The notes under the pieces are model-generated. The model saw nothing but the letters and a program-made list of their open reading frames with translations, did no database searches and was not told where the DNA came from. Shown here in pieces: positions 1 through 64,000 of a DNA stretch of 64,000 bases. A program made the translations under genes and the position numbers. Position 1 is the stretch's first letter, and each line of letters starts with the position of its first letter. The stretch is from Candidatus Sumerlaeia bacterium (GTDB lineage: Bacteria > Sumerlaeota > Sumerlaeia > SLMS01): the NCBI GenBank assembly GCA_038208905.1, contig JBBQYG010000001.1, forward strand, positions 7,789 through 71,788, in the 5' to 3' direction.

Positions 1-1
1 G

Positions 2-196
2 CGCCGCGCCGACACCGTCCGCACCTACCTCAGCCAGAAGGGCGTCGATGCCAACCGCCTTTCGACGATCAGCTATGGCGAGCTTCGCCCGCTGAACTTC
101 GACGCCACCGAGGAGGCGCACGCGCTCAACCGCCGCGCCATGTTCCTGGTTTACGAAACGGACAACACGGTGGCCTCCGCGCCCGCCGGATTCTGA
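2..196 (+). CDS. OmpA-family peptidoglycan-binding protein, C-terminal fragment (5' end lies outside the window)
   Basis: Open frame from the window edge to TGA at 194-196. Translation ...RRADTVRTYLSQKGVDANRLSTISYGELRPLNFDATEEAHALNRRAMFLVYE contains the OmpA/MotB C-terminal-domain signature (R..D......NRRVE-like). Confidence 0.7.
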   Translation, partial: RRADTVRTYLSQKGVDANRLSTISYGELRPLNFDATEEAHALNRRAMFLVYETDNTVASAPAGF

Positions 197-228
197 AAAT
201 CTACCACACGAAAGAGAACCATCGCTCC

Positions 229-879
229 ATGATCCGCTCGCTCCCGCTCCGCTCCCTGCTAGTCGCCCTCAGCCTCGTCGTCGTCGCATCCGGCACCATT
301 GGCTGCGCCGCCAAGAAGAAGCCCGTCGTCTCCACCGGTTCCGCCACGGGCCGCGGTACTTTCTCTGGCACCGGCACCGGCACCGGTGCGCCGGGCGAGT
401 TTGATCCCACCGCCGGCGGCACCCTTACCGACGAGGAGGCACTTGCCCGCCTCCGTGCCCAGGAAGCCGCCCGCAATGCCGCCGGCGGGAACAACCCGCA
501 GATCTATGGCGGCGAGAAGTCCGCCGTCGGAACGCCGATTCCCGACCTCGGCATTGTGTACTTCGGCTTCGACAGCGACGTGCTCGACACCGCGGCGACG
601 ATGACGCTCGACAAGAACACGAGCTACCTGAGCAGCCATCCGGAACTGCGCGTCGTCCTGCGCGGCCACGCCGACCAGGAGGGCACCGAGGAATACAACC
701 TCTCGCTCGGCGAGCGCCGCGCCCTGGCCGTCCGCGACCACCTGATCGGCGCTGGCATCGACGGCTCCAAGCTGGAGACCGTCAGCTTTGGCAAGATGAT
801 CCCCGCCTCGGAGGGCACCGATGTCGCCTCCCAGGCCCAGAACCGGCGCGTGGAGTTCTTTGTCTATACGGTGGAGTAG
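229..879 (+). CDS. Pal/OmpA-family peptidoglycan-associated lipoprotein
   Basis: 216-aa ORF. N-terminal signal peptide ending in a lipobox-like ...ASGTIGC. Gly/Thr-rich linker. C-terminal OmpA-like domain (LRGHADQEGTEEYNLSLGERRALAVRDHL...NRRVEFFVY). Confidence 0.85.
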   Translation: MIRSLPLRSLLVALSLVVVASGTIGCAAKKKPVVSTGSATGRGTFSGTGTGTGAPGEFDPTAGGTLTDEEALARLRAQEAARNAAGGNNPQIYGGEKSAVGTPIPDLGIVYFGFDSDVLDTAATMTLDKNTSYLSSHPELRVVLRGHADQEGTEEYNLSLGERRALAVRDHLIGAGIDGSKLETVSFGKMIPASEGTDVASQAQNRRVEFFVYTVE

Positions 880-901
880 CGCCGTAGCGATACGCAGCTT
901 G

Positions 902-940
902 GGCGCCCGGCGATTCGTTCCGCCGGGCGCCTTTTCTTTT
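902..940 (+). terminator. Rho-independent terminator downstream of the pal-like gene
   Basis: Perfect 10-bp inverted repeat gcgcccggcg / cgccgggcgc with an 8-nt loop, followed by ttttctttt. Confidence 0.6.
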
Positions 941-966
941 CCCCACGCTGAATCGGAGCAGATGCG

Positions 967-1299
967 ATGTCGGTCTTCTCGAATCCCTGGGTCCTTCTCG
1001 TCGTTGCCGGGCTGCTGGAAGTGGTCTGGGCAATCGCGCTCAAGCAATCCGATGGCTTCACGCGCCTATGGCCATCGGTCGTCATGCTGGTTGGCCTCGC
1101 CGCCAGCATGGTCCTGCTGGCGTTGGCGATGCGGTCGCTCCCCGCGGGGACGGCCTATGCCGCGTGGACGGGCATCGGGGCGGTAGGGACGGTCATCCTG
1201 GGGATCGTGATGCTGGGCGAGAGCGCCAGCCCCGCGCGGCTGTGCTGTGTGGCGCTGATCGTGGCAGGGATCGTGGGGCTCAAAGTGGTGGGTTCGTAA
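967..1299 (+). CDS. sugE: SMR-family small multidrug/guanidinium exporter (SugE/Gdx)
   Basis: 110 aa with four predicted TM segments. The N-terminal [37 protein letters not shown] matches the SugE/Gdx family, including the conserved Glu in TM1. Confidence 0.85.
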
Positions 1300-1351
1300 C
1301 CCGGGGATCGGCGTTGCTCCCCCGGGCCCGCTGGGCTTTCATCGCCCCGCC

Positions 1352-1696
1352 ATGCCGATCACGCCACCCATCGACAAGCGCCCCGGCCGGGTGGAACTGT
1401 TCGCGTTCTACTATCTGGGCTTCGATCCCGCGGGGAACTATCGCTTCCCCAACGTGCGCCATGTGGCCGCGTTCTACAACGTCAGCCACGATGCCGTGCT
1501 GCGCTGGCTGGGCGAGCTGGAGCTCAGCCCCTCGTTCATCCTCAGAAGCCAATACCCCCTTGCCGTGGCACAGGTGGATCTCCAGATGGAGGCGTCCAAC
1601 CTGACGATGGAGGGCATTCAGGAATATGCCACGGCGATCCTGGCCGATCTGGACAAGGCCCCCGGTGGCAGAAAGCCGTGGGAGGGGGAGTTTTAA
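1352..1696 (+). CDS. hypothetical protein
   Basis: 114-aa ORF in a gene-dense region immediately after sugE. No recognisable motif. Coding-like codon usage. Confidence 0.4.
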   Translation: MPITPPIDKRPGRVELFAFYYLGFDPAGNYRFPNVRHVAAFYNVSHDAVLRWLGELELSPSFILRSQYPLAVAQVDLQMEASNLTMEGIQEYATAILADLDKAPGGRKPWEGEF

Positions 1697-1750
1697 CGGC
1701 AGGGATGAGGGATGAGGCTTAAGGGATGAACGCCTGCGCCCCCCGTCCCA

Positions 1751-2617
1751 TCACCTCGACGACGGATCCACCGCGTCCCGCAGCCCATCGCCAAACAGGT
1801 TGAAGGCCAGCATCGTGATGCTAATCGCGATGGCCGGGAATATCAGTTGGTGGGGGGTGGAGTACATATAGGTCAATCCGTCGTTGGCCATGGTGCCCCA
1901 GCTTGCCTGCGGGGCGCTGACGCCGAGGCCGACGAAGCCGAGGAAGCTCTCGATAAAGATCGCCTCGGGGATTGCAAGCGTAGCCGCCACGGCGAGCGGC
2001 CCCGTGCAGTTTGGCAGGATCTGTTGAATCAGTATCCGGTGATTGCTTTGCCCGATGGAGCGCGCCGCCATCACGTAGTCCATCCGCGCCTGGTTGATGA
2101 CTTCGCCGCGGGCGAGACGCGCCATCGTGAGCCAGTTGGTGACGCCGAGCGCGAGGTAGATCGAAATGAGGTCCGGCGAAAGAAGCAGCGGCACGTTCTG
2201 GCGCCCGCCCATGAGCGCATCGAGATACTGCTTCACAAAAAGCTGAAGCAGGATCACCACCAGCAACAACGGAATGCTGTAGAGGATGTCCACCAAGCGC
2301 ATCATCATCGTGTCGATCAGTCGGATCCATGCCGAGCTTGAACTGTTGCACCACCCGGCGATGACCCCGAATCCAACCCCGATGACGAGGTTGATGAAGC
2401 AACTGACGACGCCAACGGCGAGGCTGATGCGCGCGCCGGCAAATATGCGCGCGAGCATGTCGCGGCCCTGCGCGTCGGTGCCCAGGAGATGACCCTTGGT
2501 GGGAGGCTCCGGCATTCCCACCAGCATCTCGTCGATGCTTGCGGGATCGACGCGATGGATCAACGGGCCGAACGCGGCGGAGAGGAACAGGACGATGATC
2601 ATGAACAGCGCGAGCAC
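1751..2617 (-). CDS. ABC transporter permease, oligopeptide/dipeptide (OppC/DppC) family
   Basis: 288 aa. The GHLLGTDAQGRDMLARIFAGARISL motif (GTDxxGRD) is typical of OppC/DppC. An ABC transmembrane type-1 signature is present, with about 6 TM segments. The start is GTG at 2615-2617 and is uncertain. Confidence 0.85.
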   Translation of the reverse strand: MLALFMIIVLFLSAAFGPLIHRVDPASIDEMLVGMPEPPTKGHLLGTDAQGRDMLARIFAGARISLAVGVVSCFINLVIGVGFGVIAGWCNSSSSAWIRLIDTMMMRLVDILYSIPLLLVVILLQLFVKQYLDALMGGRQNVPLLLSPDLISIYLALGVTNWLTMARLARGEVINQARMDYVMAARSIGQSNHRILIQQILPNCTGPLAVAATLAIPEAIFIESFLGFVGLGVSAPQASWGTMANDGLTYMYSTPHQLIFPAIAISITMLAFNLFGDGLRDAVDPSSR

Positions 2618-2721
2618 CGCGATTCGGTTGCGGAAGAATCGCGCAATGGCCGGGTGGCGCCGACGCCAGCTTTCGCGGGCGGGAACTCCTGCCGGGGTTA
2701 TTGGTGTGGATCCAGCGGCGC

Positions 2722-3771
2722 TCAGGTCTGAGCCCCCCGCTCTTTCCGGTTGATGAGCCGATGGAGGCGCGCCGCTCCCGGATGCTGCGCGTATTCATTG
2801 AGGAGTTGCTCGCAGAGGAGCCGTGCAACGCTCCCCTGGTGCAGCGCGATCAGGCTTTGGGCGAGCAGGAATCCGCCGTGCAGCTCCGCATCCGTGCGCG
2901 AGGCGATGTAGTTGCGCACGGCGCGCACCCAGCGGCGGAGCGCGCGGGTTCCCATCTGGCGGGCACGTTCGATCTGGGCCACCTGCGATGCGGAGGCAAA
3001 CTCCTCCGCCATGGCCAGATTCCGGACGATATCGGCCCGGTCGCCGGCCTGGCACTGCTCGATATGCCCGAGCCAGGCATAGGCGCCGCCGTCGCAGGGA
3101 TCGTCGCGCAGGATGTCGCGGAAAAGCTCCGACGCAATGACACCCTCCCCATCGCGGATCGCGTGGACCAGGGCGCGGCGGCGCGCGAGCCAGCGGGCAT
3201 CGGAAGTCAACTCGACTGTGGAGTGTGTCTCGGGGGGGAGTTCCACCAGCTTGCCGTCGGAATCCGCGAGCCGGAACTCGTGGACGAAACTCGCGCCCAC
3301 AAAGCTGGAACGAATGGCGAAGTCGTGGCCCAGATGCGAGAGCCGAACGAACGTGTAGGAGACAAGGAAGCGGGATTTCTCCGGCACGCCCTGATCCACG
3401 GCGCCGTCGAAGATTTGGGACTCGAGGGAGGCGAGGGCACCCTCGAGATCCTCGTCGAAGGGGAGGAAGAACTGCTGATAATTGACGATTGGAGCCTGTC
3501 CGGGGTTGGGCGAAATCCAAATCGACACCACCAGATCGGGAACGTCCGGCCCCCACAGCTCGACCAGAAGGCGGCGCTCCTCGACAATGGCGGAGGAGAT
3601 AGAGTCCATCGCGGGCGCGACAAATGGGGGCTCGGCGGGGGGATCGTCGGAGCGAATCTCCTCCGCCATCCGCGCGGCGCGGGCGCGATGGTCCTTTCGC
3701 ATTCCCCAGATCAGGAGAACCGAGAGCAGGACCATCACGAGCGGCACGGCGACCCAGTGCAGCGGCAACAC
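2722..3771 (-). CDS. hypothetical membrane-anchored protein (start uncertain)
   Basis: Long ORF 2722..4008. Only the part from the single N-terminal TM (LPLHWVAVPLVMVLLSVLLIWGM) onward looks protein-like. Candidate starts are GTG 3769-3771, ATG 3733-3735 and TTG 3871-3873. Confidence 0.4.
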   Translation of the reverse strand: MLPLHWVAVPLVMVLLSVLLIWGMRKDHRARAARMAEEIRSDDPPAEPPFVAPAMDSISSAIVEERRLLVELWGPDVPDLVVSIWISPNPGQAPIVNYQQFFLPFDEDLEGALASLESQIFDGAVDQGVPEKSRFLVSYTFVRLSHLGHDFAIRSSFVGASFVHEFRLADSDGKLVELPPETHSTVELTSDARWLARRRALVHAIRDGEGVIASELFRDILRDDPCDGGAYAWLGHIEQCQAGDRADIVRNLAMAEEFASASQVAQIERARQMGTRALRRWVRAVRNYIASRTDAELHGGFLLAQSLIALHQGSVARLLCEQLLNEYAQHPGAARLHRLINRKERGAQT

Positions 3772-3953
3772 GGCGGAGGACTCCCAATGGATTCTTTCGG
3801 CGTTCGCGGGAAGGCCGTTTGGCCACTCCCCTGTGCCAAGTGAAAGCGTGAGGCGCAATCCCCCTTGGCTCAAGACATTTTCCCCGCGCTTTCGCGATTG
3901 AGGCGGTGCGGCGATGAAGCGAGCCTTTGGACCGGAGCGTGGGCCGGAAGGCC

Positions 3954-5294
3954 ATGACGCAGCACGGGGAGGATGCGTTGCCCAATCAACCCGCGGAAGC
4001 ACCCGCATCGCCGATGACCGGGAGCCGCGTCTTTATCGGCGTGAGCGTATTCCTCCTCCTCTTTCTGGCGGGAATGGCTTGGTACATCCACGCCTCGCGA
4101 AACGCACGGTCCGCATGGCGTCAGGAAGCGCGAGCCGGCGTGAGCGCCAGCGACGCGCCCAATGCCATCGAGCCGATCCTCGACGCGCTGGACCGGGTGG
4201 ACTGGCGGGCAGTGCGCGCGTCGGAGGCGCTGCTCAAGCGCACGGCCACCGAAGGCTGGTCCGAAGAGAGTGCCCAGCTCATCCCGTTGATCGCCAACCA
4301 CCAGCAGGTCCTTTCCCTGGCGATGCGAAGCGCCGCGATCCCGCAATGCCGCCTGCCCCCCACCAGCGATGCCGACGCATCTGTTCCGCGCCCCAACATC
4401 GAGGAATTTCGGCTCCTCTCCTTCCTGCTCGTCGCCAACGGCCGGCGCCTGGCCGCGACCGGCCATGCGGAGGAGGCGGCCCAGCGCCTGATGGACGCGG
4501 CAATTCTGGGTGTGCGATTCACCCGCCCGCACGCGGAGGCGACCTTGACGTCCCACCTGATCGGAATGACGGCGATGGAATTGGCGATCGACGCGCTGGA
4601 CGATGTGATTTCCACCGCGGGGGAAATGCCCGCCGAATGGCGCGGCTCCCTTGCGGCGCAACTGGCGGAACTCGATGGCTCCTACTATCCGATCCGCGGG
4701 GCTTTTCGCGCCGAGGCGGGAATCTATTCCCGCGAGTTGGCGGCGCGCAGCGCCACCCCCGCCGATCTGGCCGAGGGCCTGCAACTGGCCGGCGCGGTCC
4801 TGCCGCAAGGCGCCAACACCGTCGAGGTGGCGGGATCGCTCCACGCGGATGCGCTGACCGTTACGGGCGAGCAGGATCGGGTTTGGGGGGTCCTCGATGG
4901 GATATTGGCAATGCCTCCCGCTCGCCAGCCGCGTATCGACCGGGAGTGGTTCGCCCAGGCGTCGCCCAATAGGCTCGTCCAAATCCAGTTCGCGGAGCTG
5001 ACGCCGCTGATCCTGCGCGAGGGAATCCTGCTGGCGCGGCTGAGGCTGGAACGCGCCGCGCTCCTGCCCGGGGGCGAGGCTCTTCCGGCAGACCCCTTTG
5101 ATGGCGAGCCCCTGCGCGTCGCGGAGGGTCGCATCTGGTCGATTGGGCCGGACCTTCGGGACGACGGCGGGATGGTGGAGTATGCGCCGGGGAAGGGGCT
5201 GGCGAGCGGGGGCGACATGATTGCGACGCGGCGTGCGAGCGGGCAGGCTCCCGGCTTGCCCCATCCCGCGCAACCCGCGAGCCTTCGCCCATGA
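3954..5294 (+). CDS. hypothetical membrane-anchored protein (start uncertain: 3927, 3954 or 4014)
   Basis: 455-aa ORF diverging from the previous gene. N-terminal TM (VFIGVSVFLLLFLAGMAWYI) followed by a large soluble domain. No recognised motif. Confidence 0.45.
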   Translation: MTQHGEDALPNQPAEAPASPMTGSRVFIGVSVFLLLFLAGMAWYIHASRNARSAWRQEARAGVSASDAPNAIEPILDALDRVDWRAVRASEALLKRTATEGWSEESAQLIPLIANHQQVLSLAMRSAAIPQCRLPPTSDADASVPRPNIEEFRLLSFLLVANGRRLAATGHAEEAAQRLMDAAILGVRFTRPHAEATLTSHLIGMTAMELAIDALDDVISTAGEMPAEWRGSLAAQLAELDGSYYPIRGAFRAEAGIYSRELAARSATPADLAEGLQLAGAVLPQGANTVEVAGSLHADALTVTGEQDRVWGVLDGILAMPPARQPRIDREWFAQASPNRLVQIQFAELTPLILREGILLARLRLERAALLPGGEALPADPFDGEPLRVAEGRIWSIGPDLRDDGGMVEYAPGKGLASGGDMIATRRASGQAPGLPHPAQPASLRP

Positions 5295-5611
5295 AACTGC
5301 TCGCGTCCATTCTGAAACCGCTTCGCGCGAAGCGCGCACGCCGCCTGCTCGCGACAGGAGCGCCCCGCCGCATCCGCATCCACTCCGTCACCCCGGACCC
5401 GGAGGAAAACCCGCGGCTCCACCGAATCGCGTTCGAGTTCCTCGACCCGCCGGGCCCCTGGTCGATGCAGTTCTATCAAGCCGAGCCCTTCAAAAGCAAG
5501 CTGCCGGACGCCTTGGCGCCCGGCAGCACGGCATGGTTCTATGAGACCGACGACGGCGCGCGGACCCGTGTGCTCAAGCTGGAGGACGGCACGCCCGTCT
5601 GGCCCAGCTAA
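5291..5611 (+). CDS. hypothetical small protein, translationally coupled to the upstream gene
   Basis: 106-aa ORF whose ATG overlaps the stop of the 3954..5294 gene (ATGA). No recognised motif. Confidence 0.35.
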   Translation: MKLLASILKPLRAKRARRLLATGAPRRIRIHSVTPDPEENPRLHRIAFEFLDPPGPWSMQFYQAEPFKSKLPDALAPGSTAWFYETDDGARTRVLKLEDGTPVWPS

Positions 5612-5617
5612 CGCCGA

Positions 5618-6592
5618 TCAGAGCAGGCCCCGCGGACCATAGCGGCGCTTGCGGGCGCTGTAGGTGCTTTCATCCTCCGGCACGGGCCCCGCAGCAGTGG
5701 GTAACGCATCCAACGGTGGGGCGGGACGCGGAGCGCGCGGGGCGCTGGGGCGCAGCGCGTCGCTCGGCGGGCGATCGGATGGATTCTCGAACTCGTCGTG
5801 AAAGGCGTCCGCGGGACGCGGCCCACCGGCCAGGCCCTCGCGCCGCCACAGGTAGATATAGCCGCGGATGCGAAAGCCCTTATAGTCGGAGACTTCCGAC
5901 TGATAGGTGTTGGGCTTCACGAATCCCTGATAGTGGCTGTTGATGACGGCATCATACCCCTCCAGCGTGTTCTTGGCGAAGAGCTTGGGGTACGTGGTCT
6001 CGTGATAGCGCTTGGCAACCGTCGCCACGAAGTCGGCGATCTGAAGCCCGGCGGAATCCGTTTCGCGCTGGACCATGGGCGAGCCGATGATCGGCTGGGC
6101 CTTGCCGTGGGCGCTGAACACGGAGGAAAACTGAATCTCGGAAATCGTCTGCCGCTCGTCGTCGCGCCCGGGTGGAACGATCAACATCCCTTGGCTGCGA
6201 TTTTCCTTCAGGTGCTGGGAGATCGGCTTCATCAAGTAGTGATACGTCAGCGGGAGGAGCCACTTCGGATGAGCGGGCTTGTCGGTGGTGCGCTTGTCCA
6301 CAACGACAAGGAAGACCTTTATCTCGAGAGCGGCCGCGATCTTCTCCAGTCCCTTGCAATAGGCGACGGCCCAAGGGCGCTCCGCATTCTTGGGATGCAA
6401 CAGGTCGTTGGCGTTTACCCGTGTCTTGCCCGGCTGGTAGTTCGCTTTTTGAAAGGACTTTTGCAAACCATTGATTCGCAGCTGGAGAGTCTTCCACTTA
6501 TCCTCCTGAATGGAAACGCCGGCCAAAGTCCAAAAGGTGCCCGCCGTGGATTCGACGGGCTTGCCCGACTGCTGAAGGAAAATGAGATGCAT
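5618..6592 (-). CDS. DUF3800-like protein with a degenerate N-terminal motif and a Pro-rich C-terminal extension
   Basis: 324 aa. The N-terminal MHLIFLQQSG sits where DUF3800 has YIDESG. The C-terminal GLQIADFVATVAKRY resembles the DUF3800 QxADxxA motif. The body (about 5900-6590) is about 55-57% GC against a roughly 68% background. The last ~80 aa are Pro/Ala/Arg-rich low complexity in high-GC DNA. Confidence 0.5.
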   Translation of the reverse strand: MHLIFLQQSGKPVESTAGTFWTLAGVSIQEDKWKTLQLRINGLQKSFQKANYQPGKTRVNANDLLHPKNAERPWAVAYCKGLEKIAAALEIKVFLVVVDKRTTDKPAHPKWLLPLTYHYLMKPISQHLKENRSQGMLIVPPGRDDERQTISEIQFSSVFSAHGKAQPIIGSPMVQRETDSAGLQIADFVATVAKRYHETTYPKLFAKNTLEGYDAVINSHYQGFVKPNTYQSEVSDYKGFRIRGYIYLWRREGLAGGPRPADAFHDEFENPSDRPPSDALRPSAPRAPRPAPPLDALPTAAGPVPEDESTYSARKRRYGPRGLL

Positions 6593-6918
6593 TCTGGGGA
6601 TTCTCTGTTGGGGGTGGGGGTTGGGCCTGGGGGGGGCCGGTCACTTTTCCAGTTGATGTTCTAACTAAGTCTCTCTCGTACTTGCCCGGGCGAACAAACA
6701 GTCTCTATCATGGAATACCCTGAGAGCAAGTGGAACAATCCGGGCGGTGCAATCTGGTACCCTCTTTTTGCTTCAAAAGGCTCGTTCCGAAGGACTTGCA
6801 CGACACTTGCGCCCGATCCGAGGTCTAAAACTCTCTTGGCGGGGTACTCGCGGCCCGAATCACATCGCGGGTTCCACGCCAGAGGCCCTCAAGATTCAAC
6901 AACGATCTCGGTAAATTC

Positions 6919-8661
6919 ATGGAATTCAGGTCTCAGCCCCTCTCCCAACTCGCCCACTACCCCGCCGTTCGGCTGGTGGGTCTGGGATTTTTCCTTGGTC
7001 TGATCGGAATCATTTCTGCGCGCCTTGTTCTCTTGACGACCCTTGGCCACGACGACGCGGCGGCGCAGGCCCAAGAAAATCTCTATCAGCAACGACGCCT
7101 GACATATCCTCGCGGAAACATTTCGGATCGCAATGGAAATGTTCTTGCGACGAATAAGCGGTGCTACGCGATCCGGTTTTCGCCTTATGGTCAATCCGAT
7201 GCGGTGGCGGGCGAGGCCCTTGATCGCCTTGCCGCGATCCTGGGCTCTCCGTCCCAAGAGGAGAGGGAGAAGATCCTCGCAGCGCGGCCGCGCTGGACAC
7301 GGCACCTGATCGCGTCGGGGCTGGGGCAATCCGATGTGATCCCCTTTATCGAGCGACCCCGCGACTATCCCGGAGTGCGCATCCAGGAAGAGTATGCCCG
7401 CGTGTATGAGCAGCCGGTGGACTTTGCGTTGATCGTCGGTTTCGTGGGGCGCATCCAGCCCGGCCAGGAAGCAGAGTTCCCCCGCCCCCGCTACCTCCCC
7501 GACGACATGGTGGGGCGCAGCGGGATCGAGCGTCAGTATCAGGACCGCCTGGCCGGATCGCCGGGCCGCGAGCGCCTCCAGCGGGACGCGCGCGGCCGCA
7601 GCTTGGCGGAGCCCGACGTTCTGGAGCCAAGTCATCCCGGAGAGGACCTGACCCTCGCACTCGACGCCCGTATTCAGACCGTGGCGATGGACCTCCTCAA
7701 GGGACACAAGGGGAGCATCGTCCTGATGGACGTGGCGACGGGCGAGGTCCACGCGATGGCTTCGCGGCCAACCTTCGACGCGACGAATCCCGGAGCCATG
7801 GAACTGGACGGCGAGCCCGCCGGTTTCGTGAATCTGGCAATGCGCGGCCTGTATCCACCGGGATCGACGCTCAAGGTGGTCTCCGCAATGGCGGCGCTGA
7901 AGGAAGGCGTCTCGCCCGCGGAGAGAATCGACTGCCGCGGAAGCTTTCTGGTCGATGGATGGAGCCGCCCCTTCTGGTGCGCCCACCGCGAGGGCCACGG
8001 CCCCATGGGGATGGCCGACTCGCTCAAGGCGAGCTGCAACGTGTACTACTACACGATGGCCAAGCGGTTGGGGCCGCGCCCGCTGTTCGAGGCGGGCCGC
8101 GAATTCGGCCTGGGCCGTGCCACGGGGATCGACCTTCCCGGCGAGGCGGGGGGCCAGCTCAGCACGATGCCGAATCCCGCTTCGGGAGAGACGACGAACT
8201 TGTATATCGGGCAGGGCTCCATGCTGGCCACTCCCCTGCAAGTTGCGCGGATGTATGCGGGGCTTGCCAACGGCGGCGTGCTGCCGGTGCCCCGCGTCGT
8301 CATCGGGGGATCGGCGCCAGCGACGGGCGGCGAACGGCTGCCGATGACCGAGGCGCAGCGTGCCGAGATAAACCGCGGTCTATACGGCGCCGTGAACGAG
8401 CAGGGCGGCACCGCCGCCAAGGCGGGGATACCGCGCGCGTGGGGAGTGTGCGGGAAAACCGGCACGGCGGAGAACGCCACCGGGGGCGTGGATGCGTGGT
8501 TTGCCGGATTCTTCCCGCAGGAGAATCCACGGTTCGCCTTTGCCGTTCACGTGGAAGAAGCGGACGGCCACGGCGGCGACGTGGCAGGGCCTATCGCGCG
8601 TGAACTGATTCGCGCGGTGCTTGCGCCGACGGACCAGAAGAGCGTGGCCGCGCTGCCCTAG
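6919..8661 (+). CDS. mrdA: Penicillin-binding protein 2 (peptidoglycan D,D-transpeptidase)
   Basis: 580 aa. N-terminal TM anchor. PBP dimerisation region. Transpeptidase motifs SxxK (GSTLKVV), SxN (SCN) and KTG (KTGTA). Confidence 0.85.
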   Translation: MEFRSQPLSQLAHYPAVRLVGLGFFLGLIGIISARLVLLTTLGHDDAAAQAQENLYQQRRLTYPRGNISDRNGNVLATNKRCYAIRFSPYGQSDAVAGEALDRLAAILGSPSQEEREKILAARPRWTRHLIASGLGQSDVIPFIERPRDYPGVRIQEEYARVYEQPVDFALIVGFVGRIQPGQEAEFPRPRYLPDDMVGRSGIERQYQDRLAGSPGRERLQRDARGRSLAEPDVLEPSHPGEDLTLALDARIQTVAMDLLKGHKGSIVLMDVATGEVHAMASRPTFDATNPGAMELDGEPAGFVNLAMRGLYPPGSTLKVVSAMAALKEGVSPAERIDCRGSFLVDGWSRPFWCAHREGHGPMGMADSLKASCNVYYYTMAKRLGPRPLFEAGREFGLGRATGIDLPGEAGGQLSTMPNPASGETTNLYIGQGSMLATPLQVARMYAGLANGGVLPVPRVVIGGSAPATGGERLPMTEAQRAEINRGLYGAVNEQGGTAAKAGIPRAWGVCGKTGTAENATGGVDAWFAGFFPQENPRFAFAVHVEEADGHGGDVAGPIARELIRAVLAPTDQKSVAALP

Positions 8662-8763
8662 TGTCGCATCGACCCAGATTCCAGCGATGCAGACTGCATG
8701 CAAAGTCAATTCGGTCCATCACGTCCATAAGGTCACAGCTCTCGTTCCTGGGTAGGGGGCACG

Positions 8764-9747
8764 CTAGGGAGCTTTTTCCAGTTCCTTCGTCACGCGCTCG
8801 ATGAACTTCTCCAGCGGCCGGTCGGCGACGAACTTCGCGTGGTAGCGCCTTGCCATTTCGAGCGCCTTGACGGGATCGCCGAACTTCTCCTCCATCAGGG
8901 CGGCCATGCGGCACACGCCCGTCGCGTCATCCTCCACGTGGTCGTTCCATTCCGCCTTGTTCTCGACGAAGGCACCATTGTAGCGCACGCGCATGACGAT
9001 CTCGGCCCCCTCGGCGAAAACATCGCGGGCGCGGACCGAGTACTCCAGCAACTTGTCGCCCGCGGCGCCCGTCTCGGCGGGATTCTTTGCCGTCGTGGCA
9101 TCCGTGCTCGCCACCTCGCGGAGCACCTGACCCAGCATGAAGCGGATGGCGAAGCTGTCGGGATTGTTGGCGACGCCCTCCTCCAGGAACTTCACGCCCT
9201 CCTCGGGATTGTGGGTCTTCAGCCACCATCCGCCGATGGCGTAGCAGCGCTCGCAGTTGGGATCGCTGGCGGTCATCAGGCGATACCAGGGGAGCAGTTC
9301 CGCGCCGTCGGAGTGGATATGCGGGAGGCTCGGATCGCGCCAAGGCTTCACCTTACGTTCCAGCACGCCCACGAAGCCCCGGAAATCGGAATCGCCGGAC
9401 CGTATGGTGGTGGCTGTGCCTTCGTGGCTTCCCGCATCGCCCATGATCTCGGATTCGGTTAGGTGCGGCGCGTAGCCGATGCCATTGTGCAGATAGCGCT
9501 CGGTCTTCATAAACATGATGTCGCTCATGCTGGTGCGGACTTCGCCGAGCACGCGCGCCACGGAGGAGGTGTTGCGCTCGATGCTGTCCTCGATGCTCTT
9601 GCTCCGCCCGCCCTTGTAGTCATTGGGGCGCAGGCCCGAGAACAGGAGCGGCCCCAGCGCAAAGGCGGTCCCGAACCCGCCGAGGAGGACGATTCTCCAC
9701 ATCGCAGAGCCTCCGCTGGATCGCGGGCTGCCGTTTCGCTTCACCAT
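8764..9747 (-). CDS. hypothetical membrane-anchored protein with a TPR-like C-terminal region (start uncertain, 9702 or 9747)
   Basis: ORF 8764..9846. A basic N-terminus followed by a TM (MWRIVLLGGFGTAFALGPLLFSGL). Lies 1 nt downstream of the ABC-2 permease stop. Confidence 0.45.
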   Translation of the reverse strand: MVKRNGSPRSSGGSAMWRIVLLGGFGTAFALGPLLFSGLRPNDYKGGRSKSIEDSIERNTSSVARVLGEVRTSMSDIMFMKTERYLHNGIGYAPHLTESEIMGDAGSHEGTATTIRSGDSDFRGFVGVLERKVKPWRDPSLPHIHSDGAELLPWYRLMTASDPNCERCYAIGGWWLKTHNPEEGVKFLEEGVANNPDSFAIRFMLGQVLREVASTDATTAKNPAETGAAGDKLLEYSVRARDVFAEGAEIVMRVRYNGAFVENKAEWNDHVEDDATGVCRMAALMEEKFGDPVKALEMARRYHAKFVADRPLEKFIERVTKELEKAP

Positions 9748-9748
9748 C

Positions 9749-10549
9749 CTAGAGCGACCTCCGGCCAAAGATCGCCGCACCCGCCGCCAGCGCCAGCCCC
9801 GTATAGACAACCGCATAGGCCGCGAGTCCCACGAACATCGCGCCATCCAGGGGGCCGATTCCGTCGGTGTATCGCGTCACGGTATCCAGGATCGAAAAGT
9901 TGGGAATGTATGCCGTGATCCACTGGGCGGCCGATGGACCGACGATTGGCGCAGCGCGCGCGCGCGCGAATCCGACCGCGGCATCGCCCACCACAACGAG
10001 CAGGCCCAGCACCACCACGTTGACCGCCTGGGGCGCGACGAGTGAAAACGCCAGCGCCAGCGCCGCCAGCATCGACACCGATAGCACGGCAAGAATCATC
10101 GTTTGGGCCAGCATCATGGCATCGTATTCCTCCATCCGCGGCGCGCCGATCCACGCCAGCGCCATTAACACCGCCAGCGAGGTCGCGCCGATTCCCGCCG
10201 CGGCGAGCCACTTGCCAACCAGATACTCCCCGCGCCCCAGCGGCTTGCCAAGCAGGGGATACAGCGTGCGGTTTTCCATCTCCGTGGGAACTTGGCGCGC
10301 CGCCGTCAGCAGCGTCAGCACCATCGCCGAATAGTAGGCCATCGTCATCCCCAGGTTGAGGAGGAACGTCCCCACGGCCTTGTTCTCGATCCCCACCACC
10401 ATCGTGACGATCATCCCCAGCACATAGACGCCCATGAGGATGAACAGGACATAGAACTCCTGGCGACGGATGGTTTCCAGAAGCACGCCGCGCGCAACCA
10501 GCGAGATAGAGCGCACGGGATTGATGGGGAGGGCGGCCACTGCCTGCAT
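9749..10549 (-). CDS. ABC-2 family transporter permease
   Basis: Six TM segments. Conserved ENRTLYPLLGKPLGRGEYLVGKWL block shared with the upstream paralogue. The start is taken at MQAVAAL by alignment to that paralogue. Start and stop overlap by 1 nt (TGATG). Confidence 0.75.
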   Translation of the reverse strand: MQAVAALPINPVRSISLVARGVLLETIRRQEFYVLFILMGVYVLGMIVTMVVGIENKAVGTFLLNLGMTMAYYSAMVLTLLTAARQVPTEMENRTLYPLLGKPLGRGEYLVGKWLAAAGIGATSLAVLMALAWIGAPRMEEYDAMMLAQTMILAVLSVSMLAALALAFSLVAPQAVNVVVLGLLVVVGDAAVGFARARAAPIVGPSAAQWITAYIPNFSILDTVTRYTDGIGPLDGAMFVGLAAYAVVYTGLALAAGAAIFGRRSL

Positions 10550-11340
10550 CAGAGCGGCCTCCGGCGGAACCAGACCAACGCGAGCGAGAAATAGAGCGCG
10601 GACCAGACAAAGCCATAGGCAAGCACCGCGAGCATCGACCAGGCGGAGAGTGGAGGCCACATCTCCCCCGCGTGGACTGTCTTCTCCGACAGGTCGAAGA
10701 GCGCCAGTTGTGGGATCGCGTAGTTCATCGCCGTCATGCCCATCCTTCCGAACTCATCCGCGAAATCGTACAAGTTGCTGATCACCGAGGAGATCACGGA
10801 ACTGGTGAAGTAGAAGATCGCCCCGATCGTGATCGCAGCGTCCAGGTTCATCAGCATCGACAGCCAGAAGCACAGCGTGGCGACGACGAGCATCCCGGCA
10901 AGCTGAAGCGTAACGTACTGCAAGAAGAGCACCCACGGCACTGGCTGGCCAAGGTACAGCGCCCCCGCCAGATACACCGACATGAACAATCCCAGGCAAA
11001 ACGCGCCCGCCATCATCACGCCCAGCAGTTTGCCCGCGAGGAAAGCCATGCGGCCAACCGGCTTCGCGAGCAGCGGATAGATCGTCCTGTTCTGGAACTC
11101 CCGCGGAAGCTGGCGCGAGGCCAGCACGATCACCGTGAGCGCGGTCGCGATTCCCATCACGCGCAGGGCCACCTCGCGATAGAACTTGTGCAGGTCCTTC
11201 AGATTGAAGAAGTCGATCGACATCACCGCGCCGATCAGCAGCACCGTGACGAGCACGATGGCGTAGATCTCCCGTCGGCGCACTGCCTCGATCAGCACGC
11301 TCCGGGCGATGAGCCAGGGTGACCGCAGAAAACCGGCCAT
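10549..11340 (-). CDS. ABC-2 family transporter permease (paralogue)
   Basis: 263 aa with six TM segments. Contains the QNRTIYPLLAKPVGRMAFLAGKLL block. Overlaps both flanking genes by 1 nt. Confidence 0.75.
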   Translation of the reverse strand: MAGFLRSPWLIARSVLIEAVRRREIYAIVLVTVLLIGAVMSIDFFNLKDLHKFYREVALRVMGIATALTVIVLASRQLPREFQNRTIYPLLAKPVGRMAFLAGKLLGVMMAGAFCLGLFMSVYLAGALYLGQPVPWVLFLQYVTLQLAGMLVVATLCFWLSMLMNLDAAITIGAIFYFTSSVISSVISNLYDFADEFGRMGMTAMNYAIPQLALFDLSEKTVHAGEMWPPLSAWSMLAVLAYGFVWSALYFSLALVWFRRRPL

Positions 11341-11735
11341 CAGCTCCCCGATCCGTGATGTTGCACGTCAGTGACTTCGTGCAGGTAGTCGTGGAGCCTG
11401 CTCATCAACGCGCGGTACTGCGCCGGGGTCAGATCAACCTCGGTGCCGCCCACCCCCAGGTCGATCATCGCATCCTTGGGGACAGACTTTAGGAATCCCT
11501 CGCGAAACACGACGCGGACGCGGTCGCCCTGCATGGTGATGACGACGTCGCTCTCCTCCGTGGGGCCAAACTTGATCGAGTGATCCTCCGCAAGTTCCAG
11601 CAGGATGCCATCTTTCAATGGATCGAAGGGTGCCGGGGTAGCGGCGGGGGTGGCTGGTGCAGGGGGTTTTTCCTCCCGCGATCCGCAGCCCGCAATGGCG
11701 AGAGCGGCGATAAAGAAAACAGTGCGTGGCGACAT
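11340..11735 (-). CDS. lipoprotein of unknown function, first gene of the ABC-2 permease operon
   Basis: 131 aa. Signal peptide with lipobox (FFIAALAIAGCGS). Pro/Ala/Thr linker. His-containing C-terminal tail (VQHHGSGS). Confidence 0.55.
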   Translation of the reverse strand: MSPRTVFFIAALAIAGCGSREEKPPAPATPAATPAPFDPLKDGILLELAEDHSIKFGPTEESDVVITMQGDRVRVVFREGFLKSVPKDAMIDLGVGGTEVDLTPAQYRALMSRLHDYLHEVTDVQHHGSGS

Positions 11736-11833
11736 GAACGGTTACTTCCCAAGGCGTGGAGTCACCGGGATCCCGGCGCGCCTGTGAGGTGGATTGATTG
11801 GCGGATGCCCGCCACCGGCGCAACCCCAAGCAT

Positions 11834-11880
11834 CGAATTGTAGTATTTGGTCACAAATGTATCATTGGTTACAAATTGGC
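11834..11880. promoter_or_regulatory. AT-rich direct-repeat element in the divergent promoter region; candidate metal-repressor operator
   Basis: The only AT-rich stretch in a roughly 220-bp GC-rich intergenic region. It reads gaattgtagtatttggtcacaaatgtatcattggttacaaattgg, i.e. two 12-mers TTGGTCACAAAT / TTGGTTACAAAT 6 nt apart, about 80 nt upstream of the binding-protein gene ATG. Confidence 0.3.
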
Positions 11881-11958
11881 TTGCCATCCCCCCGCCAATG
11901 GCCCCACACACATCGCGTCGCCGGTGGAACGGTGGCAGACTCCACCGAGGCCCGGTCC

Positions 11959-12903
11959 ATGCACTTTCCTCCCGCCCTTCGCGCACTGATCTGCTTCCTC
12001 GCCCTCGCGGCGTTGCTGGGGGCCGCACCGCTCCGCGCGGAGTATGCGGGTGCCTATCCCTTCAAGGCCGTGGCGACCACCGGAATGGTCGGCGACATGG
12101 TCCGCCGGATCGCGGGCGAGCGCGCCACCGTGACCGACCTGATGTCGGCGGGGATCGACCCCCACCTCTACAAGCCCGGCCGCGGCGACCTGATCGCGCT
12201 GAAGGGCGCGGACATCGTCTTCTACAGCGGACTGAAGCTGGAGGGCCAGATGTCGGAAATTCTCGCCGGCCTCTCCACCAGCAAGCCCAGCATCGCCATC
12301 GCCGAGGCGATCCCATCCGCCAGGCTCCTGGGTGACGACCATCATCACGACCCCCATGTTTGGATGGACGCGGCCCTGTGGCTCCTGGCGGCGGAGAAGG
12401 CCCATGCGGGGCTCGTCACCTTCGACCCGAAGGGGAAGACGATCTACGAGGCGAATATGGAAATCCTGAAGAAGGATATGGCGGCCCTCGATACGCGTGC
12501 CCGCGAAGCCATTGCTTCGATCCCCAAGGAGGCCCGCGTGCTCGTCACGGCACACGACGCCTTCAGCTATTTCGGACGCGCCTATGACATCGAAGTGATG
12601 GGCATCCAGGGCATCTCCACCGAGTCCGAGGCGGGCCTGCAAGACATCAACCGCATGGTGGAACTGCTCGTGTCGCGCAAGATTCCCGCGGTCTTTGTGG
12701 AGAGCAGCGTCAGCGAAAAGAACGTCCGCGCCCTCGTCGAAGGCGCCGCCGCCCGCGGCCACAAAGTCGCCATCGGCGGCTCGCTCTTCTCCGACGCCAT
12801 GGGCAAGGCCGGCACGCCGCAGGGCACGTACATCGGCATGATTGATCACAACGTGGAGACGATTGTGAAAGCGTTGAAGGGGAAGGAAGGGAATGGGGAA
12901 TAG
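11959..12903 (+). CDS. Metal (Zn/Mn) ABC transporter substrate-binding protein, cluster A-I (ZnuA/TroA/MntC family)
   Basis: ATG at 11959 follows an in-frame upstream extension. Signal peptide (ALICFLALAALLGAAPLRA). The DPHLYKP and DPHVWMD motifs are typical of the family. His-rich loop GDDHHHDPH as in ZnuA. Confidence 0.85.
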   Translation: MHFPPALRALICFLALAALLGAAPLRAEYAGAYPFKAVATTGMVGDMVRRIAGERATVTDLMSAGIDPHLYKPGRGDLIALKGADIVFYSGLKLEGQMSEILAGLSTSKPSIAIAEAIPSARLLGDDHHHDPHVWMDAALWLLAAEKAHAGLVTFDPKGKTIYEANMEILKKDMAALDTRAREAIASIPKEARVLVTAHDAFSYFGRAYDIEVMGIQGISTESEAGLQDINRMVELLVSRKIPAVFVESSVSEKNVRALVEGAAARGHKVAIGGSLFSDAMGKAGTPQGTYIGMIDHNVETIVKALKGKEGNGE

Positions 12904-13015
12904 GGAGTGGGGAATGGAGTTCCAACCCGCTCCCCTTCGCACTCCCTGTTAGGGATTCCTCGACATTCTCGCCACATCAGTTCCCTATTCCCCATTCCCC
13001 GTTCCCCATTCCCCC
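12887..13015. repeat. Inverted array of heptamer repeats (GGGGAAT)n ... (ATTCCCC)n spanning the stop of the binding-protein gene and the intergenic region
   Basis: Left arm aagggaatggggaatagggagtggggaatgg (about 12887-12916). Right arm tccctattccccattccccgttccccattcccc (about 12982-13015). They are reverse complements built from GGGGAAT units, about 65 nt apart. Confidence 0.6.
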
Positions 13016-13021
13016 TCTCCC

Positions 13022-13834
13022 ATGCCCCTCCCCGGAATCCGCCCCAGCATCCCCGCCACACCCCGCGACGACCACGCGGAGGATGCGCCGTTGTCTATAC
13101 ACGACCTGACAGTGGCGTATCGGCGGAAGCCGGTGCTGTGGGACGTGGACCTGGACCTGCCGGAGAAGCGCCTGATCGCGCTGGTGGGGCCGAATGGCGC
13201 GGGGAAGAGCACGCTGCTGAAGGCCGCGCTGGGGCTGGTGCCCGCCGTGTCGGGCGATGTGAAGGTCTATGGGCGCGACTACAAGGAGCAGCGCAGGCTG
13301 GTGGCCTATGTGCCGCAGCGGGAGTCTGTGGATTGGGACTTCCCCGTGAACGCACTGGATGTTGTGGCGATGGGCCGCTATCGGCGCATCGGATGGCTGA
13401 GGCCCGTGGGTCGCGCGGACCGCGAGGCGGCGATGGTGGCGCTGGGCAAGGTGGGGATGGCGGACTATGCGCAGCGCCAGATCAGCCAGCTTTCCGGGGG
13501 CCAGCAGCAGCGGGTGTTCCTCGCCCGCGCCCTGGCTCAGGAGGCGCGCCTGTACCTGATGGACGAGCCCTTCGCGGGCGTGGATGCCGCGACGGAGAAG
13601 GCTATCGTGGCGCTGCTCGACGACCTGCGCGAGCAGGGAAACACGGTGCTTGTTGTACATCATGATATACAGACCGTGCCCGCGTATTTCGACTATGTGG
13701 TGATGCTGAACATGCGCGTGGTGGCCCATGGTCCCGTTGAGGACGTGTTCACGGAGGAGAATCTGCGCAAGACATACGGCGGCAAGCTGACGCTGCTGAG
13801 CGCCGCCGCCGAGGCGCTGGCGGGCAGGCGATGA
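13022..13834 (+). CDS. Metal ABC transporter ATP-binding protein (ZnuC/TroB family)
   Basis: Walker A GPNGAGKST. ABC signature LSGGQQQRV. Walker B LYLMDEP. H-loop. 4-nt overlap with the downstream permease gene. Confidence 0.9.
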   Translation: MPLPGIRPSIPATPRDDHAEDAPLSIHDLTVAYRRKPVLWDVDLDLPEKRLIALVGPNGAGKSTLLKAALGLVPAVSGDVKVYGRDYKEQRRLVAYVPQRESVDWDFPVNALDVVAMGRYRRIGWLRPVGRADREAAMVALGKVGMADYAQRQISQLSGGQQQRVFLARALAQEARLYLMDEPFAGVDAATEKAIVALLDDLREQGNTVLVVHHDIQTVPAYFDYVVMLNMRVVAHGPVEDVFTEENLRKTYGGKLTLLSAAAEALAGRR

Positions 13835-15201
13835 TTTCGAGCCTGGCCGCCGCCAGCCACGCGGAAATCGTTCCTCCGATGGAGGCGCTGTGGCGGGTGC
13901 TGTCGCTGCAGGACTACAATACGCGGGTCGTCGTGATTGGCACAACGCTGCTGGGCCTCGCATCGGGGCTGGCGGGGGTGTTCCTGCTGCTGAGGAAGCG
14001 CTCGCTCCTAAGCGACGTGGTCAGTCACTCCGCCCTTCCCGGAATTGGCATCGCGTTCATCGCGATGACGATGATGGGCGGCGGCGGCAAGAACACCCTT
14101 GGCCTGCTGCTTGGCGCCACGGCGACCGCGCTGCTGGGCATTGTCGCGGTCGGCGCCATCCGTCGGTTCACGCGCCTGAAGGACGATGCGGCGCTGGCGA
14201 TCGTGCTGGGGACGTTCTTCTCCGCGGGGATCGCGCTGACCGGCGTGGCGGCGCGCATGCCTGGCGCGGGAGCGTCGGGGCTGGAGAGCTGGATCTACGG
14301 CAAGACCGCGTCGATGCTCTTCTCCGACGCGCTGCTGATCGGAATCACCGGCCTGCTGGTGACGCTGGGGACGGTGCTGCTCTTCAAGGAGCTGGCGCTG
14401 CTATGCTTCGACGAGGACTTCGCCGCGACGCAGGGTTGGCCCGTGGGGCTGCTGGACATGTTGCTGATGGGCGCGACGGTGGCCGTCACGGTGATCGGCT
14501 TGCAGGCGGTGGGGCTGATCCTGGTGGTGGCGCTCCTGATCATACCGCCGGCGGCGGCGCGGCTGTGGACGCATCGGCTGCGCCCGCTTGCCGCGATCTC
14601 GGCGGTGATCGGCGGGCTCGCCTGCCTGGTGGGGAGCGCCCTCAGCGCGCTGATGGAGAATCTCCCCGCGGGCGCGATCATCGTGCTCTCCGCGGCGGCG
14701 CTGTTCTGCGTCAGCCTCGTCTTCGGCACAGAGGGCGGGATGCTCCACCGAGGCCTCGGCGCGTGGACGCTGCGCAAGCGCGTCGGTCGCCAGCATCTGC
14801 TCCGCGCGCTGGCGGAGCTTGCAGAGCAATCCGGCAAGGACGTCGCCTCCTTCTCCACGATCCGTCACCGGCGATCGTGGCACACCGCGACGGTGCGGGG
14901 ACTCCTCGCAAGCGCCATGAAGGATGGGCTGGTGGAGCGCGTGGATGCGCGCCATTGGCGCCTGACGGAATCCGGAGTGGCGGAAGCCCGCCGCGTTGTC
15001 CGCAATCACCGCCTCTGGGAATTGTTCCTGATCACCCACGCCGACATCGCGCCCTCCCACGTGGATCGCGACGCCGACATGATCGAGCACATCCTGGACG
15101 AGCGAATGATCGCGCAGCTTGAGGGATTGATGGCCGGGGAGAATCGCGGCCACGTGCCGCCGAGCCCGCACGCATTGCGTCCGGCGGAGGGCACGGCCTG
15201 A
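13831..15201 (+). CDS. Metal ABC transporter permease (ABC-3/ZnuB-TroC family) fused to a C-terminal DtxR-family metal-dependent repressor domain (YtgC-YtgR-like)
   Basis: 456 aa. The N-terminal roughly 300 aa are a typical ABC-3 permease with 8-9 TM segments. The C-terminal roughly 140 aa read LLRALAELAEQSGKDVASFSTIRHRRSWHTATVRGLLASAMKDGLVERVDARHWRLTESGVAEARRVVRNHRLWELFLITHADIAPSHVDRDADMIEHIL. This matches a DtxR/MntR winged-HTH plus the RRHRLxExFL dimerisation region. Confidence 0.85.
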   Translation: MISSLAAASHAEIVPPMEALWRVLSLQDYNTRVVVIGTTLLGLASGLAGVFLLLRKRSLLSDVVSHSALPGIGIAFIAMTMMGGGGKNTLGLLLGATATALLGIVAVGAIRRFTRLKDDAALAIVLGTFFSAGIALTGVAARMPGAGASGLESWIYGKTASMLFSDALLIGITGLLVTLGTVLLFKELALLCFDEDFAATQGWPVGLLDMLLMGATVAVTVIGLQAVGLILVVALLIIPPAAARLWTHRLRPLAAISAVIGGLACLVGSALSALMENLPAGAIIVLSAAALFCVSLVFGTEGGMLHRGLGAWTLRKRVGRQHLLRALAELAEQSGKDVASFSTIRHRRSWHTATVRGLLASAMKDGLVERVDARHWRLTESGVAEARRVVRNHRLWELFLITHADIAPSHVDRDADMIEHILDERMIAQLEGLMAGENRGHVPPSPHALRPAEGTA

Positions 15202-16505
15202 TGTGGACGACCTTCGACACCGCGATCGTGGCCACGGGCGCCATCGCGGCGATGTCCTGCGCGCTGCCGGGATGCTTCCTTCTGCTGAGGCGCAGCAGCA
15301 TGATGGGCGACGCGATCAGCCACACGGTGCTGCCGGGAATTGCGGCGGCATACCTGCTGACGGGATCGCGGGACAGCCTGCCGATGTTCGTCGGCGCCAT
15401 CGTGGTGGGCGTCCTGACGGCGTTGCTGATTCAGGCGGTGCAGCGCGGCGGCCAGGTGGAGGAAGGCGCCGCGATGGGCGTGGTGTTCACGTCGCTCTTT
15501 GCCCTCGGCCTCGTGATGATCCGTCGCGCGGCGGACCATGTGGACCTCGACCCGAGCTGCGTCCTCTATGGCGCGCTGGAACTGGCGCCGCTGGATACCG
15601 TCTCCGTCGGCGGCTGGGACATTCCCCGCGCAGCAATTTCGAGCGGCGCGCTCCTGCTGATCAACGCGGTCTTCATCGGCATCTTCTACAAGGAGCTGAA
15701 GCTCTGTGCGTTCGACCCGGGCTATGCGCGGACACAGGGCATTCGCGTCGGCGCGCTGAATCTGGCGCTGATGACGCTGATCGCCGCGACCACCGTGGCC
15801 GCGTTCGAGAGCGTCGGCAGCATCCTGGTGATCGCGATGCTCATCGTGCCCGCCGCCACCGCCTACCTGATGACGGATCGGCTGCCGATCATGCTGGTGG
15901 GGAGTCTCGTCTTCGGCGCGCTCTCCGCCGCGCTCGGCCACGGCATGGTGGTGTGGATGGTCGATGGATTGGGACTGCCCGACACCAGCTCCGCGGGGAT
16001 GACCGGCGTGGCGGCGGGGATCCTCTTCGTCGCGATGGCGCTGGGTTCCCCGAAGTATGGTATCCTGATGCGCGCGGCCCGTTCGCTCCAGCTCGCCCTC
16101 GGCATCGCGCGCGACGATGTGCTCGCCTACCTGTACCGCCACGGCGAACTTGATCCACTGGGCACCCGCCCGCGCCCCACGGCAAGCAACCTCCGCGAGG
16201 CCATCCGTGCCCGCGTCGCGGTCAGCGCGGCGATCTGGCAACTGAGGAATCGGCGCCTGCTGGCGGCGGAGGGCGGCGGAATCGCCCTCACCCCCGCTGG
16301 CCGCGACACGGCCCGGGGCCTTGTCCGGTCGCATCGGCTGTGGGAGACGTATCTGGTGGAGAAATTGGGGCTCCGACCCGATCACGTGCATTCCACGGCG
16401 GAAGTTCTGGAGCACATCACCGACCGCACCATGCGCGAAAGCCTGAGCCGCGAGACCGGCGACGCCCCCCGGGACCCCCACCGCTCCAGCATCCCCCCAG
16501 AGTGA
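15201..16505 (+). CDS. Second metal ABC transporter permease fused to a C-terminal DtxR-family domain
   Basis: 434 aa. Permease core followed by ...SNLREAIRARVAVSAAIWQLRNRRLLAAEGGGIALTPAGRDTARGLVRSHRLWETYLVEKLGLRPDHVHSTAEVLEHITD, which is DtxR-like. ATG overlaps the upstream TGA (TGATG). Confidence 0.85.
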   Translation: MWTTFDTAIVATGAIAAMSCALPGCFLLLRRSSMMGDAISHTVLPGIAAAYLLTGSRDSLPMFVGAIVVGVLTALLIQAVQRGGQVEEGAAMGVVFTSLFALGLVMIRRAADHVDLDPSCVLYGALELAPLDTVSVGGWDIPRAAISSGALLLINAVFIGIFYKELKLCAFDPGYARTQGIRVGALNLALMTLIAATTVAAFESVGSILVIAMLIVPAATAYLMTDRLPIMLVGSLVFGALSAALGHGMVVWMVDGLGLPDTSSAGMTGVAAGILFVAMALGSPKYGILMRAARSLQLALGIARDDVLAYLYRHGELDPLGTRPRPTASNLREAIRARVAVSAAIWQLRNRRLLAAEGGGIALTPAGRDTARGLVRSHRLWETYLVEKLGLRPDHVHSTAEVLEHITDRTMRESLSRETGDAPRDPHRSSIPPE

Positions 16506-16587
16506 CCCCCCGCAATCGTTGCTGACACGCGGGCGGGCGTCGGCCTACACTTTCCACCAGATTACCCGCGAAGGAGCCGCGCAGCCC

Positions 16588-16809
16588 ATGTTACTCTTAT
16601 CGGCAGGCCTATTCCCCGGGTTCTGGGAAATGATGATAGTCCTCGCGGTGGTCCTGCTTATCTTCGGGCCGCGCAACCTCCCCAAGCTGGGCGCCATGAT
16701 CGGCAAGACCATTGGCTCCTTCCGCGACGCCGCTACCAAGGGCGTGGACGAGGACGAGGAAACCCCGAAAGCGCCCGCATCAATCGACAGTCGCAAGGAA
16801 CCGAGGTAA
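16588..16809 (+). CDS. tatA: Twin-arginine translocase subunit TatA/E
   Basis: 73 aa from the ATG at 16588, with AAGGAG 12 nt upstream. Sequence MLLLSAGLFPGFWEMMIVLAVVLLIFGPRNLPKLGAMIGKTIGSFRDA carries the canonical TatA TM, hinge and amphipathic-helix signature. Confidence 0.85.
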   Translation: MLLLSAGLFPGFWEMMIVLAVVLLIFGPRNLPKLGAMIGKTIGSFRDAATKGVDEDEETPKAPASIDSRKEPR

Positions 16810-16835
16810 GAAGGAAGTAAGGGACTGCAGGGGCC

Positions 16836-16885
16836 GAGGGAACGAAAAGCTGGAGTTCCCCTTTCCCTGCCTCCCCCTGCTTTTT
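16836..16885. terminator. Candidate bidirectional terminator between convergent tatA and pilT
   Basis: Hairpin gggaac gaaaagctgga gttccc followed by a T/C-rich run (ctttccctgcctccccctgctttttcc). Confidence 0.35.
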
Positions 16886-16902
16886 CCTGCCTCTCCCCCC
16901 CC

Positions 16903-17997
16903 CTAAACCACCGGATCTTCCGCCTCGTTCGTGTGGGCCATCATCTTGACGCGAAGTTCGTCGGGATAGGTGGCGCGCTCGAGGGCGACATCTCCGTTGA
17001 CCTGACCGGCCTTGTAGAGGCGGAACAGGAAATCGTCCATGGTCATCATGCCCATCTTGGCGGAGATCTGGATCTGGGAGAAGAGGCGGTTGGTCTTGTG
17101 CTCGCGGATGAGCGAGGCGACGGCGGGGACGTTGTGGAGGATCTCGTAGGCGGCGCGGCGGCCCTTGCCGGACGCGTGGGGGACGAGCGTTTGGGCGATG
17201 ATCGTCTTGAGCGCCACGGAGAGCACCGCGCGCACCTGTTCCTGTTGGTTGGCTGGGAAGGCGTCGATCATGCGGTCAACGGTGGAGGATGCGTCGATGG
17301 TGTGCAGCGTTCCGAACACCAAGTGGCCTGTTTCCGCGGCGTGGAGGCCGGCTTCCATCGTTTCCAAATCTCGCATTTCACCCACCAGAATCACGTCGGG
17401 GTCCTGACGCAGCGCGCCGCGGAGCGCGTAGGAGAAGCTGGGCGTGTCCACGTGGATTTCGCGATGGGTGACGATGGCCTTCTTGTGGGGGTGGATGTAC
17501 TCGATCGGGTCCTCGATGGTGATGATGTGGACGTAGCGGTTCACGTTGATGTAGTCGATCAGCGTCGCCAGCGTGGTCGTCTTGCCGGAGCCGGTGGGGC
17601 CGGTGATAATGCAGAGACCGCGGTGGGCGTGGAGCACGTTGATGATCGATTCCTTGGGAAGGCCAAGGACCTCGAACGGCAGCAGCCGCGAGGGAATGAG
17701 TCGCATGACGATGCTGATGTTGCCGCGCGCGCGGAACACGGCCACGCGGAAACGGGCCTGGTCGGAGTAGGAGTAGGCGAAGTCGGCGGAGCCGTGCTCC
17801 TGAAGCATCTGCTGATAGCGCGGCGGCGTGATTTCGCGCATCAGGCGCTCGGAATCGTCGGGCGTCAGGATGTCGGGATCGACCACGTCCAAGGTGCCGC
17901 CAAGCCGCATGACGGCGGCCTTGCCGACGGAGATGTGAAGGTCGGAGCCATCGCGCTCGACGATGATCTTCAGCATCTCGTTGATGTCCATTGCCAT
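16903..17997 (-). CDS. pilT: Type IV pilus retraction ATPase PilT
   Basis: Start taken at MAMDINEML... (ATG 17995-17997). Walker A GPTGSGKTTT. Asp box. Walker B. His box (ETGHLVFGTLHT). The long ORF-track N-terminal extension is non-coding-like. Confidence 0.9.
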   Translation of the reverse strand: MAMDINEMLKIIVERDGSDLHISVGKAAVMRLGGTLDVVDPDILTPDDSERLMREITPPRYQQMLQEHGSADFAYSYSDQARFRVAVFRARGNISIVMRLIPSRLLPFEVLGLPKESIINVLHAHRGLCIITGPTGSGKTTTLATLIDYINVNRYVHIITIEDPIEYIHPHKKAIVTHREIHVDTPSFSYALRGALRQDPDVILVGEMRDLETMEAGLHAAETGHLVFGTLHTIDASSTVDRMIDAFPANQQEQVRAVLSVALKTIIAQTLVPHASGKGRRAAYEILHNVPAVASLIREHKTNRLFSQIQISAKMGMMTMDDFLFRLYKAGQVNGDVALERATYPDELRVKMMAHTNEAEDPVV

Positions 17998-18278
17998 GGG
18001 TGAAGCGGCTCCTTGGCGGCGGATGCGCCGCGCGGACGGTTGGTTGGGCGTGCCCAATGGCCAGAGGATGGAACGCCCGCTCGAGGCTGTCAATGCGAGG
18101 TGTGGGTTGGGGGATGGGGCATCCACCAGCGATTTGGGATCACTGGAAAGTGTCGAGTTATCCAGGTCACCATGGTCATTAAGGTCATATAAGCGTCGTC
18201 CCGCGCCATCCTCGCGCTTGCCCACCCGCCCACCGACTCCCACGCTTTCTCCGACAGTCAATCCCCGGAGGAACCCTC

Positions 18279-18542
18279 ATGCCCGAAATACTCTCCATTG
18301 ATCCTACCCCCAATGAGAACGCGATGAAGTTCACCATCAACGGGAAGGCCATCGCCTCGGGCTCCGCCACGTTCAAGAAGGACACGGCCGCCAACAACCC
18401 CATCGCCGAGGCCGTCTTCAAGAATCCCGGCGTTGTGGCGGTTTTTCTGCTCAACGATTTCGTGACGGTGACCAAGGAGCCCGGCGCCGGGTGGAACGAC
18501 CTGCTGGATCCCGTGTCGGACTCCATCCGGAGCGTCGGCTGA
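18279..18542 (+). CDS. Nfu_N-domain protein (Fe-S scaffold Nfu/NifU N-terminal domain only)
   Basis: 87 aa. MPEILSIDPTPNENAMKFTINGKAI...NPIAEAVFKNPGVVAVFLLNDFVTVTK matches Nfu_N (TPNPNSLKF ... GVxxVFxGxDFITVTK). Confidence 0.7.
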   Translation: MPEILSIDPTPNENAMKFTINGKAIASGSATFKKDTAANNPIAEAVFKNPGVVAVFLLNDFVTVTKEPGAGWNDLLDPVSDSIRSVG

Positions 18543-18550
18543 CCCCCCCC

Positions 18551-20053
18551 ATGATCGCCCACGTCTTCCCCCCCGCGGCACCGCTTTCCGGCGTGATCGA
18601 TCCGCCATCGTCCAAGAACTTCACCACGCGCTACTTGCTGGCGAGTTGCCTCGCGGAGGGCCATAGCGTCGTCCGCCGCCCCGCCGTGCAGGACGACGCG
18701 GTGGCGCTGGTCGGGTGCTGCCGCGCGATGGGCGCCACGATCCGCGCGCTGGACCGCGACGGTGCGGAGGTTGCCTATGAGGTGGAGAATGACGGCCGCG
18801 TGGAGCGCCTTGAAATCATCGGCTTTGGCGCCGCGCCCAGGCTGCGCCATTCCGGGGAGCCACTGAACCCCGGCAATGCCGGCGCCGTGTTCCGCATGGT
18901 GATGGCTGTGAGCGCGTTGCTGCCGGAGGTGCGGTGGGAGACCGACTACGTCGATTCGCTGGGCAAGCGCCCCAACATCGACCTGCTGGAGGCGCTGGAG
19001 CGGCTTGGCGTGGAGGTGGAATACGCCGGTGGTGACGGCTGTCTGCCGATCACGCTGCGCGGAGGCGCCGAACGCATCCTCGCCCACCTTAGAACCGTGC
19101 GCCAGGACCTCGGCATTGCCGCTCACGATCCCGTGCCCATCGAGGTCTCTGGCGCTGTCAGCAGCCAGTACACCAGCGCGCTGATGTTTCTGGCGCCGCT
19201 GATCGGCGAGGACATCGAGCTTCGCGCGACGGGGCGGCTGAAGTCGCTCCCGCTGATCGAGACGACGCGCAACGTGCTCTCCGCCGCGGGGATCGAGGTG
19301 GAGTCCAGCGAGGCCCGCCACATCCACCGCATCCGCGCGGGACAGAAGTACCAGCCGCGCGTGTGGGAGACCAACGGCGACTGGCCCGGCTCCTCCGCGA
19401 TTTTGGCGGCGGCCGCCGTCGTGCCGGGGAGCCACATCACCGTGAGGCGCCTTTATCGCGACGAGCAGGGCGAGAAGGAATGTGTCCCTTTCTTCGAGAA
19501 GATGGGCTGCTCTGTCTCCGAATGGACCAGCGAAGGCGCCGATCCGCGCCTGGAGTTCCGCGGTCCCGCCGGGGATACGCTGGAGGCGGCGTCGGTGAAC
19601 GGCGACCTGTGTACCGACGCCGTGCTGGCGATGATGGGGGCGGCGCTGGTGGCGCGCGGCAACAGCCGCTTTGTCCAGATCCGAAACCTCCAGTTCAAGG
19701 AATGCGACCGCGTTCGCGAGCCGATCGCCGAATTGCGCAAGGTGTGGGCGACGGCGCTCCCCGGGGAGCGCGTCCTGCCCGGGAACCGCGCCATCCGCTG
19801 GGAACCGGACGACGATCCCGACACCATCCATGTGACGGGGGCCCCCCAGGGCTTCGAGGGCGGGATCGAGGTGGATGGCCGGGGCGACCACCGGGTGATC
19901 ATGATGCTGTCAATTGTGGCGTTGCGCTGCCGCAAGGGCCTCCGCATCCGGGGTGCCGAGCACGTGAGCAAGAGCTTCCCCGCGTGGTTCGACGTACTGG
20001 CCCAGATGGGCGTCCGCGTGGAATTCACCGAGGAAAAGCCGGGAACTCCATGA
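18551..20053 (+). CDS. aroA: 3-phosphoshikimate 1-carboxyvinyltransferase (EPSP synthase)
   Basis: ATG at 18551. PSSKNFTTRYLLASCL (the GSKS-like PEP/S3P-site region). SSQYTSALMFLAPL. KECDRV. DHRVIMMLSIVAL. All characteristic of AroA. Confidence 0.85.
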   Translation: MIAHVFPPAAPLSGVIDPPSSKNFTTRYLLASCLAEGHSVVRRPAVQDDAVALVGCCRAMGATIRALDRDGAEVAYEVENDGRVERLEIIGFGAAPRLRHSGEPLNPGNAGAVFRMVMAVSALLPEVRWETDYVDSLGKRPNIDLLEALERLGVEVEYAGGDGCLPITLRGGAERILAHLRTVRQDLGIAAHDPVPIEVSGAVSSQYTSALMFLAPLIGEDIELRATGRLKSLPLIETTRNVLSAAGIEVESSEARHIHRIRAGQKYQPRVWETNGDWPGSSAILAAAAVVPGSHITVRRLYRDEQGEKECVPFFEKMGCSVSEWTSEGADPRLEFRGPAGDTLEAASVNGDLCTDAVLAMMGAALVARGNSRFVQIRNLQFKECDRVREPIAELRKVWATALPGERVLPGNRAIRWEPDDDPDTIHVTGAPQGFEGGIEVDGRGDHRVIMMLSIVALRCRKGLRIRGAEHVSKSFPAWFDVLAQMGVRVEFTEEKPGTP

Positions 20054-20153
20054 TAAGTGGCTTGCTTACCAGCCAGTCGTTGACCGATTGTTTTTAGTGT
20101 CCAGATACTTGTGACGGCTTTCCGAAACTCATCCCGTCAAGGATACCTCCCCC

Positions 20154-21251
20154 ATGCTGTCCGTTCGCCTCGATGACCTCCTCGTGGAGATGGTTGAAAA
20201 GGGCGCGTCCGACCTGTTTCTGAAGGCAGGCGTCGGCCCCCACATCCGCGTGGATGGCAAAATTCAGATGATGGACTATGGGGAGTTGACCCTGGAAGAG
20301 ACCCAGGAAATCGCCTATGGCATGATGACCGAGGAGCAGATCGAGCGCTTCGAGCGAATCCCCGAAATGGATCTGGCGCTCGGCGTGCGGGGCGTGGGCC
20401 GCTTTCGCGTGAACCTGTTCCGCCAGCGCGGCTCCATCGCGATGGTCTTCCGCCACATCAAGTCGCCGGGATTCAGCTTCGAGGATCTGATGCTCCCCGA
20501 TACCGTGCGCCAGCTGGCCGAGAAGAACCGTGGCCTCGTTCTGGTGACGGGCACCACCGGCTCCGGCAAGTCCACGACGCTGGCCGCGATGATCAACCAC
20601 ATCAACACGATCCGCAAGTGCCACATCGTGACCGTGGAAGACCCCATCGAATTCCTCCACGCCGACCGCGAGGCGATCATCAGCCAGCGCGAGGTGGGCT
20701 TCGACACCAAGTCCTTCTCCGACGCGCTGCGCCACGTCCTTCGCCAGGCGCCCGACGTGATTCTGATCGGCGAGATGCGCGACCTGGAGACGGTGCAGAC
20801 CGCCATCGCCGCGGCGGAGACGGGTCACCTCGTCCTGTCCACGCTCCACACCATCGACGCCGTGCAGACGGTGGAGCGCATCATCAACTTCTTCCCCGCC
20901 TATCTCCACGCGCAGATCCGCATGGAAATGGCCCTCGGCCTGCAGGGCGTCATCAGCCAGCGACTTCTTCCCCGCAAGCGCAGCAACGGTCGCGTCCCCG
21001 CGGTGGAGACACTTGTCGCCACGCCCTTCATCAAGAAGCTCCTCAACGAGGGGAAGACCCTCGAAATCCTTCCCGCCATCGAGGAAGGCGGGCACTGGGG
21101 AATGCAGAGCTTCAACCAGGCGCTCCACACCCTGATCCAGAAGGACCTGGTGGCGATGGACATGGCGATGACCTATGCCACGAGTCCCGAGGAACTCCGC
21201 CTCATGGTCGAGGGCATCACCAGCGGCGTCCGCACGATGAGGGCGCGGTAA
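20154..21251 (+). CDS. PilT/PilU-family type IV pilus ATPase (second paralogue)
   Basis: 365 aa. Walker A GTTGSGKSTT. His box ETGHLVLSTLHT. About 45-50% identical to the pilT at 16903..17997. Confidence 0.9.
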   Translation: MLSVRLDDLLVEMVEKGASDLFLKAGVGPHIRVDGKIQMMDYGELTLEETQEIAYGMMTEEQIERFERIPEMDLALGVRGVGRFRVNLFRQRGSIAMVFRHIKSPGFSFEDLMLPDTVRQLAEKNRGLVLVTGTTGSGKSTTLAAMINHINTIRKCHIVTVEDPIEFLHADREAIISQREVGFDTKSFSDALRHVLRQAPDVILIGEMRDLETVQTAIAAAETGHLVLSTLHTIDAVQTVERIINFFPAYLHAQIRMEMALGLQGVISQRLLPRKRSNGRVPAVETLVATPFIKKLLNEGKTLEILPAIEEGGHWGMQSFNQALHTLIQKDLVAMDMAMTYATSPEELRLMVEGITSGVRTMRAR

Positions 21252-21281
21252 ACCATTCCAGGGGCCGAGCGTGATTCCACC

Positions 21282-23474
21282 ATGACGATGCCCGGCGAGC
21301 GGGCATGGCGCTCTCACATTCCGGCCCTCCTGCTCTTGCTGGCGCTTCAGGCCATCGTGCTGCTCCCGATGTTTCCCCCCTGGCGCTGGGGGACGCACCT
21401 GCACAACGACGACGCCCGCATCACCAGCTACATGATCAGCTGGGGCCAGCACGTCCTGTGGACGAGGCCGTGGGACTACTTTGCGATCCCGCTCTTCCAT
21501 CCCGTCCAGGGAATGAAGGCCGTTACCGAGACGAACCAGTTGATGGAGTTGGTGACGGCGCCGCTGCGCATTTTCCGCAATCCCGTGCTCGGCTACAACG
21601 TGCTGATGGTGCTGAACGCCGTGCTGGCTGGGATGGCGGCATACGCATTGTGTTTCTGGGTTACACGCCGGCGCATCGCGGCGGTGTTTGGCGGGTTGGT
21701 TTTCTCCGGCAATGGCTACATGATTTGGCACCTGTGGGGGCATCCGAATATCTGCTGTACGTTCCCAATCCCGCTGGCGGCGCTGTGCTATCTGAAGTGG
21801 AGGAAGGACGGTCGCGCCCCCGCCGCGATCGGCGTGGGCGTCGCGATGGTCTTGCAGTTCGCGGCGAGCCTGTATCTCGGCGTCATCCTCGGAATCGGGC
21901 TCGGCGCGATGTGGCTCTTCGACGCGGCCCGGGCGCCGCGCCGCATCCTGTGCCGTGGCGAACTCAAGCTGATCGGCGCGGTGGCCGCAGCGATGGCGGT
22001 GTCGCTGGCGCTGGCATCGCCCTATCGCGCGATGAACGAGCGCCTGGGAGCGTCGCGCGGCCTCGACCAGGCGACACTGTTTTCGGCGAGCGTGTGGAGC
22101 TACCTCCTCCCCTCCCACATGGAGGGCGGGCCGGAACCCCTCGCGGGCGTGGCGATCCGCAAGGTTGTGCCGATCCGCACGCGCATGGAGGAGGCCTCCT
22201 TTGCTGGGTGGCTCCCGCTCGCGCTTGCCGCGAGCGCCCTTGCGTGGGCATGGCGTCGGCGCGAAAACGCGGAAGCGGAAATCGTCCGCCAGATGAGCGC
22301 CCTCGCGCTCGTGGGATTCGTCCTCTCCCTCGGCCCGTTCCTCTGGACCGGCAACAAGGCCATCGCGTGGCGCCTGCCGTTCTACTTCATCTACGAGTAT
22401 ATTCCCCCGCTCCGGTTCCTGCGCGCGACGGCACGGTTCTCGGTGCTGTGCATGTTGGCGATTTCCGTGGGAGGCGCCGTGGCCGTGGCAAGGATCGAGG
22501 CGTCGCGGCGCCTCGCTCCGGCGGGATTGAGAATTCTACTGGCGGGAATGCTGATCGCGCTGCTGGTTGAATACACACCGATCAGCGCCCCCGCGACACC
22601 CGAGGTTTCCCGCGACGCGACGCGCGCGATCGCAGAGCTCCCTCCCGATTCCATTCTGGCTCCCTTCCCATTCGACAGCGAGCAATGGCTCCCCACGGCG
22701 GCGCTGAAATTCCACCCCACCGTGACGGGCACCGTCGGCGGAGTGTACAATCACCGCTATCGCTCGATCAGGGACGCATTGACCGCGCCGATGAGCGACC
22801 AATTGCTGGCGCGCATCGCCGCGACCGGCGCGAACACGCTCGTCGTGGAGAATGCCGTCCACCTCCCCATTGCTGACAATATGGAGGGCCTGAAGCCCAT
22901 CACTCGCTGGGACGGCGGAGCCGTCTATCGCATCGAGGCCGCGCCCGATGCGGCGTTCGCCGCGTGGATGTCCACCTTACCCGAGCGCCCTGATCTGTCC
23001 CACGTCGCCGCCCCCCCCGCTGGATACGCCCCGTGGAAACCAGTCCGCTGGATCGTGGCCACCGACACCGGCGAATGGATCGAGTACACCGGCGACCCCG
23101 CCATGGATGGATTCATCAGCCGGGGAGGAAGCGACCGCATCGGAGTCGTCGCCGGCGGCGTCCCGCTCGCCCCTTTCCGCCGACTCGCCATCGAGTTCCG
23201 CCACGACAGCATCGGCATCGACCACTCCCAGGCCCGCGTCCAGTGGATCACCACCCGCCGCCCCCTCGTCGCCGATTCGCCCTCCATCTGGACCACCGTC
23301 TCCGGCACCCACGACTGGCAATACGCCACCTTCGACATCGGCGCCAACCCCGCCTTCGATCCCACCGACGAAGTACTCGCCTTCATCCTGGAACTGCCAG
23401 CGGCGAACTACCCGGGCATGAAATGCGAAATCCGCGGCATCGGCGTCGTTGGCGTCTATACAGAGGATAAGTGA
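21282..23474 (+). CDS. Large polytopic membrane protein with a C-terminal soluble domain (possible GT-C-fold glycosyltransferase/YfhO-like)
   Basis: 730 aa. At least 10 predicted TM segments in the first ~430 aa. Early periplasmic loop with NDDARITSY. C-terminal roughly 300-aa non-membrane domain. No definitive family match from sequence alone. Confidence 0.55.
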   Translation: MTMPGERAWRSHIPALLLLLALQAIVLLPMFPPWRWGTHLHNDDARITSYMISWGQHVLWTRPWDYFAIPLFHPVQGMKAVTETNQLMELVTAPLRIFRNPVLGYNVLMVLNAVLAGMAAYALCFWVTRRRIAAVFGGLVFSGNGYMIWHLWGHPNICCTFPIPLAALCYLKWRKDGRAPAAIGVGVAMVLQFAASLYLGVILGIGLGAMWLFDAARAPRRILCRGELKLIGAVAAAMAVSLALASPYRAMNERLGASRGLDQATLFSASVWSYLLPSHMEGGPEPLAGVAIRKVVPIRTRMEEASFAGWLPLALAASALAWAWRRRENAEAEIVRQMSALALVGFVLSLGPFLWTGNKAIAWRLPFYFIYEYIPPLRFLRATARFSVLCMLAISVGGAVAVARIEASRRLAPAGLRILLAGMLIALLVEYTPISAPATPEVSRDATRAIAELPPDSILAPFPFDSEQWLPTAALKFHPTVTGTVGGVYNHRYRSIRDALTAPMSDQLLARIAATGANTLVVENAVHLPIADNMEGLKPITRWDGGAVYRIEAAPDAAFAAWMSTLPERPDLSHVAAPPAGYAPWKPVRWIVATDTGEWIEYTGDPAMDGFISRGGSDRIGVVAGGVPLAPFRRLAIEFRHDSIGIDHSQARVQWITTRRPLVADSPSIWTTVSGTHDWQYATFDIGANPAFDPTDEVLAFILELPAANYPGMKCEIRGIGVVGVYTEDK

Positions 23475-23475
23475 A

Positions 23476-23709
23476 TCACCAGCGGTAGTAGAGACTTCCG
23501 TCGGAGATCGTCCCATTCGTGGGATCGTACTGGGGTTCGGCATCGAGCCACTTCGCCGACGAGTCCCCACCCGTGGCGTAGTTGCGCTCGTCCACGTTGG
23601 GCCGGAAGCTGAAGATTATTGGCGGCTGGCCGGGATGCACCGTCAACGGGCGCCCGCGCGCATCGGCGAAGATGTCCACCGGCAAGTGGTTTGGGAACTG
23701 CGCCTCCAC
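23476..23709 (-). CDS. hypothetical small protein
   Basis: 77-aa ORF about 37 nt downstream of cbpA on the same strand. No motifs. Could be spurious. Confidence 0.2.
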   Translation of the reverse strand: MEAQFPNHLPVDIFADARGRPLTVHPGQPPIIFSFRPNVDERNYATGGDSSAKWLDAEPQYDPTNGTISDGSLYYRW

Positions 23710-23746
23710 ATCGCCGGTGGTGCGGGGGCGGAAGCCTTGTCCCCCG

Positions 23747-24652
23747 CTACTCCTCCAACCCCCTCAACTTCTCATACAACTCCCGCTGCTCCGCCGTCGG
23801 GCTTACCGGAACTGTGATCATCACCTGCACCAGCAGGTCTCCCCCGCCGAGGCCCTTGCCGCGGATTCGGAGCCGCTTGCCGGAGGAGCTGCCGGGGGGG
23901 ATCGTCATGGTGATGTTGCCATCGGGCGTGGCGACGGGCGCCTTGCCGCCGAGGGCGGCGGTGGCGGGCGAGACGCGCGTCTCCACCACCAGGTTGCCTT
24001 CCTCCAGGCGATAGGTGTCGTCGGGGGCGTAGCGGATCTTCAGGTGGATGTCGGAGCCGTCAGGCCCTTGGCCGGCGAGGCGGATTTTCTTTCCCTCGGC
24101 GATTCCCTTGGGAATGCGCACGTCGAAGGTTCTGGTGCCGACCCCGGGAATGGAGAGCGAGAGGTGCTCGACGCCGCCGTGAACGATGCGCGAAATCGGG
24201 ACCGCCAAATCCACTTCGCTGACCGGCGCGGCCTCCTGGGGGAAGCCGCCGGGAAACCCGCCGCCGGCGCCGCGGAAATCAGCGCGCGGTCCGCCTGGGC
24301 CGCCGCGCGCGCCGCCGAAGAACTGCTCGAAGAAATCGCTGAAGCCGCCAAAGTTGCCGGCCCCGGCGCCACCTCCGCCCGCGTTGCCCTGCCAGCCGGG
24401 CGGCGGACGGAACTCCTGACCCGTCTTCCAGTCGGCACCCAGCGTGTCGTACTTCTTCCGCTTCTCGGGATCCTTGAGAACCTCGTAGGCCTCGTTGATG
24501 GACTTGAACTTCTCCTCGGCCTTGGGGTCCGTCTTGTTGGTGTCGGGATGCCACTTGCGCGCGAGCTGTCTATACGCGCGGCGAATCTCCTCCGCGGTGG
24601 CGCCGCGGGAGATTCCAAGTGTCTCGTAGTAGTCCTTGAATTTAACGCTCAT
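23747..24652 (-). CDS. cbpA: DnaJ-class co-chaperone, CbpA-like (J domain plus C-terminal client-binding domains, no Zn-finger)
   Basis: N-terminal J domain with HPD ([35 protein letters not shown]). Gly/Phe-rich region. Two DnaJ_C beta domains. No CxxCxGxG repeats. Confidence 0.85.
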
Positions 24653-24698
24653 GGGAGTGCCTCAAGGCCTTCGATCAGCGTCTCGATGAAACCGCTAT

Positions 24699-24896
24699 TC
24701 ACGGGATCGCATTCCCGCCAGAACGCGCGGATCCTTCAACTGGTCTTCCATGCCAAGCTCCCGAACTGCTTCGTAGGAGAGCCGATCCAGCTCGCGAGAG
24801 GCCCTGATCGAGGAGCGGGCGGCAAACTTCTGCCCACGCGGCGTCCTTCAGTTCCCAGGTGAAGAGCTGGGCCTCGGATTCCTTCACTTCGCTCAT
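24699..24896 (-). CDS. small ORF between grpE and cbpA (possible degenerate or frameshifted cbpM-like modulator)
   Basis: 65-aa ORF MSEVKESEAQLFTWELKDAAW.... A second frame downstream (RELDRLSYEAVRELGMEDQLKDPRVLAGM) is also protein-like, which suggests a frameshift. Confidence 0.2.
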   Translation of the reverse strand: MSEVKESEAQLFTWELKDAAWAEVCRPLLDQGLSRAGSALLRSSSGAWHGRPVEGSARSGGNAIP

Positions 24897-24955
24897 GGCT
24901 TCAAAACCTCCAGTACGATCATGAACGCCAATGGGTTCTTCTTCGCGACTTCCCC

Positions 24956-25465
24956 CTACTCCGACTTCGGCGCGCCGGTGCTGATGATCACCTGCGCCGC
25001 ACGGAGGAGGCCCACTTCGTCCTGGAATCCGGGCCGCGATTCCTCGCAGACGATGCCCTCGGGATACGTCGCGCTGGGGAGGTTCGCGATGGCCTCGTGG
25101 ACCGCCGGGTCGAAGGGCTTGCCGCGCGTGGGGACTTTCTTGACGCCGAGCTGCTCGAAGCCGGTGAGCAACTGGCGCTGCACGGCTTCCATGCCTTGGC
25201 GCGCGGCGCTGTCGGCGGGGACGGTGAGGAGGCCCATCGCGAGAGAGTCGATGGCGGGGAGGAGGCGTTCGATGGCCTCGCGGCGCCCCTTCTGCTGGGC
25301 CAGGCCCATCTCCTTGTTCGTCCGGCGGCGGTAGTTATCGAAGTCGGCCCGCAGCAGGAGCAGCGGATCGGCTTGGGGCTTCTCCGCCGGAGACTCCTCA
25401 AACTCCTCGAGGATGATCTCTTCCTGATTCTGGTTGTCGTCCATTGGTTCCTGATCCGTGCTCAT
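24956..25465 (-). CDS. grpE: Nucleotide exchange factor GrpE
   Basis: ATG at 25463-25465. An acidic N-terminus followed by the GrpE signature LLRADFDNYRRRTNKE ... LLPAIDSLA ... PFDPAVHEA. Confidence 0.85.
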   Translation of the reverse strand: MSTDQEPMDDNQNQEEIILEEFEESPAEKPQADPLLLLRADFDNYRRRTNKEMGLAQQKGRREAIERLLPAIDSLAMGLLTVPADSAARQGMEAVQRQLLTGFEQLGVKKVPTRGKPFDPAVHEAIANLPSATYPEGIVCEESRPGFQDEVGLLRAAQVIISTGAPKSE

Positions 25466-25608
25466 GGTGGCGGCTGTCCTCCCGTCGGGGGGTCTTTTGA
25501 AGAGCTGGCTTGCAAGTCCTGAACCGGCTTTGAGGGCTTTGAATACTGAATTTATGCGATTCATGAGGGCCCGAATGTGTCGCCATGCACCACCCGGCGC
25601 ACGGTGCG

Positions 25609-26307
25609 TCAGGGGGCGGCGCTTTCGTCGCGGTTGCTGGCTTCATAGTCCTCGGGCCGGCCCAGATCGAGCCAGTGGCCCGCGTGGGGGTGGGCGTGGA
25701 TTGGCTCCCCGGTGGCCAGCATCGCGAGCACCAGTTGGTCGAACCCGAATGGCTGCCCCCGCGGCACAAAATCGAGGCACCGGCGGTTCAGGATGTAGAT
25801 GCCCATGCTGACCTCGTAGGGGATTGTGGGCTTCTCCACGAAATCGGTGACGCGGTTCTCCTCATTGCGGCGGAGCACGCCGAAGTCGATCTGCACCTTG
25901 CGTGCGTGGGTGGCGATGGTGAGGGCGCGGCGGTGCAGGAGGTGGTCCTCCCACAGCGCGCGCAAATCGAGGTCCGTCAGCACGTCGCCGTTCATCACCA
26001 GGAAGTCCTCGCCCAAGCCATCGATGAAGGCGAGCGGCCCGATGGTGCCCAGTGGCTCGTCCTCGATGGCGTAGTCCAGCTTGAGGCCATACTTGGCGCC
26101 GTCGCCGAAGAATGCCATGATGAGTTCCGCCAGATGCCCCACGGAAATCGTGACGTCGCGAAAGCCCGCCTTGCCCAGACTCTCCAACACGCGGTGAAGG
26201 ATGGGCCGGTCGCCCACGGGGAGCAGTGGCTTGGGGAGGATGGTGGTATAGGGGAGCAGGCGGCGCCCCTTTCCGCCGGCGAGCACCACCGCGCGCGGGC
26301 CGCTCAT
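25609..26307 (-). CDS. Sugar-1-phosphate nucleotidyltransferase (NTP_transferase family; HddC/ManC/RmlA-like)
   Basis: Start MSGPRAVVLAGGKGRRLLPYT (the G-x-G-x-R-L motif), then LPKPLLPVGDRPIL. 4-nt overlap with the upstream dehydratase gene. Confidence 0.8.
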   Translation of the reverse strand: MSGPRAVVLAGGKGRRLLPYTTILPKPLLPVGDRPILHRVLESLGKAGFRDVTISVGHLAELIMAFFGDGAKYGLKLDYAIEDEPLGTIGPLAFIDGLGEDFLVMNGDVLTDLDLRALWEDHLLHRRALTIATHARKVQIDFGVLRRNEENRVTDFVEKPTIPYEVSMGIYILNRRCLDFVPRGQPFGFDQLVLAMLATGEPIHAHPHAGHWLDLGRPEDYEASNRDESAAP

Positions 26308-27341
26308 CGGGCGTACTCCGAAACGCGGATCGTCGCAAGGCGCGGCTCCATCCACTTCGCCGTCGCCTTGATCCCATCGTGCAGGTTGGTCTCGGGCTTC
26401 CAGCCGATCTCGCGCTTGATGCGGCGGTTGTCGCTGACGAGGAGGCGCACCTCGCTGGCGGCGGGGCGCGCGCGGGAATCGTCGGCCTCGATGGGCTTCT
26501 TCACGTCGAGCACATCCAGAATCACCTGGGCCAGGCTTCCCACGCTGATGCCGCGCCCCACGCCAAGGTTGTAGGTGACTCCGATGACCTTCTCAGCGGG
26601 CGCCTCCGCAATCATGCGAAATGCCCGGGCCGTGTCGTGGACATAGGTCAAATCCCGTACTGGATCGAGCGAGCCGAGGCGAATCGCGGGGACATCCTTC
26701 GACAATGCCTGGGCGATGATCGTCGGGATCACGGCGCGCAGCGACTGGCGCGGGCCGAATGTGTTGAAGGGCCGCACGATGGTGACGGGGGTAGCGAAGG
26801 AAAGAAAGTAGGACTCCGCCAGTTTATCGGCGGCGATCTTGGACGCGGAGTAGGGCGACTGCGCCTGAAGCGGATGGGTTTCGTCCATCGGCGTGGTCAA
26901 GGCGCTACCATAGACCTCGCTGGTGGAGGTGTGCAGCAGCCGTGGCACCCCGGCGTCGCGGCAGCCCTCCAGCACGTTCAGCGTTCCGACGATGTTGGTG
27001 TTCACATAAGATTGTGGCGCGGCGTAGGAGTAGGGAATTCCGATGAGCGCGGCAAGGTGGAACACCGCGTCGGCGCCGCGAACCAGGTCGCGCACGCAGC
27101 GCGCGTCGCACACATCGCCCGCAACGATTTCGAGCCGCTGGCGCGCCTCGGCGGCGAGGCCCGCAACGACCTCCTCCAGATGCCCCCGCGTGGCGGCAGC
27201 ATTGTAGTGGACGAGCGCGCGGACTCGGTAGCCCGCCGCCAGAAGGTCCTCCACCAAGTGGCTTCCAATGAAGCCCCCCGCGCCGGTGACGGCGGCGATT
27301 CGCTGGCGGGGGGATGTGGCGGGGGACTCGGTTTCACTCAT
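26304..27341 (-). CDS. NAD-dependent sugar epimerase/dehydratase (extended SDR)
   Basis: Start MSETESP.... Rossmann motif VTGAGGFIGSHL. Catalytic YxxxK in SPYSASK. Confidence 0.85.
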   Translation of the reverse strand: MSETESPATSPRQRIAAVTGAGGFIGSHLVEDLLAAGYRVRALVHYNAAATRGHLEEVVAGLAAEARQRLEIVAGDVCDARCVRDLVRGADAVFHLAALIGIPYSYAAPQSYVNTNIVGTLNVLEGCRDAGVPRLLHTSTSEVYGSALTTPMDETHPLQAQSPYSASKIAADKLAESYFLSFATPVTIVRPFNTFGPRQSLRAVIPTIIAQALSKDVPAIRLGSLDPVRDLTYVHDTARAFRMIAEAPAEKVIGVTYNLGVGRGISVGSLAQVILDVLDVKKPIEADDSRARPAASEVRLLVSDNRRIKREIGWKPETNLHDGIKATAKWMEPRLATIRVSEYAR

Positions 27342-27444
27342 CGCGATCTTGTCGTCCGTGCCTGAATGCGGGGCGTCCCCGGGTGGCCATCGAAGCGATG
27401 GCATCCCGGGGACGCAAGCGAACCGTGGAGCTGGTCGAAACCGA

Positions 27445-28953
27445 CTACGAGTTCATGGCCTCGAGGAAGTCCTTGTTGCTGGTGGTCTTCTTCATGCGTT
27501 CGAGGAGGAAGTCCATCGCTTCGATGACGTTGAGTTCGTTGAGGATCTTGCGGAGAAGCCACACGCGCTGAAGCTCGGTGGGGCTGAGGAGCAGCTCCTC
27601 CTTGCGCGTGACAGAGATCATGATGTCGATGGCGGGATAGATACGGCGGTCGGCCAGCTTGCGGTCCAGCTTAACCTCGCTGTTGCCGGTGCCCTTGAAC
27701 TCCTCGAAGATCACGTCGTCCATCTTGGACCCGGTCTCGACGAGGGCGGTGGCGATGATGGTAAGGGAGCCGCCCTCCTCCACGTTGCGCGCGGCGCCGA
27801 AGAAGCGCTTGGGCTTGTGGAGGGCGTTGTCGTCGATACCTCCGGAAATCTCGCGGCCCGAGGATGGGGCGATGGTATTGTAGGCGCGCGCCAAGCGGGT
27901 GATCGAGTCGAGCAGGATCACCACGTCGCGTCCGTGCTCGGTCAGGCGCTTGGCCTTCTCGATGACCATCTCGGCGACTTGGACGTGGCGGTCGGCGGGC
28001 TCGTCGAAGGTCGAGCTGATGACCTCGCCATTCACCGTGCGCTCCATGTCAGTCACTTCCTCGGGACGCTCGTCGATGAGGAGGACGATCAGGAACACTT
28101 CGGGGTGGTTGGTCGTGATGGCGTTGGCGATGTCCTGAAGCATCACCGTCTTGCCGGTGCGCGGCGGGGCGACGATCAGGGCGCGCTGGCCCTTGCCCAG
28201 CGGCGTCAGCAAGTCCATGACGCGGGTGGTCAGCTTGCCGCGAAGCGTCTCAAGACGGAAACGCTCGTTGGGATACAGCGGCGTCAGATTGTCGAAAAGG
28301 ATCTTCTCCTTCGCCGTCTGCGGATCGACGTCGTTGATCTTCTCCACCTTGAGGAGGGCGAAGTACTTTTCACCTTCCTTGGGTGGGCGGACGGTGCCCA
28401 CGACGGTGTCGCCCTTGCGCAGGCCGAATCGGCGCACCTGGGACGGCGAGACGTAAATGTCATCCGGTCCCCACAGGTAGTTGTAGCTGGCTGAGCGAAG
28501 GAATCCAAAACCGCCATCGGGGAGGATTTCCAGTACGCCGTTGGCGCGCAGGCCGCCCTCGATGTTGGCGTTGTGGCGTAGTATCTGGAAAATGAGGTCC
28601 TGCTTGCGCATGCCCGCGGCGTTATCAACGCCGATTTCCTGAGCCATCTTGGCGAGTTCCGCCATCGACATGCGCTTGAGCTGGCCGAGATCGACGACGT
28701 GGCCGACATTGGGATTCAGGCTGCCACCATCGGCGGGCGCAAAGTCCTCCTCCTCGGGATCGTCCTCGAACTCGTCGTAGTAGTTCTCGTCGAGTCCCGG
28801 CGGCATCGGCTGGGAATTGGGGTTTCCCCCGTTGCCACCTGGGCGCTTGCGCCGACGCGGGCGCGGCCCGTTGTGCCCCATTTGAGGCTGGGGGGCGGCG
28901 GCGGAATTGCCGGGCTGGGGTCCCTGTCCGGACGAGTTTTTTCTACGGCGCAT
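27445..28953 (-). CDS. rho: Transcription termination factor Rho with an N-terminal low-complexity insertion
   Basis: 502 aa. OB-fold RNA-binding domain. Walker A (APPRTGKT). Q- and R-loops. C-terminal ATPase. The first ~90 aa are basic and Gly/Asn/Pro-rich, followed by an acidic patch. Confidence 0.95.
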
Positions 28954-29097
28954 GAAGCTACTTCTCCTGTGGTTGGTTGCCGAGTGGTTGGTGGTTTGCT
29001 TGCAAAGTCATAAAGGGGGAGGGGGGCCCGGCTGGGCAGGCGGCGCCTCGAAAAGAGCGAGGCGCGCGGAGGCGGGGTGGTCTATCTCACAGAGTAA

Positions 29098-29739
29098 TCA
29101 AGATTCGGGCCCAAGATCGGCCCCCGTCGAAATACCAGCGGGGAATCCGCCGGGAAACAGATGGGCCAGCAGCACGGCCACCTTGGCCGCCGTCACCCGT
29201 CGCGAGCCCGAATTGTCGATCAGATGATCTGCCCGCGTGATCTTGTCGGCCTGACTCATCTGGGCCGAGAGGCGCCGCTGGGCCTCCTCCCGGTCGATCC
29301 CGCGATAGGACGCGAGGCGGCGAAAGCGCTCCTCGTCGTCGATCGTAACCACCAACGTCTGGTCGCATTCGGCGTCGAGCCCGGTCTCGAACAAGAGCGG
29401 GACATCGAGCACGACGAGCGGGTCGGCGCGGTAGGACTGGATCAATTCGAGTTCTCGTTCCCGGACAGTGGGGTGAATGAGGCTTTCGAGGAGTAGTCGC
29501 TTATCGGGGTCGGCAAAGACGATCTTTGCCAGTGCATGCCTGTCGAGCGAGCCATCAGGTAGCAGAACGCCGTCGCCAAACTGGCGGGCAATCGCGGAAA
29601 GAACGGGTTTTCCTGGCTGGACGATGTCGCGGGCGATGGTGTCGGCACAGACCACCTTGGCGCCGCACCGTGACATCAGCGACGATACAAACGTCTTCCC
29701 ACTGCCTAGCGAGCCCGTCAAGCCGAGAATCAAGGGCAT
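29098..29739 (-). CDS. coaE: Dephospho-CoA kinase
   Basis: Start MPLILGLTGSLGSGKT (P-loop). CoaE fold motifs. Located downstream of polA, which is the common polA-coaE linkage. Confidence 0.85.
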   Translation of the reverse strand: MPLILGLTGSLGSGKTFVSSLMSRCGAKVVCADTIARDIVQPGKPVLSAIARQFGDGVLLPDGSLDRHALAKIVFADPDKRLLLESLIHPTVRERELELIQSYRADPLVVLDVPLLFETGLDAECDQTLVVTIDDEERFRRLASYRGIDREEAQRRLSAQMSQADKITRADHLIDNSGSRRVTAAKVAVLLAHLFPGGFPAGISTGADLGPES

Positions 29740-29747
29740 GGGACTGC

Positions 29748-29919
29748 TCCAAGGGAAGGGACGAGCGGGAAAGACGGAAAAAGCGGGAAAGGGGGAGAAA
29801 AGATGAAAGGTCGATGCCATCCGACCGAGTTCGGTATCGACACGTCGTTCATAATCCCCGCCCTGCCTTTCGTCGCCGTTCCCGTATTTCCCGCCGTCCC
29901 CGCCTTTCCCGCCGTTCCC
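29748..29919. repeat. Inverted arrays of GGGAAA / TTTCCC unit repeats flanking a ~55-nt spacer between coaE and polA
   Basis: Left arm gggaagggacgagcgggaaagacggaaaaagcgggaaaggggg (29748-29800). Right arm ccgcctttcgtcgccgttcccgtatttcccgccgtccccgcctttcccgccgttcccc (29860-29919). The arms are reverse-complementary in composition (purine-rich GGGAAA units versus TTTCCC units). Confidence 0.55.
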
Positions 29920-32607
29920 CTAGCACCTAGCCCAATTCTCCCCCACCGACACATCCACCCGGATCGGGACATCAAGGGGGAGGGCGTTGGCCATCTCGTC
30001 ACGGACGAGGATGGTGAGGCGGTCCACCTCGGGGAGGGGGGTGTCGAAGATGAGTTCGTCGTGGACTTGCAGGATCATGCGGGAGGCAAGCCCCTCGGCC
30101 TTGATTCGGGGGGCGATGCGCAACATGGCGGCCTTGATCATGTCGGCGCTGGTCCCTTGGATCGGCGTGTTGACGGCGATGCGTTCGGCAAAGTTCCGCT
30201 GGTTGGCGTTGCGCGCGTTGATGTCTGAGACAAAGCGGCGGCGACCCAGCAGCGTGGTCACGTAGCCATCGCGGCGCGCGGCCTCCTTGGTTTCCTCGAT
30301 GAAGCGGGCCACGCCGGAATAGATGCGGAAGTAATCGTCGATGAAGCGCTTGGCCTCGGCGCGGCTGATTCCCAGGTCCTTGGAAAGCCGGAAGTCCGAC
30401 ATGCCGTAGATGATCCCGAAGTTGATGGCCTTGGCCTGGCCGCGCATCGCGGAGCTGACCTCTGCCTCGGGGATTCCGAAGACCTTGGAGGCCGTGAGCG
30501 TATGCACGTCGCCGCCGGTGCGGAAGGCCTCGCGCAGGGCCTCGTCACCGCTCAGATGCGCGAGGATGCGGAGCTCGATCTGGGAATAGTCGGCGGAAAC
30601 GAGAACCCATCCGTCGGCGCGCGGGAGAAAGCCCTCGCGGATGCGGCGCCCCGCCTCCGTGCGGATGGGGATGTTCTGCAAGTTTGGATTCGAGCTGGAG
30701 AGCCGGCCCGTGGCGGCGATGGTCTGGTTGAAGCTCGTGTGGAGGCGACCCGTCTGGGGATGCACCATGCCGGGTAGCGGTTCGAGGTACGTGTTGCGCA
30801 GCTTTTCCACCTGGCGAAATTCCAGCAACTTGCGCGGGAGTGGATGCTTGTCCTCCAGCTCCTCGAGCACGGAAACGTCGGTGGAGTAGGTGCCGGACTT
30901 CCCCTTTTTGCCGGTGGGGAGTTTCAGCTCGTCGAAGAGGATCGCGCCCACCTGCTTGGGGGAGTTGATGTTAAAGAAGCGCCCGGCAATGCGGTGGATT
31001 TCCTCCGCGTGGCGGGCGAGTTCCCTTTCCGCCTCCTTGGAGAGGCGCTGGAAGTGGTCGCGGTCGATGCGGACGCCTTCCATTTCCATCTCGGCGAGGA
31101 TCGATTCGAGGGGGAGTTCGACCTCTCGATAGAGCCGGTCCATCCCTGCCTCGGCCACCTTGGGCGCAAGGTGGCGGCATAGCTGAAGCGTGGCGTCGGC
31201 ATCCTGGCAGGCATATCGGCCCGAGTCCTCGATGGTGACACCGGCCATCGTGACCATGTCGTCTCCGCCGCCGATGAGTTCGGAGATCTCGGTCATCTTG
31301 ATGCCAAGAAGCGAGACGGCCATTTCCTTGAGGCGCAGGGAATTCGACCGGTCGGGCGCGAGCAGGAATCCCGCGATCATCGAGTCGCCCGCGATGACGC
31401 ACGGCGGGAATCCGGCCCGGCCCAGAATCTTGCAGTCGTAGTTCCAATTGTGCGCGACCCAGCGGATCGCGGGGTCGGAAAGGAGGGGACCGAGCACCGC
31501 GCGCACGTCATCGAGCGCAAGCTGTGGCTCAGAACCGCCGTGGCCGACGGGGAGATACACGGCCTGATTCGTGGCCCACGAAATCGAGATGCCGACGAGG
31601 CTCGCCACGAGCGCGTCGAGGTCGGTGGTCTCGGTGTCGATGGAGGCCTCGCCCGCGGAGCGGATCGCGCTCGCGGCATCCTCCAGTTCCGCGCGCGTGC
31701 GCAGGACGCGGTAGTCAACGGTGCGCTCTTCGACGGTGGCGCCGCCGAGATCGGCGAGGAGCGATTGGAAGTTCATCTCGCGATAGAACTCGCGCAGCTC
31801 TGGCGTCGGCACGTAGGACCAGAGGAACGCATCCCAGTCGAAGGACGCGATGCAGTCTGTATCGAGCGTTGCCAGCTTTTCCGACAGGCGAACCGCTTCG
31901 GGCTGGGTGCGGAGGAACTCCGCCACCTTTGCGGGCTTCACCGCGTCGGCGTTGGCGATGATGGCCTCGATGGTGCCGTACTCGGCGAGGAGCTTGGCGG
32001 CGCCCTTCGCTCCGCAGCCTGGCACGCCGGGAATGTTATCCGCCGTGTCGCCGACGATGCCGAGGTAGGCGGCGATTTGGTTGGGGCGAACGCCCATCTT
32101 CTCAAAGACGCCCTGCTCGTCCAGCAGTTCGGTCTTCTGAAGATGCTCTCGCAGGACCTTGATCCCCGGGCGGACGATCTGGAGAAGGTCCTTGTCGGAG
32201 GAGCAGACGAGGGCCTCTCCCCCGCTCTCCGCCGCGCGGAGCGCCAGTGCGGCCAGCGCGTCGTCGGCCTCGAAGCCATCGAGTGTGACCATCGGCACGC
32301 GCAGGATGCCGAGCAGTTCCTTCACGCGATGGTACTGAATCTTGAGGTCGTCGGGCGTGGGGGGGCGGTGGGCCTTGTACTCGGCAAAGAGGTTGTCGCG
32401 AAAGGACTTGCCGGGGGCGTCGAACACGACGGCGACGTGCTGGAGGCCATGCTGCCGCTGGAGGCGGAAGAAGGTGGAGATGAACCCGTAGATGGCCGAC
32501 GTTGGCTCCCCGCGCGCGTTGGTCAGCTGCTCGCGGATCGCGTGGTAGGCCTTGTAGAGGTTCGAGTGACCATCGATGAGGACGAGGGTCTTTCCGGAGT
32601 TGCTCAT
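29920..32607 (-). CDS. polA: DNA polymerase I
   Basis: 895 aa. N-terminal 5'-3' exonuclease (LVLIDGHSNLYKAYHA). 3'-5' exonuclease region. C-terminal family-A polymerase motifs (DYSQIELRILAHLS, RRQAKAINFGIIYG, QVHDELI). Confidence 0.95.
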   Translation of the reverse strand: MSNSGKTLVLIDGHSNLYKAYHAIREQLTNARGEPTSAIYGFISTFFRLQRQHGLQHVAVVFDAPGKSFRDNLFAEYKAHRPPTPDDLKIQYHRVKELLGILRVPMVTLDGFEADDALAALALRAAESGGEALVCSSDKDLLQIVRPGIKVLREHLQKTELLDEQGVFEKMGVRPNQIAAYLGIVGDTADNIPGVPGCGAKGAAKLLAEYGTIEAIIANADAVKPAKVAEFLRTQPEAVRLSEKLATLDTDCIASFDWDAFLWSYVPTPELREFYREMNFQSLLADLGGATVEERTVDYRVLRTRAELEDAASAIRSAGEASIDTETTDLDALVASLVGISISWATNQAVYLPVGHGGSEPQLALDDVRAVLGPLLSDPAIRWVAHNWNYDCKILGRAGFPPCVIAGDSMIAGFLLAPDRSNSLRLKEMAVSLLGIKMTEISELIGGGDDMVTMAGVTIEDSGRYACQDADATLQLCRHLAPKVAEAGMDRLYREVELPLESILAEMEMEGVRIDRDHFQRLSKEAERELARHAEEIHRIAGRFFNINSPKQVGAILFDELKLPTGKKGKSGTYSTDVSVLEELEDKHPLPRKLLEFRQVEKLRNTYLEPLPGMVHPQTGRLHTSFNQTIAATGRLSSSNPNLQNIPIRTEAGRRIREGFLPRADGWVLVSADYSQIELRILAHLSGDEALREAFRTGGDVHTLTASKVFGIPEAEVSSAMRGQAKAINFGIIYGMSDFRLSKDLGISRAEAKRFIDDYFRIYSGVARFIEETKEAARRDGYVTTLLGRRRFVSDINARNANQRNFAERIAVNTPIQGTSADMIKAAMLRIAPRIKAEGLASRMILQVHDELIFDTPLPEVDRLTILVRDEMANALPLDVPIRVDVSVGENWARC

Positions 32608-32643
32608 GGGGGCGGGCTGCCGTGCGCGGGGGAGGGAATGAAA

Positions 32644-32672
32644 CGCGCCCCGGGAAAAAGCCCCGGGGCGCG
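32644..32672 (-). terminator. Rho-independent terminator after the secretin gene
   Basis: Perfect hairpin cgcgccccggg(aaaaag)cccggggcgcg. On the minus-strand transcript it is followed by UUUCAUU. Confidence 0.55.
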
Positions 32673-32697
32673 AAGGTGAGGCGGCTTGGCGGGGGTG

Positions 32698-35600
32698 TTA
32701 GTCCTTCACGACGTTACCGGTGAGGAAGATGAGGAGCGTAATCTTGTCCTCGGTGTTCTGGGTCCGGTTGAATAGGTACTTGCCGATGAAGGGAATGTCG
32801 CGGAGAATCGGGACGCCGGACTCGAGGTCCTGCGTGCGCTCCGACCGCCATCCACCGAGGACCACCGTGCCGCCGTCCTTGATGCGGGCCCTGGTGGTCA
32901 GTTCCTTGCGGATGCGGCCCACGTCGGCGAAGCGGCTGGCCTGGGGAAGCGTGGTGGCGGGAGCGAGTGCCGACACCGCAGAGGGATCAAGGGTGACGAT
33001 CTGACCGATGTTCTGATCGATGTCCTCCATATTCACGTCGATATCCAGCGTGATGTTGCCCGCGCGGGTGACGTTGGGGGTGATCGAGAGATCGACAGGC
33101 GTCAGGCCCGTGACCAAGCTGAGCTGCTGGTTGCCGCCGCCGGTCGCGCCGCCACCAGTTGCTCCCTCGATGGGGCGGGGCGAGCCGAACGAGCGCTCGA
33201 CGATGAAGTCGGCGGTTTCGGTATTCAGCACCGTGACGCGGGGTCCGTTGACGACGTTGATGATTCCCTGGGCCTCGAGCACGCGAAGCGTGAACGAGAT
33301 GGGGGAGCTGCCGTTGCTGACCAGGTAGTTGAAGACGGTCGAGCCCTTGAGGAGGTTTGCGGCCTCGTTCCCCTCGACGGGGGCCTCGAAGGGGCTGCGG
33401 AACTCGTCGCGGTCCTGAGCGAATCGCGAACCGAGAAGAGAATCCGAGAGATCGAAGCCATCGGTCAGGTTGCCGATCGTGAACTCCGGCTTGATTTCCT
33501 TGGCCTTGTTGCTGGCCACCTCGACGAACTTGATCTCGATATCGACCTGAAGCGTCGGGATGTCCAGCGTGCGGACCCAGAACTCCACGCGGCGGAGCTC
33601 TTCGATGCTGTCGTACTCGACGAAGATGGCGTTCAGGTTCTCGATCTCGACGATGGTGAGGCCGGTTTCGGCGCGAACCTGATCGCGCTGGGCCTCGACG
33701 TCGGCCTGAGCCTGATCCTGCACTTGGGTGTCGCCGCCGCCGGTGTTTCCGCCGGGGACGAAGCGGATGGTCAAACGGACTCGGCCTTCGCCGGGCGTGT
33801 TGGAGGGCTTGATGTCATCGGCGACGATCTCGAAGTCCTCGACGAATTGCGAGCGGAACTCCTCGATGGTGACATCCTGGCTGGTGGTGCCGGTGCGGAC
33901 GACCATCTCCACGCTGTCGTCGTTATCGTCCACGGTGTCATTCTCGTTCACGCGCGTAACCCGGAAGTTGCCGCCGTTGAAGTCGAAGTCGTCCTGGACG
34001 CCAAGCGTCTGATTGACCTCGGTGCCGCTGGACGCGCTGGAATCCGCGCTGGCGCTGATTCCGAGGAAGGACTCGATCTGGCCGGCCAGATCGGCGGCAT
34101 TGGCGTGATCGAGGAAGATGATCTTGCTGCGCCGACGCGCATCGATCTGGGGAAGGTTCTCGATGAAGTTCTGCACCGTGGCGATGCGGTCGGCCGTGTC
34201 GGTGATGGTGAGCTGGAGGGAGGCCGGGTCGTACCAGAGGCGACGGCCCTCGGCCTCCGCCTTGCTGTAGCCGTCCTGCGAGTAGAGGAGCGTCTCGACG
34301 ACCGAGCGCACCTGATCCGCGAAGGCGCGGGCAAGGTCGGGGTTGTCGGCGAACTGGGTGATCGGCGTCAGGTTGAAGGTGGCGATGGTGAGCTCATTGC
34401 TGTAGAACTTGGCGAGGAAGTTCTGGTCCTGCAGGATATTGCGGACCTTCTGAACGTTGTCGGCGGTGTCCTTGATGATAAGGGTGCTGCCCTCGATGAT
34501 GAGCTTGCGCTCGGGGTTGAAGGGCTGGAGGTCGTCGGCGACGAGGAGGGCGGAGAGGAGCGCCTTGATCTCGGGGGCCTTGGACTCGTCGATCTCGTAG
34601 CTATCGAAGATGAGCTGCGTGCGCTGCTGGCCGCGCAGGCTCTCCTGAATCTTGCGGATCTTGGAGATGTTGGCCTCGGAATCCGTGACGATCAGCAGGT
34701 TGCGGGCGGTATCGAGGAGGATCTCCTGGCCGAGGAGGCTGGGAACGCCCTTCTCACCGTAAAGCAGGCGCGGAAGCGTGCCGCCCTCGATGAGGGACTC
34801 GATGGTGGATATCTGGTCGGGAGCGAGGCGGAAGACCTCGGTGCGCAGGTCGGGTTCGATGATAACGATGCTCTTGCCCGGTTCGCGGCGCCAGCGGAGG
34901 CCGATGGGAAGCAGCGCGGAATCGAGCACCTCGTGCAGGGCCACGTCTTCCCAGGCGCCCTCGATCTTGGCATTCACTTCGCCGACGATGGAAAAGTCGA
35001 TGCCCGAGAGCACGCGCAGGTTCTGGAGGAAATCCGCGAGGGACATGGCGCCGATGGTCCGCAGGGGAATCGGCGTGTTCATCTTCTCGACGGCGTCGGC
35101 CTCACTCTGCTCAAGGTTCCGCTTTGCGGCCTCGTTGGCCTGGAGGGCGTTGTACTCGGCTTCCGTGCCGGCGAGGTAGGAATCGGGCTTGAGGAACGAA
35201 GGATCGAGGTCCTTGGCATCCAGCCAGCGCTGACGGGCGCGGGCGAGTTCACCCTTCTTGTAGAGGGAAACGCCCTCGTCATAGGCCATCTCGGCCTGAC
35301 GGGTGCGCTCCTTGGAGAGGCGTTCGACATCGGCCTTGGCCGCGGCTTCCTGTGCCTTGACGGCGGCATCGGCCTTGGCAACCGCGGCTGCGGGAGTGGG
35401 GGCGGTCGCTTCGACAGGGGGAACCGGGGTGGGGGCCGGTGTGAACTGGGCGGCGGGGGCGTTGGCAAAGGGGCTGTCGGGGACGCCGGGCGCGGGGGCA
35501 GGCGTGGGCGCCGGAGCGGAAGCGAAGGGGCTGTCGGGAACGGTCGCGGCGGCAGCCGACACGGGGCGTTCGATGACGACAGGAGGCGCGGGAGTGGGAG

Positions 35601-36960
35601 CAGGCGTCGGGGCGGGCGTGGGCTTGGGAGCCTCGGCCACCACGGCGGTCTTCTTGACGGCCTCGGCGGCCGCCTTCTTGTCGTCTTCTGCCTTCTTGGC
35701 GGCAGCGGCGAGGGCCTTCTTCTCTTCTCCGGCCTTCTTGACTGCGGCCGCGTCGGCGATCTTCTTGTCCTCCGCAGCCTTCTTCGCGGCAGCGGCTTCG
35801 CCGACCTTCTTATCGTCCTCGTCCTTCTTTGCGAGAGCGGCTGCCTTCTTGTCGTCTTCCGCCTTCTTCGCCGCAGCGGCCTTCTTATCGGCGTCCACGG
35901 ACTTCATGGCGGAGGAGCTTGCTGCTCCCAGCGACTTGTTGGCCGACTCGAGGCCCTTCTTGGCCTTGGAGTTTGTGGGCGCGGAGGCGAGCACGGCCGC
36001 GTAGGCCTTGGCGGCGCCATCGTAGTTCTTCGCCTTAAGCAGGCGATCGGCGGCGGCGAGGTCCTCCCCGAGCTTCCGCTCCTGAGAGGCGGCGACGAAC
36101 TTCTTCTCCTCGGAGCCAATCTTGGCGAGGAGGGAAGTGGCGGGCTTGTTCTGCTTATCGAGCGCGAAAACGCGGCCGACGGTCTGGCGGGACTTGTCGA
36201 ACTGGTTGGCCTTGAGTTCCGCGCTGGCGGTCTTCAGGAGGCCATCGATCGCGGTCTTGTTCTTGGCGGCGTTGAAGGCGGATTCCTCTTTGGCAATCCG
36301 GGCGGAGAGCTTATCGAGGTCATTCTTGAAGAGCCCCTTGGCGGTCTCGCGCGCGGCGGCCTCGTTCCGGCGGGCCTCGTCGAAACGCTTCTCCTTGGAG
36401 GCGCGTTCGGCGGCCTTGATCCGGTCGCCCACAGCCTTCTCGAGGGATTCTTCGAGGCCCTTGGTGCGCTCCTTCTCGATGCGCTCGCGAAGGCTCTTGG
36501 CGCGTGAGTTGGCCGGGTCGAGTTCCAGTGCCTTGGTGACCTCGACGGCGGCTTCGTCATAGCGGCCTGCATTGCGGCGGTCGTCCGCGGAACGCAGGAT
36601 GCTGGACACTCGCTCTGCGCGGGCGCTGGCGACGGCGGCTTGCTCGGCCGCGGCGATATCCTTGGCGAGCTGGTCGAGACCGGGCGCCTTGGGATCGGCG
36701 GCGCGCGCCCTCTCGAGGAACTCGCGGGCGGCGGAAAACTGCTCCTTCTTCAACTCGGCGCGAGCCGACTTGAGGAGCTGTTCCGCCTGAGCGGTGCCAT
36801 TGGTTTTCTTGGCATCGGTCTGGCTGGACTTGGATGCGGTGTCGTTGGGGGCCGATTGGATCGCCACCGGTGCCAGCATGAGGCTGGCAGCCAGAGTGGC
36901 TTGGATAGCCACGCCTCCGGTTAGCTTTCGTAGGCAACGCCTGCTGCTCTGCCGATTCAT
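32698..36960 (-). CDS. pilQ: Giant type IV pilus/T2SS-type secretin (PilQ-like) with a long N-terminal TPR/coiled-coil and Ala-Lys-rich repeat region
   Basis: 1420 aa. Signal peptide. The first ~420 aa are TPR-like/coiled-coil. A low-complexity (KKAAEDKK)n region is followed by a PTPAPTPAP linker. The C-terminal secretin domain ends ...GGWRSERTQDLESGVPILRDIPFIGKYLFNRTQNTEDKITLLIFLTGNVV. It is downstream of the pilM-N gene. Confidence 0.8.
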   Translation of the reverse strand: MNRQSSRRCLRKLTGGVAIQATLAASLMLAPVAIQSAPNDTASKSSQTDAKKTNGTAQAEQLLKSARAELKKEQFSAAREFLERARAADPKAPGLDQLAKDIAAAEQAAVASARAERVSSILRSADDRRNAGRYDEAAVEVTKALELDPANSRAKSLRERIEKERTKGLEESLEKAVGDRIKAAERASKEKRFDEARRNEAAARETAKGLFKNDLDKLSARIAKEESAFNAAKNKTAIDGLLKTASAELKANQFDKSRQTVGRVFALDKQNKPATSLLAKIGSEEKKFVAASQERKLGEDLAAADRLLKAKNYDGAAKAYAAVLASAPTNSKAKKGLESANKSLGAASSSAMKSVDADKKAAAAKKAEDDKKAAALAKKDEDDKKVGEAAAAKKAAEDKKIADAAAVKKAGEEKKALAAAAKKAEDDKKAAAEAVKKTAVVAEAPKPTPAPTPAPTPAPPVVIERPVSAAAATVPDSPFASAPAPTPAPAPGVPDSPFANAPAAQFTPAPTPVPPVEATAPTPAAAVAKADAAVKAQEAAAKADVERLSKERTRQAEMAYDEGVSLYKKGELARARQRWLDAKDLDPSFLKPDSYLAGTEAEYNALQANEAAKRNLEQSEADAVEKMNTPIPLRTIGAMSLADFLQNLRVLSGIDFSIVGEVNAKIEGAWEDVALHEVLDSALLPIGLRWRREPGKSIVIIEPDLRTEVFRLAPDQISTIESLIEGGTLPRLLYGEKGVPSLLGQEILLDTARNLLIVTDSEANISKIRKIQESLRGQQRTQLIFDSYEIDESKAPEIKALLSALLVADDLQPFNPERKLIIEGSTLIIKDTADNVQKVRNILQDQNFLAKFYSNELTIATFNLTPITQFADNPDLARAFADQVRSVVETLLYSQDGYSKAEAEGRRLWYDPASLQLTITDTADRIATVQNFIENLPQIDARRRSKIIFLDHANAADLAGQIESFLGISASADSSASSGTEVNQTLGVQDDFDFNGGNFRVTRVNENDTVDDNDDSVEMVVRTGTTSQDVTIEEFRSQFVEDFEIVADDIKPSNTPGEGRVRLTIRFVPGGNTGGGDTQVQDQAQADVEAQRDQVRAETGLTIVEIENLNAIFVEYDSIEELRRVEFWVRTLDIPTLQVDIEIKFVEVASNKAKEIKPEFTIGNLTDGFDLSDSLLGSRFAQDRDEFRSPFEAPVEGNEAANLLKGSTVFNYLVSNGSSPISFTLRVLEAQGIINVVNGPRVTVLNTETADFIVERSFGSPRPIEGATGGGATGGGNQQLSLVTGLTPVDLSITPNVTRAGNITLDIDVNMEDIDQNIGQIVTLDPSAVSALAPATTLPQASRFADVGRIRKELTTRARIKDGGTVVLGGWRSERTQDLESGVPILRDIPFIGKYLFNRTQNTEDKITLLIFLTGNVVKD

Positions 36961-37125
36961 AGGCCTCGTGCATCTCCTTGGTTTTCCACTACCAAGACAA
37001 CCTTACTCGTCTCCGGGGGCTTCAATCCACCCGGCAACCGAAAAGGTGTCAAGGAAACAGATGGGCTCTTTTCGCGGTCCATCATCATCGCTGCAATCCT
37101 GTGGTGCACTCCGAAATGCTGTAAA

Positions 37126-37668
37126 TCATGGGGTTGGCGCCACCGGTTGATCCGGCACGGGAGTCGGGGCGGTAATGGCGGCAATCTGGTTCTGTAGGTC
37201 CAGCGCCTCCCGGTGGGACGGATCACGATCCAGAATCCCGTTCACCACCCGCAGGGCATCGGTATACCGCTTCTCCTTGAAGAAGGACTCCGCATTGCGG
37301 TATTCCTTGTTTAACTCCTCGCGGGCGGCGCCTTCCTCGGTGGTGGACTTGCGGTCGAACATGTTGGGGCGGATCAGCTTCACCGCCTTGGTGTCCTTGG
37401 TGATGTCGGTCTGGGTGGAGATCAACTTCCCCTCCACGGCCATGATCGCATCGCGGTAGACGGGGACCACCTTGTCCTTCATCCGCTCGGAGGGAAGCAG
37501 GATCGTGAATTCCTTGGGTGTGGGATTGGGCTGCTCTGGTGGCGTGAAGTTGCTTTCGTTCAGCAGCATGTAGCCCGCGAGGCAGAGCAGCCCAACCAGA
37601 ACCCCGGTCGCCACCAAGTCGGCGCGCTTTTGGAGTTTCTCGAGGATTTCCTTCACCTGGTCGTTCAT
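37126..37668 (-). CDS. Membrane-anchored pilus-operon protein with one TPR-like repeat (at the PilO/PilP position)
   Basis: ATG at 37666-37668. N-terminal TM (LVATGVLVGLLCLAGYMLL). Located between the pilMN fusion and the secretin. Confidence 0.4.
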   Translation of the reverse strand: MNDQVKEILEKLQKRADLVATGVLVGLLCLAGYMLLNESNFTPPEQPNPTPKEFTILLPSERMKDKVVPVYRDAIMAVEGKLISTQTDITKDTKAVKLIRPNMFDRKSTTEEGAAREELNKEYRNAESFFKEKRYTDALRVVNGILDRDPSHREALDLQNQIAAITAPTPVPDQPVAPTP

Positions 37669-37710
37669 CGCGGCATCACCTTGGCGTGTTACCAAATTCC
37701 TGCTTTCCTG

Positions 37711-39657
37711 CTACTGGCGGCGGCGCGATCCGCCCGCTGGGGGGCCGGGGCGGCGCGGAACCGTCGGATCGCCTTCGAAACCTGTGAATCCTCCACCGGG
37801 CTGCGTGCCCGCCCTTGCGGTGGGAACCGGCGTGGGGGTGATCTTGAGGTGGTTGACCTTGTCGATCATCTTGGTCTTGATCGTGAACCGCTGGACTCCC
37901 AGCGGCGAACTGCCCGCGGGGCCCGCAAGGCTCACGATGTCGTCGATCTCGGGATCGATCAGCGTCCGGCCCTTGAGCTTTTCCTTGATCGCGGAGTTGA
38001 ACGTCGCGGCGTCAACCGACTGCTCGCTCTGGGCGACCACCGTCAGCGAGCCATCGTGGCCTGTCTCGATGTCCACGATGGTGATTCCCGGCGGGCGGGC
38101 CTCGGCGAGCAGCGTCAGCACATCGATCCAATAGTCCCGCTGGCCAACGGCCTTGTTGAGGCCCAGGAACTTGTCGGCGATGTCCTGCTGCTCAGCCTGG
38201 GCATCGGTGAAGCGCTTGGACTGGGCGAAGTTCTTGAGGTACTCGCCCTCCAGCGACGAGGCCGCTGCGCCATATTTGACGGAGTAGTCGTTGCCTGCCT
38301 GGGAGGCGAAGAACACCGTGCCACCCACCACCGCAGCCATGACCGCGGCCACCCGATAGGGGAAGTCGCGGGTGATCTTGCGCTCCTCTGGCAGGAAGTC
38401 CACGCGGCAACTGCCGATGCCCATGCCCTGCAGCGCGAGGCCGATGGCGGGGAGGAACGTTGTGATGGCGCCGAGCGTGTCGGGCCAGCGCAGGGGGCTA
38501 TCCGCGGGGAGTTGGTTGGCGATGGAGACGTTCATCGTCAGCTTTTCCTCGAGGTAGGTGTCGATGCCCTTCATCTGGGCCAGGCCGCCGCCCAGAATCA
38601 CGGAGTCGATCGCCATGCCGTCGGGCTGGGTGATGTAGAAGTCGAGGGAACGGCGGATTTCCGTCACGATGCGGTCGGCGACTTCGGTCGCCGCGGCGGA
38701 GGCGTCCTCGTTGAGTTGGCCCTCGGATTCGAAATCGAAATTGTAGGACATCAACTGGGTGGAGGTGGTCTTGATCCGCTCGGCGTCGTGGAAGCTCTCC
38801 ACGGAGCAGCGCCGCTGGATCGCCTTGGTCATCTCGTTGCCGCCCAGGGGGATCGTGCGGTTGAAGAGGACCATTTCCCCCACGCGCCCGCGGCCCACGG
38901 CGAGGTCCATCGTCGTGGCGCCAAGGTTGATGTAGCCCCTGACTTCCTCGTAAGCGAACTCCGCCGGGGCTTCCTCTTCCGGCGCCGCCTCGGGTTCGGG
39001 CTCGGGGGCTGCCTTGCCCTTCTTGCCAAACTTTGGAATCTGGAAGCCAGCGCCCTTGGCCTTTGCCTTGGGACCGGCGGCTTTTCCCCCGTGGGAGAGC
39101 GCGTCGAACAGCTTGGCGGCCTTGGCCTCGTCCATTCCCACGAATTCAAGCGCGTTGAACACGGCGAAGGACGAGACCCCGATGGCGATGGGCGTCAGGC
39201 CGGTCTTCGCGGCGAGCGCCATGAAGTCACGAACCTCGTCGATTCGGACGGCGGCGAGGAGGACTTCGACTTCGCCCTCGTCGGCTAGTTCGCGGTGCTG
39301 ATACTGGAGGATCGTCTTGTCGAGCGGGAAGGGGATCTGCTGGCGCGCCTCGTACTGGATGATGCGGGCCAGGCGCTCGTCGGAAGTCTTGGGTAGGCGG
39401 AAACGCCGGGTGAAAATCTTCTGTCCAGAGATAGTGAAGATCGCCTTGCGGCTGGAAAAGCGCCCCTTTTTCAGCACTTCGCGGGCAGTCATCGCGATGG
39501 CCTGACGAACCTCGTCGTCGGCCATGCCGGGGGTTGCCCCCGTTGGCGCCGATTCGGCACGGAGGACGCGAACGCCTTTCTTGTCGAGCGCCAATTCGAC
39601 GATCTTGACCGTGTTGAAGCCAAGATCGACGCCGAGGCATTGCTTTAGCAGGGGCAT
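37711..39657 (-). CDS. pilM: Type IV pilus assembly protein PilM fused to a PilN-like membrane domain
   Basis: N-terminal actin-like fold with GVDLGFNTVKIVEL and the FtsA/PilM motifs, interrupted by a Lys/Ala/Pro/Glu-rich insert. After ~420 aa there is a TM (VAAVMAAVVGGTVFF) and a PilN-like periplasmic domain. Confidence 0.8.
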   Translation of the reverse strand: MPLLKQCLGVDLGFNTVKIVELALDKKGVRVLRAESAPTGATPGMADDEVRQAIAMTAREVLKKGRFSSRKAIFTISGQKIFTRRFRLPKTSDERLARIIQYEARQQIPFPLDKTILQYQHRELADEGEVEVLLAAVRIDEVRDFMALAAKTGLTPIAIGVSSFAVFNALEFVGMDEAKAAKLFDALSHGGKAAGPKAKAKGAGFQIPKFGKKGKAAPEPEPEAAPEEEAPAEFAYEEVRGYINLGATTMDLAVGRGRVGEMVLFNRTIPLGGNEMTKAIQRRCSVESFHDAERIKTTSTQLMSYNFDFESEGQLNEDASAAATEVADRIVTEIRRSLDFYITQPDGMAIDSVILGGGLAQMKGIDTYLEEKLTMNVSIANQLPADSPLRWPDTLGAITTFLPAIGLALQGMGIGSCRVDFLPEERKITRDFPYRVAAVMAAVVGGTVFFASQAGNDYSVKYGAAASSLEGEYLKNFAQSKRFTDAQAEQQDIADKFLGLNKAVGQRDYWIDVLTLLAEARPPGITIVDIETGHDGSLTVVAQSEQSVDAATFNSAIKEKLKGRTLIDPEIDDIVSLAGPAGSSPLGVQRFTIKTKMIDKVNHLKITPTPVPTARAGTQPGGGFTGFEGDPTVPRRPGPPAGGSRRRQ

Positions 39658-39923
39658 GTGATGCTAAAGTTTCCTTCCTTGGGGTCGCCGAGCGGTACAA
39701 CAAGCTTGATGGGCCGGGCTGCTGAATCCCGGGCCCCCATGACGGCGCGATTCGCGCTCGCACCAGCAACTGACGACTAGCGCTTGCAAGGGCAACGTCA
39801 ATCTCTCCCCCGGCGGGGCATGGCAGGAGAATGGGCGGACCGGATGGCGGGTGTCCCGCAATGGTCCCCGCAGACTCCGGGGCTCCAACTTTGCCGCCAT
39901 TGCAGAGTGGGGTGGTGCAAGGG

Positions 39924-42050
39924 TCAACGTGATTCCTCCGACCCCGCGACAAACTCCGCCATCGAGGTGGGAAGTTCGAGCGCGGCGACGACGCGCTCCA
40001 CCGCCAGCAGCCGCATCGCGTGGTTGACGGGAAGGCCGCGGCACTCCTCCGGGAGCAGGTCGCCGGGCCCGGCGGATAGCGTCCGGATTGGCGGTGGCTC
40101 CTCGCCCTCCAGCCTCGGCAGCGGCCCCCAGCGATGCTGACCCGTCATGCCGAAAAGCACCATCGCTGGCGCACCAACCGCCTGGGCCAGATGGGCGGGA
40201 CCCGAGTCGCACCCAACAAAGAAGAGCGCACCCGCAAGTAACGCCGCCAACTCGTCCGAATCCAACGCGCCATGCAGGCTGTGGCACCACGGGCGCTTGC
40301 GCAGCGGACCGGCCAGCGCCATGCGTCCCTCTCGCGAGCCGACAAGCAGCACCGGGAAGCCGCGAGCATGCAGCTCGTCGGCCAGTCCCAGAAAACTTGC
40401 GAGGGGCCAGAACTTGTCCCGGCTGTCGGCCTCCACATGGAGCACGGCGTAGGTCCCGGGGTCCGCACCGGCGCGCTCCAGTAAACGCGTGCGGCGTTCG
40501 AGGGCAGGGGCGCTCGGCAGGACGCGCGGGCGTTCCAGCCGGGCGGCGATCCCGAAGGGCGCCAGCAGGTCGAGGATCGCGGCGACCTCGGGCTTTTCCA
40601 TGCTCTTGGCCACCGGTGCGGCCAGCAGGTCGCCCCACACCTGCTCCTTCAGGCCGTTATCCCCCCGCCAGCCGACGACCGGCGCGCCGGCCTGCAGGAA
40701 CAAGGGCGCCGGGGAAATTCCGTGGCAATATGCCAGCAGGACGACATCGGGCACGATGCAATCCAGGAACCGGGCGAATTGCCATGCGGCCCGGGGAGAT
40801 CGCCCTCTCGCCGCATCGGGAACCTCGCGAACGCGCACGTTTTCGGGCACGTTTGCCCTCAACACCGGCGCCGAGACGGGGCCCGCCAGGAGGTCAATCC
40901 GCGTCCCGGGAAAAGCCAAAGCCAACTGCCCCACCATCGGGAGCGCCAGCACGGCGTCACCCAGCATATCGTGCAGCACCACTTGGATCCGGGCCGGGCT
41001 CTCACCCGCTTGGGGAATGGCGCGGTCACCCCGCGAGGCGTGGTGGGCGGCGGCGATTCCGGGGCGGATGGCCTGCTTGGCGGCGGAAGCGAGCGCTCGC
41101 GCGCCCTCCCCCAGCAGCATCCCAACTCGGTCCATCGGCGAGATGCGGGTGTCGGGGTCGTCCAGCGCGTATTCGAGGAAGGCCCACTGGCGCCGCGCCC
41201 AAACCGTCCGGCTTTCCCACGACTGACTCAGTGGGATCCCGCGGCGATAGGTGTCCTCCAGCGCACCGAATGGCGCGAAGGCGATATCTCGCGCGGCGGG
41301 GCGGATTTCCTCCACCAGGCGCTCGCGATTCCAGAAGCCCCGTCCGTCCTGACGGGCGCGCTCCCGGGCGCGGTCGCGGTTGATGCGGTTCAGCGGCAGG
41401 TGGTGCCAGACGAGGGCCGTGGGCTCGACGCCGACCGGGAGCCCCGCGCGGCGGAGCTCTCTCCAGAACTGGGAATCCTCGCGGCTGTACTCGTAGTTCC
41501 ACGTGAGGGAAGACTTGTCGGAGGTGATTTCGCGGAAGGGAAAGTCCGCGGCCAGGCGACGCTCGAAGATCAGGTTGGAGGTCGTGGGAATATCCAGCCG
41601 TCCGCCGAGCTTTCCGAAGAACGTGGGCGTGCTGCACCCGATGGTCCATGCGAGTTCGGGGGAGTACCAGTTGGGCGAGAGCATCTCCGCCGCGGGAAGG
41701 ACAGCTCCACCGGCGGCCACCCATTGGTTGCGATCGAGGGCGGCGAGCAGGCGCTCCAGCCAGAACCGGTCAACCTCGCAATCATCGTCGATGAAGGCCA
41801 CCAGCTCCGAGGTAGCCGCCGCGACGCCGGCGTTGCGGCACTCGGTGAAGGTGCCCTCGGGCCCGGGGATCACGCGGTGGGGAAAGGCGAAGCGCGCGGA
41901 GGCGAGATACTGCTCCGTGTCGTCGGTGGACTGATTGTTGACGATCACCACCTCAGCCGGAAGGGCGGTCCCCGACCCCAGCGCGCCCAGTGCCTGGGCC
42001 AGCAGCGCCCGCCGGTTGGCGGTCATGATGACGACGGAGACAGACCTCAT
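39924..42050 (-). CDS. Bifunctional glycosyltransferase: N-terminal GT2 domain fused to a C-terminal GT9 (ADP-heptose:LPS heptosyltransferase-like) domain
   Basis: N-terminus VVIMTANRRALL...VIVNNQSTDDT...AFIDDDCEV (GT2 DxD region). C-terminal ~330 aa carry GT9 motifs (HVEADSRDKFWPL...GFPVLLVGSREG...FVGCDSGPAHLAQAVGAPAMVLFG). Confidence 0.75.
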   Translation of the reverse strand: MRSVSVVIMTANRRALLAQALGALGSGTALPAEVVIVNNQSTDDTEQYLASARFAFPHRVIPGPEGTFTECRNAGVAAATSELVAFIDDDCEVDRFWLERLLAALDRNQWVAAGGAVLPAAEMLSPNWYSPELAWTIGCSTPTFFGKLGGRLDIPTTSNLIFERRLAADFPFREITSDKSSLTWNYEYSREDSQFWRELRRAGLPVGVEPTALVWHHLPLNRINRDRARERARQDGRGFWNRERLVEEIRPAARDIAFAPFGALEDTYRRGIPLSQSWESRTVWARRQWAFLEYALDDPDTRISPMDRVGMLLGEGARALASAAKQAIRPGIAAAHHASRGDRAIPQAGESPARIQVVLHDMLGDAVLALPMVGQLALAFPGTRIDLLAGPVSAPVLRANVPENVRVREVPDAARGRSPRAAWQFARFLDCIVPDVVLLAYCHGISPAPLFLQAGAPVVGWRGDNGLKEQVWGDLLAAPVAKSMEKPEVAAILDLLAPFGIAARLERPRVLPSAPALERRTRLLERAGADPGTYAVLHVEADSRDKFWPLASFLGLADELHARGFPVLLVGSREGRMALAGPLRKRPWCHSLHGALDSDELAALLAGALFFVGCDSGPAHLAQAVGAPAMVLFGMTGQHRWGPLPRLEGEEPPPIRTLSAGPGDLLPEECRGLPVNHAMRLLAVERVVAALELPTSMAEFVAGSEESR

Positions 42051-42131
42051 GGCGGGAGCATGGACCCGGGGCCCGCGAAGGGGAAGCGGAATCGCGGCGC
42101 CCGGGCGGCGCGGGGGATGCGGGAAGTGCGC

Positions 42132-42240
42132 CTACCACGAATGGACACTGATAGGCACGAATTCTCCCCGCCTGAACCCGATAGAGACCATGCCGCGTGC
42201 TCGCTTCCATTTGCGTTGATTTGTGTCCATTCGTGGTAAC
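42132..42240. repeat. Copy A of a ~110-bp intergenic element bounded by 14-bp inverted repeats (ccacgaatggacac ... gtgtccattcgtgg)
   Basis: Inverted repeats at 42135-42148 and 42223-42236. Internal cacgaat motif. About 75% identical to copy B at 56874-56986, in the same orientation and the same divergent-intergenic context. Confidence 0.7.
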
Positions 42241-42335
42241 CTCCTCCCTGGCGGCATGGAGGCTTGACGGTCAGGCTCGCGGCTCCTTCACTGGGGGCCT
42301 GAAGCAAACCCGCCCCCTGCGAGAACCGACGCGCC

Positions 42336-44429
42336 TTGGCCCTGACCAGCAATCCCGACTACCGCATGATCGCCGCCGGGTCGGCGGCGGATGCGCGGGG
42401 TCCCTCGCTCTCCGTCGTCGTTCGCCTGGCGCGGGGCGCGGCCTATGTGGCCATCGCCGTGTTGATGGGTTACTTCCTCTCCGTTGGCACCATCGAGAGC
42501 CGGTCGTTCTATCTGCTGGCCTTCGCGACCGGCTGGCTGAACCCGGTATGGAGCATCTACGCCCTGGCGATGATGGGGCCGACGTATCTCCTGGACCAGT
42601 CCAAGACACACCTGCTGGCGGGGATCGAGGTGTTCATCCTCGGCATGTTTGCCGGAGAACTTCGCCTGGTGGGGAGGCCGATCCGCGGCGCCAACGCGGA
42701 AGACCAACGCGACGCCACGATGGACGTGGGCGGCGCGGCGCCACCGGTGTATTGGGGCGTATGGCCCCATTATCTGGTGGGACTGCTGCTGATGCTGGCG
42801 GCGTCCTCGCTGGTGGGGCTGCAACTGGTGGTCTTTCGCGAGAACGCGGGCGAGGCGCGCTTCTCCCAGAACAACCTGATCAACGGCCTGAGCCAGATGT
42901 TTTACTTCGCCGCGACAGCGCCGGAGTGGACGCTCAAGTCTCTCTGGAACTGGGCGACCGGCGCGCTGGTCGCCGTGATAGTCGCCCGCCGCGCGACGCC
43001 AATCATCGCGGCGCGATGGATGAAGATCGGCGGCGTGGCGCTGTTGGCGGCGTGCTTCTTTGGATTTCTGGAGTGGCGCGGATGGCTTTCGCTTCATCAC
43101 GTGCGCGCGCCCAATCCCGATCCGCTCCACGCGGGGCGCTTTCAGGGCACCGCCGGCCACGCGGGCTGGTTTGCCCAGTGGATCGTGCTGATGTGGCCGG
43201 GCCTGCTGCTGTGGTGGGCGTGGGGGCGCGGAAAGCGCAACGTCGCCGTGGCCGGCGCGCTGGCGTTCGTGGCCATGGCGCTGGTGCTGACGGCGGCGCG
43301 CGCGGGATGGCTGGGCGCGATGGTGGGCGGGGCGCTGGGCGGCGTGTATCTCTTCGTCCACTACCCGGCGCTGCGGCGGCAACTGCCCAAGGTTCTCGCC
43401 ATCGCAATCGCCATCGCGGCGGTGGGCGTCTTCTTTGGCGGAGATGTGCTCTGGCACCGCGTGACGAATCTGCTGAGGGCGCAGGACCGCGCGAACTACT
43501 ACGTTTCGGGGCTCCTTTTCCTCCGCGAACATCCCTTCGGCCTCGGCCTTGGCACGCACTTCCAGTTCTATGACTGGTGGATCAACCCCTCGTGGACGTG
43601 GGCGCAATTCGACCATGTGGACTCCCACTCGATCTGGCTGCACACCTTCATCGAGAACGGCCCCTTCGTGCCGATGATGATCCTGGCGGGTCTCATTGGC
43701 ACGGTGCTGGAAGTCCGCAAGTCGTGGGCGCTGATGGACGAGCACACCCGCGCCATCCTGGTGGCGCTGTGCCTGGCGCTGGCGGGAATCTTCACCGTGG
43801 GATTCGCCCAGTACCTGCCGTATATACGCATTGTGGAGCTGTCGATCTGGATCGCCTTTGGCCTGCTGGTGGGTATTTGCCGCAAGAAGCGCGCGCGCCA
43901 GGCAGAGCCCGTGCAGAGCGCCCGCGGGCCGCGGCTCCTGCTGCTCTGCGGCGGCGGCGCCCTGCTGATGGCGAGCATGAACGCCCCGCGCGCCGTGACG
44001 AATTCGCTGCCACGCGCCTACTCGAGGGAGAAGGACGGCGCCGTCTCCGTCTGGACGACGGGCGAGTGGCGCACGGTGGTGGATCGCGACATCGACCACA
44101 TCGCGTTCTCGCTGTATCGCAAGGGCTATCCCGACCATAAGGTGAAGGGCCTCCCGGCGCATGGCGCGGTCACCTGGCCAGACGGGCGGCGCGAGACGTT
44201 CACGCTCCAGCCGGAGGAGTGGCGCTACTTCGAAATGCGCCGCGAGAGCCGCACGCCCGAGCGCTGGGCCGCGCCGGAGTTCCTCTCCATCGCCGTGACC
44301 CCGCTCTTTACTCCCGCCGAGTTCGACCCCGGGAGCGCCGACCGCCGGCAGCTTGGCGTCTATCTCAATGGCCTGACCTTCGAGTCGGAACGCCGCGAGA
44401 AGCGCGACGAGCCGATCTGGCGCTATTGA
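42336..44429 (+). CDS. O-antigen ligase/polymerase-family (Wzy_C/WaaL-like) polytopic membrane protein with a C-terminal soluble domain
   Basis: 697 aa. At least 10 TM segments. Periplasmic loop with HSIWLHTFIENGPFV and an FGLGLG block typical of the O-antigen ligase domain. C-terminal roughly 180-aa hydrophilic domain. Confidence 0.65.
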   Translation: MALTSNPDYRMIAAGSAADARGPSLSVVVRLARGAAYVAIAVLMGYFLSVGTIESRSFYLLAFATGWLNPVWSIYALAMMGPTYLLDQSKTHLLAGIEVFILGMFAGELRLVGRPIRGANAEDQRDATMDVGGAAPPVYWGVWPHYLVGLLLMLAASSLVGLQLVVFRENAGEARFSQNNLINGLSQMFYFAATAPEWTLKSLWNWATGALVAVIVARRATPIIAARWMKIGGVALLAACFFGFLEWRGWLSLHHVRAPNPDPLHAGRFQGTAGHAGWFAQWIVLMWPGLLLWWAWGRGKRNVAVAGALAFVAMALVLTAARAGWLGAMVGGALGGVYLFVHYPALRRQLPKVLAIAIAIAAVGVFFGGDVLWHRVTNLLRAQDRANYYVSGLLFLREHPFGLGLGTHFQFYDWWINPSWTWAQFDHVDSHSIWLHTFIENGPFVPMMILAGLIGTVLEVRKSWALMDEHTRAILVALCLALAGIFTVGFAQYLPYIRIVELSIWIAFGLLVGICRKKRARQAEPVQSARGPRLLLLCGGGALLMASMNAPRAVTNSLPRAYSREKDGAVSVWTTGEWRTVVDRDIDHIAFSLYRKGYPDHKVKGLPAHGAVTWPDGRRETFTLQPEEWRYFEMRRESRTPERWAAPEFLSIAVTPLFTPAEFDPGSADRRQLGVYLNGLTFESERREKRDEPIWRY

Positions 44430-44902
44430 TCGATCGTTCCGGAGCGACCGCCGGATTTGTGGCGGAGGCGGACGCGCTCGATCCGCATGTCGCGCTGCAC
44501 CGACTTGAGCATGTCGTAGAGCGTGAGCAGCGCGACGCTCACCGCCGTCAACGCTTCCATCTCCACCCCCGTCTTTCCCGCCAGCTTCACCGTGGCGCGA
44601 ACACGGGCCGCGGAGGGCCGCGCGACCTCCTCGATGTCTATATCGATGGACGAGAGCGCCAGCGGATGGCAGAGCGGAATCAGCGACGCAGTGTTCTTCG
44701 CAGCCATGATTCCGGCGATGCGCGCCGCGGCCAGCGCGTCGCCCTTCCTTGACTTGCCGGAGAACAGCAGCAGCCGCGTTTCCGCCGACATCCGCAGTTC
44801 GCCTTCGGCCACGGCGACGCGCTCGGTCACCGCCTTGCCTCCCACGTCCACCATGCGCGCGGCGCCCTGCTCGTCCAGATGGGTCATCAGCTTCTTTGCC
44901 AT
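44423..44902 (-). CDS. moaC: Cyclic pyranopterin monophosphate synthase accessory protein MoaC
   Basis: 159 aa. MTHLDEQGAARMVDVGGKAVTERVAVAEG...KGDALAAARIAGIMAAKNTASLIPLCHPL...EALTAVSVALLTLYDM matches the conserved MoaC core. Confidence 0.9.
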   Translation of the reverse strand: MAKKLMTHLDEQGAARMVDVGGKAVTERVAVAEGELRMSAETRLLLFSGKSRKGDALAAARIAGIMAAKNTASLIPLCHPLALSSIDIDIEEVARPSAARVRATVKLAGKTGVEMEALTAVSVALLTLYDMLKSVQRDMRIERVRLRHKSGGRSGTIDQ

Positions 44903-44903
44903 G

Positions 44904-46007
44904 CTAATCCTGCCTACTCCCCTGAAGGATGCGCATCACAAGCCGCCGCGAGAGCGCCTCGAACTCCGCCGTGGAATCCGTCAGCGACGCATTCGTGAGG
45001 AGCGCCATCGTCATGCCCGACCGCGAGTCGATCCACAACAGGCATCCCGTATATCCCGTGTGATAGCGAATCCGCCCAGGGATCGACAGGTCCGGCGCGT
45101 AGGGAAGCGTGGTTGGCGAAATCATTCCGCCCTCTGTGATCCAGATGCTTCCGAATCCATCGCAGCGGGGCAGCGAAGTTGCGGGACCGAGCAGGAGGCG
45201 TCGCCACTCTCCGCGGGGGCCGCCGCTCTCCGCCTCCAACCGGGAAACGACGAGGGCGATGCTCTCCGCCGTGGCGAAGAGCCCACTGTGCGCGGGGAGG
45301 CCGACGCCGGACTCCAGCATGAACGCGGCGAGGGGATCGTAGGGTTGGCCGGCAAGCGCATTGCCCGCCTTGTCCACGCCCGACACGGCGACCTGTGAGC
45401 TCTGTGACGGGGCGAACGTGATAGAATCCCCGCCCAGCGGATTCCAGAAATCGTCGCGCAGACGCTCCTCCTTGAACTCCGCCGCAAAGAGGCCAATAAG
45501 CACATAGCCGGAATTCGCGTAGTGGTAGCATCCCCGATTCCGCACGCCCTTCAGCAGGGAGGACACCCCATCCGACAGGATCAGCTCGCGCAACGTCGGC
45601 ATCAGCACCTCGTCGTCGAGCCCGCCGCGGTGCATGCGGAGAACACCAACCCGAGCATCGCCCGGGTGCTTCCCATCGAGCAGGATCGACAGCGGGACGC
45701 CGGCCAGAGGCTTCGCAAGCGAGGCCGTGTCGAAGAGCGTGGCGCGGTCGATGGGAGGAGACTTCTCCGCCATGCCAACGCTTCCAAACGTGTTTGAATA
45801 GACCAGCGCCCCGTTGTGCGCGATGGCGAGCTGGCCCCCGACGATGGGGCCCTCGCGATGAGCGCGCGCGATGTCGGCGTCGAGAGTTGCGAAGGTTCCA
45901 TCCAGCAGGCCGTGATCGGCCTCGCGCGCAGCAATCAGATTGCCACGCCGTGTTGGCGCACAGGCGGTCGCCAGCATCGCGAGCAGCGCGACGAGGATCA
46001 GCCTCAC
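44904..46007 (-). CDS. Serine hydrolase, beta-lactamase/transpeptidase-like family (class C beta-lactamase-related)
   Basis: GTG start overlapping the upstream stop (GTGA). Signal peptide. SxxK motif in TLFDTASLAKPLAG. C-terminal HTGYTG block. A paralogue of the gene at 55553..56803. Confidence 0.65.
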   Translation of the reverse strand: MRLILVALLAMLATACAPTRRGNLIAAREADHGLLDGTFATLDADIARAHREGPIVGGQLAIAHNGALVYSNTFGSVGMAEKSPPIDRATLFDTASLAKPLAGVPLSILLDGKHPGDARVGVLRMHRGGLDDEVLMPTLRELILSDGVSSLLKGVRNRGCYHYANSGYVLIGLFAAEFKEERLRDDFWNPLGGDSITFAPSQSSQVAVSGVDKAGNALAGQPYDPLAAFMLESGVGLPAHSGLFATAESIALVVSRLEAESGGPRGEWRRLLLGPATSLPRCDGFGSIWITEGGMISPTTLPYAPDLSIPGRIRYHTGYTGCLLWIDSRSGMTMALLTNASLTDSTAEFEALSRRLVMRILQGSRQD

Positions 46008-47086
46008 GGCAGCACCGTCGCCAGCCAGGGCTCGGCGCGCGTATAGACATCGCGCGGCGATAGTCCCGCAAGGCAGGCCATGTGGGCGTCGCCCTTCAGC
46101 GGACAAGTCCGCTCCCAGCAGGGCACGCACGCGAGATCGTCGCGCTGGATCGCGAGCTGATCCGCCGCGCCGCCGGTCCACGGATGATTTCGCTGTGCAT
46201 CGGTTCCGCCAAAGAGCGTCAGCACCGGCACGCGAAACAACCCCGCCAGATGCGATGGTCCCGTATCGCTGCCGATGAAGAACTTGCAGAGCGAGATCAG
46301 CGACGCCATTTCGCGCACGCTCGTCGGCGGCGCGGCGAATGCGCGCTCCCTGGCGAGCAGCGATACGATCTCGTCGCGCATCGGCTCTTCCTTCGGTCCC
46401 CACAGCACGATGGGGCGCAGGCCGCTTCGCGCGGCGATGAGCCGTGCCAATTCGGCGAAGCGCGCGGGTGCCCAGCGCTTGCTGGCGAAACCCGCGCCGG
46501 GATTCACCGCGAGGAGGGGTTCGCCCTTCCAACCGGCCCCGCTCAGGCTCGCACCGATGGCCTCGCGCTCCGCGTCGCGAATGCCGATGCGGCCCCGCGG
46601 GGGGACGCGCGGCACCTCCAGGCCCAGGCCTTCCAGCAGGCGCAGGTTCTGCTGCGTCACATGCACGTCGCTGGCCTCGGGGCGGACGCGGCGGTTGTTG
46701 AAGAGGAAGTCCACTTCCCGCGAGTTGGGCCCCGCGAATCCCACCCGAGTCCGCGCGCCACAGGCCCACGCCGCGAGGCCGCCTTTGGTGATCCCCTGCA
46801 AGTCCAGCGACGCGTCCCAGCCCTCCTCGCGAACTGCGCGAAAGAAGGGGCGGATCTCCGACCGGTACATCGCCCGGAATTTCCCGCGCCAGCGGCGCCG
46901 GGGGATTGTATAGACGCGGTCGAGGGCCGGGTGATTTTCGAGGAGTGGCGCGCTGAGCTCCTCCACGAGCCAACCGATGCGCGCGCCGGGGAGCTGATCC
47001 CGCAACGCATCGAGCACCGGAAGCGCATGGATCACGTCGCCAATGGCCGACAGCCGCACAACGAGAACGGAGGTAGGTTTCGTCAT
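46004..47086 (-). CDS. ADP-heptose:LPS heptosyltransferase (GT9)
   Basis: ATG at 47084-47086 (MTKPTSVLVVRLSAIGDVIHALPVL, the canonical RfaF/RfaC N-terminus). C-terminus FIGSDTGPSHLAGLFRVPVLTLFG. Confidence 0.8.
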   Translation of the reverse strand: MTKPTSVLVVRLSAIGDVIHALPVLDALRDQLPGARIGWLVEELSAPLLENHPALDRVYTIPRRRWRGKFRAMYRSEIRPFFRAVREEGWDASLDLQGITKGGLAAWACGARTRVGFAGPNSREVDFLFNNRRVRPEASDVHVTQQNLRLLEGLGLEVPRVPPRGRIGIRDAEREAIGASLSGAGWKGEPLLAVNPGAGFASKRWAPARFAELARLIAARSGLRPIVLWGPKEEPMRDEIVSLLARERAFAAPPTSVREMASLISLCKFFIGSDTGPSHLAGLFRVPVLTLFGGTDAQRNHPWTGGAADQLAIQRDDLACVPCWERTCPLKGDAHMACLAGLSPRDVYTRAEPWLATVLP

Positions 47087-47094
47087 TCCGTGGA

Positions 47095-48774
47095 TCAGCG
47101 GAGGTGGAAGCCCGTGCGGTGTGGGACGAATGGTTCCGCGGGGTGGGCCTTGGTCTGAACGCGGAGGCACCGCAGGAAATTCAGCAAGTCCTCCTGCTCG
47201 CTGGCGGAGAGCGCCTTGAAGATTGCCACGGAGCTGTTGGCCTCGCTTCCCTCGCCCGCGTGCATCACCACCGCCTCGCGCAGCGTGGTCGCGCGCCCAT
47301 CGTGCAGCCACGGCCCCGTGTCGGCCACGCCCCACAGGGGCCGCGTCACGAAGAGATCGGGCTCCACCGTGAGCGAGCGCATCTCTGTCCGCTGGGGAAC
47401 GATGTCAGCCAGTTCGGCGCCCATGCGGTGACGGCGGAGGTCGCTGAAGAGCGGGACGTCGATGGTGCCATCGGCATTGTGGGGCAGGCGGGGCAGCGCC
47501 TCGTCGGGCATGTCCTCGCTGTTGAGGTCGAATGTATACCCCGTGGGCCGCTCGTCGGCGCCCTTCCGCAGGGCATGGGTGCGCTGAACCACGGGGGCGA
47601 GGTTCTCCGAGAGGAACTCCCCGGGCACCATCGGCGGCATCTCGCCCTCGACCTGCTTGAAGACGGAAACGAACTCGGCGGATTTGCGGAAGGGCTGTTC
47701 GCGGATCGCGAGCTCGCGCGGGTCCAGAATCGTGACGCGCGGGTCGCGAATGCGCAGGCTGGGCACATGGCATACAGTGCAGCCAACTGTGTCCATCAAC
47801 GCGCGGCCACGCGCCGTGGAGGCACTATCCAACTGGCGTTCGTCCACCGCGGGCGGGCGCATCGCGGCGAGGAAGATCGCGATGGCCGAAACCTCGCCCT
47901 CCAGCATTTCGTGATAGGCGCCCTGGGCGTCGTCGTCGATGAAGCCGCGCTCCAGCAGTTCGCGCGGCTGGATGGCGAAATGGAAGTTCACCGCACCGGC
48001 GATGAAGTTGCGCAGCGACGAGGCGATGCCCTTGAACTGAAAGGGCCGCACGACCATGTCCAGGCTGACGCCCTGGACTTCCGACCGGTCGAGCGCCCCC
48101 ACCGAACTCGCCGTGATGTATCCGAAGCCGACTCCCTTGGAGACGAGGGCCTTGCGCGACGGCACACCCGTCGCCACCGCCTCTCGCAATGCCTCGTCGG
48201 CGATATCGAGCAGGTCCGAAGTCATTTCGTCGGAGAGGCGCTGTATATACCCTAGCCCGAAATTGTGGGGCGGGTTGCGGACGATGCCCCGCGTCATGTC
48301 GTCGGGTTCCTCGAAGATGAACACGTTGGCGGAAAACCCCGCGCCGGAGCCAATGCTCCCCGATTCGCGCGGCATCGAGAGGTCGCCGTGCCTTGTGGAA
48401 CCCATGGCGCTGTGGCACTCGAAGCAGCCCTGTGCGTCGAGGCCGTTGAACCGCAGGAACGGCGAAATTGTCCCCCCCGCAAGCGAGAGCTTCCTTCTGC
48501 GCGGACCCGTCGGGCCTTCCCCGAATCCGTCGTCGGTTGTGTAGCGGTTCGTGTACAGATGCATCCCGCGATAGAACAGCGTCGGCAGGTCCACCGTTCC
48601 CGCGTTGATGTCGTCCTGGGCCGTCAGGACGCCGGGCTTCAGCACGCCATCGTGTGGATGGGGCAGCGTCGGCACCGGGTCGTCGGGCCGCGTGCCGCCG
48701 TCATAGGCGGCACCCGCCGGGGAACCGGCGAGGAGAAGGCCAAGGGCGATGCAGGAAAGGGATCGAAAGGCCAT
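47095..48774 (-). CDS. Di-haem c-type cytochrome oxidoreductase (DUF1111-like putative peroxidase/thiol oxidoreductase)
   Basis: Signal peptide (MAFRSLSCIALGLLLAGSPAGAA). Two CxxCH haem-binding motifs (CFECHS, CTVCHV) about 210 aa apart. Roughly 560 aa. Confidence 0.6.
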   Translation of the reverse strand: MAFRSLSCIALGLLLAGSPAGAAYDGGTRPDDPVPTLPHPHDGVLKPGVLTAQDDINAGTVDLPTLFYRGMHLYTNRYTTDDGFGEGPTGPRRRKLSLAGGTISPFLRFNGLDAQGCFECHSAMGSTRHGDLSMPRESGSIGSGAGFSANVFIFEEPDDMTRGIVRNPPHNFGLGYIQRLSDEMTSDLLDIADEALREAVATGVPSRKALVSKGVGFGYITASSVGALDRSEVQGVSLDMVVRPFQFKGIASSLRNFIAGAVNFHFAIQPRELLERGFIDDDAQGAYHEMLEGEVSAIAIFLAAMRPPAVDERQLDSASTARGRALMDTVGCTVCHVPSLRIRDPRVTILDPRELAIREQPFRKSAEFVSVFKQVEGEMPPMVPGEFLSENLAPVVQRTHALRKGADERPTGYTFDLNSEDMPDEALPRLPHNADGTIDVPLFSDLRRHRMGAELADIVPQRTEMRSLTVEPDLFVTRPLWGVADTGPWLHDGRATTLREAVVMHAGEGSEANSSVAIFKALSASEQEDLLNFLRCLRVQTKAHPAEPFVPHRTGFHLR

Positions 48775-48914
48775 GGTACGGGGTCGCAAGGATGTATCGG
48801 ATGCTGGTCGAAAACAAACGAAGTCTAGGCGGCCCGCATTGTCACGGGCAATCTGGATTGAGGCCATGTTGGGCGTCGGAAATCCGGGATTGCTCGGGAG
48901 GGGCGATCAAATGG

Positions 48915-51116
48915 ATGCTGGCCTCCGCCATGTCAGCCGCCGCCATCCCAGCCCCGACGACCGTCCCGCGCAAGAGCCCGTGGCTGGTGGGCCCCATGGT
49001 GGACATCCTGATCGGGTGTGGCGCGTGGACGATTCCCCTGCTGGTGGCGACGCGCCTGGCGGAGACCTCTCAGGTCATCGCGGTTTCCTTTTTCTTCTAC
49101 TTCCTCACGATCTTCTGCAACAATCCACACTATATGGCGACGATCTATCGCGCCTATGGCACGCGGGCGGATTTCAGCAAGTACCGGTTCTTCACGGTTT
49201 ACCTGACGGCGCTTCTGATCCTGACGGCGGTGGGGGCCCACTTTGCGCCGGTGGTGTTGCCGATCCTGTTTACGGTCTATCTGACGTGGAGCCCCTGGCA
49301 CTACACCGGCCAGAACTTCGGCATTGCGATGATGTTTGCGCGGCGGGCGGGGGTACAGCCGACGCGGACGCAACGCAACCTCCTCTACGCCGCCTTTGGA
49401 GCGTCCTACCTCGTCTGGTTCCTGTCTATACATTCCACCTTCGCGGCCAGCCCCTACATCCTGACGCTCGGCATTCCGTCCGCCGTGGCGGAGCCGTTGC
49501 GCTGGGTCCTCTTCGCCGTGTTCGTCACGACGGCGGGGCTCGCCATCGCGGGGATGTCGCGCGTGGTGGGAATGCGGGCGCTCATGCCGGCGGCGATCCT
49601 GATCTCCACCCAGTTCCTGTGGTTCGTGCTGCCGGTTTTCCTGAGCACCCTCGCCGCCGACACCGCCGCGCCGCTCTACTTCAGCACCGGGGCGCTGGCG
49701 TTCATGCACTGCGCCCAGTACCTGTGGATCACCAGCTACTACGCCCGGCGCGAATCCGACACCGGCGCGCGGCCCTCGCGGTGGAGGCCGGTTGCCTACT
49801 ATGGCGGCATGGTGGTGGGCGGCATTGCGCTCTTTGTGCCGGGGCCGTGGCTGGTCAGCCGCGTGTTCCGCTTCAACCTGGTGGAGAGCTACCTGATCTT
49901 CAGCTCGCTGGTGAACATCCACCACTTCCTGCTGGACGGCGCGATTTGGAAACTGAGGGACGGGCGCATTGCCGCGCTTCTTCTCGGCACGTCGGGTCGC
50001 GCTTCGGCGGATGGCTCCGCGCGCCGCGGCCTGCTCGTCCGCGGGGCGGGATGGATCATGGCGCCCCGGGCCCGATTTGCGCGGTACGGGCTGGCGGCGG
50101 CGATCATCGCCATCGGACTGCTGGATCAGTGGCAATACTTCCTGACGATGGACGGCGCCCCCACCGAGCGCGCGGCCCTGGCGGAGCGCCTGAACCCCTC
50201 AGACTCCCGCGCCCTGATGCGGCAGGCGCGCCAAAGCCTCGACGCCGGGCGCCCCGCGGAGGCCCTCGACCTCGTCACGCGCGTCTCCGCCCTCGGCGGG
50301 CTCAACGCCGACGCGCTCCGGCTGCGCGGCAATATCCTCGCCGGCGCGGGTCAGGACGACGAGGCATGGCTCACCTACCGCACGCTGGAGGCCGTCGTCC
50401 GCCCCGACATTCCCACGCTGGTCAACGTCGGCGTCCTCGCGGCCAGGCGCGGCGAGAAGACCACCGCCATCGCGAAGTTCCGCGCCGCCCTCTCCGCAGA
50501 TCCCGTGCGCACCGATGTGATGCTGAACCTGGCCGAGGCCCTGTATGAGCGCGGCGACTATCGCGAGGCCATCGCGCAGTACGACGCCTACATCGTGGCC
50601 GCGGGCGCGAAAGCCAAGACGCCCGGCGAGTTGCGCGGCGTCCTTCGCGCGACGCTCCGCATGGCCGCCGCACAGGCCGGCGCGGGCGAGGACGAGGCCG
50701 CCTTCGAGACCGCCCGCTCCGCCGCCCAGCTCGCCGCCGGAGCCTCGCTCCCCGACCTCGAGAGCCAGGCCCTCGAGCGCATGAGCGGCATCCTCAGCGA
50801 CGGCGGCAACGACCGCGCCGCTCTGCCGCTCCTCCAGCAGGCCGTGGGTCGCGCGGGAGAGGCCCGCGATCCCCTGCTGGCCGCCATTCAGTTCTACAAC
50901 CTGGGCACCATGCTGACGCGCATCGAAGCGCGCGAAGAGGAGGCCTGGGCCTGCCTCGTCGAGTCGCGCCGCCTCTTCTCCGAAAGCCCCGGAGCCCAGG
51001 CCCCCGCGACCCTCCCCGGCCTGATCGCCGGACTGGAAGCCACCCACCCCGTGCTCGCCACGCTCCCCGACCCCGACCGCCTCGCGCGCCTCCGCCGCGC
51101 CCTCACACAGCCATAG
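48915..51116 (+). CDS. Polytopic membrane protein with a C-terminal TPR-repeat domain
   Basis: ATG at 48915. About 11 TM segments in the first ~430 aa. The C-terminal ~300 aa are Ala/Leu/Arg-rich with TPR-like periodicity (ALDLVTRVSALGG..., EAIAQYDAYIVAAG...). Confidence 0.55.
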   Translation: MLASAMSAAAIPAPTTVPRKSPWLVGPMVDILIGCGAWTIPLLVATRLAETSQVIAVSFFFYFLTIFCNNPHYMATIYRAYGTRADFSKYRFFTVYLTALLILTAVGAHFAPVVLPILFTVYLTWSPWHYTGQNFGIAMMFARRAGVQPTRTQRNLLYAAFGASYLVWFLSIHSTFAASPYILTLGIPSAVAEPLRWVLFAVFVTTAGLAIAGMSRVVGMRALMPAAILISTQFLWFVLPVFLSTLAADTAAPLYFSTGALAFMHCAQYLWITSYYARRESDTGARPSRWRPVAYYGGMVVGGIALFVPGPWLVSRVFRFNLVESYLIFSSLVNIHHFLLDGAIWKLRDGRIAALLLGTSGRASADGSARRGLLVRGAGWIMAPRARFARYGLAAAIIAIGLLDQWQYFLTMDGAPTERAALAERLNPSDSRALMRQARQSLDAGRPAEALDLVTRVSALGGLNADALRLRGNILAGAGQDDEAWLTYRTLEAVVRPDIPTLVNVGVLAARRGEKTTAIAKFRAALSADPVRTDVMLNLAEALYERGDYREAIAQYDAYIVAAGAKAKTPGELRGVLRATLRMAAAQAGAGEDEAAFETARSAAQLAAGASLPDLESQALERMSGILSDGGNDRAALPLLQQAVGRAGEARDPLLAAIQFYNLGTMLTRIEAREEEAWACLVESRRLFSESPGAQAPATLPGLIAGLEATHPVLATLPDPDRLARLRRALTQP

Positions 51117-51178
51117 GCTTGACCGGCGACGCCCCGCCGCCGATACTCTCCCCCATCACCCCGGGGAGCGCGCCGACC

Positions 51179-51526
51179 ATGGACCACGACCACAAGAATC
51201 ACCCCCACCAGCACGGCCCAGGCTGTGGACACCCCGCCGTCGTCCACGGCGACCACGTGGACTACCTCCACAACGGCCACCTGCACCACGTGGACGGCAC
51301 CAAGGTGGAGGAACACGCCCTGGACATCACCCCCCGCAACCCCTCCGACTGCGAAGCCACCAGCCTCCACACCCCGCACCACACCCACGGCCCCACCTGC
51401 GGCCACGAAGCCGTCCCCCACGGCGACCACACCGACTACGTCGTCAACGGACGCCTCCACCACCCCCACGACGGACACTGCGACGATCATGGTCCGGTGG
51501 TGGTGTTGAAGAATATGGCGCCGTGA
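51179..51526 (+). CDS. Small His/Cys-rich putative metal-binding protein with an internal tandem duplication
   Basis: Two ~28-aa repeats: HGPGCGHPAVVHGDHVDYLHNGHLHHVDG and HGPTCGHEAVPHGDHTDYVVNGRLHHPHDG, plus a C-terminal HCDDHGP. An alternative upstream start lies at 51119. Confidence 0.5.
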   Translation: MDHDHKNHPHQHGPGCGHPAVVHGDHVDYLHNGHLHHVDGTKVEEHALDITPRNPSDCEATSLHTPHHTHGPTCGHEAVPHGDHTDYVVNGRLHHPHDGHCDDHGPVVVLKNMAP

Positions 51527-51565
51527 GGGGCGCTGCACTTTTCGCTTCATAGTCGAAAGCGCCCG
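51527..51565. terminator. Bidirectional terminator-like hairpin between convergent genes
   Basis: gggcgc tgcacttttcgcttcatagtcgaaa gcgccc with an inner cttttcg/cgaaag pairing. Flanked by T-runs on both strands. Confidence 0.4.
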
Positions 51566-51578
51566 GATTTCGAAATTC

Positions 51579-52745
51579 TCAGGGCTCGGTATCCTGGGCT
51601 GCTTTGTAGGCCTGCCGCATGTGGTGGGGCTCCTCGGGGATCGTGTATTTCAGGCTACCCTCCGCAATCATGGGGCTCAATTGATTCTCCACCAAGTATG
51701 TCTGATTCCGCCCAAGAATTCGTGCGATTTCCTCGGCCCTGAGTGGCCTCCATTCACATAGCTCGATGATGGCGGCCCGAAGCTTTTCTTTGCGGGCGCT
51801 CTTGCCCAACCCTTCCACTTTCAGTAGAATCGCCGGGGGGATAGCCCTTAGATTTTTTGGCAAGCTGCGCAGCCTATCGCCTATTGGGCCCCACTCCTCC
51901 ATCAGCGAGCCCTCGTCCTCCACTTCGAGCCCCTCGACCTCACTAGGGTTCGTGCCGACCTCACGAGGTTTCTGCCCGACCTCACTAGGTTTTGCGGGGA
52001 CCTCCTCAGATCTTGCGGCAGCGACCTGCATAGGTTTCGAAGACTCTTCGCCGCGCTCCTCCTGCAGGTAGGCAGATGGCACGTAGTAGGTGGCTGATCC
52101 TTTCCCTTTCTGGTCGAGAAGGCCTTCATCGCGAAGCCGACGCAGGGTTCTGCTGGCAGCGAGAGTCTCGGCTCCAGAAAGATTTCGAAGCGCCCGATTG
52201 CTGATTGCTCCCAGTTCACGGGCGTAGACGAGCGCCTGGCATTCATCTGCAGTTAGGTAGTGTTGCCGGAAACGGGCCAGCCACTCCACGTCCTCGCCGC
52301 CAAGCAGATGGTGGAAGAGGAGGATTAGACTGAAGGCATTGCCTGCTCGGTTGGATTCGAACGTCGGTGGCGCCAATCCGGCGTTCTGCATTTGCTCCCT
52401 CATAATGGAGATACCCCGCCCCTTGGTCTCGGCAAAGCGGGTTTCGTGAAGTACCTCGGCAATCCATGGATTTCTTGACACCGAGACGGGATCACCGAGG
52501 AGTTCCTCGGCCTTGAGCGAGTAGCCGGGATTCCTGAACTCCAGCCGGTTCCGATCCGATTGTACGGATGCTTCTGGCGCCACTTCAACGACGCCCACCG
52601 GCCGTGCAATGCCGGCGCGGCCGATGCTTGCCTGATAGCGGCAGGACCGATGAATCTCTGGATCAAGTCGTAGGCTTGATCTACGAGCCCGTTGTTGTCG
52701 TTCCAGCCGGCGTAGGCGAGGATGAACTGTCTGCGGCCGCCCCCC
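51579..52745 (-). pseudogene. Remnant of an AlbA_2/HATPase_c_4 ('RecG C-terminal-like') putative transcriptional-regulator gene. N-terminally truncated and frameshifted.
   Basis: Translation ...VQSDRNRLEFRNPGYSL...SRNPWIAEVLHETRFAETKGRGISIMREQMQNAGLAPPTFE matches HATPase_c_4. The C-terminal winged-HTH is intact. Upstream protein-like sequence (FILAYAGWNDNNGLVDQAYDLIQRFIG) sits in a different frame and is cut off by the neighbouring gene end at 52746. GC is about 55% against a roughly 68% background. A 13-nt unit cctagtgaggtcg is repeated 3 times. Confidence 0.5.
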
Positions 52746-55556
52746 CTACCTCACCCGCCATTCCTCCCCCGCGTCCTCCCCGCCCAGCGCGCCGGTTACC
52801 CTTAGCGCCAGCAGGCTTGTCGGGTGGGCGCCGTATTGGCCGGAGTAGCCGATGAGGCGGAATTCGACGGGTTGGGTGAGGGCTCGGAAGCGGGGCTCCT
52901 GGGGGAAGGCGATGCGGAGCGTTTGGTCGTCCTCCGATTGGGAGCGCGGCGTGGTGAGGAGCGCGGCGGGCTCGGCGAAGCCGTCGATGCTGCTGAACAC
53001 GGCGTAGCGTCGCGGGGCGTGCCAGCTCTGGCGGCGGATGGTGAGCGTGAGGTCGTGGCCCGCGAGCGTGAGCGGCTGCTGCTCAGGCGGGGTGATGGTG
53101 AAAGTGAGGTGCTGGCCCTGTTGAATCGCATAGGCGAGGGTGGCGGCGGCTTCCTCCGCGGGGAGGTTGACGGACCAGCGCAGTGCGTCGTCTCCGGCCG
53201 TGCGGACGATGCCCGGTCCGGCGTCGATGCCCGACCATTCGAGCCCGCTGGCGAGCACGTGGTGGCTGGTCCACGGGAGGCTCTGGCCTGGATTGGAGCC
53301 GAGGAAGCTGGCCTCCACGATGACGTTGGGCCCGCCCACGGTGTGCAGGCTAAAGGTGCGCCAAGTGGCGTCGCCGTTGGCGTCAACGACCCGCGTATAG
53401 ACAAAGGAGAGCCCCGGCTGCGTGGCCGTGCCGGCGATCGTGATTCTGGGCGGCTGGGCGGTGACGATCTCGGCGGAGAGGTCGCCGCGCAGGCGCTCGG
53501 CGATGATCTCAACCGAGAGCGGGCCATCGCCGCCGGTGGTGGCAATCGTCGCGGTGTAGGGCTCGCCATACTTCGCAACGGGAAGGAGGGGCGGCGTTTG
53601 GAAGGACGGGACGGCCCCCTCTGGTTCGTCCACGTGGTTGGTGCGCGGGCTTTCGGCGATCCAATCGAGGAGGAATTGATACTTGTGGGCGTCGGCGTTG
53701 GGCTGGGTCAGGTGCTCCAAGTGGCCCCATTGCCCATACTTGCCGAAGGGGGATGAATCGGTGAACATCACATGCGTGCGCAGGCCCTTTGACCGTGCCA
53801 TGTTCAGGTGGGCGCGATAGACATCGCGGATGCGGGGGTCGCGGTTCATCATGGAGAGGAAGGTGGTGATGCCATCGTCGCGGGCGTCTCCGCCGTCATA
53901 GCCGTCGGTGTAAAGCGACGGCCCGCCCTCGTAGGCGATGAGCGGCTTGGGAGCCGGGAACGCCGTCCGCGCGAGGTCCACGGCCCAGCGGTCAAAGCCA
54001 CCGGCAAACGCCGTTGCGTCGGGTCCGGCGCCCTCGCGCGCATCGCCAGAGAGCATGCGCTCCATCCACTCGTCATAGGCCTCCGCGATGTGGCGGTGGT
54101 TGCTGGCGCTTCCCCAATAGGGATCGTCGGCGGGGACGGATACGGGGCGCATATTCCCGCCGCCGGGGTTGAACGTCTGGGTGGTCAGGAACCACGGATC
54201 GTCGGTGCCGGCCTGCTCCTGCGCGCGCTGAAAAACCCAGTCCTGAATGCCATTGCCAAAGTAGGTGGTCACGGCGACGGCGTCGGGCTCCACGGGGGGA
54301 TTCAGCGTCGCGCCATAGGTTCTCATCTCGGCGAGGAACTCGGTCGAGTAGCTCTCGACCCCGGTGAAGATCGCCGCCACGCGGACGATTCGCTGGTCTC
54401 CGCCAAAGACCTCCTGAAACTGGCGCCACACGTCGCAGAAGCGCCGCGCGTTGAACTGAGGCTTGCCGATGCCGAGCTCGGTGGCGCGCTGCCGGGCCCA
54501 GTCCCCTTGGGCAAAGGCGTTCCCGTTGCTCCATATCTCATTGGAGTATTCGAGGTAGATCCTCCGCCCCGGCTCGAGCGGCGGATGGACGGGATTTTCC
54601 TGTGGCGATTCATAGGGGGCGACGCCATCGCCGCCGTGGAGCATCAGCAGCGCCAGGTTGCGTATATACGTTTCGTTGGCGAGATGGGGGATGGTGATCC
54701 ACAGGTCGAGTTCCGCCGCGTTGGCCAGCGCGATCACGTGCTCCCACGCGATGCCGGTCTGGCGAATGCCGGCGTGCCCGCCGCCGGGGCTGCGACGATG
54801 TTGCGGCCCCGTTTGGAACACGGCGGAGGGAAGGCGCCGATCGCCCCAGTCCTGCTCGGGATTGGCGTTGGTCTCCGTCAGGTTCATCGTGCGCAGGAAG
54901 CCCCAAGGGGCCTCGCGCAGGCGGGCGAGAAACGCGGGGTGGAAGAGCTGGCCCTCCAGCGACGCGCCCGTGGGATTCGCCGGATCGGGAAGCCACACGT
55001 CCAGATCGGTGAGGGGGTTGGCGGGGTCGAGGGCGTGGACCTCCACCCAGGTGAGCTGACCGCCCGGGGCGAACTGATACGCGCGCCGCCCGTCCACGAG
55101 CGACCCCGTGGCCGCGCCGGAGGAGTCGCCCGCCAGAAAGCCCCCGCCGTTGAGCCGCAGGTCGGCGTTGCCGCGCCACTCCAGCACCACGCGCCCGCGG
55201 ACGAGTTCCGCGCGGTCGGGCTGACCCGTGGCGGCCACGGCGCCGGGGACGTTGGTGGCAAACATCAGGGCGCGATACCGGCGACCCTCTGGCAGGGAAA
55301 TCGGCAACCCGCGCGCCGAAAAGTTTGGCTCGTTCCAGTGGAGGATCTCGCTCCCCCACGGGCCGCCGGGGGTGTACTCCATCCACACCCCGGCAGAGTG
55401 CATCCCGTTTGCGAAGTAGGGCGTGTCCCAATAGCTGACGCCGCCCGAGTGGTACCCCACTGCGGGGAGCGTTGCGGGATCGGCGGCGCCGTGGCCGCGC
55501 GTCACGAGGAGGACCAGCAGCGCGGCGAGGGCGAGGAGGCGACACAGCATGGTCAA
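52746..55556 (-). CDS. Large secreted protein of unknown function (possible carbohydrate-active enzyme; Ig-like He_PIG-type domain near the C-terminus)
   Basis: 936 aa. Signal peptide (MTMLCRLLALAALLVLLV). No catalytic motif recognised. Ig-like stretch PLLPVAKYGEPYTATIATTGGDGPLSVEIIAE. Translationally coupled to the upstream hydrolase gene. Confidence 0.5.
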   Translation of the reverse strand: MTMLCRLLALAALLVLLVTRGHGAADPATLPAVGYHSGGVSYWDTPYFANGMHSAGVWMEYTPGGPWGSEILHWNEPNFSARGLPISLPEGRRYRALMFATNVPGAVAATGQPDRAELVRGRVVLEWRGNADLRLNGGGFLAGDSSGAATGSLVDGRRAYQFAPGGQLTWVEVHALDPANPLTDLDVWLPDPANPTGASLEGQLFHPAFLARLREAPWGFLRTMNLTETNANPEQDWGDRRLPSAVFQTGPQHRRSPGGGHAGIRQTGIAWEHVIALANAAELDLWITIPHLANETYIRNLALLMLHGGDGVAPYESPQENPVHPPLEPGRRIYLEYSNEIWSNGNAFAQGDWARQRATELGIGKPQFNARRFCDVWRQFQEVFGGDQRIVRVAAIFTGVESYSTEFLAEMRTYGATLNPPVEPDAVAVTTYFGNGIQDWVFQRAQEQAGTDDPWFLTTQTFNPGGGNMRPVSVPADDPYWGSASNHRHIAEAYDEWMERMLSGDAREGAGPDATAFAGGFDRWAVDLARTAFPAPKPLIAYEGGPSLYTDGYDGGDARDDGITTFLSMMNRDPRIRDVYRAHLNMARSKGLRTHVMFTDSSPFGKYGQWGHLEHLTQPNADAHKYQFLLDWIAESPRTNHVDEPEGAVPSFQTPPLLPVAKYGEPYTATIATTGGDGPLSVEIIAERLRGDLSAEIVTAQPPRITIAGTATQPGLSFVYTRVVDANGDATWRTFSLHTVGGPNVIVEASFLGSNPGQSLPWTSHHVLASGLEWSGIDAGPGIVRTAGDDALRWSVNLPAEEAAATLAYAIQQGQHLTFTITPPEQQPLTLAGHDLTLTIRRQSWHAPRRYAVFSSIDGFAEPAALLTTPRSQSEDDQTLRIAFPQEPRFRALTQPVEFRLIGYSGQYGAHPTSLLALRVTGALGGEDAGEEWRVR

Positions 55557-56803
55557 TCCGACCCCGCCGCCGTCTGCCCCGCGAAGTAGTCCGTGTACTC
55601 CGGCAGCCCGTGCAGCACCGCGTCGCAGAGTTGTTTTCGGACGGTGGCGATGCTGAGTTCGTCCTTACCCTTGGTGGCGTCGTCGGGGAAGGTTCGGTTG
55701 GTGAAGAAGACCATGTAGGTCTTGGTCTTCTTGTCGATCCAGACCAGGGTGCCGGTGTAGCCGGTGTGGCCGACGATGAGGTCGGCGGGCTGCTGGTTGA
55801 GGTCGGTGGTGTAGGGCTTTGAATCCCACACGTCGAAGCCCAGGCCGCGCTTGGCGTCCACGTTGGCGGGGGACTGGGTGGTGGTGAAGAGGCGGACGGT
55901 TTCGGGCTTGAAGACGCGGGTGTCGCCGAGGGCGCCTTCGTTGGCGATCATCTCGCACCAGCGGGCCACGTCGGCGGCGGTGGAGAAGACCCCCGCGTTG
56001 CCGGGGCAGTGGGCGTCGGACCCGTGGTAGGCCGCCAGCGGGTCGTGGACGATGCCGACGAGGGGGGTGCCGTCCTTGCGCTCGATGGTGGGGGCCGTGC
56101 GGGTGAGGGCCTCCTTGCTGGGGAGGTAGGTGGTGTCCACCATGCCGAGGGGGCCGAAGACGCGCTCGCGCAGGAGGTCCTCCAGGCGCCGTCCGCTGGC
56201 GTTCTCGACAATGCGCGCGGTGGTCTGGAAGTTGAGGCAGCTATAAACGCTCTTGGTGCGCGGTTCATAGGAAGTCTTGAGCGCGGCATAGCGCGCGATC
56301 AGCGCGTCGGCGTTGAGCTGGCCGGGCTGGCGCAGGGACTCCACGGTGTCCTTGTTCTCGTAAGCCTTGAGCCCCGACGTGTGCGTCATCAAATCGCGGA
56401 CGGTGACGGTTTCCTTGCCGTTGGCCTCGAAGCCGGGAATGTACTTGGAGGCGAGGTCGTCGGGGGAAATCACCCCATCCTCCACCAGGATCATGGCCCC
56501 GGTGGTGGTGCCGACCACCTTGGAAACGGAGGCCAGATCGAACACCGTATTCATCTGCATGGGCGCCGCGTCCTCGGCATAGGTGAGCTTGCCGTAGGCC
56601 CTGGACCGCAGGACCTTTCCCGGCTGCCCAACCACCAGGACGGCACCGGGATAGACCTTTGCGGTGATTCCCGCCTCGACGATGGGGTCGAGCTTCTCCC
56701 ACCCGGGCGCGGCGACCTCGGCCAGGGGTTCCGCCGCGGGCGCAACCGGCGCCGCCATCAGCGCGGCGAGCAGAATGGGGGCAGCACGGGGGAAAAGTCG
56801 CAT
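55553..56803 (-). CDS. Serine hydrolase, beta-lactamase/transpeptidase-like family (class C beta-lactamase-related), secreted
   Basis: ATG at 56801-56803. Signal peptide. SxxK motif in TVFDLASVSKVVG. YxN-like region. C-terminal HTGYTG block. Confidence 0.7.
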   Translation of the reverse strand: MRLFPRAAPILLAALMAAPVAPAAEPLAEVAAPGWEKLDPIVEAGITAKVYPGAVLVVGQPGKVLRSRAYGKLTYAEDAAPMQMNTVFDLASVSKVVGTTTGAMILVEDGVISPDDLASKYIPGFEANGKETVTVRDLMTHTSGLKAYENKDTVESLRQPGQLNADALIARYAALKTSYEPRTKSVYSCLNFQTTARIVENASGRRLEDLLRERVFGPLGMVDTTYLPSKEALTRTAPTIERKDGTPLVGIVHDPLAAYHGSDAHCPGNAGVFSTAADVARWCEMIANEGALGDTRVFKPETVRLFTTTQSPANVDAKRGLGFDVWDSKPYTTDLNQQPADLIVGHTGYTGTLVWIDKKTKTYMVFFTNRTFPDDATKGKDELSIATVRKQLCDAVLHGLPEYTDYFAGQTAAGSD

Positions 56804-56873
56804 GGATGGGGCGCCTTGGAAGGGGATTACGGAGGCAAAATACAGCGCGGTCAACACCGATTAGTCAAGGGTG

Positions 56874-56986
56874 CCTTTACCACAAATCGACACTGATAAA
56901 CACGAATTTTTCCCTGCCCGTGCCCGAAGGAAACCCACGCGGACATGGTCGATTCCATTTGTGATCATTCGTGTCCATTCGTGGCA
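56874..56986. repeat. Copy B of the ~110-bp inverted-repeat-bounded intergenic element
   Basis: accacaaatcgacac (56879-56893) ... gtgtccattcgtgg (56971-56984). An internal cacgaat and a duplicated cattcgtg. Alignable end-to-end with copy A. Confidence 0.7.
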
Positions 56987-57236
56987 ACTGCTCCCCGATT
57001 CCCGCTCACCGGGCGGCCCATCCGAATGACCTTCGGTAAAGCGCTCTTCATCCCCCCACCCCCCCGGGCCGTGAAAACCGTTGCCACAATAGGCCCGGAA
57101 CCTACCTTGTGAAGGGGGGAAGTTGGAGCAATTGGACTTAGGCCCGGCGGCGGGGTGGTGGGTGCCCGGGGCTGATGACCGTGGCGAGCCGATGGCTCCA
57201 CGATGAATTTTCAGAAGCAAGCAAGGTGCGTCCCGA

Positions 57237-58475
57237 ATGAGCCAGATCCTGAACGGTGCCGAATCCCTTCATGACGAGGTCCATAGTGGGAGGTCGCCCC
57301 TGCTGGCGAAATGCGACCGCTTCACCAAGGCGGAGGAGCTGCGCGAGGTAGGCCTCTACCCGTATTTCCGCAAGATCGAGTCGGCCCAGGATACGGAGGT
57401 CGAGATCGATGGGCGGCGGATGCTCATGCTCGGCTCCAACAGCTACATGGGGCTGACCAACGACCCGCGCATCAAGGAGGCCGCCACCAAGGCCATTGCC
57501 AAGTACGGCACCGGCTGCGCGGGCTCCCGGTTCCTGAACGGCACGCTGGACATCCATGTGGAACTGGAGGAGCGCATCGCCGAAGTCCTCGGCAAGGAGG
57601 CGGCCCTGGTCTTTACCACCGGATACCAGACCAACCTGGGCGCGATCTCCGCGCTGGTGGGTCGCGAGGACGCGGTATTCGTGGACCGCACGGACCACGC
57701 CTCGATCATGGACGGCGCGAGGCTATCCTATGGCAAGACGTTCAAGTTTGCCCACAACAACGTGGACGATCTGGATCGGATGCTGACCAATAGCACGGCC
57801 CGCGGCAAAATGATCGTGGTGGATGGCGTCTATTCGATGGAGGGCGACATCGCCAAGCTCCCCCAGATCGTCGATGTCGCCCGCAGGCACCGGGCCGCGA
57901 TTCTGGTGGACGACGCCCACGCCCTGGGGGTGATCGGGCGGGACGGCTCGGGAACGGCAAGCCACTTTGGCGCGACAGACGATGTGGAAATCATTGCGGG
58001 AACGTTTTCCAAGTCGCTGGCGTCGATCGGCGGCTATGTGGCGGCGGACCGCGCCATTATCGACTACCTGAAACACCACGCCCGGGCGCTTATCTTTAGC
58101 GCCTCGATGGCGCCCTCCTGCGTGGCCGCCGCCCGGGCAGCTCTGGAAATCATGATCGCCGAACCGGAGCGCCGGGAGAACCTGTGGCGCAACACGCGCT
58201 TCATGATGGAAGGCCTGAAGTCCATCGGCCTGGACACCGGCGATTCCGAAACGCCGATCATGCCGGTGGTCATCGGCGAGATCGAGCGCTGCTTCCAGGT
58301 ATGGCGGATGCTGCACGACGCGGGGATCTTCGTGAATCCCGTGGTCGCCCCGGCGACTCCGCTGGACCGCTCTCTGATCCGCATCAGCGTGATGGCGACC
58401 CACACAACGGACCAGCTCTCCCACGCCCTCGATTGCATCGAGAAATGCGTCCGCACGATGGGGCTGACGGGCTAA
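57237..58475 (+). CDS. PLP-dependent alpha-oxoamine synthase (BioF/Kbl/serine palmitoyltransferase family)
   Basis: 412 aa. Class-II aminotransferase fold with the PLP lysine in GTFSKSLASIGG. Conserved HASIMDG and VVDGVYSMEGD. Confidence 0.85.
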   Translation: MSQILNGAESLHDEVHSGRSPLLAKCDRFTKAEELREVGLYPYFRKIESAQDTEVEIDGRRMLMLGSNSYMGLTNDPRIKEAATKAIAKYGTGCAGSRFLNGTLDIHVELEERIAEVLGKEAALVFTTGYQTNLGAISALVGREDAVFVDRTDHASIMDGARLSYGKTFKFAHNNVDDLDRMLTNSTARGKMIVVDGVYSMEGDIAKLPQIVDVARRHRAAILVDDAHALGVIGRDGSGTASHFGATDDVEIIAGTFSKSLASIGGYVAADRAIIDYLKHHARALIFSASMAPSCVAAARAALEIMIAEPERRENLWRNTRFMMEGLKSIGLDTGDSETPIMPVVIGEIERCFQVWRMLHDAGIFVNPVVAPATPLDRSLIRISVMATHTTDQLSHALDCIEKCVRTMGLTG

Positions 58476-58549
58476 GCCTTGCGTCCAGCCGGTCCACCGC
58501 GAGGATTCTCCCCTCAGAGGGTCGGGGATCGGGGGATGACAACTTGGCG

Positions 58550-61500
58550 ATGAGTTTCAACAACTGCTTCTATCGCGTCGTTGCGAGCCTGTTGCTCGTC
58601 GGGGCGTTGCACGGCGCCGCCCCGGCGGCGCGCGTGATTTTTGACGGCGTTCCGCCCGAGGGAATTCTGACGCGGGCAGACCGCCTGATGGTGACGACGA
58701 CGGGGACGCTTGTCTCGCGGAAGGTTCCCCCCGTGAAGTCGCAGAGCGACACCTACCTTTTTGCGGTGCCCGAGGGGCCGTTGGAGCTGGTGGTCAACCG
58801 CCTCCAGTTCCGCAACACCCGCACGGGCGAGTTGCGCGATTCCCTGCCCGGCGAGCCGCGCCACAAGGCCGTGTTCGACGCGGGCAAGCGCCAGTTCAAG
58901 CTCGATCCCTTCGGCCAATTCCGCGGCGTGCGCGCGGCGCGGCTGCAGATCAGCACGGCCCGGCCCTTCACCGATTCGGGCGAACAGCTGGAGATCGCCG
59001 GTTACGAGGCGGAGGTCCGCTGGCCCGAGCCCGGTGCGCCGCCCGCGTCCACCGACTCCGCGGTGGCGGGCGGGCTCTATCGCGAGATGCTCGACGCGAC
59101 GCTGGCATATCCCCCCGCCCTCGAAGCGTTTGCCGCGCCCGATTCGGCAAGCCCCCACCCAGGGCCGACGGCGTGGCAGCCCGCGGCGGAGGGTTCACCC
59201 GGGATGCCGTGGCTTCGGTTCGCGGTGAAGGATGACGACCTCTATCGCATCGATGCGGATTGGCTCCGCAAGGCCGGCGTCGCACTCGGAGAACTGACAC
59301 CCGGCGACATCCAGATCGTCCGGGAGGGTGTCGCCGTGCCGGGCCTCGCGCTGCCGGATGCAAAGCGCCCCTTTGCCGACGGCGGCAGGCTCGTGTTTCA
59401 CGCGAGCGGCAGCGATTCCAGCGAGACCGCCGAGGCCACCTATTTCCTGGGCCGCCGACCGCAGCCCGCTCCGATGGCGGCGATGGAGACCGCCCCGCCG
59501 TCCAATGGCGATATCCGCGAAGCGGTTGTCTATACGCGGCGGCACGTGGCCGAGCAGGACAACCAGTTCGAGACGCGCATGGGCGCGTTCCTTTCCATCC
59601 GGGAGATGGACTGGCTGTGGGGTCCGCTGGGCGTGGCCAAACCGCTCGTAACGCCCTTCGCGCTTCCCGGCCTCTCCGACGGCGGAACGACCGCGACGGT
59701 GCGCCTCTACTACGGAGAGGGACCTTTCCCCGCCGGCGCGCGCCTGACCGCAAAGATTGGCGGATCCCAGATTCTGGACGCGGAAATAAAAGCGGCCACG
59801 CGCGACTACGAATTCGCGATCCCGGCCGGTGCCGTTTCGCGAGAAGGGAACCAGCTTGAGTTCCAGCTGTCCGCCAAGGCCGAGCCCGAGTCCAAGGTGC
59901 TCCTCGACCAGATCGCGTTCGACTATCGCTCGTTTCCGTCCGCTGATGCGGGGCGACTTGACTTCGCGTTCTCGCCACTCGCCACAGAGGTGGGTGGCAC
60001 GACGGGCCTGCGCGCCGTTGGCTTCTCCGATTTCGTGCTGGCTGTTGACGTGACTGATCCCGCCAAGCCGATGCTGTATTCTCCGGAAAAGAGCGAGGGC
60101 GCCGTCCGTATCGTCGGCGCGATGGGGCCGACGACCCGCATCCTCCTCCGCGATCGCGACGCGGTGATGCTCGCCCCCGATGGACGCCCCGCGGCGGCGA
60201 CGGACCTCGCGTCGCGCTCACAGTCGGCGGATGCGCTGATCGTCTATCACAACCTCTTCGGGAAGGAAGCCACCCGCCTCGCCGAGTCGCTGCGCGAGGA
60301 AGGCATCGGAGTGAAGCTCATCGACGTGGAGACGATCTACAACGCCTACTCGTACGGCGATACTTCCTCCACGGCGATCCGCAATTTCCTGGCGGTGGCG
60401 GTCAACGAGTGGGCTGGTCGCCGCCCCGCCGCCGCGATCCTGATCGGCGACAGCACCAGCGACGGCCGCGGAGAGGCGCGCAACGGCCTACCCAATCATA
60501 TGCCGATCCCGTTGATGGTTTCCACCCAGGGTCAGGCGAAGGAGTTCTGCTCCGACAGCGTCTATACATGGCTTCGCGGAGAAGACCAGGCCGCCGACAT
60601 CATCCTGGCGCGCATTTCCCCCTCCGTTCCCGAGGAAGCCGCCGCGATTGTTGCCAACATCGTGCGCTATCGCGCGGCACAGGACACGCCGCAGGACTGG
60701 GCCGGCCGTGTGGTGACGCTGGTGGACAGCGGGGAATTCCGCGTTCCAGTGGAGCAGGCCTTCCGGCCCGGCCTGTTTGGCGGATACGAGAACCGCTTCG
60801 TCCACGCGGAGGACTTCGCGTGGGAGGACAACTACTACCTGCCGGAGCATCTGATACGTCGCGTGGAGGACTCCAAGGTGAGCCCTCTGCTGACGGCGGA
60901 GATCGAGAACGCCTTCAACGAGGGCGCCGCCGTGGTTTCGTTCTTCGGCCACGGCGCGCCCAACCTGTGGAGCAATCAGCGCTTTTGGTTCGGCGGCGGC
61001 ACGCCCAACAGCGACATCCCGCGGCTGCGCAACGGCGAGCGGATGCCGCTGGTGACATCGTTCACCTGCAACAACGCCGTGGTGGACTATCCGCTGGAGC
61101 CATGGAACATCTGCATCGCCGAGGACTTCATGCGGCACGAGGGGAAGGGCGCCATCGGCTGCTTCATGCCGTCTGGGCCGGGCTTCCTCGCCAGCCATCG
61201 CGTGATGGCGGAGGGATTCTCCAACGCGATGTCGCGCGCGCGGGTTCGCTCTCAGGGCGTCCTCGCGGAGCTGACGCGCACCTACTATCAAGCCAAGCAG
61301 AATCCCGACGATCACTCGCGCATGTTCCTCTTCCTCGGCGATCCCTTTCTGCGCCTTCCCCCGCCGACGGGCCCGGGCGGGGACTATCGCCGCGAGCGCG
61401 ACGCGACGCTTTCCGCCGAGGGCGGCGCCGTCGTGATCCGCGAGCTCAACGCGCAGGGAACGCCGGAGGAGAAGAAGCTCGCGGGGTTGCGACGCTGGGC

Positions 61501-62806
61501 GTTGACGCTGGAGAACCAGCTCTCGGTTCCCGCGGAGGCGACTCTTGAGGGCACGCTGACATCCGCGGAAGGCGAGGTCGTCGCGCGGCGGGTGCTGAAG
61601 CTGGATATTCCCGCGTTCGAGACCGCGCACGCGACGATGGAACTCGAAGTGCCGGGCCCCGGCGCGTACAAGTTTCGCGCGGAGATTCCCCACGAGAGCG
61701 GCGCGTGGGAAAGGCCCCGGATGCCATCGCGCATTGCCGGAGAGTTCCTTGTGGTTCCAGGCACCGAGAGGGGAATTCGCATCGCGCCCGCAACCTTTGC
61801 GCTTTCCGAGTCAACGGCGGGGCGCCAGGCCGCCCACCTCCAATTCACGATCTTCAACGAGGGAACGGAGCCCGCCTCCGCGCGCATGGAAGGCACGATC
61901 CGCCGCAACGGCGAGCCGGTGCATGAGTTTGCCAACGACTATCGTCGCTACAACACGGGCCAAACGGCGCTCATCTCCCAGGAGCTCCCGCTGGGAATGG
62001 AATTCCCCGAGCCACTGGACGTGGAGGTTCGCCTGCGCCACCTGGGCGACGAAGGCCCCGGCGAGGAGTATGCACGCTGGGAGTGGCGTATCGACGCGGG
62101 CAGCCTTCCCGACATCGCCGTAGTCCCCGACTCGGTCCGGGTGTCGCCACTGCCGCAGGCCGATGGCCTGACGGTTTTCGTGGAGGCGATCGTCGAGAAT
62201 CGCGGCGGCGCCACGAGCCCGCCGTTCAGTTGCGCGCTGTTCAAGGCCGAGGACATCGAGTTGAAGGAATCGCTCCGCAATGTGACTGGGCCCGATGCCG
62301 TGGCGGTGGAGCCGCTGGCCCCCGGCGAGCGCCGCGCGGTGCGCCTGCGCTGGGATCCTTCCAAGAACGCGGGGCGCTACGAGATCGCCCTCCGCACCGA
62401 CTCGGGCCGCGTGGTGCCTGAACCCGACAAGGCCAACAACCGGGTCACGATCCCTATGCAGGTCAGGACGAAGAGCCGCCTGTATATCGGAGACATCGCC
62501 ATGAAGCCGGGCGCGACGCCCAATGAGTTCCTGTTGAGCGGGATCGTCGGAAACTCCGGCGAGACCGACGCCCGGCGCGTCGCGGTGTTCTTTTTCCGGT
62601 CCCCCGAGCAAAGCAACGCCACCCGCATCGGCGAGGTCCTGCTGGATCGAGTCCCCGCGGGCGGCACCGCGACGGCGACAATGAAGTGGGTGGTGGACCC
62701 GATGCGCGAGGACGTGACCAAGCTGAAGCCGAGCTTTGCCGCCGCGCTGAAGGGGAGCCTGATGCGCATTTCCTCCATCGCCGAGCCAGAGGCCGCCGCA
62801 CCATGA
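58550..62806 (+). CDS. Large secreted peptidase C25 (gingipain-like, clan CD) family protein with C-terminal CARDB-like domains
   Basis: ATG at 58550 with a signal peptide. The upstream ORF-track extension overlaps bioF and is non-coding. Catalytic-dyad-like motifs VSFFGHGAPN (His) and LVTSFTCNNAV (Cys) about 35 aa apart. At least two CARDB-like modules (...GRYEIALRTDSGRVVPEPDKANNRVTIPMQV). Confidence 0.65.
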   Translation: MSFNNCFYRVVASLLLVGALHGAAPAARVIFDGVPPEGILTRADRLMVTTTGTLVSRKVPPVKSQSDTYLFAVPEGPLELVVNRLQFRNTRTGELRDSLPGEPRHKAVFDAGKRQFKLDPFGQFRGVRAARLQISTARPFTDSGEQLEIAGYEAEVRWPEPGAPPASTDSAVAGGLYREMLDATLAYPPALEAFAAPDSASPHPGPTAWQPAAEGSPGMPWLRFAVKDDDLYRIDADWLRKAGVALGELTPGDIQIVREGVAVPGLALPDAKRPFADGGRLVFHASGSDSSETAEATYFLGRRPQPAPMAAMETAPPSNGDIREAVVYTRRHVAEQDNQFETRMGAFLSIREMDWLWGPLGVAKPLVTPFALPGLSDGGTTATVRLYYGEGPFPAGARLTAKIGGSQILDAEIKAATRDYEFAIPAGAVSREGNQLEFQLSAKAEPESKVLLDQIAFDYRSFPSADAGRLDFAFSPLATEVGGTTGLRAVGFSDFVLAVDVTDPAKPMLYSPEKSEGAVRIVGAMGPTTRILLRDRDAVMLAPDGRPAAATDLASRSQSADALIVYHNLFGKEATRLAESLREEGIGVKLIDVETIYNAYSYGDTSSTAIRNFLAVAVNEWAGRRPAAAILIGDSTSDGRGEARNGLPNHMPIPLMVSTQGQAKEFCSDSVYTWLRGEDQAADIILARISPSVPEEAAAIVANIVRYRAAQDTPQDWAGRVVTLVDSGEFRVPVEQAFRPGLFGGYENRFVHAEDFAWEDNYYLPEHLIRRVEDSKVSPLLTAEIENAFNEGAAVVSFFGHGAPNLWSNQRFWFGGGTPNSDIPRLRNGERMPLVTSFTCNNAVVDYPLEPWNICIAEDFMRHEGKGAIGCFMPSGPGFLASHRVMAEGFSNAMSRARVRSQGVLAELTRTYYQAKQNPDDHSRMFLFLGDPFLRLPPPTGPGGDYRRERDATLSAEGGAVVIRELNAQGTPEEKKLAGLRRWALTLENQLSVPAEATLEGTLTSAEGEVVARRVLKLDIPAFETAHATMELEVPGPGAYKFRAEIPHESGAWERPRMPSRIAGEFLVVPGTERGIRIAPATFALSESTAGRQAAHLQFTIFNEGTEPASARMEGTIRRNGEPVHEFANDYRRYNTGQTALISQELPLGMEFPEPLDVEVRLRHLGDEGPGEEYARWEWRIDAGSLPDIAVVPDSVRVSPLPQADGLTVFVEAIVENRGGATSPPFSCALFKAEDIELKESLRNVTGPDAVAVEPLAPGERRAVRLRWDPSKNAGRYEIALRTDSGRVVPEPDKANNRVTIPMQVRTKSRLYIGDIAMKPGATPNEFLLSGIVGNSGETDARRVAVFFFRSPEQSNATRIGEVLLDRVPAGGTATATMKWVVDPMREDVTKLKPSFAAALKGSLMRISSIAEPEAAAP

Positions 62807-63993
62807 CGCGGCGGGCGCTGTATCTGGCGCTGCTGATTGTCGCGTCTTGCGCGGTCGGATGCGCGTCGCTTGGCAAGCCTGCGGCTGGGTCGCAAGTTCG
62901 AGACCGGGGATTCCGCGCGAGGCCCGTGATCCTGTGGGTGGACGCGGCGGGCTGCCCCCGCGCGCTGGCCTCCGCGGAGGCCAGTCTGGCCCTCGCCGTC
63001 GCCGCGAGGCAGACCGGTGTAACCCACCTTGCCATCGAGGCGCGCGACGCACGGGGCCGCGACAGCCTCGATATGTATCGACACGTCCGTCTTGCCGCGG
63101 AGCAGACGGGACTCCGCCTCGCCGTCGTGCTGCCACTCTTCGTCGCAGGAAGCGATGCGCCGCGCGAGGCCCAATCCGAGGCCGCGCGGTGGACCGGCGA
63201 AGGCTGGGCCATCGATCCGATGGATGGAAAGGGCGGCGCGCCGGCGATGCTCTCCCCCGCCGTCCCCGCGAATCGCGCGAGAGAGATTGAGGCAATCGCG
63301 CGCATCGCCGCCGATCCCAAGGTGGATATCCTGCTGATTACGGAACTTGGATTTCGCGATCCGCAAGCCGATGTCTCGCCCGCCGCGCGGCGAGCCTTCG
63401 AATCGTGGACGGGAACCACGATGCGTAGCTGGCCGGAGGCGGTCATGGGCACGGCGGCGCCCAGTTTTCCCTACGGGCCCCAAGGGCGCGGCCCGCTCTG
63501 GAATTCGTGGGTGTGGTGGCGCGCGGCGCTGCTGAGGGACTTCCTCGCGGAGATCAAGGGCGCCTTGGTAACCAGCGCCACCCAGCCGCCGCCGACGCTG
63601 GCGATTGTGGTGGACGCGCCCTATCCCGCCCACCAGCGCGCGGGCCTCAACTGGGCCGCGGCGGGGACCAGCGCTACGGCAGACAATCCGTGGCTTCCAA
63701 TGGACTATGACGCGACGGCGGCGGGACACCTGGCCGACGCGGTGGTGCTGGGATTCTGGGAGCCGGGGCTTGCGACGGTGGCCGACGCCGAGGCGCGCGG
63801 GTTTGCGTGGTGGGCCTCGGTGGAGGGAGGCGGCGCGGCGGCGCGGCGCTATCGATCCGAGGGCACGGGCCTGTGGGCGGCGCTGGATCAGGACGGCACG
63901 ATGTCGGAGGATCCCGCGCTATTGGTTGCGGCGAGGTCGCTCGATGGAGTGCTCATTCTATCGGCGTCGAAGATGTACCCGGAATTCCGCTGA
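62803..63993 (+). CDS. Lipoprotein of unknown function (possible glycoside-hydrolase-like TIM-barrel, GHL-type), coupled to the C25 peptidase gene
   Basis: ATG overlaps the upstream TGA (ATGA). Signal peptide with lipobox LIVASCAVGC. 396 aa. No catalytic motif identified. Confidence 0.45.
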   Translation: MTRRALYLALLIVASCAVGCASLGKPAAGSQVRDRGFRARPVILWVDAAGCPRALASAEASLALAVAARQTGVTHLAIEARDARGRDSLDMYRHVRLAAEQTGLRLAVVLPLFVAGSDAPREAQSEAARWTGEGWAIDPMDGKGGAPAMLSPAVPANRAREIEAIARIAADPKVDILLITELGFRDPQADVSPAARRAFESWTGTTMRSWPEAVMGTAAPSFPYGPQGRGPLWNSWVWWRAALLRDFLAEIKGALVTSATQPPPTLAIVVDAPYPAHQRAGLNWAAAGTSATADNPWLPMDYDATAAGHLADAVVLGFWEPGLATVADAEARGFAWWASVEGGGAAARRYRSEGTGLWAALDQDGTMSEDPALLVAARSLDGVLILSASKMYPEFR

Positions 63994-64000
63994 CCCCGCG

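Follow-up and report, generated by a model that had tools for sequence, protein, structure and literature searches.

Two intergenic regions of the window, by which we mean the whole 64,000-nucleotide stretch of Sumerlaeota DNA that was analysed, share a repeat of about 110 bp, and this raises the question of what the repeat is and whether it serves the envelope and lipid genes beside it. The original prediction, made from the letters alone, had put three possibilities side by side: a MITE-like mobile element, a structured cis-regulatory RNA, or a shared operator for a palindrome-binding regulator.

Two copies of one inverted-repeat element in the window

Direct reading of the window placed copy A at 42133-42238 and copy B at 56878-56986, in the same orientation and 77% identical end to end (84/109 columns), which bears out the positions, common orientation and identity of about 75% proposed for them; similarity is lost a few bases beyond the arms. 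Copy A ends in CCACGAATGGACAC (42135-42148) and GTGTCCATTCGTGG (42223-42236), a perfect 14-bp inverted repeat that encloses 74 nt and extends to 16 bp if the flanking TA...TA is included. Copy B encloses 77 nt (about 75 nt had been proposed); its right end (56971-56984) is perfect, while its left end (56880-56893) reads CCACAAATCGACAC, with two mismatches. The claim that an exact 14-mer bounds both copies therefore stands for both ends of copy A and the right end of copy B, and was slightly too strong for the left end of copy B. In the window, which has a G+C content of 66%, the terminal 14-mer occurs four times at two mismatches or fewer, against 0.53 expected (0/100 shuffles), and the additional half-sites are present as described, CACGAAT at 42156 and 56901 and ATTCGTG at 56967.

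Each copy consists of two inverted arms around a variable centre, with TA on both outer sides in copy A. The left arm of copy A (42135-42162, plus strand) reads CCACGAAT-GG-ACACTGAT-AG-GCACGAAT, that is, three heptads at 10-bp spacing of which the second is degenerate, and it matches the family consensus CCACGAATGGACACGAATnnACACGAAT at 23 of 26 positions; the right arm (42209-42236, minus strand), ATTTGCGT-TG-ATTTGTGT-CC-ATTCGTGG, is the inverted left arm and again gives 23/26 when reverse-complemented. The 46 nt between them (42163-42208) resemble only the centre of copy B, at ~65-70%, and display neither similarity to the GxxExxY ORFs described below nor a promoter-like site. Aligned to copy A, copy B has a left arm CCACAAAT-CG-ACACTGAT-AA-ACACGAAT (56880-56907, plus strand, 22/26, with the two mismatches in its terminal 14-mer), a 49-nt centre (56908-56956) in which no promoter-like site was found either, and a right arm ATTTGTGA-TC-ATTCGTGT-CC-ATTCGTGG (56957-56984, minus strand, 24/26). 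Since the two centres are alike, the short unit must have been copied as a whole. An independent JGI contig has the sequence of copy B in front of the same gene as well.

In both copies the second heptad has decayed to CACTGAT, and in place of the outer boundary AACC...GGTT of the wider family we read TA-CCAC...GTGG-TA in A and TA-CCAC...GTGG-CA in B. The two copies seem one base short on each side relative to TTAACC/GGTTAA, a deviation that fits decay or a sub-variant. When the window was scored for three-heptad arms, A and B alone reached 15-18 of 18 (18 for both arms of A), with a background maximum of 14, and no third copy was found in the 64 kb by this score. The copies are ORF-less, shorter than 300 bp and delimited by terminal inverted repeats, as MITEs are, and they show the architecture by which we define the family, two inverted arms of three CRCNRAT heptads each within 60-120 bp overall. 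The spurious HEWT...-type ORFs, correctly ascribed to the element from the start, are accounted for by the heptad-arm repeats.

Members of the repeat family in several phyla

In order to find further members, we scanned the contigs of one genome per species for CCACNAATNGACAC-N60-90-GTGTCCATTCGTGG and obtained at least 119 loci, often with several copies per genome (loci and contigs compared are labelled L followed by a number). Among the matches listed, about four fifths are from Verrucomicrobiota (Opitutaceae, Chthoniobacterales, Limisphaerales, Udaeobacter and others), and an Oleiharenicola isolate is also listed. Outside Verrucomicrobiota, the listed matches include Nitrosomonas and Asticcacaulis isolates as well as MAGs from Tepidisphaeraceae, Blastocatellales, Abditibacteriaceae, Sumerlaeota and Deltaproteobacteria. 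No element was found in the 2.9 million viral contigs of IMG/VR. Canonical elements are also present on two contigs of a MAG labelled Bifidobacterium (L075, L077), with flanks orthologous to the Verrucomicrobiia contigs L007 and L088; these two are probably mis-binned contigs and not an occurrence in Bifidobacterium.

The breadth of the family bears on the simplest explanation, in which the likeness arose by chance or a promoter region was merely duplicated locally; the original prediction had tied this to the existence of only these two copies. Such a reading agrees with the two copies in 64 kb, but it is refuted by the loci found elsewhere, at least 119 of which share both the ends and the internal heptads. 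In addition, A and B have nothing in common in their flanks after the first few bases.

Alignment of 120 elements by their ends yielded the consensus (T-rich)AA-CCACGAATGG-ACACGAATnn-ACACGAAT, followed by a variable centre of ~30-60 nt, the exact inverse, and TT(A-rich). Each arm is an 8-bp unit repeated three times at a 10-bp period, the heptads being CRCNRAT and canonically [A/C]CACGAAT; the family is bounded by AACC...GGTT, and its arms are inverted around almost any 30-60 nt. The arms, 28 bp long and conserved almost perfectly across phyla, are direct heptad arrays and not palindromes, and they are symmetric, as most copies match the search pattern on both strands.

Conservation of the arms at the DNA and RNA levels

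Once transcribed, two such arms would form a stem of ~28 bp, which could act as a processing or stability signal, for instance an RNase III site or an exonuclease block of the kind proposed for REP, ERIC or Correia repeats. The long hairpins of A (z = -3.6 on the plus and -4.9 on the minus strand) and B (z = -2.0 and -4.3) are indeed more stable than those of shuffled sequences, many elements of the family are located within operons and would be transcribed there, and some centres lengthen the hairpin with different sequences (L026, L033, L101). The pattern of conservation, however, does not follow that of a stem. Arm positions 15-28, which lie outside the search pattern, are 73-100% conserved except for spacer positions 19-20, and these two positions, like all positions of the centre, pair with their mirror positions in only ~25-35% of elements, which is the chance level. 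Among the gene-bearing members described below, mismatches between left and right arm concentrate at heptad position 4, which is degenerate, and in the spacers, and arm changes compatible with G·U occur as often on one strand as on the other (73 vs 73). Besides, a stem requires no identity among the three heptads of an arm, yet these change in concert. As spacers and centre do not covary and no G·U bias is seen, the conserved entity is a repeated sequence motif and not a base-paired stem, and on sequence grounds this points to a protein-binding array.

Covariation of an RNA stem, which the original prediction had proposed to look for among the copies, was accordingly rejected over the 120 elements, and a structured cis-regulatory RNA finds no counterpart among known families: the window gave no Rfam hit at the gathering score, while six loci with canonical copies gave two sub-threshold hits to miRNA models (E 0.27 and 0.52, bits far below gathering), one of which overlaps a hairpin copy in L010. 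Moreover, the T-run before and the A-run after the hairpin on either strand argue against an intrinsic terminator, and transcription across A and B is uncertain given their position between divergent genes. We consider a function at the RNA level decidedly unlikely. Both mismatches in the terminal repeat of copy B become G·U pairs on the minus strand, where the folds are also steadier (-50.7 kcal/mol for A and -49.1 for B, vs -39.9 and -33.8 on the plus strand); this preference is probably a coincidence, since the family-wide test detected no strand bias.

Genomic positions of the short elements

Crude gene calls place 64 elements between genes of the same orientation, 17 between convergent and 10 between divergent ones, and the distance from an element end to the neighbouring ORF is typically just 10-30 bp. 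Opitutaceae D2-102 has elements or remnants of arms in one gap after another of ordinary operons, namely a corrinoid methyltransferase operon (L067) and a FabH/SDR/oxidase cluster (L056). Up to 5-8 copies within 8 kb occur in genomes other than that of the window. Whole elements with a conserved short spacer also form tandem head-to-tail arrays, of 114-bp units at L051 3217-3850 and of 170-bp units at L004 1-720. The L051 array begins directly after a GxxExxY gene. The L004 units carry the variant motif CGCTAAT/ATTCGCG; in this genome the arms are consistently asymmetric, with CACTAAT in all three heptads on the left and ATTCGTG on the right. On the same Nitrosomonas MAG contig (L004 786-1265) a RelB/RelE-like toxin-antitoxin pair, named from reading its translation, is located between two elements.

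This pair, together with the AAC/GTT ends, suggested integron attC sites, which likewise have imperfect inverted repeats around a variable middle over 60-140 bp, end in ...YYAAC / GTTRR... (here TTTTAAC-C...G-GTTAAAA) and stand directly after the stop codons of co-oriented genes. In contrast to attC sites, which stand in cassette arrays beside intI and are asymmetric owing to extrahelical bases, the elements are scattered among housekeeping operon genes without forming a cassette array, no integrase was seen nearby, and their arms are symmetric, 28 bp long, conserved in sequence and bracket one gene family. We rejected attC because the copies separate genes of ordinary housekeeping operons and no recombinase recurs. 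Indeed, when all ORFs of the loci were clustered, no transposase, recombinase or other specific family recurred beside the short elements; recurrent neighbours belonged to large superfamilies (SDR, ABC, response regulators) or were plain orthologues, with the sole exception of a family of ~125-aa proteins.

The same arms bracket genes for GxxExxY proteins

This exceptional neighbour is the 'GxxExxY protein' of PF13366 (PDDEXK_3) and TIGR04256, recognised with 95-120 bits by the former model (cutoff 22) and 111-127 bits by the latter (cutoff 35). In L008 a left arm, the GxxExxY ORF and a right arm follow one another, so that the gene lies inside the element, and the ATG of CCACGA-ATG-GACACGAAT is in frame, giving the protein the N-terminus MDTNEHE. 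In L068, L046 and L007 the gene is bracketed by arms with the variant heptads CACAGAT, CACAGGA/CACGAAG and CACGGAT, respectively. As an independent test, we fetched GxxExxY genes by protein pattern alone, which gave 80 metagenome loci and one viral locus, the latter being the one relative in IMG/VR. Both arms were present at 66 of these 81 genes, only the left arm at nine, only the right arm at four and neither at two, while random 130-nt windows of the same loci reached the arm score in 9 of 222 cases, which are probably further elements. The left arm contains an in-frame ATG in 64 of the 66 genes, at arm position 7 or 17, and in most units the right arm begins no more than ~12 nt from the stop codon. 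In agreement with this, NCBI gene calls start at the left-arm ATG, producing 130-aa proteins.

Arms and proteins vary together. Heptads fall into classes that differ at positions 2 and 5 (CACGAAT, CGCGAAT, CACGGAT, CACAGAT and CGCAGAT); left and right arm belong to the same class in 59 of 60 units, and the nearest protein neighbour has the same heptad class in 50 of 60, a value reached in none of 2000 permutations. Particular columns of the protein follow the class. Visual inspection of the N-termini listed gives, for example, E-T-H-x-I-I-G with G at heptad position 5 and E-V-F/Y-x-V-V-G with A; another case is an Arg in ..GL-R-VG.., which accompanies A at heptad position 2. This agreement between protein and arm class could come in part from common descent. 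More distant members of the family (26-34% identity; Sphingomonas, Treponema, Gemmatirosa) are accompanied by phased or inverted CGCGAAG, CACGGAT or CGCGGAT motifs. In one of them (L210; Sphingomonas parapaucimobilis NZ_CP155749.1, 482837-483265), annotation extends the GxxExxY CDS across the right arm of its own unit (..SSRLRVNQRIGG*), to a stop 2 nt before the start of fabG, the heptads being 8-9 bp apart instead of 10.

The GxxExxY ORF encodes ~125-130 aa, in which the G..E..Y, PD and (D/E)xK residues are invariant. An AlphaFold2 model (pLDDT 80) matches Cas4, Dna2, restriction enzymes and Hjc, and from the conserved residues and this predicted fold the protein looks like an active PD-(D/E)XK nuclease. 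A sequence search of the PDB matched no solved structure, and libraries of defence-system and phage proteins gave no meaningful match. At least 6,320 sequence clusters of PF13366/TIGR04256 homologues exist, and the sole classification paper that covers the family lists its function as unknown and reports multiple horizontal transfers (PMC3424549). Open-access full text contained no description of the element, of the link between gene and arms or of a GxxExxY function, which does not in itself prove novelty.

Among the short-element loci listed, 7 of 119 have a GxxExxY gene within 8 kb. Since tblastn found no such gene in the window, the link of copies A and B to GxxExxY proteins rests on the shared arms; that these same arms exactly bracket GxxExxY genes is what makes A and B MITE-like, ORF-less members of the family.

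Presence, absence and exchange of arm-flanked units

An arm-flanked GxxExxY unit lies between fabD and fabG in S. parapaucimobilis and is absent from S. paeninsulae, where fabD and fabG are adjacent. At another locus, one gap of a conserved operon is occupied by a gene-bearing CACGAAT unit in L177 and by a 135-bp ORF-less CACGGAT element in L175 and L178, with an identical right junction (...GGTT|AAT...ATG). L177 carries two GxxExxY units, ~90% identical by eye, in successive gaps of an operon of hypothetical proteins (605-1021 and 1992-2375). The same two sites are occupied in ~12 metagenome contigs from related organisms (L155, L160, L164, L172, L173, L176, L186, L187, L200, L123 and L068). 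A truncated left-arm fragment (CCGCGAATGGAC or CCACGAATGGAG) stands directly before a complete left arm of another class in L123 (~1950-2000) and in L068 (460-520), which looks like successive insertions or replacements at one site.

The presence/absence cases, together with the centre shared by A and B and the lack of an element in front of the orthologous aminotransferase and O-antigen-ligase genes of relatives, make mobility of the elements a reasonable inference from comparative sequence, and cut-and-paste, copying through a hairpin or cruciform, or homing into arm pairs could each be the mechanism. The flanks carry no sign of a target-site duplication, for which the original prediction had asked one to look: over 202 elements, direct repeats beyond AACC...GGTT do not exceed expectation, and TTAA is found on both sides in just 19% of them. 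Matching of flanks over all fetched loci returned filled/filled pairs and one filled/short pair, but never a precisely empty site in a close relative. Nor were identical gene copies seen at two different loci, one protein being present on 17 contigs but always at the same locus, which gives no sign of recent bursts of transposition. An invertible promoter (inverton) would show the centre in both orientations and a dedicated recombinase; the orientation of the centre is the same within each of two orthologous pairs checked by eye (L040/L108 and L042/L099), and no recombinase recurs near the elements. Finally, similarity to GxxExxY ORFs was seen for 9 of 113 short-element centres and for 6 of 113 in the shuffled control, so that a simple origin of short elements by internal deletion is not supported.

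Several of these observations would suit a homing model, in which the paired arrays are the site of a GxxExxY homing endonuclease, the nuclease cuts such sites so that its gene is copied into them and spreads, the arms serving as homology, and A and B are empty or decayed targets, not derivatives of the gene-bearing unit. PD-(D/E)XK homing endonucleases exist, the ORF fills the arm-to-arm space exactly, one and the same site can hold either form, the short centres are unrelated to the ORF, and target-site duplications are absent. Nevertheless, the model leaves unexplained how arm pairs arrived at hundreds of unrelated intergenic sites; a centre of 30-60 nt is awkward for a fixed dimeric recognition site, the occupants of L177 and L175 differ in heptad class, and arms of 28 bp are short for recombinational copying. 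We regard this model as unlikely. The GxxExxY unit does resemble homing endonuclease genes, whether free-standing or intron-borne and including that of the PD-(D/E)XK enzyme I-Ssp6803I, in that a site defined by its sequence exactly accommodates a small nuclease gene, which is polymorphic for presence within conserved gene orders, but in our case the sites are hundreds of dispersed repeats and not one host gene, the arms are inverted repeat arrays, and there is no intron or intein context.

A proposed origin of copies A and B

The reading that we prefer, and hold to be probable, is that A and B are old, partly decayed, ORF-less members of a widespread inverted-repeat family whose full-length form carries a GxxExxY gene. 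In that form, as the loci above show, the same arms enclose the gene exactly, with the start codon in the left arm and the stop abutting the right one. The heptad arrays would be the putative binding sites of the GxxExxY nuclease, and the unit would behave as a compact selfish element, subject to gain, loss and replacement in the gaps between genes. Short elements, A and B included, may be non-autonomous MITE-like derivatives, or relatives maintained in trans. Most likely A and B have no dedicated host function, any effect on the envelope or lipid genes being incidental.

A bolder version of this proposal, which we find attractive but put forward tentatively and with doubts that slightly prevail, is that GxxExxY proteins are putative nucleases of an unrecognised class of very compact selfish elements of ~450 bp, each nuclease recognising its own heptad variant, and that these elements have seeded ORF-less copies in large numbers in Verrucomicrobiota and, through transfer, in further phyla, A and B being relics. 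The ends of such an element would be three phased heptads, with an ORF that begins within one of them and terminates at the opposite one, and its insertion would leave no target-site duplication. If so, this would be a type of mobilising or homing enzyme absent from the known bacterial insertion sequences, and it would account for the repeats found filling gaps between genes in many genomes of Verrucomicrobiota. The link between gene and arms gives a testable idea, that each GxxExxY protein has its own heptad variant, whose arrays it binds and cuts. It also helps annotation, as N-terminal MDTNxHE extensions are explained by the arms in the same way as the HEWT... ORFs.

Of the three possibilities in the original prediction, the MITE-like element comes closest: the large multi-copy family, conserved inverted ends, lack of an ORF and existence of a gene-bearing form speak for it, while a target-site duplication and a known transposase were not found. 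Bacterial MITEs (Correia/NEMIS, RUP, Nezha, ERIC-type) are also ~100 bp long and ORF-less with terminal inverted repeats, occur in multiple intergenic copies, often within operons, and have longer forms in which the same ends flank a protein gene. They differ from the heptad family in their target-site duplication, none being detected here, in their simple terminal repeats as opposed to arms of three phased heptads, in the centre, which here is unconserved even within one genome, and in the gene, which here encodes a ~125-aa PD-(D/E)XK nuclease and not a DDE, HUH, serine or tyrosine transposase. To our knowledge, a stand-alone PD-(D/E)XK protein of ~125 aa is not among the known transposase types. 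REPIN-RAYT systems, made up of REP doublets and a REP-associated tyrosine transposase, are comparable in having hairpin-forming doublets of ~100 bp whose inverted ends are conserved while the spacer varies, one small gene that the repeats bracket, repeat variants that follow protein lineages, and mostly vertical persistence without bursts. In contrast to these, the arms described here are direct heptad repeats and not a palindromic REP, they lack a GTAG/CGTC tag and their sequence is common to several phyla, and the bracketed gene belongs to PF13366 (PD-(D/E)XK) and not to Y1 HUH proteins.

Genes next to copies A and B

Both copies lie between divergently transcribed genes, as described from the start, with a minus-strand gene on the left and a plus-strand gene on the right. 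Copy A is flanked by a GT2+GT9 glycosyltransferase gene (39924-42050, minus strand) and, on the plus strand at 42366-44429, by a gene for a protein of 687 aa with homologues that carry Wzy_C/O-antigen ligase, which agrees with the O-antigen-ligase-like gene predicted at this place. Pfam gave no hit for the protein itself at E <= 0.001, although PF04932 (Wzy_C) is present in most of the homologues (42-56% identity); the database entry for the protein starts 10 residues further upstream (697 aa). Copy B is flanked by a gene for a beta-lactamase-fold protein (55553-56803, minus strand) and by a class I/II aminotransferase gene (57237-58475, plus strand).

These positions, in the divergent promoter regions of envelope and lipid genes, are what a shared operator would require, on which a palindrome-binding or response-regulator-type factor would recognise the phased CACGAAT motifs and co-regulate the O-antigen-ligase and aminotransferase loci; heptads phased at 10 bp do resemble the arrays of OmpR/PhoB-type regulators. 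Relatives, however, carry no element upstream of the aminotransferase orthologues (74-78% identity) or of the O-antigen-ligase-gene orthologues (51-56% identity), which argues against a conserved operator, and a promoter scan found no site inside either copy. Across the family the elements flank unrelated genes, mostly co-oriented and 10-30 bp from each end, near-perfect conservation of 28 bp between phyla is unlike a regulon motif, and the same arms bracket GxxExxY genes. An operator that serves the envelope and lipid genes is thus highly improbable, and the case cautions against taking heptad repeats for regulatory sites.

Another sequence upstream of the aminotransferase gene is shared with relatives. 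The motif GAAAA(C/G)C(G/A)TTGCCA(C/T), ~130-150 nt upstream of the start codon (window 57074-57115), is kept in the window and in two relatives (L203 ~2830-2860 and L206 ~2830-2880), with CCTACCTT next to it in the window and in one relative. The aminotransferase gene, whose divergent neighbour in these two relatives encodes a sigma-54 activator, may in fact be regulated through this motif and not through copy B.

Follow-up and report, generated by a model that had tools for sequence, protein, structure and literature searches.

A two-module, histidine-rich protein family linked to ArsR/SmtB metallosensors, probably a new cytoplasmic zinc-binding module

Introduction

The small histidine-rich ORF located at positions 51179 to 51526 of the window (the whole 64-kb stretch of DNA that was analysed) is a real gene. 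Judging from sequence, it very probably belongs to an undescribed family of metal-binding domains that work in zinc homeostasis. This assignment relies on the conservation of the putative ligands, on the adjacency and fusion of family members to metal sensors and on the zinc-specific genes in their neighbourhood. In kind, the product would be a cytoplasmic metal-binding protein that is linked to metallosensors and based on a new domain, probably a new cytoplasmic zinc-binding module.

Zinc buffering and storage in the bacterial cytoplasm are poorly understood, and metallothioneins are present in few lineages. To our knowledge, there is no general bacterial zinc storage protein. The family is a candidate for this missing buffer or store component because it occurs in hundreds of species, is fused to canonical zinc sensors and lies beside ZigA-type chaperones. 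It is large and spans kingdoms, lacks both annotation and a structural match, and can be tested directly, as it is cloneable and comes with a confident structural model and clear mutational targets. Should its role be regulatory, it would constitute a new metal-sensing domain common to bacterial and eukaryotic transcription factors. The family also merits a model of its own, which would allow the consistent annotation of thousands of 'hypothetical proteins'.

The gene and its upstream signals

The ORF listing and the sequence place the gene on the + strand, from an ATG at 51179 to a stop codon at 51524-51526, with a coding capacity of 115 residues. Its GC3 is 88%, compared with 67% over the entire gene. 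The following features were delineated at the gene level:

51119-51147, + strand: promoter-like, putatively sigma-70-like site TTGACC-17-GATACT, from a consensus scan (one site versus 0.1 expected in shuffles)
51163-51168, + strand: Shine-Dalgarno-like GGGGAG, read from the sequence, 10 nt 5' of the ATG in the 62-nt gap
51179..51526, + strand: CDS of the 115-residue His-rich protein, stop codon included, from the ORF listing, the homologue N-termini and 2250 homologous clusters

The longest ORF would start at TTG 51119, two bases beyond the stop of the upstream gene (51116), and would give a 135-residue version of the protein. This version was rejected. Homologues from many phyla begin with a methionine aligned with 51179, while the long form is called, and its N-terminal extension conserved, only in a 95%-identical metagenome contig. 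The true gap to the upstream gene is therefore 62 nt, and the 2-nt gap given in the initial annotation holds only for the TTG start. The same annotation was right about the neighbour itself, a TPR membrane protein gene in which a Pfam scan does find TPR repeats. TTG 51119 forms instead part of the -35 hexamer of the promoter-like site. The site is identical in the syntenic metagenome contig L090, an identity that is uninformative because the two contigs are 99% identical across the whole stretch. Downstream of the gene, the hairpin scored no better than shuffles (z -0.56) and hence no terminator is claimed.

Composition, internal repeat and predicted fold

The product (MDHDHKNHPHQHGPGCGHPAVVHGDHVDYLHNGHLHHVDGTKVEEHALDITPRNPSDCEATSLHTPHHTHGPTCGHEAVPHGDHTDYVVNGRLHHPHDGHCDDHGPVVVLKNMAP) contains 25 histidines (22%, compared with 1.4-2.9% in four neighbouring long ORFs), four cysteines (C16, C58, C74 and C101) and 12 aspartates. 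It is acidic, with a net charge of -11 calculated from D, E, K and R. The Kyte-Doolittle mean over 15-residue windows peaks at 0.09. Neither a signal peptide nor a membrane segment is therefore expected, in agreement with what had been proposed for the 115-residue ORF started at 51179, and the protein should be soluble and cytoplasmic. A secreted or periplasmic location was considered and discarded, a hydrophobic segment being absent. Four elements are recognizable along the chain:

51200..51289, + strand: module 1, residues 8-37, HPHQHGPGCGHPAVVHGDHVDYLHNGHLHH, 20/30 identical to module 2
51338..51352, + strand: linker motif NPxxC, residues 54-58, carrying the conserved C58 (P55 invariant; N54 and C58 at least 90% conserved)
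51374..51463, + strand: module 2, residues 66-95, PHHTHGPTCGHEAVPHGDHTDYVVNGRLHH, the part best conserved in bacteria and eukaryotes
51467..51493, + strand: C-terminal ligand cluster H97-x2-H100-C101-D102-D103-H104-G105 (H97, H100, D102, H104 and G105 invariant; C101 at least 90% conserved)

The identity between the two modules amounts to 67% at the protein level and to 65/90 positions at the DNA level. The best self-match in 300 shuffles of the same protein had a mean of 8 and a maximum of 12, so that the duplication is real. It had been described as perfect: the repeat does stand far above chance, but 10 of its 30 positions differ. The number of histidines had to be corrected as well, from 7-8 per repeat to 10 in module 1 and 8 in module 2 over 30 residues, or 8 and 6 when counted from HGP to LHH. 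The C-terminal HCDDH is present, as HCDDHG.

The AlphaFold2 prediction of the 115-residue product that had been suggested as a check yielded a confident model (mean pLDDT 85.3, pTM 0.77) from an alignment of 118 sequences. The predicted structure is all-beta and consists of two four-stranded units, the first with strands at residues 20-23, 26-31, 34-39 and 42-46, and the second at 77-81, 84-89, 92-97 and 100-106. The model thus confidently predicts a folded protein and not a low-complexity tail.

A widespread family with conserved ligands

Homologues were retrieved in 2250 clusters at 90% identity from a search of 5.8 billion proteins. The best 120 of these 2250 clusters are 100-151 residues long and 54-69% identical to the window protein, with the exception of one near-identical metagenome copy at 95%, and all are unnamed or 'hypothetical'. 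They span Verrucomicrobiota, Planctomycetota, Alpha-, Beta- and Gammaproteobacteria, Thermoleophilia and others. Named sources are Shimwellia, Salmonella, Francisella, Rhodomicrobium, Haloferula, Verrucomicrobiales, Thermoleophilia, Halioglobus and Neorhodopirellula. When one genome per species was scanned, at least 545 GTDB species genomes were found to encode a relative, with loci from Planctomycetota, Alpha-, Beta- and Gammaproteobacteria, Verrucomicrobiota, Myxococcota, Acidobacteriota, Cyanobacteria and relatives, and Vulcanimicrobiota. Searching 1.84 billion representatives (50% identity) with a profile retrieved 1223 matches at E-values up to 1e-3. Overall, the family extends over hundreds of species, at least eight phyla, plasmids and Amoebozoa. 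The conservation of the ORF in related genomes, which the initial annotation had left to be checked, is hence well established. Complete E. coli genomes contained no match. A few members of the family are wrongly named 'threonine dehydratase'.

In the alignment of 118 sequences, 22 columns are invariant and 28 more are conserved at 90% or above, almost all of them being His, Cys, Asp or Gly. The invariant positions include 15 His/Cys residues (H10, H12, C16, H18, H26, H46, H68, H70, C74, H76, H81, H84, H97, H100 and H104), most of which survive in the eukaryotic copies. The family consensus reads HxHGPxCGH-x4-H-x2-H-x-DYLHDGHLHH ... EEH ... NPxxC ... HxHGPxCGHEAVPHGDHxDYLVDGRLHHPHGxHCDDHG. Residues strictly kept across kingdoms are H10, H12, C16, H18, H46 and C58 in the first half. 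Those kept in the second half are the core of module 2 shared by bacteria and eukaryotes (H68, H70, C74, G75, H76, H81, H84 and D86) together with H97, H100, C101, D102, H104 and G105. Histidines 31, 34, 36, 37, 94 and 95 lie beyond this cross-kingdom core and are retained mainly in bacteria. In one homologue, P0028, a Cys-rich, metallothionein-like insertion follows directly on the NPxxC linker motif.

By sequence, the protein belongs to no known family and only to its own, defined by the two modules HxHGxxCGH...HxxHxDY...LHH and the HCDxHG tail; it aligns to this family from end to end and has all of the invariant columns. The family is so far unnamed and has no curated model. At E-values up to 1, NCBIfam gave no match and Pfam-A only EutQ, over 18 residues and with 14.3 bits for a cut-off of 21. 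This match is sub-threshold and an affiliation to the cupin superfamily was rejected. Membership of the bacterial metallothioneins (SmtA/BmtA) was also rejected, there being no Pfam match and a composition of four Cys and 25 His in 115 residues, and so was membership of Hpn, to which there is no homology. In the PDB, no relative was found either by sequence, where all matches were chance ones, or by fold. Literature searches on the topic and on the sequence motifs retrieved no description of the family, and it is not mentioned in the publications on COG0523 (PMC2770081) and on the Francisella Zur regulon. The initial suspicion of a family that is not well described was therefore justified by the profile, sequence and fold searches alike.

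Association with ArsR/SmtB sensors

The genomic context was studied in 84 loci, comprising 80 genome loci, three from contig look-ups and the window. The ORFs within 4 kb were clustered and counted by iterated profile searches, and representatives were checked against Pfam and NCBIfam. In 41/84 loci (49%), the gene is immediately preceded on its own strand by an ArsR/SmtB gene that overlaps it or lies within 100 nt. The motif DxHx10Hx2(H/E), which is the alpha5 motif of the canonical Zn(II) sensor according to a 2024 review in Chem Rev (PMC11672702), is present in 40/41 of these partner ArsRs, and 27 have in addition a CVxEL-type alpha3 cysteine. A representative partner scored above the NCBIfam metalloregulator cut-off. 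The same pair of arsR and His-rich gene was annotated by PGAP on a conjugative Pantoea ananatis plasmid. The window departs from this arrangement, as no ArsR homologue is encoded anywhere in its 64 kb.

A palindrome common to the upstream regions of all arsR genes was searched for and only lineage-specific repeats were found. Six planctomycete loci, in which a ZIP gene is divergent from a one-strand arsR-X-fur cluster (X being the His-rich gene), have TTGCA-N6-TGCAA in the arsR promoter region, overlapping the -10 element, and TGCAA-N5-TTGCA on the ZIP-proximal side. These shared repeats suggest that one regulator may control both ZIP and arsR.

In six loci (L011, L012, L014, L018, L024 and L080) a single unbroken ORF encodes both the repressor and the His-rich protein, and P0123 is a further fusion of this type. 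The His-rich domain of the ArsR fusions directly follows the alpha5 helix that holds the sensing site. Two more classes of proteins have acquired the domain. P0170 combines an ABC-3 permease (AztB/ZnuB-like) with a C-terminal copy. In at least nine proteins, a complete two-module domain forms the end of a chain that contains three or four C2H2 zinc fingers and often a LisH-like N-terminus; those with a named source belong to the amoebozoans Physarum polycephalum, Nematostelium gracile and Cavostelium apophysatum, whose fusions keep the C-terminal ligand cluster, and Fabomonas tropica contributes another fusion. The Physarum domain shares 54-63% identity with nearly all the stand-alone proteins listed from bacteria. 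In the fusion proteins, the His-rich part is left uncovered by Pfam and NCBIfam models.

The fusions to three protein classes, the position right behind the sensing helix and the very high conservation across phyla and kingdoms are the arguments for an accessory or regulatory domain of sensors. Its reversible zinc binding would alter a fused or adjacent partner, and its main job would be signalling and not storage. Candidate partners are ArsR, through tuning of the set point or as co- or anti-repressor, the ZnuB-type importer, by trans-inhibition, and the amoebozoan C2H2 factors. This explanation, for the role as for the partners, is considered unlikely. The partner ArsRs keep a complete alpha5 site of their own in 40/41 cases and so need no extra sensor. 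Most family members, the window copy included, stand alone and many have no regulator nearby. The additional histidines of the bacterial copies suggest moreover an added binding capacity.

Neighbouring genes and the metal

Apart from ArsR, COG0523 GTPases occur in 13/84 loci, one of them scoring 654 bits for a ZigA equivalog cut-off of 600. Genes of the Fur family are present in 9/84 loci, DUF1826 in 7, MerC-like in 7, ZIP in 6 and NicO/RcnA-like in 6. When the closest neighbour other than ArsR was tallied on either side in an unbiased Pfam census, only ZIP, FUR, DUF1826, TonB-dependent receptors, cobW and ZnuA recur; exporter genes do not. Several clusters are co-directional, namely arsR-X-cobW-DUF1826-zigA in Reyranella and Rhodospirillales (L042, L051 and L054) and X-DUF1826-DUF1826-COG0523 in two sulfur-oxidising symbionts (L033 and L039). 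A sensor of excess would not be expected to head clusters with zigA, as ArsR does here. In Paraburkholderia sprentiae, the His-rich gene faces znuABC, a gene for a GTP-binding protein and zigA. Taken with the fusions, this neighbourhood supports a link of the family to metal homeostasis and specifically to zinc.

These co-directional clusters, the vicinity of ZnuABC and ZigA in Paraburkholderia, the ZIP gene divergent from arsR-X-fur, the permease fusion P0170 and the repeats shared by ZIP and arsR would all suit a zinc metallochaperone. Such a protein would carry zinc from the inner face of importers (ZIP, ZnuBC) to COG0523 GTPases or client enzymes and, as a member of a Zur-type regulon, would be produced chiefly when zinc is scarce. 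A role of this kind is judged quite improbable. A protein with 25 histidines made under zinc starvation would compete for the scarce metal, and by far the commonest partner is an alpha5 ArsR, which derepresses at high metal. COG0523 genes are limited to the 13 loci mentioned, and a palindrome scan upstream of the loci devoid of ArsR recognized no common AT-rich palindrome of the Zur-box type.

The metal could also be nickel or cobalt, or several divalent metals could be served by the same kind of protein, as with His-rich nickel stores and chaperones. Not only Zn(II) but also Ni(II) and Co(II) are favoured by ligand sets dominated by histidine, NicO/RcnA-like genes are present in six loci, and the sequences of some partner ArsRs finish with ...HAxExH. 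Several partners have one more His behind the alpha5 motif, a trait of the Ni/Co sensors NmtR and KmtR of the ArsR family. KmtR is mentioned in the Chem Rev review (PMC11672702). The neighbours that can be named are nevertheless zinc-specific (ZigA equivalog, ZupT-like ZIP, ZnuA, AztB/ZnuB-like) and the neighbour census showed no recurrence of urease, hydrogenase or cobalamin genes, which leaves Ni/Co service with a low probability.

Other copies lie in less telling surroundings. The copy in the window is an orphan in that the entire 64 kb lacks these zinc genes, and the syntenic contig L090 has the same non-metal neighbours. The Salmonella gene lies among conjugation genes, and in Francisella the His-rich gene follows a SpoU methylase gene. 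A tblastn search of plasmids was blunted by low-complexity masking and returned seven records at 64% coverage, with two informative contexts. Presence on plasmids or conjugative elements is common for accessory metal genes. Altogether, 36/84 loci, the window included, have no zinc gene within 4 kb. These loci, the Francisella context and the eukaryotic copies in transcription factors are compatible with a small zinc-stabilised structural domain, for instance for nucleic-acid or protein binding, with a role outside metal homeostasis and incidental zinc neighbours. A direct adjacency of 49% to one sensor class, six in-frame fusions and recurring zinc genes cannot be incidental, and this possibility is regarded as very remote.

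A cytoplasmic zinc buffer or store

The role tentatively preferred here, at somewhat less than even probability, is that of a folded, histidine-based buffer or reservoir of cytoplasmic zinc. That the protein binds metal, which metal this is, in which direction its gene is regulated and that it acts as a buffer are inferred along the following lines. The soluble cytoplasmic protein would consist of two tandem His-rich, all-beta metal-binding modules and would bind several Zn(II) per chain, with about 20 conserved His, the four Cys and a few Asp/Glu as ligands. Its function would be metallothionein-like and would be built on histidine and a defined fold. Around half of the related loci have the gene in second place in an operon headed by an ArsR of the SmtB/CzrA type. 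The apo-form of such repressors binds DNA and is released by Zn(II). The His-rich protein should therefore be made when zinc rises and should take up the surplus. The zinc-supply neighbours (ZigA-type COG0523, DUF1826, ZIP, ZnuABC and Fur/Zur-like) suggest that the bound zinc could be returned in scarcity. The window copy stands alone, with a promoter-like site of its own and without a zinc gene close by.

A buffer or reservoir is favoured for four reasons. The commonest arrangement copies the sensor-plus-effector operons of ArsR repressors, with an effector that is soluble and dense in ligands. Bacterial copies keep histidines beyond the cross-kingdom core. P0028 has gained a metallothionein-like insertion. 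Finally, a store filled in plenty and emptied in scarcity would explain the joint presence of a sensor of excess and of zinc-supply genes. The parts of the earlier interpretation as a cytoplasmic metal-binding unit that could be checked computationally have been borne out, since ligands and ORF are conserved, the libraries hold no counterpart and neighbourhood and fusions are linked to zinc.

Several observations argue against this role. No zinc gene is found around the window copy, nor within 4 kb in the other loci counted above, and no exporter recurs nearby. An identity of 54-69% across phyla exceeds the needs of a simple ion sponge and hints at a precise structure or a conserved partner. 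A sensing or regulatory domain would account no less well for the fusions to ArsR, eukaryotic C2H2 factors and a permease. The approximately 18 ligands invariant across kingdoms could all be structural, which would leave little exchangeable capacity. The classical trigger for COG0523, ZIP and DUF1826 is zinc scarcity, and that expected for an alpha5 ArsR operon is excess. Genes of both types are nevertheless found in one co-directional cluster (L042, L051 and L054). A buffer specific for zinc is further called into question by the ...HAxExH ends of some partner ArsRs and the NicO-like genes of six loci, which would also suit nickel or cobalt.

A broader scenario, which we hold to be rather doubtful, would reconcile storage and sensing. 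An ancient zinc domain with a new fold would serve in bacteria as a histidine-based store or buffer, loaded under SmtB-type sensors and drawn on by COG0523 chaperones, and would have been recruited as the zinc-sensing module of ArsR proteins, ZnuB-type importers and amoebozoan C2H2 factors.

Comparison with known systems

In its logic, the cyanobacterial SmtB-SmtA system (SmtA/BmtA metallothionein) comes closest. In both cases, a small cytoplasmic, ligand-dense protein is encoded beside an SmtB-type alpha5 zinc sensor, and the expected logic would be the same, i.e. zinc releases the repressor, the binding protein is made and zinc is taken up. SmtA/BmtA is a Cys-dominated Zn4 cluster with about nine Cys and two His in about 55 residues. 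The two proteins are not homologous and contrast in composition (four Cys and 25 His here, nine Cys and two His in SmtA) and in architecture, with a predicted repeated beta fold here and a zinc-finger-like cluster fold in SmtA. The gene organization differs too, as the His-rich gene is downstream in the same operon or fused whereas smtA is divergent, and the frequent zinc-uptake neighbours are not a feature of smtA.

The resemblance to the His-rich nickel proteins (Hpn, Hpn-like and the His tails of HypB, UreE, SlyD, COG0523 and G3E GTPases) is one of composition only, with a high His content, a cytoplasmic location and a proposed role in storage or as chaperone. Some 40% of the COG0523 proteins have His stretches, which have been interpreted as an indication of chaperone activity (PMC2770081). 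These stretches are of low complexity and poorly conserved, whereas all ligand positions of the family described here are conserved across phyla, in a predicted fold (pLDDT 85) and in a context of zinc rather than nickel.

The mycobacterial smtB-zur operon, an arrangement reported as confined to a few actinobacteria (PMC7174638), also unites on one strand and in one cluster an alpha5 ArsR gene and a Fur-family gene, as do the six planctomycete loci. Contrary to the mycobacterial operon, the planctomycete clusters have the His-rich gene between the two regulators and ZIP divergently upstream. Lastly, CopY-CopZ and other sensor-plus-chaperone operons similarly encode a repressor and a small soluble metal-binding protein together, and the small protein could, putatively here, load or tune the sensor; the metal, the fold and the family are different.

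Domain fusions and variants of the His-rich family

The two-module His-rich domain is also found fused to other proteins. In the homologue P0170, it is attached to the C-terminus of a metal ABC permease (ABC-3, AztB/ZnuB-like), and this fusion suggests that the domain works on the cytoplasmic side of a zinc importer. In eukaryotes, including Physarum, Nematostelium and Cavostelium, the complete domain forms the C-terminus of proteins carrying three to four C2H2 zinc fingers N-terminal to it and frequently a LisH-like N-terminus (P0147, P0152, P0162, P0168, P0174, P0221, P0223, P0243 and P0256). These proteins may be metal-responsive transcription factors. An additional fusion, besides the C2H2 set, is P0254 from Fabomonas.

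In a single homologue, P0028, the linker between the two modules is extended by 22 residues rich in Cys (CGCAPGCACESCNTACRCSCC), inserted C-terminal to the conserved NPxxC motif. This insertion resembles a metallothionein segment. Several family members (P0120, P0350, P0368) are named 'Threonine dehydratase' in UniRef. This identity is without any support in their sequences and the name looks like a propagated annotation error.

Other genes of the window

Three further genes, all on the minus strand, were considered.

47095-48867, minus strand: 590-aa ORF with a hydrophobic segment at the N-terminus and a pair of haem-binding CxxCH motifs (CFECH, CTVCH)
51579-52598, minus strand: gene downstream of the His-rich gene and convergent with it, with a HATPase_c_4 match at the extreme N-terminus of its product
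52746-55556, minus strand: 936-aa ORF coding for a large protein with a signal-peptide-like N-terminus

The first product is likely to be secreted and to function as an oxidoreductase of the di-haem cytochrome c type. For the convergent gene, whose length is the same in the syntenic metagenome contig L090, HATPase_c_4 was the sole match besides weak HTH-type ones, and the product may belong to the AlbA_2/HATPase_c_4 regulator group as a form with a truncated N-terminus. The Pfam record of the 934-aa L090 counterpart of the large protein lists no family.

Putative operators and regulatory context

In two genomes of sulfur-oxidising symbionts (loci L033 and L039), a palindrome, TATTCATATTGAATA, lies about 62 nt upstream of the His-rich gene and is a possible operator. 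Its two arms match fully in L039 and differ at a single position in L033. The cluster behind it is composed in both of the His-rich gene and two DUF1826 genes, followed by a COG0523 gene in L039 and by a NicO-like gene in L033.

In six planctomycete loci (L030, L032, L044, L064, L075, L083), a ZIP gene is divergent from a cluster of arsR, the His-rich gene and fur. The divergent promoter region between ZIP and arsR (at about 5400-5560 in L030, with the corresponding stretches of the other five loci) contains conserved repeats.

TTGCA-N6-TGCAA: overlaps the -10 element of the CTTGAC...TATACT arsR promoter
TGCAA-N5-TTGCA(TAT): adjoins the ZIP start

The arrangement of this cluster is similar to that of the smtB-zur operon, which has been described as restricted to a few actinobacteria (PMC7174638), although in the planctomycete clusters the His-rich gene is inserted between the two regulators.

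Follow-up and report, generated by a model that had tools for sequence, protein, structure and literature searches.

A probable 5'-truncated relic of a horizontally acquired SLFN_AlbA_2/HATPase_c_4 gene, orphaned in a Sumerlaeota-like genome

The region studied here (positions 51579-52745) is part of a window of 64 kb, by which the whole stretch of DNA analysed is meant, and its gene is read from the minus strand. Mechanical ORF prediction placed a frame of 339 aa at 51579..52598 on this strand, and the numbering of this ORF was used for the residue positions of the domains. The frame is open from 52745, i.e. over 389 codons, and it begins right after the TAG stop codon of a gene coding for a 936-aa protein. 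The open frame and the upstream gene are in phase, with only that TAG between them, and a G7 run (C7 on the plus strand, 52740-52746) stands directly after the TAG or overlaps it. The features of the locus, from the upstream gene to the 3' end, were the following.

52746..52748, minus strand: TAG that ends the upstream 936-aa gene, in phase with the ORF
52551..52745, minus strand: 195-nt leader, open in the frame of the ORF and without family homology
52559..52588, minus strand: promoter-like -35/-10 pair, TTGAAG-18-TACAAT, by consensus match only
51579..52550, minus strand: coding sequence with family homology, comprising the final 323 codons and the stop codon (51579-51581), in one uninterrupted frame (blastx)
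52323..52553, minus strand: C-terminal part of the ATPase-like domain, HATPase_c_4 positions 10-88 of 89 (Pfam)
52059..52298, minus strand: first winged helix-turn-helix (wHTH), ORF residues ~101-180 (weak MarR/ArsR profiles, pLDDT, Foldseek)
51894-52058, minus strand: disordered linker enclosing the repeat (pLDDT <50)
51935..52004, minus strand: in-frame 21-nt (7-aa) tandem repeat, 3.3 copies (TRF, repeat finder and translation)
51594..51890, minus strand: C-terminal wHTH of the Fic-like_C type, ORF residues ~237-335 (PF21247 E 0.0022, pLDDT >90)
51518..51533, minus strand: terminator-like hairpin, 3' of the stop of the ORF and between convergent genes, by consensus match only

The HATPase_c_4 family (PF13749) was recognized by Pfam at ORF residues 16-92 (E 2.6e-15, 56.6 bits against a cutoff of 26). 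This segment retains the 'RNPG' and 'ETKGRGI' motifs and lacks the 'REAxVNAxMHRxY' helix that should precede them. Sub-threshold matches were obtained for a MarR/ArsR-type wHTH at residues 115-172 and for Fic-like_C at residues 298-332; the match to PF21247 stays below its threshold here, while the relative P0048 attains the cutoff, and both wHTH modules align with the relatives throughout. The original prediction, made from the sequence alone, of an HATPase_c_4 domain and a C-terminal winged-HTH was therefore right, two wHTH modules being found after the ATPase-like segment. The word 'intact', which it applied to the HATPase_c_4 domain, is nearly correct in the Pfam sense, but the structural domain starts ~90 residues earlier in the intact protein.

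In order to follow the homology along the region, blastx was run against 120 of the 464 relatives that a search of 5.8 billion proteins had returned. A single HSP was obtained, in one frame, extending from 52550 as far as the natural stop codon (51579). The start of the homology corresponds to residue 333 of P0002, the closest intact relative (656 aa, 69% identity), and the sole gap between the two proteins is one of 3 aa inside the repeat region. At the DNA level the similarity to the P0002 locus (L002) begins just as abruptly, at 52546. The encoded sequence is 40-69% identical to more than 100 family members and retains 323 of ~650 residues; of the gene, the 3' 60% survives. The SLFN_AlbA_2 domain (PF04326) was not found in the ORF by Pfam, and an HMM of the family N-terminus (332 positions) gave no match in the six frames of 52540-52800, the best score being -3.3 bits. 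Since the homology starts only at residue 333 and the N-terminal HMM finds nothing, the protein lacks ~332 residues at its N-terminus. Among these are the AlbA_2 domain and the 'IREAxVNAxMHRxY' helix, nearly invariant in the family, after which the homology begins; the preceding beta-strands of the ATPase-like fold are absent as well, P0002 residues ~240-332 having no counterpart. An extension upstream in the ORF frame ('QRxxRxxL...HRSxR'), which appeared in some blastx alignments, was rejected, as it was not significant alone and needed two 9-aa insertions.

The absence of the expected N-terminal domain, and thus the N-terminal truncation of an AlbA_2/HATPase_c_4/wHTH gene, had been predicted correctly, and truncation in comparison with full-length homologues is one of the criteria by which pseudogenes are recognized. 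The gene had also been described as decayed and frameshifted. Within the homologous part neither an internal frameshift nor a premature stop was found, and 52550-51579 is one open frame, so this part of the description has to be abandoned.

The relatives among the matches listed are almost all 610-680 aa long and carry PF04326 followed by PF13749, many of them PF21247 too, so that the architecture of the family is SLFN_AlbA_2, HATPase_c_4, wHTH, repeat linker, Fic-like_C wHTH. In the databases they are labelled 'RecG-like' or 'putative DNA-binding domain-containing protein', often also 'ATP-dependent DNA helicase RecG'. We take proteins with SLFN_AlbA_2 and HATPase_c_4 to be COG2865, 'predicted transcriptional regulator with HTH and Schlafen-like domain'. 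The genomic context was looked up for seven intact relatives; two were solitary, and five lay inside type I restriction-modification (R-M) operons, in the gene orders given here.

P0012 (L009): hsdM, hsdS, a 255-aa gene, the relative, hsdR
P0027 (L010/L011): integrase, hsdR, hsdM, the relative, hsdS, then CTD7/MC3/LmuB_C genes
P0048 (L012): hsdM, the relative, hsdS, AAA_15, HNH, hsdR
P0043 (L013): integrase, hsdM, Mrr_N, the relative
P0036 (L015): hsdR, hsdM, the relative, an Abi gene, hsdS, an OLD-like gene

In these operons the start of the relative usually overlaps the stop of the preceding gene by 4 nt (hsdM in L012 and L015), an arrangement which suggests translational coupling. The assignment to a defence-type family, made in the original prediction, agrees well with such positions and with the integrase, Abi, LmuB and OLD-like genes found beside some of the relatives. 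Embedded defence genes, or candidates for such, have been reported as frequent in type I R-M operons (PMC11411939; bioRxiv 10.1101/2024.01.29.577857, Payne et al., 'guilt-by-embedding'). A literature search for the function of AlbA_2 plus HATPase_c_4 proteins in R-M operons returned no paper on it, only general reports on R-M-embedded genes. By analogy with PrrC, the intact proteins could in our estimation plausibly act as a kind of guard beside the R-M complex. No dedicated PADLOC model exists for the family; the first ~400 aa of full-length members only cross-match pAgo-associated models, and the truncated gene gave no match. The family is rare on plasmids (just 2 weak matches) and on viral contigs (just 3 loci). 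One 349-aa member, P0030, looks like the product of an in-frame internal deletion, by which the N-terminal helix was joined to the 'IIPVRIIREALVNAVMHRNY' motif and AlbA_2 was removed; going by its sequence, short forms of the family may arise repeatedly.

The surroundings of the truncated gene are of another kind. It is flanked by the gene of the 936-aa protein and by a convergent His-rich gene, followed by TPR, DHOR, glycosyltransferase, beta-lactamase-fold and MoaC genes, all neighbours being of housekeeping type. The best relatives of the 936-aa protein come from Candidatus Sumerlaeota MAGs (55-57% identity), and its C-terminus ends where those of its orthologues end (L003, L006). The breakpoint joins the homologous part to 195 nt of unrelated sequence directly after the stop of a native gene. 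When the R-M partner proteins of the relatives were compared with the whole 64-kb window, no match was obtained; no tRNA was found in the window and no direct repeats flanking the gene. Because of these results the gene is an orphan in a core-genome neighbourhood. Rfam families were likewise sought in 51000-53200 and none was found. A comparison of synteny found in the genome collection only distant Sumerlaeota and other MAGs, whose version of the 936-aa protein shows 42-57% identity and is followed by unrelated genes, and in the metagenome collection only a third copy of the same structure; neither an empty site nor an intact cassette was found at the locus in the two collections.

The composition of the region is foreign. 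The GC content of 51579-52745 is 0.592 compared with a window mean of 0.657 (sd 0.025, equal-sized windows), and only 1.5% of equal-sized windows reach a value as low as this. In the homologous part GC3 is 0.66, against 0.86-0.89 in the neighbouring genes, which speaks for the horizontal acquisition that had been predicted. The predicted GC content of about 55% lay below the surroundings as it should, but the figure itself was somewhat too low. The lowest-GC spot of the window is elsewhere, at 5618-6592 on the minus strand (~0.566), where a 324-aa ORF has a weak, sub-threshold DUF3800 match (E 0.0023); to judge from the sequence it is possibly another foreign gene.

Two further assemblies, from other projects, cover the locus. 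L001 (ENA ERZ27246989, 13,390 bp) and L016 (JGI Ga0105044_10014863, 10,518 bp) are each 99.43% identical to the window along their entire length, with 77 and 58-61 substitutions, respectively, and neither has an indel relative to the window in 51579-52745. In the convergent His-rich gene (135 aa, 51119-51526, plus strand) 24 substitutions separate the window from L001 and L016, 16 of them synonymous and 8 nonsynonymous, with a cluster at 51199-51499. The divergence there is roughly 6-8% compared with about 0.4% elsewhere, and L001 and L016 carry identical alleles. This cluster looks like a recombination tract of ~340 bp which ends beside the 3' end of the truncated gene.

The original prediction had reported a triplicated 13-nt unit and had regarded it as a sign of decay. 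The 13-mer CGACCTCAC[T/G]AGG does occur at three sites on the plus strand (51935, 51956 and 51977, the middle copy with one mismatch), but these copies do not form a tandem 13-mer; they represent the conserved core of the in-frame repeat, the true period of which is 21 nt, or 7 codons. The translation reads KPSEVGQ KPREVGT NPSEVEG. Of 113 full-length relatives compared, 76 show significant periodicity in the linker at this position (p <= 0.01 against shuffles), and in 65 of these 76 the period is 7 or 14 aa. The family consensus of the linker is LSxxxxxLSxxxxxLS, and the individual relatives carry repeats of their own: KPSEVIA three times in P0002, LSGGV three times in P0003, TQEVLEK three times in P0004 and QNPTDKGLSVE three times in P0005. 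Since the relatives carry their own repeats at the same place, the repeat is a family trait of a disordered linker and not a sign of decay. Over the family as a whole (P0002-P0120) the periodic linker between the wHTH modules mostly shows an 'LS/PS' core, and its unit sequence varies between lineages; we know of no published explanation of it. The 21-nt period is divisible by three and a change in copy number would keep the frame. Copy-number variation was sought among the three assemblies, and there was no indel in the repeat.

The state of the retained sequence was examined through its conservation. All 44 of the 44 family-invariant residues in the retained 323 codons are kept. A relative-rate test of the Tajima type, run with ten outgroups, gave the truncated gene no more unique substitutions than P0002 (e.g. 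20 vs 25, 9 vs 23), and so the term 'decayed' does not suit it. The identities to P0002 at the three codon positions are 0.74, 0.83 and 0.43, which indicates that most of the divergence between the two arose under purifying selection. Polymorphisms among the three strains were distributed as 1 synonymous to 4 nonsynonymous in the truncated gene, and as 28:17 in the genes on either side; such a shift is in the direction of relaxed constraint but is not significant (p = 0.15).

In the AlphaFold model of the ORF the partial ATPase-like segment (residues 11-100) had pLDDT values of 49-67, while residues 101-180 and 237-335 exceeded 90. The same ATPase-like segment reached 68-92 in a control model of the intact P0002. 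This model contains before the segment ~90 extra residues of the domain, with strands and helices from ~residue 240 and a helix at 304-316, all absent in the truncated protein. Foldseek with the model of the truncated protein returned 3LMM as the top match, then wHTH proteins of the ArsR/MarR/SmtB type; a PDB sequence search with it gave no match. The models suggest that the two wHTH modules could still fold and that the nucleotide-binding-like fold is incomplete, from which we infer a loss of the ancestral function.

Taken as a whole, these data make it likely that a horizontally acquired gene with the architecture SLFN_AlbA_2/HATPase_c_4/wHTH/heptad-repeat linker/Fic-like_C has left an orphan, 5'-truncated relic in the region. 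Its AlbA_2/Schlafen-like domain is gone, together with the N-terminal half of the ATPase-like domain and all of the R-M partner genes. Either a whole cassette was inserted and then deleted in situ, or just a ~1-kb fragment ever integrated. Given the incompleteness of the predicted nucleotide-binding fold, a protein that works as the ancestral one did is most likely not produced, and the relic is probably non-functional. Its intact look downstream of the break would mean that the truncation was recent, or that there was too little time for stops to accumulate. The prediction of a pseudogenised, horizontally acquired element was accordingly correct in outline as to its foreign, truncated and defence-type nature, but not as to frameshift and decay.

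Several observations do not sit easily with a dead relic: the retained codons are without stop or frameshift and keep every invariant residue, the lineage evolves no faster than its intact relative, the promoter-like pair stands just upstream of the homology breakpoint, and the gene caller predicts a 270-aa product in L001. They are compatible with a recent truncation and also with a short protein that is still expressed. The truncated ORF might then be functional as a stand-alone double-wHTH DNA-binding protein, an exapted regulator made from the promoter-like site (52588-52559) or from the internal methionines M66/M70 (~270 aa). The 389 open codons, the high pLDDT of both wHTH modules and the occurrence of the structure in three strains would suit such a protein. 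However, the polymorphisms lean to nonsynonymous changes, and the candidate start methionines are ancestral internal residues and not new starts. The three strains differ by 0.6% only, so that an open frame is expected under neutrality. Other short forms in the databases look like gene-call fragments; P0022, for example, closely matches the C-terminal part of P0012. We consider a functional ORF unlikely. A bolder version, in which the relic lives on as a domesticated pair of wHTH modules joined by the heptad linker and is kept by this Sumerlaeota-like lineage as a regulator, while the parent family, coupled to hsdM, is a PrrC-like guard of the R-M system in which the LS-heptad linker is functional, seems to us rather doubtful.

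The original prediction had explained the missing N-terminus by a frameshift in a single gene, the N-terminal part of which would continue in a protein-like frame upstream. The peptide FILAYAGWNDNNGLVDQAYDLIQRFIG (the 'FILAYAGW...' frame) is indeed present and starts at 52726, in a frame different from that of the relic; in the leader (52551-52745) this other frame holds the 'FILAYAGWNDNN...' peptide, and over 58 codons its composition is coding-like (GC1/2/3 = 0.56/0.48/0.79). The peptide is, however, unlike the family where likeness would be expected, since '...IREAxVNAxMHRxY...PVQIxRY' should stand there. It had no Pfam match at E <= 10, a word-indexed search of 5.8 billion proteins found none sharing three 5-mers with it, and exhaustive phmmer against 1.84 billion representatives gave 0 matches at E <= 0.001. 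Comparison of the leader by tblastx and blastn with the rest of the window and with loci L002-L011 produced nothing convincing. In the sister assembly L001 a SNP at 52703 turns the Trp codon of 'AGW' from TGG into TGA, and the frame is therefore not maintained today. Even if the frameshift were accepted, ~300 residues would remain missing. The upstream frame can thus not be taken as a continuation of the gene, and its lack of homologues is the very finding which the original prediction had named as speaking against a frameshift. As far as the sequences tell, this explanation is already largely refuted, and we regard it as very improbable.

That the apparent truncation arose in assembly or sequencing, through a chimeric join or an erroneous indel, for which the C7/G7 homopolymer at the junction with the upstream gene might be blamed, is exceedingly improbable: three independent assemblies from different projects, separated by 58-77 SNPs over 10-13 kb, share the identical structure without an indel in 51579-52745, so the structure is real in the other assemblies too and is not an assembly artefact.

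A 5'-truncated relic therefore stays the preferred interpretation. It is one more defence-island gene remnant, and its presence in the high-GC genome of an uncultured Sumerlaeota-like bacterium shows that DNA of the defence-island type once entered this lineage from outside. The possible leads for work on R-M-embedded genes, namely the nesting in type I R-M operons, the overlap with hsdM and the 7-aa periodic linker, come from the intact relatives and not from the relic locus.

In comparison with known systems, the relic shares with the proteins containing SLFN_AlbA_2 and HATPase_c_4, which are represented by the structural-genomics entries 3LMM (DIP2311) and 2KYY, the HATPase_c_4, wHTH, repeat linker and Fic-like_C wHTH parts. 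It differs from them in that the AlbA_2 domain, for which 2KYY is the solved structure, and the N-terminal half of the ATPase-like domain are missing, and in that it stands alone among housekeeping genes without R-M partners. The intact relatives occupy a position like that of the R-M-embedded genes PrrC and tgvAB, between hsdM and hsdS/hsdR, whereas the copy in the window is embedded in nothing. The parallel with a PrrC-like guard is one of analogy only, and the copy in the window lacks the Schlafen-like domain, the putative effector. From a contingency (phase-variable) repeat locus the relic's repeat differs in its copy number, which is constant in the three assemblies. There is also a likeness to ordinary pseudogenes of bacteria and to the gene remnants of genomic islands. 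Like these, the relic is 5'-truncated, foreign in composition and cut off from its operon, but unlike them it has no internal stops or frameshifts and no detectable rate acceleration; it is therefore either a young remnant or still under some constraint. The locus is, in these terms, an ordinary gene remnant of a known family.
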